A stretch of 64,000 bases of DNA from the human T2T-CHM13v2.0 reference genome, Homo sapiens: contig CP068257.2 of NCBI GenBank assembly GCA_009914755.4, positions 38,272,001 to 38,336,000 of the forward strand, read 5' to 3'. Both the position numbers and the translations under genes were made by a program. The first letter of the stretch is position 1. Every line of letters begins with the position of its first letter. Below the pieces are notes generated by a model that saw nothing but the letters and a program-made list of their open reading frames with translations, did not search any database and had not been told where the DNA came from. Positions 1 to 64,000 of this stretch are shown here, piece by piece.

Positions 1-1549
1 CAAGAAACCCTTAGAAGGGCTTACTGGGGTGACTGGAGGCAGTCCTGCATTTTGTGTCTCTGCTGTGTGGGGTATTAATTGTGCGAGGAATATGCAATAT
101 CTGAAACTTCATGGTCCCCATGTGCAATATATACCAAAGATATGCGGATTCGTGTTTTTCCCCTTTTTTGTGATCCATCTAGGGAACTGCTTGTCGAGAT
201 GCTGCCATTCCAGGGGAGCTAAAAACCCTGAAACCATTAGAAGTGTTGATATCAGGATGCTACAGCACAAAAAGAAGACAGCACTGTGGAGAAAAATAAC
301 TTACGAGAAGACACAGCACCGGGGGATAGACGCTGTTAAGTAGCACTTGCTAACAAGAGCTTTCAAGCCACCATGAGAACGAGATGGATTTATTTTCCTT
401 CCTTTGCAGAATCTCAGCAACTCTGTGGTAGACAGGGGCCAACAGAAGTCAGACGTTGGGAATGGGGGGCAAAATTTTAAAGAGGACTCAGGAACAAATA
501 CTTCCTTTCTTTTCATAAACCACCCATTTAACATCACTCAACAATGGCTGTTGTGGTAAACGCTGTCACTGATGGATAAGTGGGGGGAGCGTGGCTGCTG
601 GGTCCAGGCTCCTTAGATGTGGCCAGTAGGAGGCATGGATTATCATTTTTCTTTGGCAGGGAGGGAACTGAGACTTCAATGAGGAATTTCTCCAGTGATA
701 CGCAGCTGGTGGGGACAGTCAGTGGTTGGCACACCTCCCTCAAGAGCTGACAGCGGTGTGAGTTAGGGGACTCCCCCGCTGCCCCCGATGTCAATCATTC
801 TTGGGTCTCAGCTCCTCCCCTCCACGCTGAGATGGTTGCTTTATTCTCTGCCCGGCCCTCCAGGCTGTGAGCCACCAAAGTGGAAGCAGTGGGTCCCTTC
901 TGCTTGGGACCCTCGGGCCCAGCCCAGGACCTGGCTCAGCAAAGGCAAAAATGAACAGTCCAGGAGTTGGTCCCCTGACCTGGCTGAGTCTGGGTACCTG
1001 TCTGACCCTGTACCCGTGACTTTTTCTCCTGACAGCTTTGCACATTGGTAAAGGTACCTAATTTCTACGTTTCACTTTAAAAAGTAGTCTTTACTTCTTA
1101 GCCTGGGAGACACCACAGTCCTTTAACTAGAGAAGTTTTCCTGTGCCGTAGCCGTGAGAGGCTGACAGCAAGACTGGGAGGAGCCCATTTCACTTCCATC
1201 CCTGCGTGGCTTGATCACGGGGCCGAGAGGGAACGCCTCTGTGAGCCAGGGGCCTCTGTGGGTCCAGTTGTCCCTTGTCCCCTGTGGATCTGGCAGCATG
1301 AGGATGCTCTCTTTCTTTCTAGTGTTGCCAAAGCCAGATTCATGAATAAAGCTCTTACGAATATTTGGTGGCCACATAGGCAAGTCTACTGGGGAGATGG
1401 GAAAGAAAGGGAGGAGTGTATGGCACCCTAAGAAATTTGGAGATGACCTGGGCCCTGACAGCTTCAGAAGCCTCCTTATTCCCTAACCCTTAGGGGTCTT
1501 CAAAAGTGGTGAGCCCCCCGCCCAGTCCAACCATATCTCACCAAATTAA

Positions 1550-1869
<320 letters not shown>

Positions 1870-2498
1870 TCAAACCAAGTTCTTAGAGTGAATACAGATT
1901 TACCCACTTAAATGCTAGAGGCATACATTCAGAAAAAAATATTATTAGACTGCAGTTTGGACCCCAAATTTAACCAGCTGGAATTCATTTCACATTTCAT
2001 ACTCTTCAATCTCTGGAATGAAAAATACGTGTCTTTTAATGGGAACTTGTATTTTATCCTAAAGATGGAACAAAGTGTACTGGGCTGAATTATTTCCCAA
2101 ATAGGCATGATCTGTCTCGTGTTCTGGGTTATGATAAATGATAAAACAGGTTTGGGTGAGTTGGCTTCTAACTGATGTATGAATAGCACACTGATTTTAT
2201 GGGTATAGACAACAAAGGGTGGAAGCGAGGCCTTCCACTGCAGCATTCTAGAAGTCGTGTAATAAACACTCTCAAAACAACCACAGAAGTCCTTCAGGCC
2301 CAGGCATGGCCCATGATACAATGAAAAGGTTTCAATGACTGTATTAGAATAATTTTCTGAAAGCTTGGAATTACTGGGTTTCTCCAATCTTTTCCTTACT
2401 TCAGGGAGACATAGTGACTAGAGTTGGATTGAGCCACACTGAAGCCCAAGACAGAAGGAAATATCGGTCATTCCAATCCTGTCTATTTCAAATTTTAA

Positions 2499-2829
<331 letters not shown>

Positions 2830-3399
2830 TAATATTTTGTTCATCATGACTTTTTGCAGTACTTTTTATTTGAAAAATATTGCGTTAACATATGATTTAT
2901 TTTGATTACTGAGTTTCTTGGAGCCCTCTTAAATTTTGTGCCCAGGGGAAATGCCTTGCTTGCCTTATCCAGTGGTGGCTATTTCAAGAACACTGTGATT
3001 TTGTAATGGATTTCACAAGGAAGAATAGTAGACTGAGAAGTAATTGAGTTTTTTGTTTTCAAAGGAATTTGTTTGTGGGACTGTTAGTGATGTTTGGGAT
3101 GCCAGCACATTTTCTGTTCAAGCCCTGAACTGAAGACCTAGGTATTGATGATGTTGCACAGCTCCTAAATGTAGCATACTTATGTTCAGACATATCTTTA
3201 TGTCCATTCTAAGCTCAAAGTACAGACAGAAATGGATCCAAGGCCAACTATTCACGTGGAACTTGATGTGGTCTGTTCAACTAGCAGGGTATTGAATATG
3301 AAGGGATTGTTTGTGATTTTGCAACTTAGTGAAAAAAAAATAGTCACCCAGCCTTGTCTATGTGCTGAGTCAGACACCTCTCATGTGTCACTAGGCCCT

Positions 3400-4690
3400 C
3401 TCTGAGGACCCCCGTGGGTGGCTGCCTCAGCGTGGGCTCTGCAGACTTCAGGCAGGTACACAGTAACAGCATGTCATCTCCTGCCCACATCAATCACCTC
3501 CACCTCCACCCCTTGCCTTGGGGCTTCCTCATCAACCCAGGCAGATGCAAGGTGCAAGACTTTGCATGGTCCAGATGCATGGGGAATTGGTGCTCTGTGG
3601 AGCACCTTGGATCAACGAGAGATGGCAGCTGGTGGTGTAGGGTCCAGCCCTACGGGGCTTAGCGGGTATTCTCCTCGTGTGTGGAGACAAGAGATTGTAA
3701 TAAATAAAGGCATAAGACGAAGAGATAAAGAGAAAACAGCTGGGCCTGGGGGACCACTACCATCAAGGCGCGTAGACCGGCAGTGGCCCCGAACGGCTGG
3801 GCTGGCCGTTATTTATTGCATACAAGACAAGGGGGCAGGGTAAGGAGGGTGAATCTTCTAAGTGATTGACAAGGTGAAGCAAGTCACGTGATTACAGGAT
3901 AGGGGGCCCTTCCCTTTTAGGTAGCCGAAGCAGAGAGAGAAGGCAGCATAGGTCAGCGTTTTCTTCTCTGCACTTATAAGAAAGATCAAAGACTTTAAGA
4001 CTTTCACTATTTCTTCTACTGCTATCTACTACGAACTTCAAAGAGGAACCAGGAGTACGGGAGGAGCATGAAAGTGGACAAGGAGTGTGACCATTGAAGC
4101 ACAGCACCACAGGGAGGGGTTTAGGCCTCCGGATGACTGCAGGCAGGCCTGGATAATATCCAGCCTTCCACAAGAAGCTGGTGGAGCAGAGCGTTCCCTG
4201 ACTCCTCCAAGGAAAGGAGACTCCCTTTTGCGGTCTGCTAAGTAACAGGTGCCTTCCCAGACACTGGCGTTACCGCTTGATCAAGGAGCCCTCAAGCGGC
4301 CCCTATGCGGGCGTGACAGAGGGCTCACCTCTTGCCTTCTAGGTCACTTCTCACAATGTCCCTTCAGCACCTCACCCCATGTCCGCCGGTTATTCCTAGG
4401 TTATATCAGTAATGCAACAAAGAGTAATATTAAAAGCTAATGATTAATAATGTTTATAATAATGATTGATAATTGTTCATGATCATCTCTACATCTAATT
4501 TGTATTATGACTATCCTTATTCTAACTATTTTCTTTATTATACTGAAACAGTTTGTGCCTTCAGTCTCTTGCCTTGGCACCTAGGTAATCCTCCACCCCA
4601 CGGTGGATAACTTTTTAGTCTTCTCCCTAGAGCCTCTGTCCTCAGACACAGTTCACACAGCTCTCGGGGGCCACACTGCAAGATCAGCAT
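3400..4690. mobile_element. Possible ERV-derived solo-LTR-like block (family not identified)
   Basis: Several CpG dinucleotides (GGCGCG, CCGG, GCGG) in an otherwise CpG-depleted intron, an internal AATAAA, and LTR-like composition. This is a call by pattern only; I do not recognise the family. Confidence 0.3.
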
Positions 4691-4729
4691 TTAGAATTTT
4701 GTGTTTTAAAACTTTTTTTAAGTTTTAAT

Positions 4730-5250
4730 TTTTGTGGGTACATAGTAGGTGTATATATTTATAGGGGACATGAGACATTTTGATATAGGCATGCAATGTG
4801 AAATAAATACATCATGGAGAATGGGGTATGCATTCCCTTAAGCATGTATCCTTTGAGTTACAAACAATTCAAGTACACTCTTTAAATTGTTTTAAAGTGT
4901 ACAGTTATTATTGACTATCGTCACCCTGTTGTGCTATCAAATAGCAGGTCTTATTTATTCTAACTATTTTTTGTACCTATTAACCATCCCCACCTCCCCT
5001 ATTCAGCCGTAAAAAAGAATGAGATCTAGTCATTTGCAACAACATGGATGGAACTGGAGATTATTATGTTAAGGGAAATAAGCCAGTTACAGAAAGACAA
5101 ACATTGCATATTCTTACGTACTTGTCAGGTCTAAAAATCAAAACAATTGAACTCGTAGACACGGAGGGTAGAAGGATGGTTACCCTCCGGGGCTGGGAGG
5201 ATCAGCATTTGGTTATACCTCTCAATGGCCAGTCTGATGAAGAATCCTCA
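4730..5250 (-). mobile_element. Old L1 (L1MA/L1PB-like) 3' end, made of two oppositely oriented segments
   Basis: 4730-5000 is antisense to the L1 3'UTR end (revcomp ...ATGTACCCACAAAAA), with the tail at the left. 5005-5205 is sense, covering the ORF2 C-terminus and early 3'UTR (+ORF MDGTGDYYVKGNKPVTERQTLHILTYLSG is homologous to L1 ORF2 ...WMKLETIILSKLSQGQKTKHRMFSLI). The arrangement is consistent with a 5' inversion (twin priming) of a minus-strand L1. Confidence 0.7.
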
Positions 5251-7124
5251 TAGCAGCTGCCTCTCCACTCCCCACCTTCCCATCCTCTCTCTTTCACTTC
5301 TGGCACTGCCTTCTCTAATAAAACCATAGTGCAACCGACATCTGCCTCATGCTCTGTTTTCTGGGAAACCCAGACTAATATATATTCTTCACTACTTTCC
5401 TGCAGATCTTGGTGCAACAGAACTGTCAGGAAAATTTACTTCAAAAAATTGTACCTTTAAACACCTCTCCTGCCTTTTTATGGATACCGGGCATGTATGA
5501 GATTATCAGAGGAAACAGTTAGATGCACAAGGATCTTCATATACCCATTTGTTATTTAGATTCCCTTTAATTGGGGTTTTATTAGATTCTGAAGCACTCT
5601 ACTTTTATTCACGAACACTGCCAAGAATGGAAACCTCGCTTTCTGAAGCTGTGTGAATTGCTTGGCACGTGTTTAAGAACCCAGAGGCATCTCATCTGCC
5701 TCCTGGATCCTCCTGTGGCCCCTCCAGAGAGTCCCAGCTCATGCACCACCTGCCTGGCACAGGGCCAAGGATGCAGGCTGTGATTGTGAATTCTGGTGTT
5801 GAACCTTAGATGGGTATGTAGCATGTTCTAATGGTGAAATAAGGACAATGTTGAAGGAAGTCATTGTGAGGGAAATATGTCTTTTGTTTGAAAGAGCCCA
5901 GTGGTGTTACTATTTGTGATTGTGAAGGTCAATCCAAGTGGAATACACTGTCTCACAGAGGGCCACCTGTCTTTTGTGGAGGTCTCTGGAGATAAAAATA
6001 GGGACATTGCTCTAACATGTTTAAAGAGGGAGGGCCAGTGTCTCTGATGATGTAGATAGACACAGAGCTGGCTTGAGCACCAGGGACGCTGATTTCAGGC
6101 GGTTGAAGGAGGAAGGGGCTGTCCTTCTTCTAGACTCTTTGGTGAGCATCCAGGAAGATGCCGTGTCTGCATGGGGACAAGGTGTTGTGGAGGGTCCCAA
6201 ACAGGAGCATTTTATGGAAGAGAAGTCATTAGGGTGGGTGTCGGGCTGGAGATGATCAGGAGAAGAATGAGAACATCTGAGCTGAGTATTGTGATATAGA
6301 CTGCAAGACTCATGGTGGCATTCTCCTGGGAGTGGAATTATTAGACAATCTAATGGATCTGGTTTTGCTGTGGTTGAAGTTGATGTGACTTTTTCCTCTA
6401 CTACCCCTCTACTACCTGCTTCCCCAGAAGAAAAGATAGCAAAATCCCACATGTATCAACCCATGCTCTTCTTAGCAGTCATAACTGATTCACTCTCTAG
6501 ATCCCTTGGAAAACATCAAAGAAGATATCTGCTGACAAATTCGCAGATATCTGAATGCATATTCATGAAGCTCTCAAATACTCTAGTCCTTAGTTCTCTA
6601 GATAATTCTAATAGCATATTTTCTACACCTGCATTAAATTGGTCATTGTGGCTATGCATATTTGTTTAGGGAGAACTTGTACTGCCTTCTGCATAACCTA
6701 ACATATTAAGCTATATTGATATCTAAACTGAATGACACATTGGTGGTATTCATGATACCATTGAATCATTTCTGAAATTCCTAAGAAAGAGCTCAGGATT
6801 CCAGAATCTCATATCAGGGTTTGCTCTGAAGCCAATTTATTGTGCCCTGTTTCTTGAATATTTGATTTCATTTATTAGTTCAATGATAATAAATAATACT
6901 TTTGAACTATGACTACTTCTGTTCAGTCGGCAACATATGTTCTTAGGATGATGAACTTGTAGTTGGAGCTCATTCAGAACAGAGATAAGAGATCACATCT
7001 TCTCCTATTTGGGGATGAGAGTGGGGTGGAGAGAAAAGGCAGCCTCTTCCCGAAGATGCTAACTTCTGTCACGTCATGAAAAAGAATCTTTTCGTTGGTT
7101 GCTTAGAGAATGACCTACCTCCGT

Positions 7125-7412
7125 CTGTCTGTTCATTTGACCATCAACCCATCTACCCATCCGTCCACCCATTTATCTACTCATCTGTTCATCTATCCAT
7201 CCATCCATCCATTCATCCACACACCCATTCATCCATCCACCCACCCATCCATCCATCCACCCACTCATCCATCCTTAGGTCCACCCATCCATTCTTCCAT
7301 CCATCCATCCATCCATCCATCCACCCATTCATCCACCTATCCATTCATCTACCCATCCATTCATCCATTCAACTACTCATCCATTCATCTATCCATCCAC
7401 ACATCCATCTGC
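7125..7412. repeat. (CATCC/CCAT)n-like simple repeat
   Basis: Runs of CCATCCATCCATCC / CCACCCATCC. The overlapping 150-aa and 104-aa ORFs (HPSIHPS...) are translation artefacts of this tract. Confidence 0.9.
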
Positions 7413-9159
7413 TATTTATTTTAGTAGAGCCTAGCTCTGGGTGCTTATGTTATTTAAACATTAACAAAGATCTGATAGCATTTCTGGAATTGAGCCCTTG
7501 GCTGTTGTTTGCCTCTGCTTATTCCTAAAAGCCAAGTGTTCTCAAAACTCCAGCCTGTGGTGTTAATGAAGTCACATTTACCTTCAAACTCAAATCTTAC
7601 TGCCTCCTAACTCCCCACCCGCTGATAGAGGCCCTCAGGAGGTATGCTGCACACAGTACTGAGAGATGCTTAAGTACAGTGGCTAAAAGGAAGGGCTCCA
7701 GAGCCAGCTTCTTGGGGGCTGAATTCTGCCTCTGCCTCTTCCCCACTTCGTGGGCTTGAGCAAATTCCTCTCTGTGCCTCAGGATATAATTGGTAAAGTG
7801 AGGCTGATGAAGACACTAAGGGCATCTACCCCATCAGGGATGCTGTCAGAACTCAATGAGTTGATGGTGCTTGAGCGCCCTTGAAGCCTGGCCCCAGCAG
7901 CATGAACCATGATTACCCGACACCCAGCCTGGTGTAGACTCTCTCCAGTATAAATTCAGTGAAACTGCAACTGCCTGGTATTGTAAAGACCAGACCCTGG
8001 GAATGGGGCAGCTCTTGGAGAATTCCCCCTCTGCCCTCAGACCTCCATTGAAAATGTCAAAAGGTCCCAAAGAATTCTGAAATGAGATACTTTCAATACT
8101 TTCAATAACGAGTTCTTTTTTTGTCAGGATCATTTTTTGATGTGAGACACCTTCACCTACGACATAAATCACCTTCATTGTGTCTCCGTTAAATAGAACC
8201 TGACATAAAAACCCCATCTTAGAAATCCCGAAAAAATGACTGCTTTTCTCCCCTGTGCACATTTCATTTTGGTTTTCCTCTGGTTTCTAAAAAGTGATCT
8301 TTTATGGAAAAGTTATTCATGACATTTGAAAGGCATCCATATTTAAGGCATTTAAAGACTGTGGGGTTGAGCATGCACCTATTTTGCACTTGCCTTCCAT
8401 TTAATTTGACTTTATTCTACTCTAAAACACTGTTCTTTTATTCCGTGAAATTTTCTTTTATTTGAGCCATCTATGAATTATGCAGGGAAAGATACTGGAT
8501 TTGAATGCCAGAGTTTAATCACCTGAGGTGGCTGTTCCATCTCGGATTTGGTCCAACTCAGTAGTAGTCAGATTTCCACCCAGTGCAGCAAACGTACGAG
8601 CCTTGTGTTTAAAAAGAGGAGGCATCAACATAAGGACAGACAAAAAGAAGCAGGCATTTTTACTTGCAAATCTGCTATATTTAAGAAATGGTTTACCTGA
8701 TTTAAATCATTTTACATTGACTCAGATGGAAGGTGAATGGTATTCGTAATAAGTGGGAAGCTTTACTTTGCTTCTTTATTGGGTTATTGTCTGCATAATG
8801 CAATAAGCATACACGAGGATGGTTCACTTTGTTAATATAAATCTGGATCATTTACTCTATTTATTTATACCTCTCAGATTCTGAGAGCAAGGTTTTCCGA
8901 GATGATACATTTACCATTAATTAAGGGTTGACAAATGACCTGAGAATTTCTTATGGCAATGTTGAACGTCAAAGGAAACTGATTGTTATTTTTCTGATAT
9001 TGTTTTTAGGCTAAAGACCTGGACCCAAATATGAATTTTGAGGGTACCTTATCCCTTAGTCACCTATCATGGTTTTCTCCTTGTTCGGTGCTCTGCTGTT
9101 TTTTTCTAGGATCCCATTCAGATAGTGGCATCACAGTAGCAATTCCTGAGGTCAAGGAA

Positions 9160-9252
9160 GTCCAGGCTCCAGTCTTGACTCTGCCACTCATTAGCTGCAT
9201 GATCTGGGGCAAGTCATGCTCCCTACCTCCCTCATTTTCTTCATCTGAAAGT
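9160..9252 (+). mobile_element. MIR SINE fragment (core region)
   Basis: CTGCCACTCATTAGCTGCATGATCTGGGGCAAGTCATGCTCCCTACCTCCCTCATTTTCTTCATCTGAAAG matches the MIR core (CTGCCACTTACTAGCTGTGTGACCTTGGGCAAGTTACTTAACCTCTCTGTGCCTCAGTTTCCTCATCTGTAAAATGG). Confidence 0.55.
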
Positions 9253-9262
9253 TAGAGACTTG

Positions 9263-9558
<296 letters not shown>

Positions 9559-9918
9559 GTTAGAGACTTTATAAGCTTTTCAATCCTTTTCAACTCAAAG
9601 CATACTTTTTGATAACAACCAAAAAATGGGATTGACAAAATGCTTCTCTCTCCATAACTAGAACCACGTTAAGCTTTGAGGAAACACCCTTTCTGTTTAC
9701 ATGTGTGGTGCATTTCATGCGGCTCCCCAGACTTCACACCCAGAGAATCTTGCCCAAAGTGTTAAGTCTAACCTTAAAAGACTTCATACTTCTAGTTAAC
9801 CTGGTAAAATGAAAATGCAAAGGACAAGTATAAACAATGGCAGAAAAAATAGTTTATAAGTAGGAGGAAACATAAGAGTTTCTTAGTTGATTAAAATTTA
9901 TTTAAAAAGAAGACATTG

Positions 9919-10273
<355 letters not shown>

Positions 10274-10630
10274 TCATTAACAAAATGACGCATTAACAAT
10301 GCTGATCTTGTAGCTGATACAGAACCTTGGCTGTTGCCTTCATATTTTCATTGAAGTTGTGCTTGATCTCCCTCCTGGTTTCTCTTGTTACTGGTGACCT
10401 GCATTCCTAGAGCAGTGGATGTGGATGAGGGGGCCGGTCTGTGCAGCTTCAGTACATCCTTTCTTGGTGGATCCATTCCTACTCTCACTAGCACAGTGCT
10501 TTAGCCATCTGAGCTAAAGTAACATAGAACTTGATATAATGCAAGAGATGTTTGCAACAATAAAAGAGACAAAAGTAATCCCGAGTATATCTGATAACAA
10601 TTGCTTTTTTCTTTTATTTTTTGCCTTTAG

Positions 10631-10682
10631 CGACAAGGTGCTGGGGCAACCAATGGAAAAGACAAGACATCTGGTGAAAATG
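10631..10682 (+). CDS. PCP4: PCP4 (Purkinje cell protein 4 / PEP-19) coding exon 2, 52 nt, encoding RQGAGATNGKDKTSGEN plus the first base of Asp
   Basis: The translation matches residues 4-20 of human PCP4 (MSE|RQGAGATNGKDKTSGEN|DGQKK...). Acceptor TTTTGCCTTTAG|CG, donor AATG|GTAAGAGG. The reading frame continues into the exon at 41191. Confidence 0.93.
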
Positions 10683-12198
10683 GTAAGAGGACATGAATAG
10701 TCCAAGTTCTTTCTCTTTTGCCATCTGCAGCCCTGGGTATGCAGCAGGTGCGGATCATACATCCCATCCCAAACAGCTTACTATATGTGTCTGCGCTTCA
10801 GCTTACAGAGGATTTTAGCAATTCACAGTGAGCACTGAGGTCTGGTTTTATGAAGAAAACTGAGCTAGCTAAATGCCGTGATAAGAAGTTTCCCTTCCAT
10901 AGGAGGACTCCCATTTTGGGCAACATGGTAATTACAATGCAAATCTAGTTCTCTGCTTTCTTCATTAGGGTGGGTGAGAATCATCCAAGTTGTTGTGAGG
11001 ATAAAATGAGATCAAACGAGATAAGTGATTTGAAAACTGTGAAGTACACAACTTCTGAAATGATGTTTTAAAACTTGCTTCAGCCCTCCGGAGCACACAC
11101 AATGCGGTGCTGGTCCACTGGAAGGTGCTGAGTCAGTGAATGTCACTGCAGCGATTCACCAGCAAATAAAAATGATAGCAGTGACAGGAACATTGCATCC
11201 TGCCTCTTCATGGGCCCATCTCAACCATGACCCTAAATTGTAGGAATGATCATCATATTTTTATGGATCAGGAAATGGAGGCTTGGCATTGGGGTGAGAT
11301 TTAGCTAGAAATGGGAAGTGCATGGATCCTGAAGGAAATAGAGCCAGTTGGAACCCCAGGTCTCTAACTTTAGCAATTGACATAAGAACAAGCATAATAA
11401 TAAAAAATACCCAGTGGTATGCACCAAGGGCCACAGCATAGTTCCGGTGAGGTGAGACTCTGGGTGTTCTTCCTTTCTGTTAACTCAAGATGAGCTCTCC
11501 TTTTATGGAAAATGACTCTTGCTTCCAACTAGATGAAATTGATGCTAGTGTCCATCAATCAGATTGTGGATAATGCCAATCTCAAATACCATCGGTTAAA
11601 ATTCCCTGGGGCCTCACAACCCCTTTGGAGCCTCTGTGGTGGGTCTGAGCTGAGCAAGACTCAAGTATGAGAATGTTGCTCTGCGTCTGCAGCCTGCCAA
11701 TATGCCCACCCATTTAGGGCAGTCCTATTGGGCAGGGTGAGTGCAGTGTTCCCTGGGTAAAGGGGTCATCATATCAATAAGTAGAGAGGTGGGGGCTCCA
11801 CAATGTCCTAATTGGAGCTAGGGGGCTGGGAGAAGAAGGAAACAAGGTTTTCCATGAGGCCGATGGCTCTTCCTTTGCTGCCCAGGGCTTTTCCTGTCTC
11901 CTGTGTGTGAGTTGGGGTGGGTGTGTGGGGTACTGGCAAGGAAGGCAGGAAGCAGAGGAAGGAGCAAAGGATGGGGCTTAAAAGGGAGGAGCAATATTGT
12001 AGTTGCCTATATGAGGAAGGACCCACTGCCTGCCATAGGGGAGCATAGGGCGCTGTGAGCCTCCACTGATTTTCCCAGTTCATACATTCGTAGCCATCTG
12101 TTCATGCAAGTTCCTTTCCACTGAACCTCACAACCTTAGAATTAGAGTTTTACAGTCAGAAGACTTCTCAGAGATCCTCTATTGTCGTGATTCTCAAC

Positions 12199-12489
<291 letters not shown>

Positions 12490-15400
12490 AACATTTTTGT
12501 TCTCACAACTCCTTTCCATTTTAAAGAATTCTTGAGGACCCCAAAGAACTTTTGTTTATGTTGGTGATATCTATTGATGTTTGTCATGCTGGAACCCTAC
12601 TGACTCTTATAGAGATGGTACTGAAGAAAAGACCTGGAGCCAGTGAACAAGACATAGGATTTATTGAGGGGAGTTACCTATAGGGCAGTCCAGTGGCGGT
12701 GGGCTGGATAAAAGAACCACAGCTGCCTGTAACAAGCATGCAGTTTACACAGCGTTTTCACTTAGCACCCTCCCTCTAGCAACTTCTACTTGGCAATCTA
12801 CATTCATTCCAAAACAAATGTCCCCAATCCCCTGTATGGCCTGCATCCCATGGGATGGGCTGGGAATTCAGATGTTCCTCATAGATAAGAATGAATCTCT
12901 ATACTGGCCACTCCCAGATTCCTTAGCTCGGAACTCGACTCCAAGCACACATTCTTCTTAGACCATAGGGTCATTCTCAGGGTATGCTTAAGTTACGCTA
13001 TTGATATCAGGTGTATCTGCCATACACTGTCTCCTATATTAGAAATTAAAATGGAGAAAGTTTTAAATGGTTTTCTTATTAATTTATTAAAAATAAAATA
13101 ATAAACCCACTACATGTGAATGTAAGTAACATTTTAAAAAATGAAAAGTCATTATATTTTCCAAAATGGAAAAGGATATTTAGTAAAAAGTGGCAATTTT
13201 ACATTTCTGCAACTCTCTTTAAAGTCTGGTTTGACAGAGGACAGCTGGATTTTCATACTGGCTTCTGTGTTCAATCTGTTATATCATGTGATGTGTAGCC
13301 TATGGAAAATTCCACTGCTCACTTGTGAGAGTATGAGATTTAAAAGAGCAAATAATATCCTTTAAGATCAAACTCTTACCTTTTATAATAATAATATCTT
13401 TTATAAGACCAAAAATGTTTTTGATCTTTTGGGCTCCCTTAAAGGATGTAGGCACCCCCCAGGGTACCTGGTTCACACTTTGGGAACTACTGCTCAGCAT
13501 GTCTCATGTCATGCCTTGAGGAGCCTGAAGACCAGGCACATGGTGACGAAGCCAGGACTAGGTCCTATGTGTTCGATGTCTCTGCCCCTTGGCTTTATCT
13601 TGACATCCTATTGGTCTTTCAAACCATGCTGACATGCTCAGTGCTTTGCACCAAAGGGAATTACCGGCTACTATAAGTGATGCCATTTTCTGCCATTCAA
13701 AGACATGGAATTTCTTTTAGCTGAAAACCAGTCCACACCAGTGGAAACTGAGTGAGGTTTTTTATGGAGGTATAAAAATTAATTAAATGGAAATATTCCT
13801 GATGCTATGAATAAGGCTTTTCATTAGATAATTCTAGATATTAAATGATAGTCACTTTTGGGTAGAAAAGTGAATTTGAGATTATTTTACAGTTACTGGA
13901 TAATGGCAATGTATAAATGTAAATTATTATTAACATGCTATACTTTAATTTCAGCTAAAACTGCCTATATATGATATTTGTACGTGATACTTTATTATAA
14001 TTTAAAGTCTGTGCTTTTGCCTTTAAAAAGGAGCAAAGACAAAAACTGGAACAGCCCAAGAAAGATGAGGGTAAAAACTTCTAGAAGTAATCTAAAAAAC
14101 ATTTTCCTAAAGAATTGAAGTTACTTAATTTTTTATTCTTAAATTCCTGATATGAGACGATCATCTTGGAATTTCCGTTTTAACCTAGTGTTACATTCCA
14201 TTGAAATTCAAATGATTTTATTCTGTCATTATAGGTATCTAGGGAGATCTATTATGTTAATGTATATTTCCTATTAATATCAAATGAAGCTGTCTACATG
14301 TCTTGAAGGAGCAAGGACCCTTGAGTATTGAAATATGAAGTATTAAAAAAACCATCAAAATGTTATGAAATTTGGATAGTAACACTTCATAATAAAAGGA
14401 ACATTCTCAATTGTATTAATTGTCTGTACAAGTCAGGGTGTTTGTAATCCAAATATTGTAAATTTAGTTGAGGTCTCCATTTAATGTATAAAGCAATAAA
14501 GACTGTGGGAGTGAACTACAGGTGCCTTGAAATTATTTGGATCACAAAAGACCCAAGTCAGGTACATTAAAACTTCAGAAGGTATTTAGATTCCTGGGCT
14601 TTGCTGCCATTTCATTACATTGAATATTATCTTGAGAGCACCATTTTCTGGGAATGAAATTTCTCATACATTCAATATTTATTTTTGTTATTGTTGTCAA
14701 CATGGTATTTATTGATGTGAAATATGACCTACTGCATACTCTCCAGAATGTTTCAAAATCCTTCTCATTTTCCCAGGATGTTAACCTCAGTACACACACT
14801 CAAACCCGATGTTTCTACTAGAACTAGATTTTGTGGTATCATCTGCTGTAGGAAGACAGGTTTTTCAGAAATATTAGGGTTATAATTTTTTTTAATGTAG
14901 AAAATAAACGTTTCAGGGCTTGGAGGTTCAGAGATTTTTCATTCCTCTATGAGCAAAGCACCTTCATCATTTGATTAGTTAAGCCACAGATTTCATTTGT
15001 TTCTGGAAATAACTTTCTACTTGAAAGAAACAATAGCTCATAGCTTCCATTATAAATCTTTCTGTCTCATTTAAATGGCTAAATTAAATTCAAACATGTT
15101 TACAAATATAGACACAACCATCTGAATCTAGATTATTCACCACAAATTAGTAATTTGAACACAACCGAAAGATTTTTGGGGGAAACTACATTGCTGGATT
15201 TCTTGATCCATACCTTGATACTGGTTGTCCGGAGAGACTCCAAGAGTTAAATTTTTTTATTGACACACAAAAGCAGAAAAATACTGGAAGCAGAGTGGCT
15301 GCTGGGAGCCTTCCAACCTGAAAAAGAGATTTATGAATAATAAACCTCGTGATGGGGCTTACTTTCAGAGCTTGGAGGCTTACCCAAGCTAAATTGAATT

Positions 15401-15740
15401 TCTAAAACTGGAATGGATTTCTCTTGACTTAGCGAGCTGTGATGCATTTGTTTCTACAAGGCTCTGTTTCTGCGGGTGGAAGGTGTATGAACACACCTGA
15501 TTTTAAGAAAAGAATCCCCTCACATCCAGGCTGTAGGTAAATGCTACAGAGGAAAGGTATTATTTTGAACTACCTGTGGGACTCACTGTCGTTGTGTTTC
15601 TTTGAGTGTGAGTAGCCTTGCACAAGCTCAGGCTCCATGCTTGAATACCTGTGCCCCTTCCTTGGGAGAGAGACTATGGCCTGAGAAGTTTCAGTAGGTG
15701 TGGGGATATTCTAGGAGTACTTAAGACTTAGTTTGATTTG

Positions 15741-16052
<312 letters not shown>

Positions 16053-17923
16053 GACTTAGTTTGATTTGATATGATTATATGATTGCCAAGAATAAATAAG
16101 ATGAAATGTTAATGTACTGGGTACTTTCCTCTCCCTGTTTTAAATCAATCCCAAACCATAAAAGTTTAAGTTTATCTCACCTTTGGATTTTGAGGAAACA
16201 CACACACATGTACACACACAGAGTCACTTTCTTATTTTTCTGCTCTTAAGTAGGTAGAGAGAGAGGTCCCAAGAAGGACTTGCATTTATAGGCAGACAGA
16301 TGTACATGCTACCATTAAATGGACTGTGATTTTTCAAATAGAAAAATATAATTCAAAAATTTATTTCCAAAGAAATTTCACTACCCCCTACCCCTGGCCC
16401 TTTGTGGCTCCATATCTCCCAGTAGACATTCATCCCCCTCCCACTTGTGTCTGTGTTCTTGGTGCAAGATTATCTTTCAAGACCTACGTGCTGACTTAGG
16501 CAGATTTTGCTTAGGATATATTTTATCTGTCAACTCTCCTTGGTATGTGGAATTGTGTGGAGTAAGGCTTCGTGTGCAAGGCTGGGCATCAGCTTGGAGT
16601 AAGAAGAAACTGATGTTGAGTCCAGGAACCAAGGATGATTGAGTGATCACTATCATGCCCGAGAGAGGAGGTCAGTTTTGGCAGAGGATGCTGCCTGGCT
16701 GATCTTGCTCCTGGGCACAGGGTGGCTGGATGGAAGGCAAGAGGAAGAAATGCATTCTAGAAAGGCTACAGAGGGAATACACCTGCCCCTGCCTGCAGCA
16801 GTGACTCAGCTCTGCTCTGCTTCAGATGTGGATTGTGGTCATATCAGAGTTTGAGGATGGATCATGGTACACGGAAGACAGAGCAGCCTGCGATTCAGAG
16901 TTTTGCTGTTCCTGTAGGCCAGAGGGTGCAGGTGTCTGGAATCCAGGGGGAGGTGAAGCTTGAGTCCACACTGAGGGTCTAATATGCCAATTCTGCACAA
17001 ATCTCAATAGTCCACATGGAAACTTACCAAGCCAAGATGAGCCTCTTTGAAAAGGAACAGAGACAACTTTGAGTATCCAGCTGCAACGTGTGTCAGAAAT
17101 GTCAGAAAGGTTATAACTTTCACAGACAGCACTGGCTGTGAAAAAAGCACCTACCTAAAGTCATTAATGTCTAAGGTGTGCAACATATCCCAGGCTAGAA
17201 AGCTCTCAATCTGTTTCCCGCTAGGGCAATGAAACCCTGAGCTGCCTAAAGGTCAGAATCCACCATAGTGAGAGATAGCAAGTGCTGCTGTGAATACCAG
17301 AGGCACATGGGTGGTGGCGCCTTCAAGGTAAAAACTCAAACAGCTCCGGTCTCCATCTGGAGGTTCTTGGCCCTTTATCTCCTTCCTTTTCCATATTTGA
17401 AGAAATCAGAAAAAAAAAAAATCAAAACAAAAGTGACTGATGCTCAAGAGATGGGGTCCTTTGTGCTTTCGGCTCCAAACACTCTAAAGAGTTTCTATTC
17501 TGGAAGGAAGAAATGGACACACAAAGCTGCTTCTGATATTGATCCAGATGGGGAAAAAATGACATTGGAATTGCTTATTAAGCCGGGCATTTAAAGCCAT
17601 CGCAGTCTCCAGACAAACCCAGTCAATGGGTGATATTGCTCAACAAGTGAGCTGATTCTGCCTGAAGGTTACTTTAGGGATTAGTGCTGAGGGAATTTAT
17701 TAACATCCATCTCAGTTAGAAGAGTGACTTTTTGTTTGTTTTGCCCTTCAGAGTGAGCATTATAATAACTTCATTGAGCAAGGAACACCTCGGATAAGTA
17801 TGGTGCTTCTGATCAGTCTTGGGTGTGAAAGTGCTTGAAGCCTTGTGGACAGAAGCGGAGATTCCTACCCATCTCTAGCTGCAATTCTTTACATCTATAG
17901 GCTTGCATAGTTTAAAAAAATGT

Positions 17924-18239
<316 letters not shown>

Positions 18240-18660
18240 TTACCATGGCCTTGCAGGTGGGTTGGGAGAGGATCTCAGGCAAAGTTGCTGGTGAACTCAG
18301 GATTGTCCTAAGGTCACATAAATAAGAGGAGGAAAGTTTTGGTCATCTGACCCACAGTCCAAACACACCAGGTTGTCTCTATTTACACTTTCTCCTGACT
18401 TCCCTCTTGACCAGGGTCTTGTTTGTAAATGGGCAACTTGGATGGGCTGTGGTCTAAGCCCCTGGAACAGAATAAGGTTAATGGGCTACATCTTAGCCAA
18501 ACCAGAAACTATTGTATCCATAGTACCATTATCCCATCAGTTTAGTTAACTAGCCTCTGGCAAATAGGGGTGATCTCAGACTAATAATAGGGACAGCCAT
18601 GATAGTTTTCAAAATTAAAACATCAAAGCAACATGTTCATTTATAGCCTCTTCATATTTC

Positions 18661-18806
18661 ACCTGCCCTCTTCCTCACCCTTTCTCTTTCTCCCTCCTTC
18701 CTTCCTTCCGCTCCTCCTTCTTCCCCTTCCTTCCCCCTTTCCTTCCCTTCCTTCCCTCCCTCCGTCTTTTCTTCCTACCTTTCATCCTTTTCTTCCTTCT
18801 TTCTTT
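18661..18806. repeat. Polypyrimidine/polypurine (CTT/CCTT-rich) low-complexity tract
   Basis: About 145 nt almost entirely C/T on the + strand (CCTCTTCCTCACCCTTTCTCTTTCTCCCTCCTTCCTTCCTTCC...). Confidence 0.9.
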
Positions 18807-19687
18807 TTGAGATTGAGCAGTGGACAGCTTTAGATCAGCTGAAATAGAATTTCATTCCACATCATACAGAGAAAGCTTATACACCTTGGTGAAAAAGTAA
18901 AGTTATACATTATTCTCAATGAATTGCTCTTAAAGATCTTCAAGATCTTGGCCATGAAGCAGCTTGAACCAGGAAAATGTGCATCCCTCTAGCCTTTGGA
19001 AACCTGCCCCAAGCAGGAGATATTCCAGGTTTCAAATGTTTCAGGTTCTGCTTGTCAATTACTTTTATGGAAATAGTATTTCTCACGCGCTTGAAAACAC
19101 TTTTGCTCTTTTAAGTAGGTGAAACACTCATAATCTTATTTATAGAATTAATGTGCACAGCAGGCAGTTTTTCAGAAGCAAAACCCAACCTAGATCTCAG
19201 GCTGGGCCAAATGATAAGATGGTTTAAATTTGTAGGTTTCATATTAGGTACATCTGGGATTACAAAAGCACGGAAAAATGCTAATATTTCTCCTTGGAAA
19301 ATAATGCTGTCAGTGGGCAGAGTGGGCTGAATTGTCCTCAAAGAGTAGATCTCCCTCTCAAGCTAGATGTGTTCTCCCCTCCACATGAGGCAGGGAAGAG
19401 TCAGCCTTGCAGCCCTGGGCGTGTCTCCAGGATACCCTTAGAGCAACCACAGAACATGCTTCGGACCCCGGGCAGAAGTCCCCAGGGTCACCCAAGAAAG
19501 CTCTCTAGCAGCCAATCTAGAACATAGCTCGGGGGAGATGCAGACCCAGAAAAGGAGAAACCAGAATCCCAGGGAGGCCTATCTGGAGGAGCGGACAGAC
19601 AGGGGCTTTGGCCTGTTGAAAGGTACAGCTAAGCTGTGGCAACTTTGCAGAGACTAGTAGGTTGCTAGAATTAAGAAATAAAGTCCC

Positions 19688-19976
<289 letters not shown>

Positions 19977-21874
19977 TCACTTCTACCCGTTGGACTTTCC
20001 CAGCCAAAACTACAGAGCAATGATTAGGTGGAGCAGGAGAAGAGAGGAGAGTGAATCTGAGAAGCAAGAAATGCAGGGTTCCATTGTACCAAGTGCCTTT
20101 TTCCAGTTGTTGCCAATGTACTTCCCTCCCTGGCCTTTGGGCCAGGTCACCCTGTTCCCCTGTTTGTCCCCACTAATTAAAAAATGTAGCTTATTATACG
20201 ATAAGTGATTGCTGCTTCCCAAAGACAAAGTGGGAATGATTTTTGTATACAAATTCTGGATTGGCTTCAGAAAAAAAAAGCAAGAAAAGTGGTTTATTGA
20301 AACCATGCTTTCATGTTAACTGTGTAGTGTAATTGGCTGGCTTAGTATTTCTAAAGGAAAGAAAACTGTCAGATCTCTTTTTTAAGGATGACATATTTGA
20401 CATTCCTGGAGCGATGAGGCTGTCCCTGTGAAGGTTAATGTGTGTTCCCCACAGTCGGTGTAAGCCCCTCATCCCTCCTCAGGTGTCATTAAGGGGACAA
20501 GGAGGTGGCCAAAGAGGAGACACAAGAGGAAGCTGGCTGGAAGGTGGGTGAGGGTGGATACAGAGCTGTTCACACCTCCACCCAGTCTGAACGGAAGGCC
20601 CCGCTAGATGGCAGGCCAACTGGGAAATGGGGAAGGGACTGGGCAGGCACGGTTCTCCCCTGTAAGCTGGGGTTTGTCAGACCAGGAGGGAGGAGGAGAG
20701 TAGCTTCCAGCCACACACCCACAGACTGTGGGCTTCCAGAAAGCTGCTTTCTCAAGGGCTCAGTGGCGCCCCAGGCTCTGCTCCCACTGAGCAGAGTCTC
20801 TGGATGACTCCCCAGCTGCCTCGGCCCAAAGGAAAGGTGGGGAGGAGGGTGGGAGTGCCCGCGGCTCCAGGTGCTCTCTGGGAGGCTGGAGTAGCTGCTA
20901 CTGTGCCTGGGGCTGTAGGTGTTGGCCTGGGTTGGGAGGCAGGACTGAGGTCTCAGAGGAGAGGCTAAGCTTTGCCTCCACCCCTGTGGAGAGGCGCCAA
21001 GGAGCCAATCTGCTTTCATTCAGGTCCCTCTTGGATATCTTGGCTTCATAACCTTGAATTAAACTTCAAATTTGTGACTGCAGGATCAGCTGCTTAAAAA
21101 TATGAGAAATGACCATCTCCTTATTTAAATTGCACGTATTTCCTTTTAAGTTCTTCTCTCTCCTCCCCCGACACAACCAGGGGAATTGCTCTTTTCTGCA
21201 CCATGGTGAAGAAATGAAATCAGGGCCCCTTTAATGTCAAGTACATTCTGAACGTTCAAGAAGGAAGAAGAATAACAAGTACTGTGAGATCATTGAATTT
21301 AAAATGCAGCCATTTATAGACTTCACTATTTCCAGCATTAATTCGAAGGAGTAGATATTACAGTTATTATAATGACAATTTCTCATGGCTATTATGGCAT
21401 ATTGATCTGTTCTTTTACTATCGCTTTTTCCTCGGGCAGATCCTGTATCTGCTCAGGCTGAGCACACCGTTTTCTTACAGACTGTTGTTCCGTGTCGCTG
21501 CTCTGTTTTTCTGACATGTTATTTCCTTCAGTCTCATCATGAGCAAGAAGCCAAATTATTTGCATATCACTAGGTTTAATTTTAAAATTGTATTTCCTTT
21601 GAAAGTTACCCCCTTCTCCTATTCACTAAGGAGCAGATGCTTCTTATTCACCTGCTGGGATCTCCTTGCATTCTGGTCATGGTTTTTCTGTTCCAGTTGC
21701 CATTTCCTTTTTTCCTCTTGGGATGTGGAATGGTGTAGAACTGTGATCAGTGGAAATACGTATTGATTGGATAGACCAAGATATGGCTGGGTGTGCCGGG
21801 AGGAGGAACTGGGAAGTCAGCGACGTGGCCTCCATCACAACGTTTATGAAAACTCTCCCTTCAGGAACTTATGA

Positions 21875-22367
<493 letters not shown>

Positions 22368-24869
22368 TGATGTGAGTGAAGCAAGTCTCACTTCAGACTC
22401 CAGTTGCTACCAGTTCACCAAATCCAAGTGCAACAGACCTGGCCTGTGTAGGAGGGCAGACCTCGCTTCCCACAGCAGTCATCGCAAACGGGGCTAATCA
22501 TCGTGGGACCATGATCCTCCTCTCACCCAACCTTTCTTACACTTCAAGTTTCGCTCTTTCCACACAAACATAAAGCTTTTGGCAGTTTGGATGGATGTGC
22601 ACTCACCAAAATCCAATTTCCCACCAGTCCATTAAAAAAAAAAGTGTTTTTATAGTGAGCTTTGAAAATGGGCCAGGCCATGAGAAATGGTCCATGCAGA
22701 TGCTGGGTTGTAGATTATAATGCATTTGCTGGTTGGGGAAAGTGCTTTGAAGGTTCCTCCCAGGTAACTCTGAGCTCAGTAATTGTTTCATAGAACTTTC
22801 AGAATAAGATAGAGCAATGTTTAGCATCCGATTTTGGCTGGGGTTTTCCATGGATTAGCTGATGCCAGGCTGCCTCCATGCCAGCAGGAGCTGGGCATTT
22901 TTGCTGACTGTTTTTAGGGTCTTCCTCGCCCTTTAGCCATTTCCCCGGTTGCAGGGCCCCTGAGCTGCTTGGCCTGAAGGCCTGCCAATAAACCTCATCC
23001 GACTCTTGGTTTGCTCATGAAGGGTGGGGCTTGGGTGAATTCCCATTTGTTCTGTCCCTGCCATTCTATGCTTTACTCATTTGTTCCTGGTTCACCTGCA
23101 GTGAATCATTTTATCTCTTTGGGTTGCAGCATTGTACGACGACATTGTCTTTGGGCGCTTGTCGAATTCTGACTCTTTATGATTCTGTGGCTGTCTCTTT
23201 CCTGGGACAGTGTAGGACATTTGACTCCTTTTGATTTTATTTTCTGTAAGCATCAAGGGGATATCGCACATGAGTCCACAGGAGAAATACGATGTATTTT
23301 CTTGGTGGAGGCAGTGGAGGGGAAAGTAAGGGCAATGGATGGGATCTGAATGGGATTGTCACCGGCTGTGAACACAGGATAACAAGTAGTTATTTTTGTT
23401 GAAATAACAACTATTTCAACAAAATGGGTGAAAATGGGAAAATTTAACATTTCCTCTAGAAAAACTGCATTTCCAACTATCTGACAGTAAAACAGGGAAA
23501 CAGGGTTTATTTTCCTGGATCTTTCTGTAGCATATGTCCAGTTTAGAAAGGAGGCTGGCACCCCAGTGACTGGCCTCGAGGTGAGCACAGGTGTAGACAA
23601 CAGTGGTCCACTCGACAGAAACACAAAAGAAGTGGGTGCCTCCCTCTGGTGGCAATTGGCATACATGAAATTAAAGTGTGACTGCGATCTTTCAGGCAGA
23701 AGGTAGCCAACATTCTTTAGAAACTTTATAACCTTTTCACCTGTGGGCCTCGTCAACGTGACCTGGTACCAACCAAGCACTAGGGGAAACCTCAGCCAGA
23801 GGTTGCCGGGATAGGTGCTCCCCAGCCCCATGGCAATGGGATACTGAGTTATAGCTGTTTCTTGAAAAAGCCTCACTTGTCTTTTCTATAAATCCAGCCT
23901 ATTGTCACCTTAAATGATGGCTGTGTGTGGAAGAGTTGAACCGTAGTTTTGAAATTATAATCCAGACTTGTTTGTGGAAGAAGGAGATAGGGTTTTAGAA
24001 GACAAGATGAGCTACCTGCAGATGAGATATTCATTCTTATTCTATTCACACATCTGACAGTTGAACAAAACTATAAAACGTTGCCAATTACCTATCTGGG
24101 CTAGAAACGGCCTATTAGGTCACCCCGGCCATTCACAGCTGCTGAAATATGACTCCCTGTTGTGTATTTCCTCAGTTCAGCTTAAAATGACTTTAGCAAA
24201 AGGTCAGATGCTACTGCTCCTGGGAGATGTTTGCAATCTCTAATAGACTGATGTTAGACATTTTTTTTTCTAACATTCTATCTAAATTTGTTTCTTGACA
24301 TCAGTTTCTTGACATCAGCCTCTGTTAATGCTCCCTTGAGCCATGGCAGCTCCAAATGGGTATTTTATCCCTGCTTAAATTTTTGGTTTAGACAGAAATG
24401 CTTCTACTACCTCTGCTGATAATTAGAATGTGTCAAGGGATGGTATTTCATTGTTGGTCTTTTGAAAGGTTTTTTTTTTTTTTTTAAAGTATTTCCAAAC
24501 TGATTAATTTTTGATCCTGTTGCCCTGATCCCAGAAAATTTCTTTCTGTCTTTGAAATTTCTTGAAAAGAATAAAAGTAATCCACTTTATTTTTGGTTTG
24601 TAAAAGCTTTTTGGATGGGGATGCTCCGATGGCACCCACAAAGGGCAGGAGCCTTGCTTTCCTGCCAAGGTGCCACATAAAACAGGCCCTGGTTAAATGG
24701 TCACATTTAACCAGGCCCCATCTGAATTCTGCCTAGGTGTTCATCTACCTGAACCAATATAAAAAAAGTCTGGAGCTTCAGAACTTTTCACAACCCTGGG
24801 AAGAACTTCCCAATGCCATTTTCCGGGGTGATTCGGTGTCAGAACGTTATTATTTTAATTTAATCTATT

Positions 24870-25130
24870 TTTATTTTTATTTTTTAGAGACAAGGTCTTG
24901 CTCTGTCTCCCAGGCTGGAGTGCAGTAGTGAGATCTTAGCTCACTCTAACCTTGAACTCCCAGCTCAAGCAATCCTCCTGTTTCAGCCTCCAGAGTAGCT
25001 GGGACTACAGGTGCGGGCCACTGTAACCAGATAACTTATTTTTTGAAGAGATGAGGTCTAACTATGTTGCGCAGGCTGGTCTCAAACTCCTGGCCTCAAG
25101 GGATCCTCTCGCCTAGGCCTCCCAAAGTGA
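24870..25130 (-). mobile_element. Old Alu (AluJ-like), antisense, diverged
   Basis: GAGACAAGGTCTTGCTCTGTCTCCCAGGCTGGAGTGCAGTAGTGAGATCTTAGCTCACTCTAACCTTGAACTCCCAGCTCAAGCAATCCTCCTG...CCTCCCAAAGTG, with many substitutions. Confidence 0.8.
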
Positions 25131-26198
25131 GGACATTATTACTTGTTGCTTAAAACTAACACCAAAACTCTACTCTTAGTTAATCTTTTTGAGTCCAGGT
25201 TACTATATGTAGTTCAGCTACTTAGTCTAGAATGCCACATAACTTTACTTCTGGCGTATTTAATTTTATTATCTTTTTATAAATATAAGAACTCATCGTC
25301 CTGATAAGTAGAAAAAGGTACAGAGCTTAAAATGACCGATCTTTAAAAAGGTATTTCCAAGAAATCAGCAAGTGCCTGGCCATGAGCTCTTAAGATAGTG
25401 TCATTTTTAAAAAAAGCAAATAGAAGTGCTATGTCTTTGCTCCAAACCTACAAAGAGAAGGGACGTGAGGGGCTGTGGCTGTGGATTAGGAAAGCAGAGA
25501 TTGTGAAGTTTAACTGTCACAGGGCTGGCCGTCCCTAGAAATCAGCACCCATCTTTGTTTAGACATAAAATACTCACTTACAAATCCAGGCACACACCTC
25601 TGGGCAACAGCCCTCTCTGTCCTTATGACAACATTCTGATGTGGGATGCCCAGTCATGTTCAGCATGTTTGAAGGGTATTTGAAAATATGGGACTTCAGA
25701 GTCGTATACGGTAGTGTCTATTTCTGCTCTGCCATTTTCTTGCCATGCGTGAAAAGTGTAGAGCATGAAACGAAACACAGGACCCATGACTGAATGGAGA
25801 TTCCAGGTTGGTGGTAGCCTCAGGCTTGAGATTTTGAGCAGTGATGGGCGTCTATCAGCTCAGCTGCGTGGTTGGACCTGGGAGGGACTTGGCCCTGGCT
25901 TTGCTTCACAGACCCCCTTTGGAGTTGCCAGAGAGTTGTACCCCACGTGAAATTCCATACACAACAGACCCGTCTACCGAATAGTCTTGTGCATTTAAGA
26001 AGGCTTGTAATCCCTGGAAATACGCAAAGAGAAACACCTGTCTGCAGGGATTAGAAGCTCAGGGTGAAGAGCCAGGGCGGGAAGTGCCCCATGAGATAGC
26101 ATGGCCCAGCAGCTGAGTTGACAGCCAGGGCCAAGAAGGACGCAGAAACGTGTGTCATGAAGGATGCCAGATGCACACACACACTGTGGGAGAAAGGC

Positions 26199-26295
26199 AT
26201 TTAAATCAGACAGCACCAAAGAGAATAAAGAGTATTCTTATTCTTTATTTAAATCAGACAGCCCCAAAGAGAATAAAGAGTATTTGTAAGGAGAA
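26199..26295. repeat. Local tandem duplication, two 48-bp units
   Basis: TTTAAATCAGACAGC[A/C]CCAAAGAGAATAAAGAGTATT occurs twice, 48 bp apart. Confidence 0.85.
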
Positions 26296-26505
26296 AAGGC
26301 CCAGAGTACCCACTTTTGAAAGCAGCTTTAGTCCCTTTCTGATGTACATGTGATGATTTTTCAACCCAAGCTGCTCTTTGCTTTCCCCATTGTTCATGAA
26401 GCTCTTGGGGGCTCTTACCAGCCTTTGTCTTCCTTCTTCACAAAACTCTGGAACACACTCCATTTGCCTTGGCTTCTACCTTTCCTTCTTAAAGTCAAAA
26501 TCTTT

Positions 26506-26815
<310 letters not shown>

Positions 26816-28714
26816 GTAAAATTCTTTGTAGAATTATGGGGCAAGGAGAATTAGAAGAAACTCAGTGGGTTCAAGTGAGGTTCGTATATTAATTAGGCTA
26901 ATTGATGTTCCTTTGAGACTACTTAAAAATGTCCTGTAATTATGATTGCATTTGACTTTTTTTCTATTTAAAAACTGGGGAACTGTATGAAATTCTCTAT
27001 GGTGGTGAAATTTTTAGAGTTTAATGCTTTAAATCTGGTATTTGAAATTTTAGAAGCTGGGGCACATGTGAGTCCTAGAAGGTGGTGAGCACCCTCAGGA
27101 GAGTCAGTCGATACCTGGTAAAACCAGGGAATATCAGAGAAAAAGGAAAACTCCAATTATTCCAAAGCTGTGAAAGGAAGAAACAAATAGACCTAGTGCA
27201 GAATGAAGGGAGTGGCCTGAAATCTGACTAGGGAGGTCACCGTCCCTGGAGCAGGACCTGCTCACATCAATTTCCTGTGTTTTCAGGCACTTGAAAAACT
27301 ACACAGTTTCCACAACTGCAAAGGGAAGGGTATGGAAGGAGAAGCAAATGTCCCACAAGGAGAAAAAAATAACATGAAGCAGGGAAGCCTCAGAGGGAAT
27401 GTTGCCAAAGGTTACTGAATATAAAGGAAGTATTTCTGCAAAAAAAAAAAATCTCTGGGATTTTTAAAGCATTAAATACTATGAAGAAATGACCACCCAT
27501 TTCAGAAACTGAATGGATGCACGTAAGCAAAAGATAAAATGTGCAGTTCAGGGAAGGAAATGAGCCCATCCAATACACAGTAAAATACATGTGAATTTCC
27601 ATTATCAACTTGAAATAAAATGTTTCCTGATGAATTATACACTGATTATCACACACGTGTAGAAGATGAGGTTCATTTAAAAGAAGCTGAAACCCCAAGA
27701 TAACAACTGCTTAAACAATAGAGAAGGTTATTTCTCTGTCATATAGAAGGATTCTGGAGGTAGATGGTCAAGGGGAGTCTGTGTAGTTTCAAGGAGCATC
27801 AAGCATCTGTCACTGTTTGGCAATATTTGGCATAAGACTTCCAACTTATGGTTGAATATGGCTGCATGAGCACCAGCCATTGCACCTACATTTCAGCCAA
27901 CAGAAAACAGATATGAACAGAGGGAAAAAATGGGCAAGGGGTGTCTGTTAATTTTATCGTAAGATTTCTTTTTTCCACTTACATCATATTGACCAAATCC
28001 TAGTTGCAGGGACACATCCAACAGTAAGGAGGCTGGAAACTGTTTTCTGGATAACCATGTGCTCAGCCCCAGATCAGGGGTTTTGGAACTAAGAAAAAGG
28101 GGATAAACAAAGGCAATGAACAGACTCAGCCACAACACCTTTCTGCTCCTGGAGTTTATTGGGTGCTTACAAGCTGGTTAGCTTGCACAGAGGGGTTATC
28201 TGAATTGTTGGATGACTAATTTGTCCTCTATCCCTCCAATCAGCCTGAAGAGATTTTTTTTCTATGTTTCCTAGTCAGAGTGTGAAGAAGGGCAAACTGT
28301 GGCTTTTCTGTGGTTTGCTGTTGGGGCAGCTAGCTGCTGATTCCTGGGAAGGAATTTCAATTCTTTCCATGTGCTCAGAGAGAAGAAGGCATTTGGTATG
28401 TTATTCTCACTCCCAAAAGCATTTTCATTTACCCACTTTCCTTCAAGTTATTCTCGAGTAAATATTAACATATTTTCTATGTAAATAAACTAAAATCTTG
28501 CAATCTGATCTCTAAAAGCACAAGATTACCCCTTTTCTTTATATAATATTTCTCTCCTCCCCTGGCCCCAGTCTAACTGGTTATGGCTATAGGAGGTGGT
28601 GGTGCAGACAGCAGAATCTACTCTTGTTGGATTTGGAAGAAAGGGCTTTTATTATAAGACCTTTAATAATTTCTGGCTTGGTAAATTTTCCTCCATCCCT
28701 TTGTTTTGAACCTA

Positions 28715-29320
28715 TGTATGTCTTAGCTCAACCATGGTTCAACCATTGTGGAAGACAGTGTGGCAATTCCTCAAAGATCTAGAAGCAGAAATACCATTTG
28801 ACCCAGCAATCCCATTATTGGGTATATACCCAAAGGGATATAAATCATTCTATTACAAAGACACAAGTGTGTATATGTTCATTGCAGCACTATTCACAAT
28901 AGCAGAGACATGAAGTCAACCTAAATGCCCATCAGTAATAGACTGGATAAAGACCATGGAATACTATGCAGCTCTAAAAAAGGAATGAGATCATGTCCTT
29001 TGCAGGGACGTGGATGGAGTTGGAAGCTGTTATCCTCAGCAAACTAACACAGGAACAGAAAATGAAACACCACATGTTCTCACTTATAAGTGGGAGCTGA
29101 ATGATGAGAACACATGAATGCATGGGGGAGAACAATACACACTGGGGCTTATTGGGAGGGAGAGCATCAGGAAGAATAGCTAATGGATGCTGGGCTTAAT
29201 ACCTAGGCGATGGGTTGATCTGTGAAGCAGATCACCATGGCACACGTTTACCTATGTAACAAACCTGCACATCCTACACATGTACCCTGGAGCTTAAAAT
29301 AAAAATTAAAGAAAAAAAAA
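28715..29320 (+). mobile_element. L1PA-family 3' fragment, sense (ORF2 C-terminus plus 3'UTR plus poly-A)
   Basis: ...CAACCATTGTGGAAGACAGTGTGGCAATTCCTCAAAGATCTAGAAGCAGAAATACCATTTGACCCAGCAATCCCATTATTGGGTATATACCCAAAGG... (ORF2 QPLWKTVWRFLKDLE...IPFDPAIPLLGIYPK), continuing to ...CACATGTACCCTGGAGCTTAAAATAAAAATTAAAGAAAAAAAAA. Confidence 0.88.
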
Positions 29321-29954
29321 TTCTGGGAGGCAGAGAGCTCAGCCTAGATGGTGTCCAGCCAGAAACAATTCATATGGAAGATATTTAGCGACACGATAGA
29401 TCTTTCTAGCAGATGCTTGACTGCTCCTAATGTTGCCTGGCATGTGCCACCAGGCAAAGGACACTGGGATGTCCCCACAGCTGCCCCAGAGAAACCCAGT
29501 ACCTCTGCCTCAGGGCTTACCAGAAGGTGGGATCTTCCTGTGGTTGGCTGGCCCCTGATGCGCACTTCTGCCTCTCCTATCCTTCTAGTGCACCTGCCTG
29601 GCCAGCCCTCACCTGTGCGGCAGACTTCCACCCCTGAGACATCGGGGAATGATGTCCTCCAGCTTCTCAGCCTGGTGGTAGAGGGAGAAGCTGGAAGGAG
29701 GGTGCTTTGGGCAAGCCAGGCTGCCGGCTGCCGTCTTGGGCAATGCACCTCTGCATTGGGATGGCCCTCTACTCCTTACAAACTGTGTCCCTGCACATGC
29801 TCTCCAGAGAAAAACAAGCCTGGGCAAGGATTTGAACCTCAGGAAGGCAAATCTGACCACAGTCAAGAGTCATGACTTGAATTCAAGCTGTCCTTAGTCA
29901 AGCTGTTTCTCATCATACCTCTCTGATTGTCTCCATTTTTTTCTTGAAAATGTA

Positions 29955-30362
29955 GGCATTTGGCTAGTGGTTCTGGGTTGAATTGTGTACTCCCTCCCTA
30001 TCAAATTCATGTGTTGAAGCCCTAATCTCCATAACCTCAGAATGTGATCTTATTTGGAGATAGGGTCTTTATAGAGGTAATTCAATTGAAATGAGGTCCT
30101 CAGGCTGGGCCCTCATCCAGTCTGGCTGCTGTCCTTATAAGAAGAAGAGATGAGGACACAGACATTCACAAAGGGATCCTCATGTGAGGACACAGAGGGA
30201 AGCCATCTGCAAGCCAGGAGAGAGGTCTTAGGAGGAACCTGCTCTGCCAACACGTTAATCTTGGACTCCAGCCTCCTGGATGTGAGAACATAAATTTCTG
30301 TTGCTTAAGTGACCCCGTGTGTGATACTTTGTCATGATAGCCTAAGCAATTCATACAAATAG
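29955..30362 (+). mobile_element. MaLR (MLT1/MST-like) solo LTR
   Basis: TTATTTGGAGATAGGGTCTTTATAGAGGTAATTCAATTGAAATGAGGTC...TCCTTATAAGAAGAAGAGATGAGGACACAGA...CATGTGAGGACACAGAGGGAAGCCATCTGCAAGCCAGGAGAGAGG...AATCTTGGACTCCAGCCTCCTGGATGTGAGAACATAAATTTCTGTTGCTTAAG is the typical MaLR LTR architecture. Confidence 0.7.
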
Positions 30363-31844
30363 GAATGAATTTTGCCTTTTCAACAGAAAAATTAGTATTT
30401 CTTCAATGATGATTATACCTTGTTTTTTTGTGCTCTTCCTCGCTTAATAAATTTGGACGAAGATCTGATCTCATTAGTTCTCATTCTTTGTAATCGATAA
30501 GCATGGATTTGTGCTAATTTGATTATCTAGTTCCACAATGGGCATTTTATATAAGCCAGGGTGCCTCTGGATGGAAGCCCGAGAAACAGAATAATAGGAA
30601 ATAGATGACCGAGAGGCGCTCAGAGTAAACTCTTACTTTTGGCTACCAAATTAGGCTTTGTATTAATGAGAACTTGATTTGAACAATCGAAGACTGTGGG
30701 TTTCAGAATACTTCTATTTTAGGACAAAAGAGAATTGTTCGCTCTTGGAAAAAGCTTTAAGTACCAAAGAAGGCACTAACTTGGTAAATGGAAAGCTAGA
30801 AGAAATGCGAATTGTGTTTTTGATTTGGGGAATACAATAGATGCAGAAAGTCCCCTTGCCTGGGACTGCTAATGCCTGAACTTGCTCATTAATCTCTGCC
30901 TCTTAGCACAGACCTGGAAAATTGCAATTCTCCGCACCAGCAGCCCCCATTCGATAAATATGGAGCCAGCAGGCAGGAACGAGAAGTGGCTCTGGGCTGT
31001 GGGGCTGGCTTGTTGGAATCCCACACTCCCCAAGCTGCAGAGGGATTGCAACTCAGGAAGTCAGGCAGAAGGACACAGTGGCTCTCTGCATGCTTTGTTC
31101 CCAGCTTTTTAAAGAGCTTATTGTCTTTTTTTAAATTGGCATTTCATAAAGTGTGATGCTGTATGCCAGCATTATTAGGTACTATGGGTATAAATTTATT
31201 GTTATAACTTTTTTTCCTCTGGAGGAATTGACCTTTTCTCCAACACTAGACGCCGTATTCTCTGAGTATATCTTGATCCAATGTGAGGTGTAAAGGATAA
31301 AAGCAAGGTGCAATCCTTGCTTGCTTTGTTACCTGTCTCTTTGGCTTTCTCTGCCTCAAGGGCAAGGGTTTGGGTCCTTAGGAGGGAACCCCACTCCCTC
31401 TCTTTGGCCGAGTGGCCTCGGTGTGGCCGAGGGGATCCCAGCTAAGAGGGCCCCAGCAGCACAGAACTCCGCATCAATTAGCTTAATGATATCAAGGGCA
31501 ACACAGCTGACAGATGTTAATTCTTCCAAAGTTAATATCGTACTTTGAAAGAAGGTAGAACATTCTAAGAACCTTGGCATTACAATACCCCAATTGCAAG
31601 GCATACTTAAGTTAAATGACTGTTATTTCTTTATAGCTTGCTAAAATTTAGGTCCTTTTATAGTACGCTATGTGCTGTGACTCCTAATGAAGGCAGACTC
31701 CTACTCAGGACTATTATATCCCAATTTACTTCTTGGGCACAAATTTCTGATCTACAGCATTAGGCGTTAGGAGGTCATTCATTTCTATCAAATCAATCTT
31801 AAAATATGAAGAGTGATAAATATGTAAATTAAAGCATTTACCTG

Positions 31845-32712
31845 TTTGTGTGGTGTGTATGAGTGTGTATGTGGTGTGATGTGTGTGGTCTAATGTGTGT
31901 ATGTCTATGGTGTGTGTGGTTTGTGTGTGTGTGGTGTGTATGTATGTGTAGTGTGTGGTGTGTAAAGTGTATTTGTGTATGTGTGGTATGTGTTTGTGTG
32001 TGTAATGTGGTGTATTTGTGAGTGTGTGGTATGTTTGTGTGTTTTGTGTGTGTAGTGTGGTGTGTTTGTGTGTGGTGTGTATGAGTGCGTGTGGTGAGGG
32101 TTGTGTTTGTGTAGGAGTGTGTCTGGTGAGGTGTGTTTGTGTATGAGTGCATGTGTGTGGAGTGAGAGGTGTGTGTTGGTGTGTGTGTGGTGTGTGTGTG
32201 GGGTGTGTTTGATGTGTGATGTGTGTGGTGTGTGGGTGTAGGTATGTATGTGTGGTGTGTGTGTGTAGGGTGTGTTTGTGTGTGTGTGGTGTGTGTGATG
32301 TGTGTGTGTGTTTGGTCTGTGTGTGGGGTGTTTGTGTGTGTGGTGTGTGTGGTGTAGTGTGTTTGATGTGTGATGTGTGATGTGTGTGGTGTGTGTTTGT
32401 GTGTGATACGATATGTGTGTTTGGTGTGGTGTGGGTGTGGTGTGTTTGTGTGATATGTGTTTGGTGTGGTGTGTGTGTGTGTGGTGTAGTGTGTGTGGTG
32501 TGTGTGTGTGTGGTGTGTATTTGATGTGTGATGTGTGATGTGTGTGTGGTATGTGTGTGGTGTGTTTGCATATGTGGTATGATGTGTGTTTGGTGTGGTG
32601 TGTGCGTGGTGTGTTTGTGTAAGTGTGTGTGGTGTGTGACTGTGTGATGGGTGTGGATGTGTCGGTCTGTTGTGTGTGTGTGGCGTGTTGTATGTGTGTG
32701 TGTCTGTGTGTT
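31845..32712. repeat. About 870-bp imperfect (GT)n / (TG)n-rich microsatellite-like tract (GTGTGT, GGTGTG, ATGTGTG variants)
   Basis: Almost exclusively G/T on the + strand. The 281-aa minus-strand ORF (HTHTTHT...) and the nested 104-aa ORF are translation artefacts of the CA-rich complement. Confidence 0.93.
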
Positions 32713-33774
32713 AAAAGTAAAAGCTGCTGTGGTGACTTATTGCTGGTTCCTCCAATGATCTAACCATGATGACGTGAGCAATGACCTTTCATCGCCATCA
32801 ACTGGGAAACAAACAGATTTGAGAGTTTCCTTTCCTAAGTTTAGGGGTTAATATATTTTTGAATTGTGCTGTGTTTCAAACTTTTTATCCTTTCTGGGAC
32901 TGTTGCAGGATCCATGAATAGCTCTGTCATGCCCTAGGTGACTTTTCATGTCTGTTAATTTCCTAGGAATTTATGTTAATTATTTGAAGCCTGCCTCTTA
33001 GATTGTGAATGCACAGATGAAGACCATTTTTCTGGAAGTGCTATTTCCCACCATCCGTGAAGAGCCCTGGCTGCCGCCCCCATCCTGGTTGGCCTCACTG
33101 TGGGGCTGTGCCCCTCCCAGGATGGCTCCTTGGCAGAGGCCCCACCTGACAATCTTACCTCACACTCTCCAGCGGCCTGCTTTGCTCTTTGAATCTCTGA
33201 AATTCTATTACTTACTTGTGCATTTACCTTTCCATTTGTTTTCCTGGGGAGGGAGGGGACTAGGTTTGTTCTCTGCTCTCTCCCAGCCCCCAGGACAGGG
33301 ATGGCTCTCTCAGACCACTCGCCGAACTCATGAATTTGGTATAGTTCCCCCAGACTGCCTGGTAAACCAGCAGATTTTGCAAGCTGGTTGACTGTATTAT
33401 GTGTTTAGACTTGGACCATCCAAGAGATGCTTTTCCCCCAGAGCTATATTGACTGGTCCATAAAGAAGTCTGTCAGCTTGGTCTACATCTAAGGAGATGA
33501 AGTAGCACAACCCCACAGGATGAAAACAAGATTTGGAACAAGACCCAGATCCCAAGTCAGGCTTGGCCAGTCTTCACGAGGTGATCTTAAGCGAGGCCCT
33601 TCTAGAACGGGGATGATGAATGTTTCCTCAGCTCTCATAAATGACTACGTAAGTCCAAACTACAGATTACAGAAGCCCAAATTCTCTTTGTAAAATAGGG
33701 AATCTTAAATTCTGATTCTCTATGATGCAAAGCAACTTTAAAACCTATGAAGCCTCCAAATTAGGTCAGGTGCT

Positions 33775-34082
33775 GTTATAGGCTGAGCCGTGTCGTCTCC
33801 CCACCCAAATTAATATGTGGAAGCTCTAACCTCTGGTACCCCAGATTGTAACTACATTTGGAGATGGTTAAAAAGATGGTTAATTGATTAATGTTAAATT
33901 AATGTCCTCATGTGGTGAGGACACAGCAAAAAGGTGGAGAGAGGCCTCACGAGAAACCACACCTGCTAACACCTTCATCTCCAACTTCTGGCCTCCAGAA
34001 CTGTGGGAAAATAAATTCCCATTGGTGAAGCCATCTAGTCTCTGGTATTTTGTTATGGCAGCCCGAGCAAACTCATACTCTT
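33775..34082 (+). mobile_element. MaLR (THE1/MST/MLT1-like) solo LTR, probably with internal deletion
   Basis: ...CCCACCCAAATTAATATGTGGAAGCTCTAACC...TTTGGAGATGG...TCATGTGGTGAGGACACAGCAAAAAGGTGGAGAGAGGCCTCACGAGAAACCACACCTGCTAACACCTTCATCTCCAACTTCTGGCCTCCAGAACTGTGGGAAAATAAATTCCCATTGGTGAAGCCATCTAGTCTCTGGTATTTTGTTATGGCAGCCCGAGCAAACTCATAC. Confidence 0.72.
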
Positions 34083-34185
34083 CTCGACAAGTATCTGCTG
34101 ATGGACTATGGGACTGATGTGAGAACCTCTGCTCCAGCACCAAACTCTGTTGTATCAGAATAGATAAATGCAAGTGGAATTTTAA

Positions 34186-34365
<180 letters not shown>

Positions 34366-34752
34366 TGAGACTCGTAAAATTCATTTGGGACTGTCTTCAA
34401 CTGGTAGTATAATAGTTCCTAACCTTTATATTTATGATTCTCTATTTTACATTTGCCCATCAAATGATCTGTAAAATAAAATCTACTTGAGTATATGAGG
34501 GAGGATGTATTTAATGCTCAATAAAGAGTGGTTTTTATTACCATTCCATCTTTAAGAAGGGCTGCCTGAGCTTTCTCTTGTGACATAATAAAACATATAA
34601 TTGCAGAGGCCACCTTCTATTCAGTTTCTGTGGGGGAAAGGCAGTATTTCAGGAAAGTAGCATAAGAAATGTCTATACTAGTGCAAAGTTTAAACTTGAA
34701 TAGGACTGTTTTGCTTCCTAGTGGAGGTCATGGCAGAACTGAATCAGGGGAC

Positions 34753-34824
34753 GTTCCAAGCCTCAGGGAGCATCATTTCTTCATTATTTTTCCAAGCCTC
34801 AGGGAGCATCATTTCTTCATTATT
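34753..34824. repeat. Perfect 36-bp tandem duplication
   Basis: TTCCAAGCCTCAGGGAGCATCATTTCTTCATTATT[T/C] occurs twice, head-to-tail. Confidence 0.9.
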
Positions 34825-36631
34825 CAAGGGCCATTGGCAGAGCTCTGTGTCAGGTCCTGGTGGTTTAATGAGGTTTCTGCTCAGAGGGAAAAGCCTCATT
34901 GCCTGGAGCCATTTTGCAACTACACTGTTTGTTGAGAAAGGGCAATGTGACAGGTGCACAGGTAATGGACAGGTAGCTAGATAATGTAGCAGTTCACGTA
35001 GCTGCCCAGCCTGATAGATTTTGATTGTCACTTCCTTTGAGGTGAGATCTTACAGGTGATGGACTTGGCTGATGTCTGAAGGCCTTGTGAGGGATAATGG
35101 CCCCCCAGGCACACAGGATGTTGAATCATGGGACCATTTTTTTGGAGCTATAGTGATCAATAAGTCGGGTTTCCCCTAGTCTTCTAGTGGAGTGGGAATT
35201 GCTGTTCTCTTACATCAGATCTGCTAATTGGCATGAATATCTCTTGACTGTTCTGTGGTCAGCTTGAAAATTTCAGAATGTCTATGCAGAGTGGGAAAAG
35301 GTAGAATTCCAGGACCTGCGGCAAATACAAGTAATGACAACTGTGAAGCCCTGGATGGCTTACAAGGTGTTTTGGTGAAATACTTCTTAAAAGGAAAAGC
35401 CGTAGACAAGTCAAATGTAGTGGAGTTGAGCAAAGAATGATTCCAGAATTAGGTGTCTCTCTGAACCAGAACAGGTTCTCAGAACTCCAGCCTGCCACGT
35501 GGTCAGGCAGCCTTGATGGGCAGAAAGCAGACGTGAGGCACCGAGGCAGCTTAACTGGTTACAGTGCAGCATTTTGCCCTGCTTGAGTAAGTTGCCCACC
35601 TGTGATTGACTGAAAATGGGCTGCTGTGATTGATGGAGAGCCCACTATTTGTTGACCAGAGCATGCCTGTACAGTACTCCTGAGTTAGGCTTCTAGTTAG
35701 TTTTTGTACTAAGACTGTAGTTTTTATTTGAGGACTGGAGTATGGAGGCATCCTCAGGCCAAATGTAATTTAGTCTAAACTGCTGCTCCCTCAGACTGAA
35801 AAGCCTCCATGGAGAGTGGGCGTGGCCAAAGTGATTTTCCAGTACAGGCGGCAGAATCCTATGTGCACATGTCAGGGAGAGGCCACCCAGTCCAGACCTA
35901 AGCCTTCAGCCATCTGTGTGAAGGAGAAAGTGGTAACATGACGGAAATGATTGTACTGCAATCTGGACATGACAATGGCATTCGTTTCGTCCATACCACT
36001 CGTTTAGACGCCCTGCTCCCTCCTGGACACAGAAGCTCTGCAAAGGCCTCTAGGCCACTAGGAGGGCGTGGTGTGTGCCCTCGTAGCTAAGGAGAATGTC
36101 CTTTTGTATTGTCTAAGCTTTACAGTGACATGACTTGTGAGTTGTGGACTGTATCGGTCGGCAGTGGGAAGTCTCTCTTTTGAACAAATTTTAAGGATAT
36201 TCTTTCTGCCTTGTATTTCTGAGCTGGGGCCATCTTGCAACAAGCCCAGCAAACACAGCTGACCATGATGGCCATGCGGGCGGCCATGATGGAAAGTGCC
36301 CCCTTCCTCCCTGGATGAGGGCCCGAGTGATCCATGAATCTCACCACTGAGCAGACACAGACACCCTGAGGCTGGAGAGCCACCTTACTGCCCACGTCCC
36401 CTTCACTGGCCTTTGCAGCTCTGGCCACGCCATGCCCAGTACAGTGTGGCCTGTGCTTTAAGGTACAACCGAGTGTTGATCTGAACATAAACCTAACACT
36501 GGGAGCCAGGTAGCACAGGCTTTTGTTTTCCAGATGAGAAAACTGAGCACCAGAGAAGCTAAGAACTTTTTTCAGAGTCACAGAGCAGTCAGAGGCAATC
36601 CCCAAATTCAGATTTTACCTGAAATCCATAG

Positions 36632-37047
<416 letters not shown>

Positions 37048-39423
37048 CCGGGTTTTGTTTATTCCCTGGCCAGCTATTGGTGGCAGGCTCTGTTCTAGGC
37101 AAGAAGAGGCTTAAAAACCCGCCTGGAGCTTCTCTTGTTCTGCTGGGTCCCCACAGGCTCCTCTGGGGCCACAGGCCCTGGCCCAGGGGCATGAGGGTAC
37201 TCCTGTGCCTTCCTCTTTCCCTGTGTGCCTATTGAGGTCTGGACGTCTGCCCCTGGACACCTGTGCCCCTCTTCTCTCCATTCAGCCTTGAGCATTTCCT
37301 GAGGCTTTCCCCCATGAAACAGCAGTGCTCCCTGACGTCATTCTCAGGTGCCAGGTTTCCCATCTTCCTTACAGTGCCCCCTGTGGGCTGTGTCCCTCTG
37401 GCTGCCCAGACAGTGGCTTTCTCAGGACAGCTCCCAGCTACATGCCTCCTTGGAGGCCCCTTGAGGCCCTCCTCCATGACAATGCTGCAGGGAGTGAGGA
37501 CAAGGACTCGCCTCACAGACTGAAGTTAAATGGTTACCAAGGAGGGTACCGTGCTTGTTTAGTCCTCCAGATAAAGGCATGCCTTTGACAGCTGCCTAGC
37601 ATATTGATTAATGGCTCACTTGCAATCAACAGTTGTTAATTGAACACCTACTGTGTGTGTGCGCTGGATCCTATGTAAGCTGTTGGAACAAGGCGGACAA
37701 AGTCCCGGGCCTCACAGAGCTCACGCTCTAGCGTAGAAGACCGAGGACAAACCAGAGAAGGAAACAAAGAAGTAAAGTCATGGGTAGCAATTGCACCGTG
37801 AAGAACTGCAATGCAGGCTTGGGGGTGTGGCGTGCCCCTAGGGGACATATTCGGGGAATGTCCTCTCCTAGGGCTCTTCAGTCTCCCCAGCAGGCGTGGC
37901 CGAGGGCTTCCCTGTGGGTATCAGCAGTAGAAAGGGCCCCCTGTACTGCCCGTGGGTCCCCGCCTCTGCCCGGGAGTGATGGGGCTGGGGAAGCTCCTCA
38001 CAGGGCCACCCTGCTCCTGTGGCCTTGTCACTGTCACTGGGGTCATCCTTGGGGAACCTTGGCAGGCTCCAAGGCCCTGAAGAATGGTTCTGGGAGTGGG
38101 TGCCTGGCTGTGGTCCCTTCCCTTACTCTCCTCCCCTACCTTTGTGCCTGCTGAATCTGGAGTATTTAGAACTGTACTTTCCTGACTTCCAGGGCCACAG
38201 ACCATTTGTACTGAACCCTGTGCCACCGAGTCTAATTGGTTGTCCCTTCTCCACTGCAGTCGGGTGCCCCATTCTCTTCTTTACACACTCCTGACTGGCT
38301 CAGCGGAAGGAGCTCCTGCCACTCCTCTAACAGCATCTGACCTTCCCCGCCGCCCCGGGAACTGGACTCTCTGAAGTATACAGAAAAGTAGCGATTCCTT
38401 AAATGTTAGTGGTTTCTTTTTTAAACAATGTAATATTTTTCAAATGAGGAATCAATCAGTCACTTTTGGCTGAGATATCAGTTTAAGATATAAGTGCAAA
38501 ATTGATTTCTGTGAACTGTCCTCACTGTTTCATTATATATTTCCTTAATATACATAATTTTCTGCGTCTTCATTTGTCATTTGTCAAAAAATAATATTGC
38601 CGCTTTCTTCCATCATTATAAAAGGGAAAAGACAAATCAGGCCCTTTAAAAACTTCAGATTCCAGCAACATTTTACATTTAAAAGGGAAACTTCCCCTCC
38701 TACTTGGAATCAGAGTGAATTTTTCCCCTTTGCACTCACTGTACAGTTGATGCAAGGATTCCTCTGGGAGTAGAAGGATTTGGGACTATAAACCATCTTA
38801 TGAAAAATGACAACTCCCAGTGCTGTAGATGCTACCTAACCAAGGATGTTATTGGTACGAAAGGGTTTATTGCCATGAGCACAAACACTGGAGCCATTTG
38901 CATTCTGGGTTTGCTAGACACTTGACCTCCAGTCCCAGGCTCATGTGATAACATTAATTAACCACTTTTAAAACATCTACTTGAGCCACAGGAAACTTTT
39001 ACTTCTCCCAGTGATCCTACCCCTTATTTTTCTCCAAAGAAAGGGCCCTGGCAATGTAGAAGACAATGTGAATAGCTACCTGGAGTGTGAAAAACAGTTC
39101 CACTTGTCTATCATTTGGGCTGTCCTGGGTTAAAAAGGAAGCACCCCCATCCCCTGCCTCTGAAATATTCCTGAACATTGGTGCACTCAACATCTCTGCT
39201 TTTATGAGCATTGGCAGCAAGTTTGAAATAGAAGACAACAGTTCTCTGATTTGGGTCATGGCTCCATCAGTCCTACAAGGCTTCCAAAGCCAGAGCTGAC
39301 ATTCCCTCCTCCTAGGTGAGAGGATGATTGAAGGGTCCCAGGTGGAAACTGATTAGGATCTAGGAAAATTGAGAGGAGGCTGCTTACAGCTCTGCAGATG
39401 CATCTGAAATAAGTGCTGATTCT

Positions 39424-39491
39424 CATCTATCTATTACCTGTCTATCTGTATTTGTCTATCATCTACTTATGTTTGTCTGTCTGTCTCTCTG

Positions 39492-39538
<47 letters not shown>

Positions 39539-39613
39539 ATCTATCTATCTATCTGTCTATCTATCTATCTATATATCTATCATCTATCTATCTATCTATC
39601 ATCATCTATCTAG
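39424..39613. repeat. Compound tetranucleotide STR (TCTA)n with TCTG/TCA interruptions
   Basis: The core at 39493-39613 is about 25 near-perfect TCTA units. The 66-aa ORF (LSIYLSIYL...) is an artefact of it. Confidence 0.95.
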
Positions 39614-40233
39614 AGCAAGCAGGATAGAACAGGCAGGCCTTACCTCAAGTCCTCAAGGAACCCCAGCTTCCTCCACCCTCTCTGATAGAGCTGGTGCCTG
39701 AGCATTATTATGCAAAGTCCCTAAACAAGGTAGTGGATGATGAACTCAGGCTGCCTGGTGACACTCAGGAATAGAGCCCACTCCCTGCTCACTGGCTGGG
39801 GCTTTTCCTCTGCCTCAGAATGCCTCCAGTTCTCCCATCTCCAAGTTGGCTGTGCTCCTCACAGGGCTGGCCTCCTCTGCTCTAGGTGCAAGCCCAGGGT
39901 GGCAGCGAGGCTCTTGGCCCAGGTCCCAGGAGAGGTCAGTTCTGTCCCCAGTTCTGGCTTGAGCTAACTCCAAGGCCTCCTTTGTCCTTGGATCTCAATT
40001 CTGGCCACACCTGAGAGTCTTTTTAAAAGAAGTGTAGATGTCTGGCCTCCCCACAGGGACACGGATTTCTCAACATCCATCTTGCTCTTAGGAGCACCCT
40101 TCCCACTGCGGCTGTGCAAGGAGGAAGCCCTGAGTCTGGGGTGAGACCCTCATGCCTGTATTTAAAAAAAGAAAGAAAAAGAAAAACGATGCCTTTGATG
40201 AATCTGATGTTTAGCCTTCATCAGACTAGAGGC

Positions 40234-40370
40234 ATTTATTATTTTATTTTAGTTTTTTATTTCTGTAGGTTTTTGGGGAACAGGTGGTGTTTGGTTACAT
40301 GAGTAAGTTCTTCAGTGGTGATTTGTAAGATTTTGATACACCCATCACCTGAGCAGCATACACTATACAC
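40234..40370 (-). mobile_element. L1 (older L1PB/L1MA-type) extreme 3' end fragment, antisense, with A-rich tail complement at the left
   Basis: The + strand reads ATTTATTATTTTATTTTAGTTTTTTATTTCTGTAGGTTTTTGGGGAACAGGTGGTGTTTGGTTACATGAGTAAGTTCTTCAGTGGTGATTTGTAAGATTTTGATACACCCATCACCTGAGCAGCATACACTATACAC. This is the revcomp of L1 3'UTR ...GGGTGATGGGTG.ACCAAAATCT.A.AAATCACCACT.AAGAACTTA.TCATGTAACCAAA.ACCACCTGTTCCCCAAAAACC. Confidence 0.75.
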
Positions 40371-40403
40371 TCTACGGCCATACCACCCTGAACACGCCGG
40401 GTC
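40371..40403 (+). pseudogene. 5S rRNA 5'-end fragment (about 33 nt), contiguous with the L1 fragment inside one TSD-flanked insertion
   Basis: TCTACGGCCATACCACCCTGAACACGCCGGGTC versus human 5S rRNA nt 2-34 (TCTACGGCCATACCACCCTGAACGCGCCCGATC): 23/23 then 7/10 identical. The whole 40234-40403 insert is flanked by the 16-bp direct repeat TCATCAGACTAGAGGC (40218-40233 and 40404-40419). Confidence 0.7.
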
Positions 40404-41159
40404 TCATCAGACTAGAGGCTTTTGAAAGACATTTACCTTCCACGACTGAAGAATTTTATTGATTTATTTGTTTTTCCGTCTTGGCTGCACTGGCCCTGTG
40501 CTGTGGTAAGGTATACAGCACAGAGGCCCAAGCCTTCGTTCCTCACCACCCCCCACTTTGTGTCCTGTCACCGTGTGAATTGGTGAAATCCCTCCACCTC
40601 AGCAAGCCATTTGCCAAGTCTACCTCATAGGAACAAGAATGTAAGCTTTGTGAAAGTTCAGTCGAACTGTGAAGGTCAAATGGTGTCATCCCATCTTGAC
40701 GATGATAAAAATGGAAGCCCTGATTGCAATAAGCAAATCTTTCCTGAGAATGACACACAGAATTATACACGGAAACTCAGTATATGACTCTGCTGACTCA
40801 GTAATTGTGAATATCAGCTATCATTGGACCAATATCTTAGCAATATTAAATGGTACCTCTGTGAGATAGCAGGAGAAAGTAACAGCACAGCCAGTATTAA
40901 AACCATATATCAAGATGGTCACTGAGAACAGAAAATCATGTGCAGAAAATACATGAAGTGTTGAGACTGTGTCCTTGAGTTTCATTGTCCTGCTCAGGTG
41001 GTAGATTCTGAGCTCTGTCAAAACACTCCACTGGATTTTACTTTGCAGATGAGCTCTTGTCCTGGGGTGTAAGTTAAGCCCCTGTGTGTGCCCCAAGGTG
41101 GACTTCCTGGCTTCACTTATCTAGTGGGGCTGTCTGCTTTCCTATTTTCAGCTCAGTGA

Positions 41160-41318
<159 letters not shown>

Positions 41319-41598
41319 TGGGAGAACCCCCTCCTAGTCCACCTGAAAACACCAAATTCAACCATCATCTGTCAAGAAATTAAAAGAACAACACCCTAGA
41401 GAGAAGTCATCCACACACAATCCACACACGCATAGCAAACCTCCAATGCATGTACAGAAACCTGTGATATTTATACCCTTGTAGGAAGGTATAGACAATG
41501 GAATTGTGAGTAGCTTAATCTCTATGTTTCTCTCCATTTTCATTCCTCCTGCAACTATTTTCCTTGATGTTGTAATAAAATGAAGTTACGATGAGTGA
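41319..41598 (+). other. PCP4: PCP4 3' UTR (about 280 nt) up to the probable cleavage site about 15-20 nt after the AATAAA
   Basis: Contiguous with the stop codon. Its single canonical AATAAA at 41574-41579 is consistent with the short (~0.5 kb) PCP4 mRNA. Confidence 0.75.
41574..41579 (+). promoter_or_regulatory. PCP4: Polyadenylation signal AATAAA for PCP4
   Basis: TGTTGTAATAAAATGAAGTTACG lies about 255 nt downstream of the stop codon and is followed by a GT/T-rich stretch (GAGTGAATTCAAGTGACTGCCTTTCTTTCTCTC). Confidence 0.75.
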
Positions 41599-44500
41599 AT
41601 TCAAGTGACTGCCTTTCTTTCTCTCTTTATTTTACCTGATGTTAGAGGTGACTGTGAGCCAGGTGTCTATTTCTTTCTCTTAGGAGTCAGAGATGTAACA
41701 CATTGTCTTCTGTTAGGAGCTTTTTTGCTGAGAGTGAGAGATCCATTTTCAGCCATGCTTGCCTCATTTGGAGAGTCCTAAGTGCTGGCTGGCGATGGCA
41801 ACGTATTTTCTTCTTATCATGGGAATAGAGCCCTGTATCCTCGGGTGCCAAAGACAGAAGTTTCCCTGGGGAATTATGACTGATTCAGGAGAACAAAATG
41901 GGAGAAGGTGATGCATTTGTGTTTGGAGCATCCCCAGATTTACTCAGCAGACCCATTTCAGATCTCCAAAGGGGACACTCTAGCCTGTTATAGGCCATTC
42001 TGCAGCTTACCTGCAGTGCTCTGCACCTGTGTGGCTCCAGGGTACTGGCACCCTCTCTAAACTCCCCAACTTCCTCTATGCTGTGATTTGCCACGTGGTA
42101 GGGTTATTTATTGCAACCTGTAGCAATTTAGAGAAGCTATCAGGCTTCTCTTCCATTCCACCTTCTCCCATGCAAACCTTGCAGGTAAACTGTTCTGTAA
42201 ATCCCGAAGTAGTTTTGTAGGCAGTGAGGAGAGGTCCATCCCATAGAGAGGACCTCACCGCCACTGATTTGGGAGCCAGTTGGTTGGGTGGGTACCCTCC
42301 TTGGGAGACACTTGTGGCTTTTGTTTGCACTTTTCCACATGATAACGTGATGTGTAAGTCACATCTCATCTTCAACCTCCTGAGATGTTTGAGATGCTCC
42401 ACGACTGCTGTCGTACACAGTGGGACATTGCATGTCTTTCCTTTGCCAGCTCCTTAACAAAGGGTCAAGGTGGAGCATGAAGAATAATGGGAAAAGGGGT
42501 GAGGGATGACATCGTATGTGTGCACATGTGTGTGCATGGGTGTGTGGATGTAAGGGATGGTGTGAGTGAGGCATGGGCAAGGCAATGACTGCAGGTGGAT
42601 GTGCCGCTGTTCCTGCGGCAGGGCCCCGTTTATTGTCAGGAAGGCACAGGTCAAGAAACACTGGCATGCTTGGGTGATTTACTGTCTCAAAAATCCCTCT
42701 GAAAGTGTGCATATTTTCTTGTGTAAGGAAATCTCTCCTGCCAGACAATTCCCTGCAGTCGTTAGAGACAGGGAAAACTCATAGATTCTGATGAATTTCC
42801 AATCATCAGAGAGCTAAACAGGATCACTTTGGCCCTGATAACCAGCGAGGACTCTGAGGGGCTCCTGATGCTGTGGTCCCTACTGAAAAGAGGACCACAG
42901 GCTGAGGGGACACTCCAGGAAAAGCTTCCTGAGACAGCAGAGATATGAATGCCACAGAAATCAGATGGGTCTCCATGTAGTCTTCTTTGGCGTTCCCTTA
43001 AGCTACCAATGTAAAGTAAGCCAGGAACAAAACAAACACTTACATATTTTGGATCAATTTCACCACACCTCATACTTCAAGCACCTCCATCCTCTGAATA
43101 GTTCACCTAAAGGAAGTAGGGGCACTGTCTATACTGGCTGCACTCTGGCCAGTGCTGTCCCAACGCTGACCCCTCTGGAAGCTAATCTGGCTTATAATGA
43201 GGATGCTTTCTTTAGAGGGGACTCTCCATGCACAGCAGAAAATCCCAATGGAGTGGTTCTTCCCTATGTCCCCAAGGGACTGGGAATATTCTTTCAGTAA
43301 CAATGGCCCATTGGGGGAAGAAGGATGAAAGTGGGGTGAGAGACGTGAAATTTGGAGAGGTCCCTCAAAGATTGTGATGTGCCTCTCTTGTTCCAATCAC
43401 AGGACAGGGGTATAATGGCTTTCCTTTGAAACACGGGGATGAATTTAACTATTCACTTCCCAGGTAGATTCATCAGGGTCTAGAGCTTCAGCTAACAGCA
43501 TGAGGAAGATTCCAAATGTGCCCCCATCAGCATAGGAACTGGGTATGTTGAGTCTATGGTCTCATAAAACCAGAAGAAGGACAAGGGATTGTGGCTCCAG
43601 GCTTGGGAGCACCTTTTCCTTACCATGGGCTACAGTATTTATTTAGGGTAAAGGAAGGAAACTCCTGAGGTGCTATGGGGTGCCAGCAATTTGGAGCATC
43701 AGTAATTCAATGTCCCTTCAGCCATGTGTATTCAACTCCTGCTGTGGGTGTGGACTTGGTGCAGTGGCTGCAAAGCAGGACAGTCCTTGTCAAGGTGCTG
43801 TCAGTCTGGTGGGGAAGGGACGAGGATAAGCAGATGCTGGAATGGAAGGAGGGGCACAGCACGGCAGATCATGGAGAATCAATCACTCAAGTCTTCTCCA
43901 GGTGCAGCCATGCCCGGCAGTGCACTGAAGGCTGACAGGAGTTCCTGGGTAAATAAGGGTGGTGGTTGGTGAAGAAGTGTCTGGGCAAAGTCCTTGAGAA
44001 GGAGGTGCACAACTTTGCCATCCCAGAGGCTGAATTTATCATTGCACTTCAGCCTGGGGGATGTGACTCTGCTCTCTGAACTTGGGGAGGCCAGGAGGCA
44101 AGAACCCAAGTATTTGAGACTTGAAACTGGATCCATCTTTGACTTACAGTCAGTCAAGTGACTACAGAGAAGTTACCTACCTCAAGTAGCCAGTTTCTTT
44201 AACAGCAAAGTGATGATAAAATCTTTGTGGTAAGGTGGTTGGCAAAGTGTTAGGAATTTAGAATGAGGCAAAATGCATGAGTGTCTGGCTCAGTGTAGGT
44301 GTCTAATAAATGTAAGCTGTCATTATTGATAAACCAGTGTGGTAAAGAGTCAACCATAGCTTCCCTTATCAACATGCAACACACAACACTTCACTCAACT
44401 GAAGCCATGGGACTCAGTTTCCCTTGGCTACAGCCAGTTGGACCAGTGGTAGGCACTTGACTCAAGGGGTGGGCTCAGCCTGTCTGAATATTTCTCTAGT

Positions 44501-45837
44501 GATTCTGAATTAACCTTCATGGGAGCTGAGCCAGTTAAGGTGAGGGAGATGTTGAGCTGGGACAAGGCTGGTGTGGTGACAGGTAAAAGTTGCAAAAAAG
44601 GTTTTAAAAAACTTTTTTTTTTTTTCAAGGAGCTGCAAAAGCCCATGTGGAGACAGGTGCAGGAAGAAGGAGAGGACTTGAGACTCAAGGTACATGAGCC
44701 CATGAGAGATGAAGAGGTAGCCTAGGTTGAGTTAGTCATTTGGTAGCAATGAATAGAAACCCACTCATACTAGCTAAAAAAAGAGAGAATTATTCAGGTC
44801 TCACAGACATCCAAGAATAGAACATCCAAGACACCCAAGAAAAGAACAGAACACCATGGGCAGGCAGAATTATATTAGATTTATAAATAAACTAGGGCAC
44901 AGTGGGGAAGAATTGACGTCTTTATATTATTGTTTTTATAGCATTTTATGACGTTTGGTGGTTTTGTAGTTTTCTTCATATAGGTCTTGCACATTTCTTT
45001 TTGTTCTATTTCTAAGTGTTTCATAGTTTTTGTTGTCCTTGTAAGCACGATATTTTTCCAAAGCATTCTCTAGTAGGTGTTGCTGTTATCTCAAAGAACT
45101 ACTGATTTCTGTAGATTTAGCTCTGTAACCATTCATCTTACTGAACTACATTCCTGATCATTTTCCAGTGAATATTTTTGGATTTCCAGGTCCTATCACT
45201 TGCAAATAACAATAATTTTGTCTCTTCTTTCCGACTACTTTCAATTCCTTTTCTTTATTCTGTCTCATCTTCCTGTGTGTTGAGGGAGGCTTGGGCATGA
45301 TTTCAGTCTCAACAGTTATAGTGACAGACCATCTCACGGGTTGTCATTTGCATGGGTCAGCTATTTTGGGTTGATTGATTTTAACTTCATAAGATCATCT
45401 TTTCTCAAGTTTTATGAGTCTCTTATTGTACCTTTGAATGCACACATTTTATAGACTGTGGAGATTAACCTAAATAAATTAGTATAATTGTAAGGGGAGA
45501 TTGAACAGGAAGAGTTTAGGGTTAGGGCTTATTTAGGATTTGCGTTTAAGATGAGGATTCACACAAATGTCATGTTTAGGAGATTTCACTTGATTACAGC
45601 TCAAATCGTGGACAATCAAGGTAGAGTCCCTTGGTCACTCTTTTAGCTAGAGATGCTAAAACAAAATACCATACAAGGGTGGCTTAAACAATAGACACAT
45701 ATTTTTCACAGTTCTGGAGGCTAGGAAGTCCAAGATGAAGGTGCTGCAGGACTTGGTTCCTGGTGAGGTCTCTCTTCCTGGCTTTTAGACAGCCACCTTC
45801 TTGCTGTGTCCTCACATGGTAACATGGTAGACAGTGA

Positions 45838-46171
<334 letters not shown>

Positions 46172-48740
46172 TAATCCCATCATGGGGCCCGACCCTCTTG
46201 ATATCATCTAAGCCTAATTACCTTCCAAAGGTCCCACTTCAATATCATCATCTTGGGGGTTAGGGATTCACCATGTGAATTTAAAGGGACATAAACATTC
46301 AGTCCATAACATTCAGCTCACCCTTGGGCTTCATTTTCTGTAATTTGATCAGACTGAACAGTAGATTGGACTTTGTTTACTGCCCATCAATTTACTGCAC
46401 AACGTGGATTTATGCTCATTGCCTGCCACTCTTCCCCTCTGGTTGCTGCTTCAAGACTGGCTCCATTTTCCCTACAGCTGTGACAATGCACTATGTTCAG
46501 TGCCCCATTGCCCTTTAGGAAGTCTTTTGCTCTTTTGTTAACAGTTGCTTAATTCAATAAGAATTAAGGGTAAACAGAATGCTGCTATGCTTTATGTGCC
46601 CTCCATGGGAGTTAGGAGTCTGCAGAGAGGGGATGATGATGGGTTTGGGCTGAGGCATGTGTTGGAGGGCACCTGCTGGAGGGCAAGGCTTGATCAGGCT
46701 TTATGAATAAAACCGCCAGAGGATTGTTAAAGTAGAGCCACTGTTCTTGCTCTCTGCCCTGTAAAGCTGATTTGAATATGAAATTTTTGCCCCGCACCAA
46801 AAAAAAAGCTAACCACTCATTATATTATATGCCTGTGCTTCAGGCTTTCTCTGGCATCTGACGGTTTAAAGAGCTACTACCATCACATGGACCATGACAG
46901 CTCACAAAGGAGAGAGATGTACTTCTCTGTTAGTGCTTCTGGGGCTTCTACTGGGGGTCTTTCTTGTAGCCCCCAAGCTAAGTAAGAATTTTCTAGGCTA
47001 CCTACAGCATGAACTATGTTGTTAGATGTTGTCTTGTTCAAAGCCAGGCTGAGTCTTTGATTTAATGAGATGGATTCCTGCACAGAAATGCCTAGACTCA
47101 GGTGAAATCACATGGTATTCGATGTAACTAGGAGGAGTCCATGCCTTCCTGCTGTATTCTTCCTGCTGTATTCTTATGTGAACCTTACTGATGCCAGAAA
47201 TATTAGGCTGGCTGCTTTCCTCCCTCTGCTGCAGCCAGGCCACCTGTACCCAGGCCTTCTAACCAAGCACTGTGGTTTGGGAACCACACATGCGGCATGT
47301 CTGGCTCTAGACAAAATCACTTGTGGCTGACTCTGTAACTCTTGACAGGTGCAAAGGCTTAGACAGTGCTAATCCTGAGAGCTAACACTGTTCTATACCT
47401 GGATACTTTCAGTGACCATCCCTCCAATATCACCACATCATTTCCTCTTTCTAGTATATTCTGTAACAACCAGAGTAATTTTTAAAAACTGCAAACCTGG
47501 TCCTATCATCTTTTCCATGCTTACCTCCCCTCAAACTTCAACATTCTTTAATGTCTTAACTGTGCTCATAGGATAAAGCCAATTTCCTCTGTGTGGCACC
47601 CACACTGCCACCTCTCCTCTTGTTCTGGAGGCTTCTGATGTTCCTGGGATGTGCTCTCTTGCCCGCCCCAACATCAAGATGCTTGAGTCTGCTTCTCAAT
47701 CTCACCCTGCCCCTCTTTCTCTGCATCTGGTACTTCCTATCATCTTAGTTCTGAGCTGACCTGTTACTTTCTGGAGTAGTTGAGGGAGAACGAACTGATG
47801 GAAAGACAAACCCCCAAATCCCGGTGCCTGAACCCAGTAGAACTTTATTTCTTGCTTACAGCAGAATCCAAGACTGGTGCTCCAGAGTCATCTGCATTTT
47901 CCATGCGGGAGGCTGTGTCAAAAGTTTCTGATGGGTTAAACCCAGAAGTGACTGATTGACATTGATTCCACTGGCTGGGAGAAAACACCTGGTCTCGCCT
48001 ATGTGCAGGTGAGCAGGGAAATGCAGTCCACCTGTGTGCTCAGGAAGTGGAGGAAGCAGATTTGGGGCATCACTGCAGTTTCTGCCACAGCCCCCTCCCC
48101 TCACACCCCAACCCTTCCCACATACCTACTCACCCGACTCACCTAAGGTCCTGTTCCTGATGGCACTTATTACAACTGTAATTCACAGGCATCACTGTGA
48201 TTGTCCAATCAATACTCGTCTCCTCCATGCTGCTCCATGAGGTCAGGGACACCCGTTTTACCAGCGGTTCAGGTGCTCTGTAAGAACTTGCAGCAAGAAT
48301 GAATAAATACATCCATGCCCACATTTGTGGCATGCACTCTACAGAAATCATCTTTCCCAGTGTATTTGAGGGCAGAGGTACATAAAGGAACCCTAATGTT
48401 TTCATTCAGTAAACAGTCAAGGAAGACCTTGATCTGGTCAGAGTCCAAAGTCAGCCGGTATGCTTCAGCTTTTCATTTTCCTCTCTAAGGAGGGTGTTAG
48501 AAAGCCACTGCACTGTAGATTTTCTTGTCATCCTAGTTTACAATGGCTAGACATAGAGTGGAATTCAGGACAGATAGGCACCAAGACACAGGTACGTTTC
48601 TAGGCCTCTGTTTATTCCCCCAAAAAGCTGAACAAATCCCCAAGCCTATGGTGGTCTTGAGGTCAACAGGCACCTGAAAACTGCAAACCCAGGATCCTAC
48701 TTTATTCCATGCTATTCTTTCTTTTACAGGCTCTTTGCAA

Positions 48741-49101
48741 CCTGCAACTTCCACCTCCTGGGTTCAAGTGATTCTCCTGTCTCAGCCTCCCAAGTAGCTA
48801 GGATTACAGGTGCTCACCACCATGCCCGGCCAATTTTTGTATTTTTAGTAGAGATGGGGTTTCACCATATTGGCCAGGCCGGTCTCAAACTCCTAACGTC
48901 GGGTGATCCATCCACCTCAGCCTCCCGAGTAGCTAGGATTACAGGTGCTCACCACCATGCCTGGCTAATTTTTGTATTTTTAGTAGAGATGGGGTTTCAC
49001 CATATTGGCCAGGCCGGTCTCAAACTCCTAACATCGGGTGATCCATCCACCTCAGCCTCCCAGAGTGCTGGGATTACAGGCGTGAGCCAACATGCCTGGC
49101 C
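48741..49101 (-). mobile_element. Alu SINE, antisense, carrying an internal 134-bp tandem duplication (units 48783-48916 and 48917-49050)
   Basis: The segment CTCAGCCTCCC[A/G]AGTAGCTAGGATTACAGGTGCTCACCACCATGCC[C/T]GGC[C/T]AATTTTTGTATTTTTAGTAGAGATGGGGTTTCACCATATTGGCCAGGCCGGTCTCAAACTCCTAAC[G/A]TCGGGTGATCCATCCAC occurs twice back-to-back with 3 mismatches. The element is 360 bp rather than about 300. Confidence 0.88.
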
Positions 49102-49391
49102 ATGTCATTCTTTCTGTATAGAACAAATGCCTGCTGTTAGCCTACCCTCACTGTAGGCAGTGGACTGCCCTGGGCTTGTGGTCAGCCAGCCTAGTACTGG
49201 AGTTGTCCTGGGAAAGAAGCACAACTTCCTCTGGCCGCAACCTTCCCCTCTATAAAATGGACATAACTCCCAGGATGGTAGGGAGGGATTAAAAGCAACC
49301 TATGTGGAGCTCTTCCTGTGTATCAGGTTGTGGCAAGCTATTAAGGGCTTCACACATATTATTTCATTGAGTCTTAATAGTCTTAAAGAGG

Positions 49392-49520
49392 ATGTACTTT
49401 ATCCGCATTTTACAGATGAGAAACCTAAGGCTCAGAGAGGATGAGGGTCATGCAGCTATTGAGAGATGAGGTTGAATTCTGCATCTGGGTTTGACTTGAG
49501 AGCCTGAAGTCTTTGACACC
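49392..49520 (-). mobile_element. MIR SINE fragment, antisense
   Basis: TATCCGCATTTTACAGATGAGAAACCTAAGGCTCAGAGAGGATGAGGGTCATGCAGCTATTGAGAGATGAGGTTGAATTCTGCATCTGGGTTTGACT is the revcomp of the MIR core (ATTATCCCCATTTTACAGATGAGGAAACTGAGGCTCAGAGAGGTTAAGTAACTTGCCCAAGGTCACACAGCTAGTAAGTGGCAGAGCCGGGATTCGAACCCAGG). Confidence 0.6.
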
Positions 49521-52330
49521 CTATTCATCTAGTAGGAGGCATTGAACACCAATGTGTTTTGTAACTTACAGTGCTTCCTATCCATGTGGGGCACCATTTG
49601 GGTTCTGTAATCTCCAGTGCCCCCATGATGCCTCTCATGATTCAAGTCCTTTGGGGATCCTCTGCCTCTGCATTCCAATAGTGATGACTGTAGACAGAAT
49701 AAGACCCCTAAAGATGTCCATGTCCAAAACCCCAGAACACATGAATATGCCCAAAAGGACTTCATGGATGTCATTAAGTTAAAGATTTTGAGATGGAAAG
49801 ATTGTACTGGATTGCCTGAGTGGGTTCAATGTAATCACAAGCATATTTCGAAGAAGGAGGCAAGAGAGGATCAGCATTGGAAAAAAGGGTGGGAGGAATG
49901 TGCTTTGAGGATGGAGGAAGGGGCCAAGAACCAAGGAATGCAGGTGGCCTCTAGAAAAGGAAGGAACAGATTCTCCCTAGGAGTCTCCAGAAGGAACACA
50001 GCCCTGCCAAAACTTTGATTTTTACCTTATTATAATAGACACATTTTGGACTTCTGAGCCCCAGAACTATAGCATAGTAAATTGTGTTGTTTGAAGCTAC
50101 TAGGTTCGTGGTAGCTTGGAAATTATAATGCAGTGGTAATTTCTGTGCCATGTCTCTAGTACCTTAATGCTTGGTGTGGTCTTGCAGCTCACCTGTTATG
50201 CATGCACTGATTACTATCACCCCAGCTCACACAGCATCCCTCGAGACAGTCATCCAGTACATCCCTCTCTGTGAGGACACTGCAGATACAGAAGAGCTGA
50301 TGAAATGTTTTCTGGTCTTTAAAACTGTGGTACGGTGGTGAGGCTACTGAGATGGCTGGCAGATCACACTGTCCTCAGCCCTGGTCTCTGGGAATGGGTG
50401 GGATCTGCAGCAACATGATTATACCACAGTCTCTGTAGGACCCCCTTGGACAGGGAGGTGCCAAGGGCTGAGGCGAGCCAGCAGCATCGTGGTTCGTCAG
50501 CTGCTGTGGCCTGACAACCGTGGGTGAGCTTTGGAGGCTGGCCTGTGGCCAGCACTGGCCACAATTTTCTCCTTGTTCAGGTGTTGCTCAGGCTCTTTCG
50601 TGTGATTTGTTTGCAACCAAGCCAGCAGCCTCTGCAACCCCAGGCACGGAGCCAAGCCAATAAATCTGGCTGCCATGCAAATGGCTGTGCCATTGCAGAG
50701 CTGCAGGCCGAGAGGGAGCTGTGAAGATTCTGCACCATTTGTATTCCTGCCTGAAATACCATGCCATTCCCTGCATTCCCTGGCCCCACTTCTGTCAAGC
50801 TCCCAGGGGAGGAGCTGCCCATCCACCCAGTGTAAAGGACCGGTGGGGTGGTAAAGCAGAAAGTGGGTGTTCTATGACTTTGATAACCTCCTTGTGGGTG
50901 TGTGAAGGTGAGGGAACTCCGTGGGACAGTGATTGGAGTTGTTGGGTCCCCCTTTTCGATTGTCTTGGTCTCAATGAACAAAGGCATTCTTCAGCTCCTT
51001 TCTGAATGCCTGGCTCCCAATCCAGGTCTCATTTACTCAGTGCCTCTCACCCACATCTACTGGCTCCCTGATGTGTTTTCATGTTTATAAATCAAAGAGC
51101 GTGAATGTTGCTAGCTACCTTAGGGACCTCATCCAGCCCTGCATTTTATAAACAAGTGAAGCAAAGCTCTGAGAAATGGAGCGCTTGCCTGCAACCACAG
51201 GTCAGGCCCAGGCATAGCATCCTTCAGGGCCAGTGCATACCCTGATGCAGCTGAACCCTCAGCAAGGCTGCTGCCACCCATCTGCAACTCTCCACCAGAG
51301 ATGGGAGGCTGTGTTTTGTCCATCTAGGCCCTGAGACGCCCCTTGCTGGCTAGGTTGCCCAATCACTTGCTTGAATTCCCTGGGAATAGACATGGAAGAA
51401 AGAGCAAAAGCAAACAAACAGTGGCCCACTCCATTGCTTTTTCAGTGTGAATTTCAGAAGAGTGGAGGGGAGGGATGTGGCCATTAGGATGGAATCTCAG
51501 CGCTTTATCTGACACCCCCAGTAACGGTGGCTTCAATGACAGGGCTCATGTGTCTCATCTGTAAGAGTCTGGATTAGCAGCAGCTTCCTGGTATTAGGAC
51601 CAGAACTTCTACCTTGTCTGGCCATCTTTAATGTCCTGCCCTTTCTCTCATAGTCTGAGATGGATCACCACTGCATTCATGTCCAGCCACAGGAAGGGGA
51701 CAAGGCGGTGGACAACTGGGAGTATGGACGGAGAAGAGCACAGTCTCTGCCTCATGGGCCATCTTTTGTGGCCTAAACTAGGTAGATAGGCACACATGTG
51801 GCCTGAGTTCCCCAGACGGTTGACACCTGTCCAATTCTCCTGGTGCTGTGTGGCCTGGAGACATGTGATTGGAATGGCAGAAGATGGTTTCCATCCATGC
51901 ACGCATCTTCCCAGCACTCATCCTTCCAGCTAATGCTGATGCATCTCCTAGCCAGCACACAGGGCAGCTGGAAGTGATTGGCATTCCTGCCGCTCAGCAC
52001 CGTTCCTGGCCAATGCCTGGTGGGACTTGGAGGATAAATATCCCAGCTAACTTGCTCTCTATGTGAAATCACTCTGAGGCTGTACTGTTCTGCCTTCCAG
52101 AGTTCTGTTGTAGGGGTGAGCCCCAGGTCACACGCAGTAAACTGCTGGAGGGTGCACTTTGCATGGGCTTTGCTCTGTGTCTCACATGCTCACTTCCCTC
52201 CTGATACTCCCCAGAAAACCTCCCAAACAAACCACTTATATTTAAATGCTTGTCTCAAGGTTTGCATCTAGGAGAACCCATCCCAAGACATATGGCAAAG
52301 GAGACACGTGGGCATTTTTAGCTAAAACTC

Positions 52331-53500
52331 CAGGTTCCAAGAATTCTGGACCATATGCACCATATGTTTTGTTTACATCTTATGTTTCACAACCTCGTTT
52401 TTTTAATTAAGAAATCAGCCTCTTAAGATATAAGTGGGCAGAAATTAACTTAGTTTTTGTCCATCAAGAGTTATTTCCTTTCCTTGAAGGAAAAGCTTCC
52501 CTACAAGGGAAGGAAGGTGGAGTAGGAGGACCCATCTGCTCTGTGTTGGAATTCATCTAAGTCCTGGAAGTACGAAGACGAGAGAGACATGGTCTCTACT
52601 TTCTCTGGAAGCTTCATTCAAATGGGAGACTTAAGAGACATATATATGAGAGGTCAGCTAAGAGCATGAGAGAAAAATGCAAGATGTGTCGCAGTGAAGC
52701 TCACATTTATGAAAAAGCAAATGTGTCCTTGAGAAAGGGACAGGACTCCATGGATAGCTGGGAAGGCAGAAGCTTCTAGAAGAGGACCAGAGAGGTAGGA
52801 GGAGGAGAAAGGACCCTCAGCCCAAGAGTGAGGGTCTCAGTGTCTATCACAAGATCACGTGCTGCTGCGTCAGCCTCACCTATTTGATCACAGGCATTTC
52901 AGCCATGAACCCCTCTCTTCTGCCTCCTTGGGAATTGTATACGAACTCTCCCTCTGCTTTTCTAGGCTGGTGGAACATGCATTTCGGTGGCTTCAGGGAC
53001 TCTGCTTTCTTTACTGATTTGCATGTGTGACTTGGTGCTCCACTCTCTGGGATACGCTGACATCTTGAATCTGCTTCTGCATCTCAGGTTAAAACAGGGA
53101 TGTGCTCTGTGCACATGTTCATCCCCTCCCTTCCCTGTGCCACGTTACCCATGGCCTGGCCCCTCTCTGTCTTCCTGATGCTTGCCTATTTGCTCTCTGT
53201 TGAAGAACTTCAGGTTCCAAGCATTCTGGACCATACGTACCATGGTTTGTTTATGTCTTATTTTTCACAACCTCTTTTTTTTAAATTAAGAAATCAGTGC
53301 CTTAAGATAAAAATGGGTAGACATTAACTTAGTTTATGTCTATCAAGAGTTATTCCCTTTCCTTGAAGGGAAGGAAGGTAGAGTAGGAGGGTGTGACCCA
53401 ACTGCTTTGTGTTGGGATCCATCTAAGTCCTGAAGGTATGGTGATGAGAGAGATGTGGTCTCTATTTTTTTCTGGAAGCTTCATCCCAGTGGGATGCCCA
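52331..53500. repeat. Local dispersed duplication: about 300-bp copies at 52331-52630 and 53211-53500 (about 85% identity, offset 880 bp)
   Basis: CAGGTTCCAAG[A/C]ATTCTGGACCATA[T/C]G[C/T]ACCAT...TTCACAACCTC...TTAATTAAGAAATCAG..CTTAAGATA.AAGTGGG.AGA.ATTAACTTAGTTT.TGTC.ATCAAGAGTTATT.CCTTTCCTTGAAGG...GGAAGGAAGGT.GAGTAGGAGG...CATCTAAGTCCTG.AAG...TCTGGAAGCTTCAT is present in both copies. Confidence 0.85.
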
Positions 53501-56500
53501 TTACCCTCAGACCATTCATGGAATGGTCCTCACTCCCTGAGAACAACTCTGTGTTTGGTCACCTCAGTCACCTTGAAGCTCTCTGTCCTTGGGATAGCTG
53601 CTTCCCAGGAGGCTCCCTGATGCCTTGTGCCAATGTTCTTTGGTGGACAAAAGCTCTCAGCCACCCTGGCTGCAGAGAGGCATGACCCTATAGCCTGCAA
53701 ATAGCAGAGCCCACCTCCCAGCACCTGTGCTAGTCTAGGACTGTGAAAAGCTATTCTAACTAAAATCAATTCAGTTTGGGGTGAAATTGATTCCACTGTA
53801 GCCCCTCAGCATTTTCCAGGGTCCTGTCTTTCCTCTTTTCCTATAGTTTTTAAGTCCCATGCTGTGATTTTCTAGTTTCCTTTATGGGCAGTGTAACAAG
53901 CTGAGTTACCATCTAGATAGATTACATCATTTTTAACTTGCTTTAAACTGGATGCTCATTCTGGATTGAATCAGTCCTGGGGTGTTTCTCTTGGCTTCCT
54001 CTGGTCTGGAATCACACTCATTCCCAATCTGAGGTCTCCCCAGTGGCTTTCCATAGGGTTCATGGACTCTATCATTCTGTTTGTAATAAGAAGTCTGACT
54101 TAGTCTCTAAGACAACAGTTAGTTCAGTAGGTTGTGGGGATAATGTGGGGCTTAGCAGGACTGTGTGGGTCGCTCTATCCTGAACCCATATCCACTAGAA
54201 AGGTCCAGAACTTGATATGCTACTGAAGGTGAGGGGCTGGAACTGCTAACTACAGTTACTCAATCATTGTAATTAGTTATTCACCACCTTTCCTAATATC
54301 CAGGCTTCTTTTCCTCTCTATCTAGATCCCTACTATAGATCCCTTAAGAATAATAGTCATATTGCTTGGATAATCAATGCCAGATGCTGTTACTAACAAC
54401 CCCACCATTCAGTGATTTAATACACAGGAAGTATTGTTCTCACTCCTGTGAAGCCTGATGAGCTTTGTGCAGCTATCTAGGCAGCTCTCCATCCAGGCAG
54501 TGACTCAGGGATGCAGGTTCTGTCCCTTGGATGACTATGTCTTTGGGTCATTTGCTTCTGAGAGAAAGAGTTTGGATGATCACAAAATGTGTTAGTTTCT
54601 AGGGCTGCCATAACAAATTTCCACACTGGATAGTTTACACAACAAAAATTTATTGTCTTACAGTTTTGGAGGCTGGAAGTCTGAAACCAAGGTGTTGGCA
54701 GGGGTGGTTCCTTCTGGAGACAGAGGGAGAATCTGTTCCATGGCTCTCTTAGCTTCTGGTGGCTGCCAGCAGTCCTTGGCATTCCTTGGAGTGTAGACAC
54801 GGAACTCCAGTCTCTGCCTCCATCCTCACATCACCCTTTGTGTCTGTGTGAATCTTCTTCTTTTTTTTTTTTTTTTTGCCTCTTACAAGGACAGCAGTCA
54901 TTGGATTTAGGGCCTACCCTAAATCTAGGATGATCTCATCTTTTGATCTTTAACTTACATCTACAAAAATACTTTTTTTCAGATAAGGTCTCCTTCACGA
55001 GTTCCATGAGTTAGGGCTTGGGTACATCGTTTAGGGGGGTGATATTCAACCCACTGCACACGTTTGTTTGTTTTATTATCATGCCTAGAAGTGGCGCCCA
55101 TGCCCACTCACATTCCATCGGTCAGCTCAAATCACACAGCACAGCCTCGGTTGCAAGGGAGGGTGGGAAGATCATCCTCCTATTTGCCCAGATAAGCAGA
55201 TGGAGGTGGTGAGCACCTAGCCAGTCTCAGACACGTGGCCAGTGTTCAAGGAGTGCTTCTTCTGTGCCCGATGCCATGCTGAGGACTTTGCAAGGATTAT
55301 CTCCTTTTAATCCTCACAAGAAGCCTCTGAGGCGGACACTTGTAGTTATCCAATCTTCAGACAAATAAACAGAGGCACAGAGTCCCTTGACAAATTTCCC
55401 AGGTCATTCATGAATGGTAGAACCACTGATTCCATCTAAGCAGACTTTTCAGAGCCTGTGCCTTTTGCCCCATAGGATGCTGCTTCTAACTGTACTGACT
55501 CCTGGTCTTTTATCCTTGTGGGACAGTTGTCACAGCCCCCATGCCTAGCCTCAGATTTCCTTTACTTATCACTGGGGGCTGAGCTCGTTGGAACTGAGTG
55601 CTTAGAGCTAAGTGCTGACTGGGGGCTGCCTTTCCTTGCAAAAGTTCTTTCTTTCACCCTAGACACTGTCTCAGCTTTCTTGTCCCCACAGTGACTTGTT
55701 CAAGGACACATCAAAGACTGAAAATATAGCCAAAGTTCTCACTTTCTGGTCCAGAAACTGGATGAAAGCAATTGACGGGAGTGACAATGCAGATGTCTCA
55801 AGTTGATGGAAGCAAATATTAACAAGTTCATCTGCCAAAGAAGAGAAGCCGGCTAGGTGGAGCCTGATGTTTTATTCTTCAAGCACAGCTATCAACTTTG
55901 AGTGAGAGGATACAGAAAATTTATTTCTACTTTGGCTGCTTTCAGAACTGCATTTATCAGCAGCTCCAGCATAATCTACATCAAGCTGCAAAGCATCAAT
56001 TGGCAGCCTGTTTGAAGCAGATCCAGGCTACCTTGTCTGAATAGAGCCACATACCATATTTGCAAGCAAGAAGGCTGTAGGTTCTTGGCAGGTGGGGAAA
56101 GGGACCAGGTTCACTTTCCTATTCTATGCTACCCCTTCTGTTCTGGAAAATTTTCTGCTGGCTTGCAGAAGATCAAAGCGGGAAAAATAAGCTTATGTAA
56201 TTTAGTACCTCATTACTGATTATTGATCCAGATCTGTCTTGTACACATAGCAGATAAAAAAGTAAATAATGTTTTGAAAGAAATAAAGACCAAGAGAATA
56301 ATGAAGCTGGAGGAAGGGCAAAAAGAAGGAAGAAAAGAATCAAAGGAAGGAAGAGAGACTGGAAGGGAAGAGAGAAAAGAAACAAAGTCACTAGGTGGGA
56401 AAGAAAATAACTTCCCTGTAGTTTGGTTTTGAGGTAGGAGAAAACATGTTCTACCATGCCTTTGATAAGTACATAGTTAGTGGATAACCCTGTCTGCCAC

Positions 56501-57272
56501 AAATTCTGGCAAGCCCACTCTCCGTGTCTGCAGATGCAACAGATTTCATTCTAGGAGTTGGATAGCCATGGTCAGTTTGTGACGGGGGCAGGTGACACCA
56601 GAGAGCATGAGTTGGGCTCTAGTTCACTCTGCATCTACCATGTCCAAGGCATTGTACCAATTTCATGGGGACAGAGTGAAGGATGCAGTCAGGCACAGGT
56701 AGTGCTTATAGGTTTTCTTCGGTGAGGCACAATGGCAAGACGTGGCCATCTGTCTTCAAGGAGTTTGCTTTTTCATGGAAGTGACAGACATGTTCCTTAA
56801 TGAGGTAAAAGTGGTGAGTCCTTTGAGAGACAAACAGATGAAGAATGGGAAGGGGGAGAGATCAATGTTGACTAGGGGAACACTTGATAGAGAAATATAC
56901 GTCTCGAAGAAAGCATAGAAGTTGAACAGGTGGAGATAGGGAAAAGGACATTTTAGGATGGGCCACACTCAGAGGCAAGAAAACACTTCTTTTGAGGAAT
57001 AGCAACTCTTCCAGGCTGGGAAGTGCATAGGGAGCTTGGAGGGGTGCAGTGGAATCTAAGTCTGGAGAGGTAGGTGAAGGCCAGGCTGGACGACAGATGG
57101 CCACTGTGGCCGAGCTGGCTAACAGCTCACCAGCCTGTCTTCTCTTCATCTTGGGAACAGCCTGTCAACACTGGCCAGCCTTCCTGGCAGTGAAATGTGG
57201 CCACGTGCCTGAGTCCAGGCCAGTGAAACCACAGGGCAGAAGCCACATGAGCCACTTTCAAGCCAGGTGCAT

Positions 57273-57370
57273 AGAAAATAAAAGTGCTATGTGTGGTCCT
57301 CCATTCTCTTTATCCTTGTTTCCATGATGGGGAAAGAGAATGGAGGATCACACATAGCACTTTTATTTTC
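57273..57370. other. 98-bp near-perfect inverted repeat (hairpin: arms of about 39 nt, loop of about 21 nt)
   Basis: Left arm CATAGAAAATAAAAGTGCTATGTGTGGTCCTCCATTCTCTTT (57271-57311). Right arm AAAGAGAATGGAGGATCACACATAGCACTTTTATTTTCATG (57333-57372), which is its reverse complement with a single mismatch (G/A). Loop ATCCTTGTTTCCATGATGGGG. Confidence 0.85.
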
Positions 57371-57399
57371 ATGCCCATTAGGGTGACTTTGGAACTGGT

Positions 57400-57770
57400 T
57401 TAAGAGGGCTGCTAGTATTTGAATGTTTGTGTTCTCCCAGAAATCCTATGTTGAAATCTAATCCTCAGTGTGACAGTGTTAAGAGGTGGGATCTTGGATG
57501 GGGGAGGGGGGTCATGAGGAGGAAGCCATTATGAATGGAATTTATGCCCTTATAAATGAGACCTGAGAGAGCTCCCATGCCTCTTCCACCACATAAGAAC
57601 ACAGCAAAAGGGTACCCTCTATGAACCAGGAGACAGACCCTCACTGGATGCAGAATCTATGCCTAGACCTTGGACTTCCCAGCCTCCAGAGCTGTGAAAA
57701 ATAAATTCCTGTATAGAAGCCACCCATTTGATGGCAGTTTTGTTTTAGCAGTCTTAACAGATGGAGACAA
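57400..57770 (+). mobile_element. MaLR (MLT1-like) solo LTR
   Basis: ...AATCTAATCCTCAGTGTGACAGTGTTAAGAGGTGGGATCTTGGATGGGGGAGGGGGGTCATGAGGAGGAAGCCATTATGAATGGAATTTATGCCCTTATAAATGAGACC...CTTCCACCACATAAGAACACAGCAAAAGGGTACCCTCTATGAACCAGGAGACAGACCCTCACTGGATGCAGAATCTATGCCTAGACCTTGGACTTCCCAGCCTCCAGAGCTGTGAAAAATAAATTCCTGTATAGAAGCCACCCA... Confidence 0.72.
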
Positions 57771-57928
57771 TTGCAGAGTCCCACAGGATGGAAAGCATCC
57801 AGGTCACTGAATGGTCATATAGAAGGCCTCCTGATGTTCAGGAACACTTCTTTTGGATTTAACTTGAGCAATAAATGAACTACTATTGTGTGCATCCCAG
57901 AGATTTGGGGACGTACCTGTTATAGCAG

Positions 57929-58152
57929 CTAGCACCACTCTAACTCATAGAGTTATAAATGAAAGTGAGGTGCTTATGTTTTATTAACAGGCAGTGAGAA
58001 GTCGGGGGTCTGTATCTTCCAGGGGGTCTGTATCTTCCAGGGGGTCTGTATCTTCCACCTAGCACCACTCTAACTCATAAAGTTACAAATGAAAGTGAGG
58101 TGCTTATGTTTTATTAACAGGCAGTGAGGAGCCAGGGGGTCTGTATCTTCCA
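57929..58152. repeat. Tandem duplication of an about 95-bp unit with an 18-bp sub-repeat (GGGGTCTGTATCTTCCAG) triplicated at the junction (58005-58056)
   Basis: CTAGCACCACTCTAACTCATA[G/A]AGTTA[T/C]AAATGAAAGTGAGGTGCTTATGTTTTATTAACAGGCAGTGAG[A/G]AG[T/C]C[G/A]GGGGTCTGTATCTTCCA occurs twice (57929 and 58059). Confidence 0.88.
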
Positions 58153-60184
58153 TCTATCAAGGAGCACATCTGAGATGGAACTGTTGCCAACCCATGTCCC
58201 ATGGATGAAATAAAAGGAAAGTCCATAGGTTCCTTATTGTGGAGCCTCAGACAACAAATTCTCTGTCACCCTTTAGAGTGGATAAACATCCTTGAATGGT
58301 GGGTCATGCTCATTATTTCAAAAATTTCTTATTTCACTGTAGTGTTGAGCATCTATTATTTTCAAGTCCCCCTACTCCAGCATGTTGAAAAATCAATGAT
58401 ACATGAGATAGAGCTCTTGCTTTTTGAAACATTTCAGCCTAACAAGGAAGAAAAGTCAGGATCAAACTAAAGTGCATTACAAAGCAGGGTGTAAACTTGC
58501 CGCCAAAGAGGAGCAGACTCTATGTGCAGGGGGAAGGTGAGCTTGCATGGTGGTACCACACATGCTACCATGCCAGCTGCCACCAGCAGCTGTGACCACC
58601 ATGGCTGTGACTATGAACACGTGTCCAGCTCACATGCCATGCCAGATGTCATTCTAAGTGCTCTCATTTTTTTTTTTTTTCATTTAACCCTGACACTGAC
58701 CCTACAGATTGGGAACTATTATCTCCATTTTGAAGATGTATATAATGCCATTGGTTGTATTCTGTATTTAGGGGCTTTAGCCTGTCTATGCTTTTAGACT
58801 TATTTGGAGCCAATTCTTAAAAGCATAATATTCATGTCATGGCTTAGGCTTTGTTTTCTTAATCATGTTCATCATGAGTCCTGCAGACCTTTAGTTAATC
58901 TGGTAGACCAGGGTATGTAAAGAGAAGCACATTCATCTGCCAAAGGCAGAATTTCCAGCAAAGCGTTACAGCATGTAAGTGTTTAGTGCATGTGTCCCTT
59001 GAAAACTTGGGCAGCGGCAGTACTGTCTTGATAACTGTTCTTCATTATTATGACTCTTTATTGATAAAATGATTTAGCATAGAACAAAAGGGACATTTTG
59101 TTTGAAAAATGAAGTGCTTGAAGAACTGACCTGCAGATGAACAGAAAATTGATGAAGATGGTTTTCGAAACACATTGTTCTGATCCGAATGCTGAATTCC
59201 ACCCCTACCCTCTTGCTGCCTCCATTAATTCCCTCTGCATGTCTGCAACCACAGCCGTTTACTGACCTTGCTCCACAGCCCCACTATGACTGTGTCTCTG
59301 CCCTCTCATTAATTTCTTCCAACCACCCCCATTAACCTTCATTTTCTTTTTAGCCTCTGCCTCTAAGTCAGCCTAATTTTTTTAGCATACACATTCCCCT
59401 TCCCTCTTGGCCCATTGCCTGGCTTTTGTTTCTTACTTGTGAAAACATTACATGATTCTACTAAGCTGATAAGAATCTATCAGCATTCTATACCCCAAAT
59501 TTTCCATTTCCATGTCCTGTTTCCCTGCCAAAATAGCTTTCAACTTTTTCAGCTGCTCCTTTGGGCACTTACTTCCATATTTCTAAAACTTGCTTATGTA
59601 GCTCTTTCTTAATTTTTCAGTTTCAGATATTGTATGATGACTTCCTACATGAAACATGAGGATTTGCCTCTCCTCCTGATCTTTCCTTTCCCTTATTTTC
59701 TCAATACAATTGATGTTTTGATGTTTTCTTTATTATGTCTTTGTTAATGTAATCCACAGCTGAGTCATTTAACATACTGTCATCGCATTTTCTTTCCTGG
59801 AGTTAATAATTTTCTAATTTTACCTTTGCTTAGTTTTTATGTAGTTACCACTATTTTAATGCTGGACTTTCCACCAAAAATATATTTTTCCTTAATATAT
59901 TCAAAGGTCTCAAGAGTAACCTGTAGTTTCCTTTTTTCAAATTTTTTTTCAGAGACTCTTCCTCCATCTTCATGCTCCAGTAGGGCTCTGGCACAGATTC
60001 CATCCTGGAGTGTCTATTCATTATCCTTCAGGGAGCTGTTCAGTATTTCTCCTGTCCTAGGTCATCATATGTTCATTCCTCTTTCATGGTTGTCTTTCTC
60101 ATGTGGATGGAATATATCTTTAGGATCCTGTTAAGAAAGGTGAAGAAAGGGGACCTAGAAGGTATTGAATTTCTGCATTTTTAA

Positions 60185-61560
60185 GATGTATTTTTCTTAA
60201 CACTTTAATTGAATGATAGTTTGGCTAGGTATACAATTTTAGGGGGTGAACAATTATTTTTTTGGTTTTTAATACTCTTTTATTAGCTTTACTGATACAT
60301 AATTTACAAGCAATAATGATCACTCATTAAAAAGTATACAGTTTTATGATTTTGGTGACTGTATACAGCTGTGTAACGGCTACTACTATCAAGATACAGA
60401 ACAGTCCTATCACCCTAAAACAATTCCTCATGCCCCTCTATATTTGAACCTCAGGCAGCCAGTGCTCTGCTTTGTGTCACTATAGATTTGCCTTTTCCAG
60501 AACTTCATATAAAAGGAATCATACATTACGTAGACTGTTGTGTTTAACTTCTTATTTAGTATGTTTTGTGATTCATCCATGTTGTTGTGTATGCCAGTAT
60601 TTCATTTCAATTTATGGCAGAGTAGTATTCCCTAGTATGGATATCCTGTACCATCCCTTCAACAACTGATAGACAATTTATTTGCATCCATTTTGGGATT
60701 TTATTATTCATTCTGAAACAAACATTAGCATACAAGTCTTTGTGTGCATATATGTGTTTATTTCATTTCTTTTTCAATGAGTGGTATTGCTAGGTCATAT
60801 GGTAAGTTTGTACTTAAGTTTATAAGAAATGGCCAAACTGTTTTCCAAAGTGGCTGTGCCATTTTGCATTTTTGCCAGCAACGCATGAGATTTTTAGTAG
60901 TTGCCCATCCTTTTCAACACGTGGCACTGTTTCTTAAGACTCTGAATTGTTCTTTATTGTATAGCTTCCATTATTGCTGAAGAGGAATCCAACACCATTC
61001 TCATTTCCAATCTTTTGTGCCCTAGTTTTTACTCTAAAATACTTAAAATTCTTCTCTTTAGCCCCAGTTTTCTGAAAATTTACATGGATTGCATTGAGGT
61101 AAGTGTCTTTCATCCATTTGTACTGGATGTTTAAAGGTAACTTTCCAACTGGAGTCTTGCATCCTTCAGTTCCTGGAAATATTCCTAAATTATTTATTTG
61201 GTAATTTATTCTCCATTTTTATCTGAAGTAACTTTCTAAAATATCTGTTATATGGATGTTGGCTTCCTGGAATGATCCTTTTATTTTGTTTATTTTTCTC
61301 TCCCATTTTCATCTCTCTGTCACTTTGTCTTACTAGCTGGAAGATTTCTTTTTTCAATTTTGCCTTTCAATGCATCTGTTTTTCATTTTGACCTGATATT
61401 TTTAGTTTCCTATGTCTATTTTTAGTTGCTTGAATCTATTTTTTTTGTAATCACACTTTTTTCTGATTTTATTTAAAAAGTATCTACTCATAGCTATTAG
61501 GATGTTAATTACAGTTTTTTCCCCAAAAGATATATTATGCTCCCTGCAACATCTCTTTTT
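60185..61560 (-). mobile_element. Old L1 (L1M-type) fragment, antisense, covering the ORF2 3' portion and 3'UTR
   Basis: The + strand carries the classic antisense-L1 strings ...TATACAGTTTTATGATTTTGGTGACTGTATACAG...CATCCATGTTGTTGTGTATGCCAGTATTTCATTTCAATTTATGGCAGAGTAGTATTCC...TTTTCCAAAGTGGCTGTGCCATTTTGCATTTTTGCCAGCAACGCATGAGATTTTTAGTAGTTGCCCATCC... (revcomp CAGCCACTTTGG = QPLW of ORF2). Confidence 0.7.
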
Positions 61561-61775
61561 TTCTATTTTTTATTTTTTAGAGTTTGTCTTTCCTTTCATG
61601 TTAAATAAGTGATTCTCAACTGGGTTGGGAGTAGGCAGATATTTCATCTTCAATAGATATTTGTCAATAGCTGGAAATAGTTTGAGTTGTCACAACTGGC
61701 GTGGGTGCTGCTAGCATCTAGCGGGTGGAGGCCAGGGATGTTGCTAAGCATTTTACAATGCACAGAATAGCCCCC

Positions 61776-62323
61776 TGTGATGGTTAATACTGAGTGTCAA
61801 CCTGATTGGATTGACGGATGCAAAGTATTGTTCCTGGGTGTGTCTGTAGGGGTATTGCCAAAGGAGATTCACATTTGAGTCAGTGGACAGGAAAAAGCAG
61901 ACCCACCCTCAATCTGGGTGGGTACAATCTAATTAGCTGCCAGTACAGCTGGAATAAAGCAGGCAGACGAACATGGAAAAACTAGACTGGCTGAGTCTTC
62001 TGGCCTTCATCTTTCTCCCGTGCTGGATGCTTCCTGCCCTCGAACATTGGACTCCAAGTTCTTCAGCTTTGGGACTCTTGGACCTACACCAGTGGTTTGC
62101 CAGGAGCTCTCAGGCCTTTGGACGCAGACTGAAGGCTGCACTGTCCCCTTCTTAGTTTTGAGGTTTTGGGACTTGGAGTGGCTTTCTTGCTTCTCAGCTT
62201 GCAGATGGCCTATTGCAGGACTTCACTTTGTGATCGTGTAAGTCAATGCTCCTTAATAAACTCCCTTTCATATATACATCTATCCTATTAGTCCTGTCCC
62301 TCTAGAGAACCCTGACTAATACA
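61776..62323 (+). mobile_element. ERVL MLT2-type solo LTR
   Basis: TGTGATGGTTAATACTGAGTGTCAACCTGATTGGATTGA.GGATGCAAAGTATTGTTCCTGGGTGTGTCTGTAGGGGTATTGCCAAAGGAGATT.ACATTTGAGTCAGTGGAC...CCACCCTCAATCTGGGTGGG...CTTCTCAGCTTGCAGATGGCCTATTGCAGGA...CCTTAATAAACTCCCTTTCATATATACATCTATCCTATTAGTCCTGTCCCTCTAGAGAACCCTGACTAATACA. This has the MLT2 start (TGTRATGG), end (CTGACTAATACA) and internal landmarks. Confidence 0.7.
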
Positions 62324-64000
62324 CCTTGCCATAGCAAAGGATTTTCCAGCTGCAAATCATAATAGTGCTGAGGCTGAGAAACCCTGTGCTTGTAGATGCT
62401 TTTGTGAAATGTCTGCTGATAGTTCATATTTAAAGGCAGTGCATTCCAAAGTATCTGTGGGCAAGGCTTGCTGACCCGTGGCTTCAAGGTAGGGAGGTTT
62501 GGCTGGGTCTTTCCATTGTTATGTTTGGATCATTGTTAGGGCTCAGGAGAAATCCTCAAAGTCCTAGCATGAGTGTGTAGCGGGAAGAGTATAAGTCTGG
62601 CAACGCATGTGCTCTGAACTGAAGGGGCTCAGGGGTCTTACCCTTTAGTGTGTCCATTTTTATTGAATTCTCTTAACCTCAGTGATGCCTCTATTTCAGT
62701 CTCTCTAGAGAATGAACTTCAGCCTCATGCCGGGTGGAGGTGGACAGCTTGGGAGGTAACTGCCCTTACACAGACTTTCAATCAATGCTCCTGTTTTTGG
62801 GAACACCTGCTCCCCAGTGTCCCCCTGAGCTCTAACCTCTGTCCATCCTCCCTGCAGGTCATTCCTTCTTTCAGAGTTGACTCTGCTGGTTTTCCCCAGT
62901 AGCTGCCACATACCCTTTAAATTCTCTTTAAACGCTTATCCACTGTCAGCTGCTCCCTGAAGTCTTAGCAGATGATCTCACCTCCCATGTTACTGAGCAG
63001 ACTGAAGCCATTCCAATATAAATCCTAATTTCATTCCTCTTATGGACGGCGTGGCTTAGCCTCATCTCTCTTCTCACTCCTGTTTATGAAGAAATATCTG
63101 TTCCCTTATAAAGGTGCCCCGTTGCCCTGTGTGCCGGATCACTCTCCTCCTAGCTGTCCAAAAAAGCTGCTCCACAGTTCTCCTTTACGTGAGCATTCCG
63201 TTTCTTCCACATCATGGTCCCCGTTCTTCCCGTAAAAATATGGTCAAGTCTACTCTGGCTTTAAAAACAAAGTCATTCCATTACTCTGGTATTTACTAAG
63301 ACTCCTGTCCTTCTCCTCACAGCCAATTTTCTTTAAAAAAGTTGTCTGCATTTCTGGAAAAAAATTACCCACCTGGCATATGAGAGCTGGCCCTCCCTTC
63401 CTTCCCTCCAAATATCACTGGTGATAATCCTGGCTGACCCTCTGGGGGACAATCCCAGAGTTCCCTATCCTCTTGTCACTGTGTTTCCTCTCTGCTGGTT
63501 TCTTCTCTCCCCGTTATTGGGTGTTCCTTTCCTCCTGCTCACTAATACATGGAAGAGTCGCTCTGGGCACCGCACTCCCCTTATTCCTTCTCTGCGGGAT
63601 AATCGTAGGCAGACCCATGGTTTCTACTCAGTTGGCTCCCAGATCTGCATCACCAGCTTCCCGGTTTAACAAGCTCAGGTTCCCTATGAGGCATACCTGA
63701 GGGTAAGAGCCCTGTGATTTTAGATTATGTGGGTATATTAGTCATATGTGTATTTTTTGCATTTTATGATGCTTTGCTGATGCTTTGCTATTCTGGGGCC
63801 TGGAGAGACGATCCCTTCCAGCGCTAGCGAATTCCCGACATAGCAAACATTTTCCCTGCAAACACGCCTTTCATGTGCAAAACAATAAAAGAAAGCCCAA
63901 ATCACCAACCACCTCTTTTATCAAACGCTCATATACCAAGCCAATGTTTTCTCTGCCCTAAATTGCCCCAAAGGTCAGGTACTGGACAACTAGAGACCAT

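What the first reader, a model, noticed from the sequence alone, without database searches (positions are those of the whole stretch)
40218..40419. TSD-flanked 170-bp retro-insertion joining an antisense 5S-rRNA 5' fragment to an L1 3' end, 770 bp upstream of the PCP4 last-exon acceptor
The 16-mer TCATCAGACTAGAGGC occurs at 40218-40233 and again at 40404-40419. Between the two copies lie three parts:
- a T-rich tract, which is the complement of an L1 A-tail;
- 137 nt that are the reverse complement of an L1PB/L1MA 3'UTR end (...CCACCTGTTCCCCAAAAACC);
- directly abutting that, 33 nt (TCTACGGCCATACCACCCTGAACACGCCGGGTC) that match nt 2-34 of human 5S rRNA, with 23/23 identity at the start.

Read on the L1-sense strand, the order is 5'-[antisense 5S head]-[L1 3' end]-[A-tail]-3' inside one TSD. 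This looks like a single L1-mediated event that captured 5S RNA, by template switching or a twin-priming-like event, rather than two independent insertions.

Published L1 chimeras (U6-L1, 5S-L1) carry the small RNA in the same sense as L1. The opposite orientation here is unusual.
Basis: seen in the sequence. Interest (0 to 1): 0.5.

Follow-up and report, generated by a model that had tools for sequence, protein, structure and literature searches.

The report
Known antisense 5S–L1 chimeric retro-insertion
An old LINE-1 tail fragment and the first ~34 bases of 5S ribosomal RNA, in opposite orientation, were pasted into a PCP4 intron in one event; this exact locus and its whole class were already catalogued in 2026, so it is real but ordinary.

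Summary
An exact 16-bp duplication (40218-40233 and 40404-40419) brackets three parts:
- a degenerate T-rich tail complement;
- about 116 nt of an L1PB1 3' end on the minus strand (40253-40368);
- 33 nt matching human 5S rRNA nt 2-34 on the plus strand (30/33 identical, 23/23 at the start).

A consensus of 58 independent L1 copies shows that L1 homology stops at 40368-40370, so the 5S bases are not L1.

The single-event, twin-priming reading is well supported. The 5S 5' end abuts the L1 truncation point. The 5S breakpoint abuts the upstream TSD, whose first 8 nt match 5S nt 35-42 at 6/8 positions, giving microhomology in loop C.

The claim that the orientation is unusual is wrong. Law & Burns (Cell Genomics 2026, Table S2) list this very locus (hg38 chr21:39928046-39928161(-) L1PB1 with chr21:39928164-39928204(+) 5S:2-42). 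In their table 23 of 27 5S/L1 chimeras are antisense, typically with the 5S start at the junction and truncation near nt 40-50. Doucet et al. 2015 had already proposed two-RNA twin priming for inverted snRNA/L1 chimeras.

Verdict: real, already known, a neutral intronic relic, low interest.

The parts
40218..40233 (.). Left copy of the target-site duplication. It is the 3' TSD when read on the L1-sense (minus) strand. The imperfect extension runs to 40238.
   Evidence: Exact 16-mer repeat. 21-nt repeat at 19/21 identity. Table S2 places the TSD at window 40222-40238.
40234..40252 (-). Degenerate poly(A) tail of the L1 fragment, seen as an A/T-rich T-tract on the plus strand.
   Evidence: Read directly. 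It lies where the 58-copy L1 consensus has its poly-T run.
40253..40368 (-). 5'-truncated L1PB1 3'-UTR end, about 116 nt.
   Evidence: RepeatMasker annotation in Table S2 of PMC13174262, chr21:39928046-39928161(-). Independent alignment to 59 L1 copies shows 10.7% divergence.
40369..40370 (.). Junction dinucleotide AC. It is either L1 (the consensus has CC here) or untemplated or ambiguous bases. 5S G1 is absent.
   Evidence: Comparison with the L1 consensus and with 5S.
40371..40403 (+). 5S rRNA nt 2-34, sense on the plus strand and so antisense to the L1. There are three substitutions: G25A at a CpG, C30G and A32G.
   Evidence: 30/33 identity, E=2.4e-8. The L1 consensus diverges completely here. 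RepeatMasker calls 5S:2-42.
40404..40411 (+). Microhomology zone. The first 8 nt of the right TSD copy (TCATCAGA) resemble 5S nt 35-42 (TCGTCTGA) in loop C. This is the inferred annealing site of the second-strand primer.
   Evidence: 6/8 matches in fixed register, P about 0.004. The identical left copy has no 5S-like bases upstream of it, so these bases come from the target.
40404..40419 (.). Right copy of the TSD. It is the 5' TSD on the L1-sense strand. The extension to 40424 (TTTTG) holds the first-strand endonuclease site.
   Evidence: Table S2 gives the cleavage site as TT/[C/T]AAA and scores the EN motif 'Yes'.

Best explanation
This is a two-RNA twin-priming product of LINE-1 target-primed reverse transcription, fixed as a neutral relic in the last PCP4 intron.

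Inferred steps:
1. L1 endonuclease nicked the window's plus strand at ...GGCTTTT(G)/AAAG. The T-run primed first-strand cDNA on the poly(A) tail of an L1PB1 RNA.
2. The other strand was cut 16-21 bp away. Its free 3' end (5'-...GTCTGATGA-3' on the minus strand) annealed by microhomology to the exposed loop C of a 5S rRNA (nt 35-42). It primed a second reverse transcription that ran off the 5S 5' end (nt 34 down to 2).
3. The two cDNAs were joined after only about 116 nt of L1 had been copied. The joining was either by template jump or by end-joining.

The product, read on the L1-sense strand, is TSD-[antisense 5S 34->2]-[L1 3' end]-A tail-TSD.

Shown: the anatomy, the identity of each part, the single TSD, the microhomology and the catalog entry. 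Inferred: the order of biochemical steps. No present-day function is expected.
For: - An exact 16-bp TSD brackets both parts.
- The 5S identity of 40371-40403 is significant, and these bases are not L1.
- The L1 identity and minus-strand orientation are confirmed against 59 independent copies and by RepeatMasker's L1PB1 call.
- The geometry is what twin priming predicts. The RNA 5' end faces the inversion junction, and the internal 5S breakpoint abuts the upstream TSD.
- There is 6/8 microhomology (7/8 if the G:T wobble is counted) between the TSD end and 5S nt 35-42.
- A near-consensus EN site is present.
- L1 and 5S show similar divergence, 10.7% vs 9.1%, which is consistent with one age.
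- The locus is listed as a 5S/L1 chimera whose MSA was manually checked.
- At class level, 23/27 are antisense. The 5S annotation overlaps the upstream TSD in 18/23 of those, and by at least 5 nt in 10/23. Of the overlapping bases, 69/88 match 5S.
- The authors propose twin priming for antisense chimeras.
- Doucet 2015 proposed the same model for inverted snRNA/L1 chimeras, with junction complementarity and loop-located truncations.
Against: - No orthologous empty site could be examined with these tools.
- The paper's automated MSA predictor did not call this locus (found_by_msa_prediction = FALSE). Only proximity plus manual inspection did.
- The divergence comparison has little power, with only 33 nt of 5S.
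- The overlap statistic is partly circular, because RepeatMasker extends an alignment only where similarity exists.
- Twin priming cannot be formally separated from capture of a free 5S cDNA at the 5' junction.
Confidence: 0.85

Rival explanations
1. A free 5S cDNA was captured at the 5' junction. In this reading a run-off 5S cDNA made elsewhere served as a DNA template for an ORF2p template jump, or was ligated in as filler by end-joining. It was not primed from the target's second-strand end.
For: It gives the same final arrangement. The 5S 5' end lies at the L1 junction, as expected for a run-off cDNA 3' end. Microhomology-mediated joining is common at L1 5' junctions (PMC2912911).
Against: It needs an extra unprimed cDNA species. 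The 8-nt microhomology sits exactly where a target-end primer would anneal. The recurrent breakpoints in loops C and D, with TSD overlap in 18/23 loci, fit direct priming more simply.
Confidence: 0.08
2. A pre-formed chimeric transcript was retrotransposed. A source locus already had an antisense 5S head next to an L1 3' end, and it was transcribed and copied as one RNA.
For: One TSD and one A-tail are also expected for a single RNA template.
Against: None of the 59 L1-bearing contigs recovered carries the 5S head or this junction. The 27 catalogued 5S/L1 chimeras involve many L1 subfamilies and different truncation points, so they are independent events. The 5S piece starts at the RNA's own 5' end and stops in a loop at a point of microhomology with the target. 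A read-through transcript would not predict either feature.
Confidence: 0.03
3. Two independent insertions occurred: either an older 5S pseudogene fragment at the target, or a later 5S insertion next to the L1.
For: 5S pseudogene fragments do occur in the genome. The automated MSA predictor did not call the locus as contemporaneous.
Against: The 5S bases lie inside the TSD pair, and the sequence upstream of the left TSD copy is not 5S-like. The 5S piece has no TSD or A-tail of its own. The census loci were manually confirmed as contemporaneous. L1 and 5S have similar divergence.
Confidence: 0.02
4. The resemblance to 5S is due to chance, or the bases belong to L1 or to a 5S-derived SINE.
For: Rfam does not call a 5S match at these coordinates.
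Against: There is a 23/23 exact match from the 5S start, at E=2.4e-8. The L1 consensus reads AATGTGTAGTCTTTTATCC at this position. No SINE body follows, because the match ends at the TSD. RepeatMasker calls it 5S.
Confidence: 0.01

Closest known systems
Antisense 5S rRNA/LINE-1 chimeric insertions (Law & Burns, Cell Genomics 2026, PMC13174262, Table S2)
   Same: The match is complete. The 5S is antisense and 3'-truncated, with its 5' end at the junction with a 5'-truncated L1. Truncation is near nt 40-46 (loop C), a flanking TSD is present and so is an EN motif. This locus is a row in that table (chr21:39928046-39928161(-) L1PB1 / 5S:2-42).
   Different: Nothing substantive. In the human sequence the exact duplication is a 16-mer offset by 4 nt from the 17-nt TSD they call. 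The 5S-templated part is more likely nt 2-34, with nt 35-42 being target-derived microhomology.
Inverted snRNA/L1 chimeras formed by two-RNA twin priming (Doucet et al. 2015, PMC4476161; U5, U1, U2 and one U6)
   Same: The small RNA is 3'-truncated and inverted relative to a 5'-truncated L1 within one TSD. The EN consensus appears only when read in the L1 orientation. [quoted passage not shown]
   Different: The captured RNA is 5S rRNA (a Pol III ribosomal RNA) rather than a spliceosomal snRNA.
Classical twin priming / L1 5' inversion (Ostertag & Kazazian 2001, as summarised in PMC2912911)
   Same: Two target-primed reverse transcriptions start from the two ends of the staggered break. There is microhomology at the 5' junction, and the 5' segment is inverted.
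   Different: In the classical case both cDNAs come from the same L1 RNA. Here the second primer used a different RNA.
U6/L1 template-switch or RtcB-ligation chimeras (Buzdin 2002/2003; Garcia-Perez 2007; Moldovan 2019, PMC6789731)
   Same: A small Pol III RNA is fused to the 5' side of a 5'-truncated L1 inside one TSD.
   Different: U6 is full-length and in the same sense as L1, with its 3' end at the junction. Here the small RNA is antisense and truncated, with its 5' end at the junction, so a different mechanism applies.

Membership tests
Antisense 5S/LINE-1 chimeric insertion (Law & Burns 2026 census) | A 5'-truncated L1 3' end with an A-tail | tested here: met
   Alignment to 59 independent L1 copies, with the poly-T complement at 40234-40252. 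RepeatMasker calls L1PB1.
Antisense 5S/LINE-1 chimeric insertion (Law & Burns 2026 census) | A 5S rRNA-derived segment within 50 bp of the L1 5' end, antisense to the L1 | tested here: met
   5S nt 2-34 lies on the plus strand, 2 nt from the minus-strand L1. Identity is 30/33, E=2.4e-8.
Antisense 5S/LINE-1 chimeric insertion (Law & Burns 2026 census) | The 5S start lies at the L1 junction, with 3' truncation near loop C (about nt 40-50) or loop D (about nt 90) | tested here: met
   nt 2 lies at the junction. The match ends at nt 34 (templated part) or nt 42 (RepeatMasker). Ten of the 23 antisense census loci share this form.
Antisense 5S/LINE-1 chimeric insertion (Law & Burns 2026 census) | One TSD of at least 7 bp flanks both parts | tested here: met
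   Exact 16-mer, extending to a 21-nt repeat at 19/21 identity.
Antisense 5S/LINE-1 chimeric insertion (Law & Burns 2026 census) | An L1 endonuclease motif at the first-strand nick | tested here: met
   The reconstructed target on the L1-sense strand is ...TCTTT/CAAAAGCC..., i.e. TTTT/G or TTTTG/A on the nicked strand. It is near-consensus and Table S2 scores it 'Yes'.
Antisense 5S/LINE-1 chimeric insertion (Law & Burns 2026 census) | Both parts arrive together in multi-species alignments (empty site in outgroups) | not testable with these tools
   No primate genomes are available here. The paper states that census loci were manually confirmed, but its automated predictor flag is FALSE for this locus.
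Twin-priming products (Ostertag & Kazazian 2001; two-RNA variant of Doucet 2015) | The 5' segment is inverted relative to the 3' segment inside one TSD, with the RNA's 5' side facing the inversion junction | tested here: met
   Read directly.
Twin-priming products (Ostertag & Kazazian 2001; two-RNA variant of Doucet 2015) | Complementarity between the 3' end of the upstream TSD strand and the RNA at the internal priming site | tested here: met
   TCATCAGA vs 5S 35-42 TCGTCTGA gives 6/8 matches, P about 0.004. The five terminal primer bases pair with the RNA (4 Watson-Crick pairs plus 1 G:T).
Twin-priming products (Ostertag & Kazazian 2001; two-RNA variant of Doucet 2015) | Both segments derive from the same L1 RNA (classical form only) | tested here: not met
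   The inverted segment is 5S, not L1. The locus therefore belongs to the two-RNA variant, not to classical 5' inversion.
Template-switch / RNA-ligation chimeras (U6/L1 type) | The small RNA is in the same sense as L1, with its 3' end joined to the L1 5' truncation point | tested here: not met
   The orientation is opposite, and the 5S 5' end is at the junction.
Functional 5S rRNA gene or full pseudogene (Rfam RF00001) | A match to the 5S covariance model at or near gathering score | tested here: not met
   There was no 5S hit even at E<=10 on 40000-40700, and none at gathering score in the whole window. Only 33-41 nt of the 121 nt are present.

The most novel reading that the evidence does not exclude
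The recurrent 5S breakpoints in antisense 5S/L1 chimeras (about nt 40-50 and about nt 90) may be set by microhomology-guided internal priming of ORF2p on the exposed hairpin loops C and D of intact 5S RNA. That differs from the prior RNase cleavage of 5S into fragments which the 2026 paper favours. This locus (6/8 pairing at nt 35-42) and the TSD/5S overlap in 18 of 23 catalogued loci are compatible with priming inside the loop. The paper does not mention microhomology.
Probability: 0.45. Interest if true: 0.25.

Novelty: already known. Interest (0 to 1): 0.1.

Why it matters
It matters little beyond bookkeeping. The locus is one of 27 catalogued human 5S/L1 chimeras and illustrates how the L1 machinery can start a second reverse transcription on an abundant cellular RNA at the opposite end of the staggered break. 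The only new element here is that the catalogued 5S alignments usually overlap the upstream TSD. That extends to 5S the junction-complementarity argument Doucet et al. made for U5, and it bears on whether the 5S is cut before it is copied. There is no evidence that the insertion affects PCP4.

Tried and rejected
- An Rfam E-value scan of 40000-40700 and a gathering scan of the whole window found no 5S or other family. The fragment is too short for the covariance model.
- Self-BLAST of 40151-40480 against the window found no second copy of this L1 3' end, so the window could not supply a reference.
- The viral-contig scan for the L1 27-mer found nothing.
- The genome-contig scan gave one contaminant contig, and metagenome contigs gave 58. 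Together these supplied the L1 consensus. None of them carries the 5S head or the TSD 16-mer, so no second copy or orthologue of the chimera was recovered.
- A paper search for a longer 5S string found nothing. The full 5S sequence was taken from PMC6962460 instead.
- Buzdin 2003 (PMC169886) and Ostertag & Kazazian 2001 (PMC311219) are not held. What they say about orientation and microhomology is therefore cited only through later papers.
- A 5S-derived SINE (SINE3/AmnSINE1 type) was rejected. The match is 23/23 to human 5S from nt 2, ends at the TSD and has no SINE body.
- No empty-site search of the contig collections was attempted.

Full report
**Observation**

The 16-mer TCATCAGACTAGAGGC occurs exactly twice in the 64-kb window, at 40218-40233 and 40404-40419. 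None of 100 dinucleotide-preserving shuffles gave two matches. In the human sequence the repeat extends rightward to 21 nt (40218-40238 vs 40404-40424) at 19/21 identity.

The window is the PCP4 locus. tblastn places exon 2 at 10631-10681 and the last coding exon from about 41187. The acceptor AG is at 41189-41190 and the exon starts at 41191.

**Identity of the parts**

The 5S part:
- I took a documented human 5S rRNA sequence from the methods of PMC6962460.
- Window 40371-40403 equals 5S nt 2-34 at 30/33, and nt 2-24 at 23/23.
- blastn gives E=2.4e-8, and this is the only significant 5S hit in the window.
- The three differences are G25A (at a CpG), C30G and A32G.
- Rfam covariance models do not report the fragment, even at E<=10. 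The whole window has no Rfam hit at gathering score. That is expected for 33 nt of a 121-nt RNA.

The L1 part:
- The window holds no second copy of this L1 3' end, so I looked for outside references.
- The 27-mer GGGGAACAGGTGGTGTTTGGTTACATG found nothing in viral contigs.
- It found one 561-bp contaminant contig in a bacterial assembly and 58 host-contaminant metagenome contigs.
- The consensus of these copies runs poly-T, then ATTTCAATAGGTTTTTGGGGAACAGG...ACACTGTACCCAATGTGTAGTCTTTTATCCC.
- The window follows this consensus from about 40257 to 40368, with 12 differences in 112 nt (10.7%). It then departs completely: TCTACGGCCATACC in the window against AATGTGTAGTCTTT in the consensus.
- So the L1 is on the minus strand, is 5'-truncated to about 116 nt plus a degenerate A-tail (40234-40252), and the 5S-like bases are not L1.
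- Positions 40369-40370 (AC) are ambiguous. The L1 consensus has CC there, and 5S G1 is absent.

**The locus is already catalogued**

[quoted passage not shown] Its Table S2, sheet '5S', contains this row:
- L1: chr21:39928046-39928161(-), L1PB1.
- Non-L1 part: chr21:39928164-39928204(+), 5S:2-42.
- TSD: 17 nt.
- Cleavage site: TT/[C/T]AAA, EN motif 'Yes'.

The TSD sequences printed there (…AAAAGCCTCTAGTCTG) are the reverse complement of window 40408-40424 and 40222-40238. This fixes the window as hg38 chr21:39,887,794-39,951,793. It puts RepeatMasker's L1PB1 at 40253-40368 and 5S at 40371-40411.

Census loci were found by a RepeatMasker small-RNA annotation within 50 bp of the L1 5' end. Contemporaneous insertion was then confirmed by manual inspection of multi-species alignments. 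The automated predictor flag is FALSE for this locus.

**The orientation is typical, not unusual**

[quoted passage not shown] It adds that the 5S start is at the junction and that truncation falls near positions 46 and 90, in loops C and D.

Tabulating the 27 rows:
- 23 are antisense.
- 14 of those start at 5S nt <=5.
- 10 of the 14 end at nt 40-50.

This locus is therefore the modal form.

Inverted, 3'-truncated snRNA/L1 chimeras (U5, U1, U2 and one U6) were described earlier and explained by two-RNA twin priming (Doucet et al. 2015, PMC4476161). That paper also reported complementarity between the small RNA and the insertion site, and truncations in a single-stranded loop.

**Mechanism**

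Read on the L1-sense (minus) strand, the order is: TSD, then antisense 5S nt 34 down to 2, then GT, then the L1 3' end, then the A-rich tail, then TSD.

Twin priming predicts exactly this. The strand end released by second-strand cleavage primes reverse transcription on an RNA. That cDNA is continuous with the upstream TSD and runs toward the RNA's 5' end, which then faces the junction with the L1 cDNA.

Evidence on the priming step:
- The 5S similarity continues 8 nt into the right TSD copy: TCATCAGA vs 5S nt 35-42 TCGTCTGA, 6/8 matches, P about 0.004 in fixed register.
- The left TSD copy has the same 8 nt with no 5S-like sequence upstream of it, so these bases come from the target.
- The complementary strand end, ...TCTGATGA-3', can pair with 5S loop C. 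Its five terminal bases form 4 Watson-Crick pairs plus one G:T.

The reconstructed empty site reads ...GGCTTTTG/AAAG... on the nicked strand, which is a near-consensus EN site. L1 and 5S divergence (10.7% vs 9.1%) is consistent with one age, although with little statistical power.

Template switching or RNA ligation, as for U6/L1, would give the same sense with the small RNA's 3' end at the junction. Neither is seen here.

**A small addition at class level**

The 2026 paper does not mention microhomology or annealing, and it suggests targeted RNA processing to explain the 5S breakpoints. From its own coordinates I find:
- The 5S annotation overlaps the upstream TSD in 18 of 23 antisense loci, and by at least 5 nt in 10.
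- 69 of the 88 overlapping TSD bases match the reverse complement of 5S at the stated positions.

This is partly circular, because RepeatMasker extends an alignment only where similarity exists. Even so, it matches the junction complementarity reported for U5 and for L1 5' inversions. It fits internal priming in exposed loops at least as well as prior cleavage does.

**Rivals**

- Capture of a free 5S cDNA by template jump or end-joining cannot be formally excluded, but it needs an extra intermediate.
- A pre-formed chimeric source transcript is unlikely. None of the 59 L1-bearing contigs has the junction, and the 27 catalogued chimeras involve many L1 subfamilies and truncation points.
- Two independent insertions are excluded by the single TSD enclosing both parts, and by the non-5S sequence upstream of the left TSD copy.
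- Chance resemblance and L1 origin are excluded.

**What could not be done**

No primate genomes are available here, so I could not examine the orthologous empty site myself. I rely on the paper's statement of manual confirmation. Buzdin 2003 and Ostertag & Kazazian 2001 are not held.

**Verdict**

However, both the class and this exact locus are already published, and the orientation is the norm for 5S/L1 chimeras. It is a neutral intronic relic and scores low on interest.

Noticed in passing
L001 (NZ_NRRF01000273.1, 1-561): A 561-bp contig of the RefSeq 'Thiocystis violacea DSM 208' assembly is a primate L1 3' end. It aligns to the window's L1 part and continues along the 58-copy L1 consensus. 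This is most likely host or laboratory DNA contamination in a bacterial genome record.
   Followed up: partly
L002-L059: 58 metagenome contigs carry the exact L1 27-mer GGGGAACAGGTGGTGTTTGGTTACATG followed by L1 sequence. This is host DNA in metagenome assemblies, at least one of them labelled a human oral metagenome. It was useful here as an improvised L1 reference.
   Followed up: partly
window 40245-40308 (+): On the PCP4-sense strand, the antisense L1 tail forms a polypyrimidine tract ending in AG (TTTTAGTTTTTTATTTCTGTAG, AG at 40267-40268). A donor-like GTAAGT follows 34 nt later at 40303-40308. This looks like a cryptic exon, but there is no evidence that it is used.
   Followed up: no
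window 40163-40186 (+): An A-rich tract (AAAAAAAGAAAGAAAAAGAAAAA) lies about 30 nt upstream of the left TSD copy. It may be the tail of another old retroelement or simply A-rich target DNA.
   Followed up: no
window 40218-40238 and 40404-40424: The TSD called in Table S2 (17 nt, 40222-40238 / 40408-40424, with IUPAC ambiguities) is offset from the exact human 16-mer. The human sequence supports a 21-nt repeat at 19/21 identity. Its left 8 nt double as 5S microhomology, and its right 5 nt overlap the A-tail and EN site.
   Followed up: yes
Table S2 of PMC13174262 (5S sheet): In 18 of 23 antisense 5S/L1 chimeras the RepeatMasker 5S alignment overlaps the upstream TSD, by up to 13 nt. The paper's text does not discuss microhomology.
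   Followed up: partly
window 1-64000: No Rfam family reaches gathering score anywhere in the window, so no other small-RNA gene or pseudogene is detectable by that test.
   Followed up: yes
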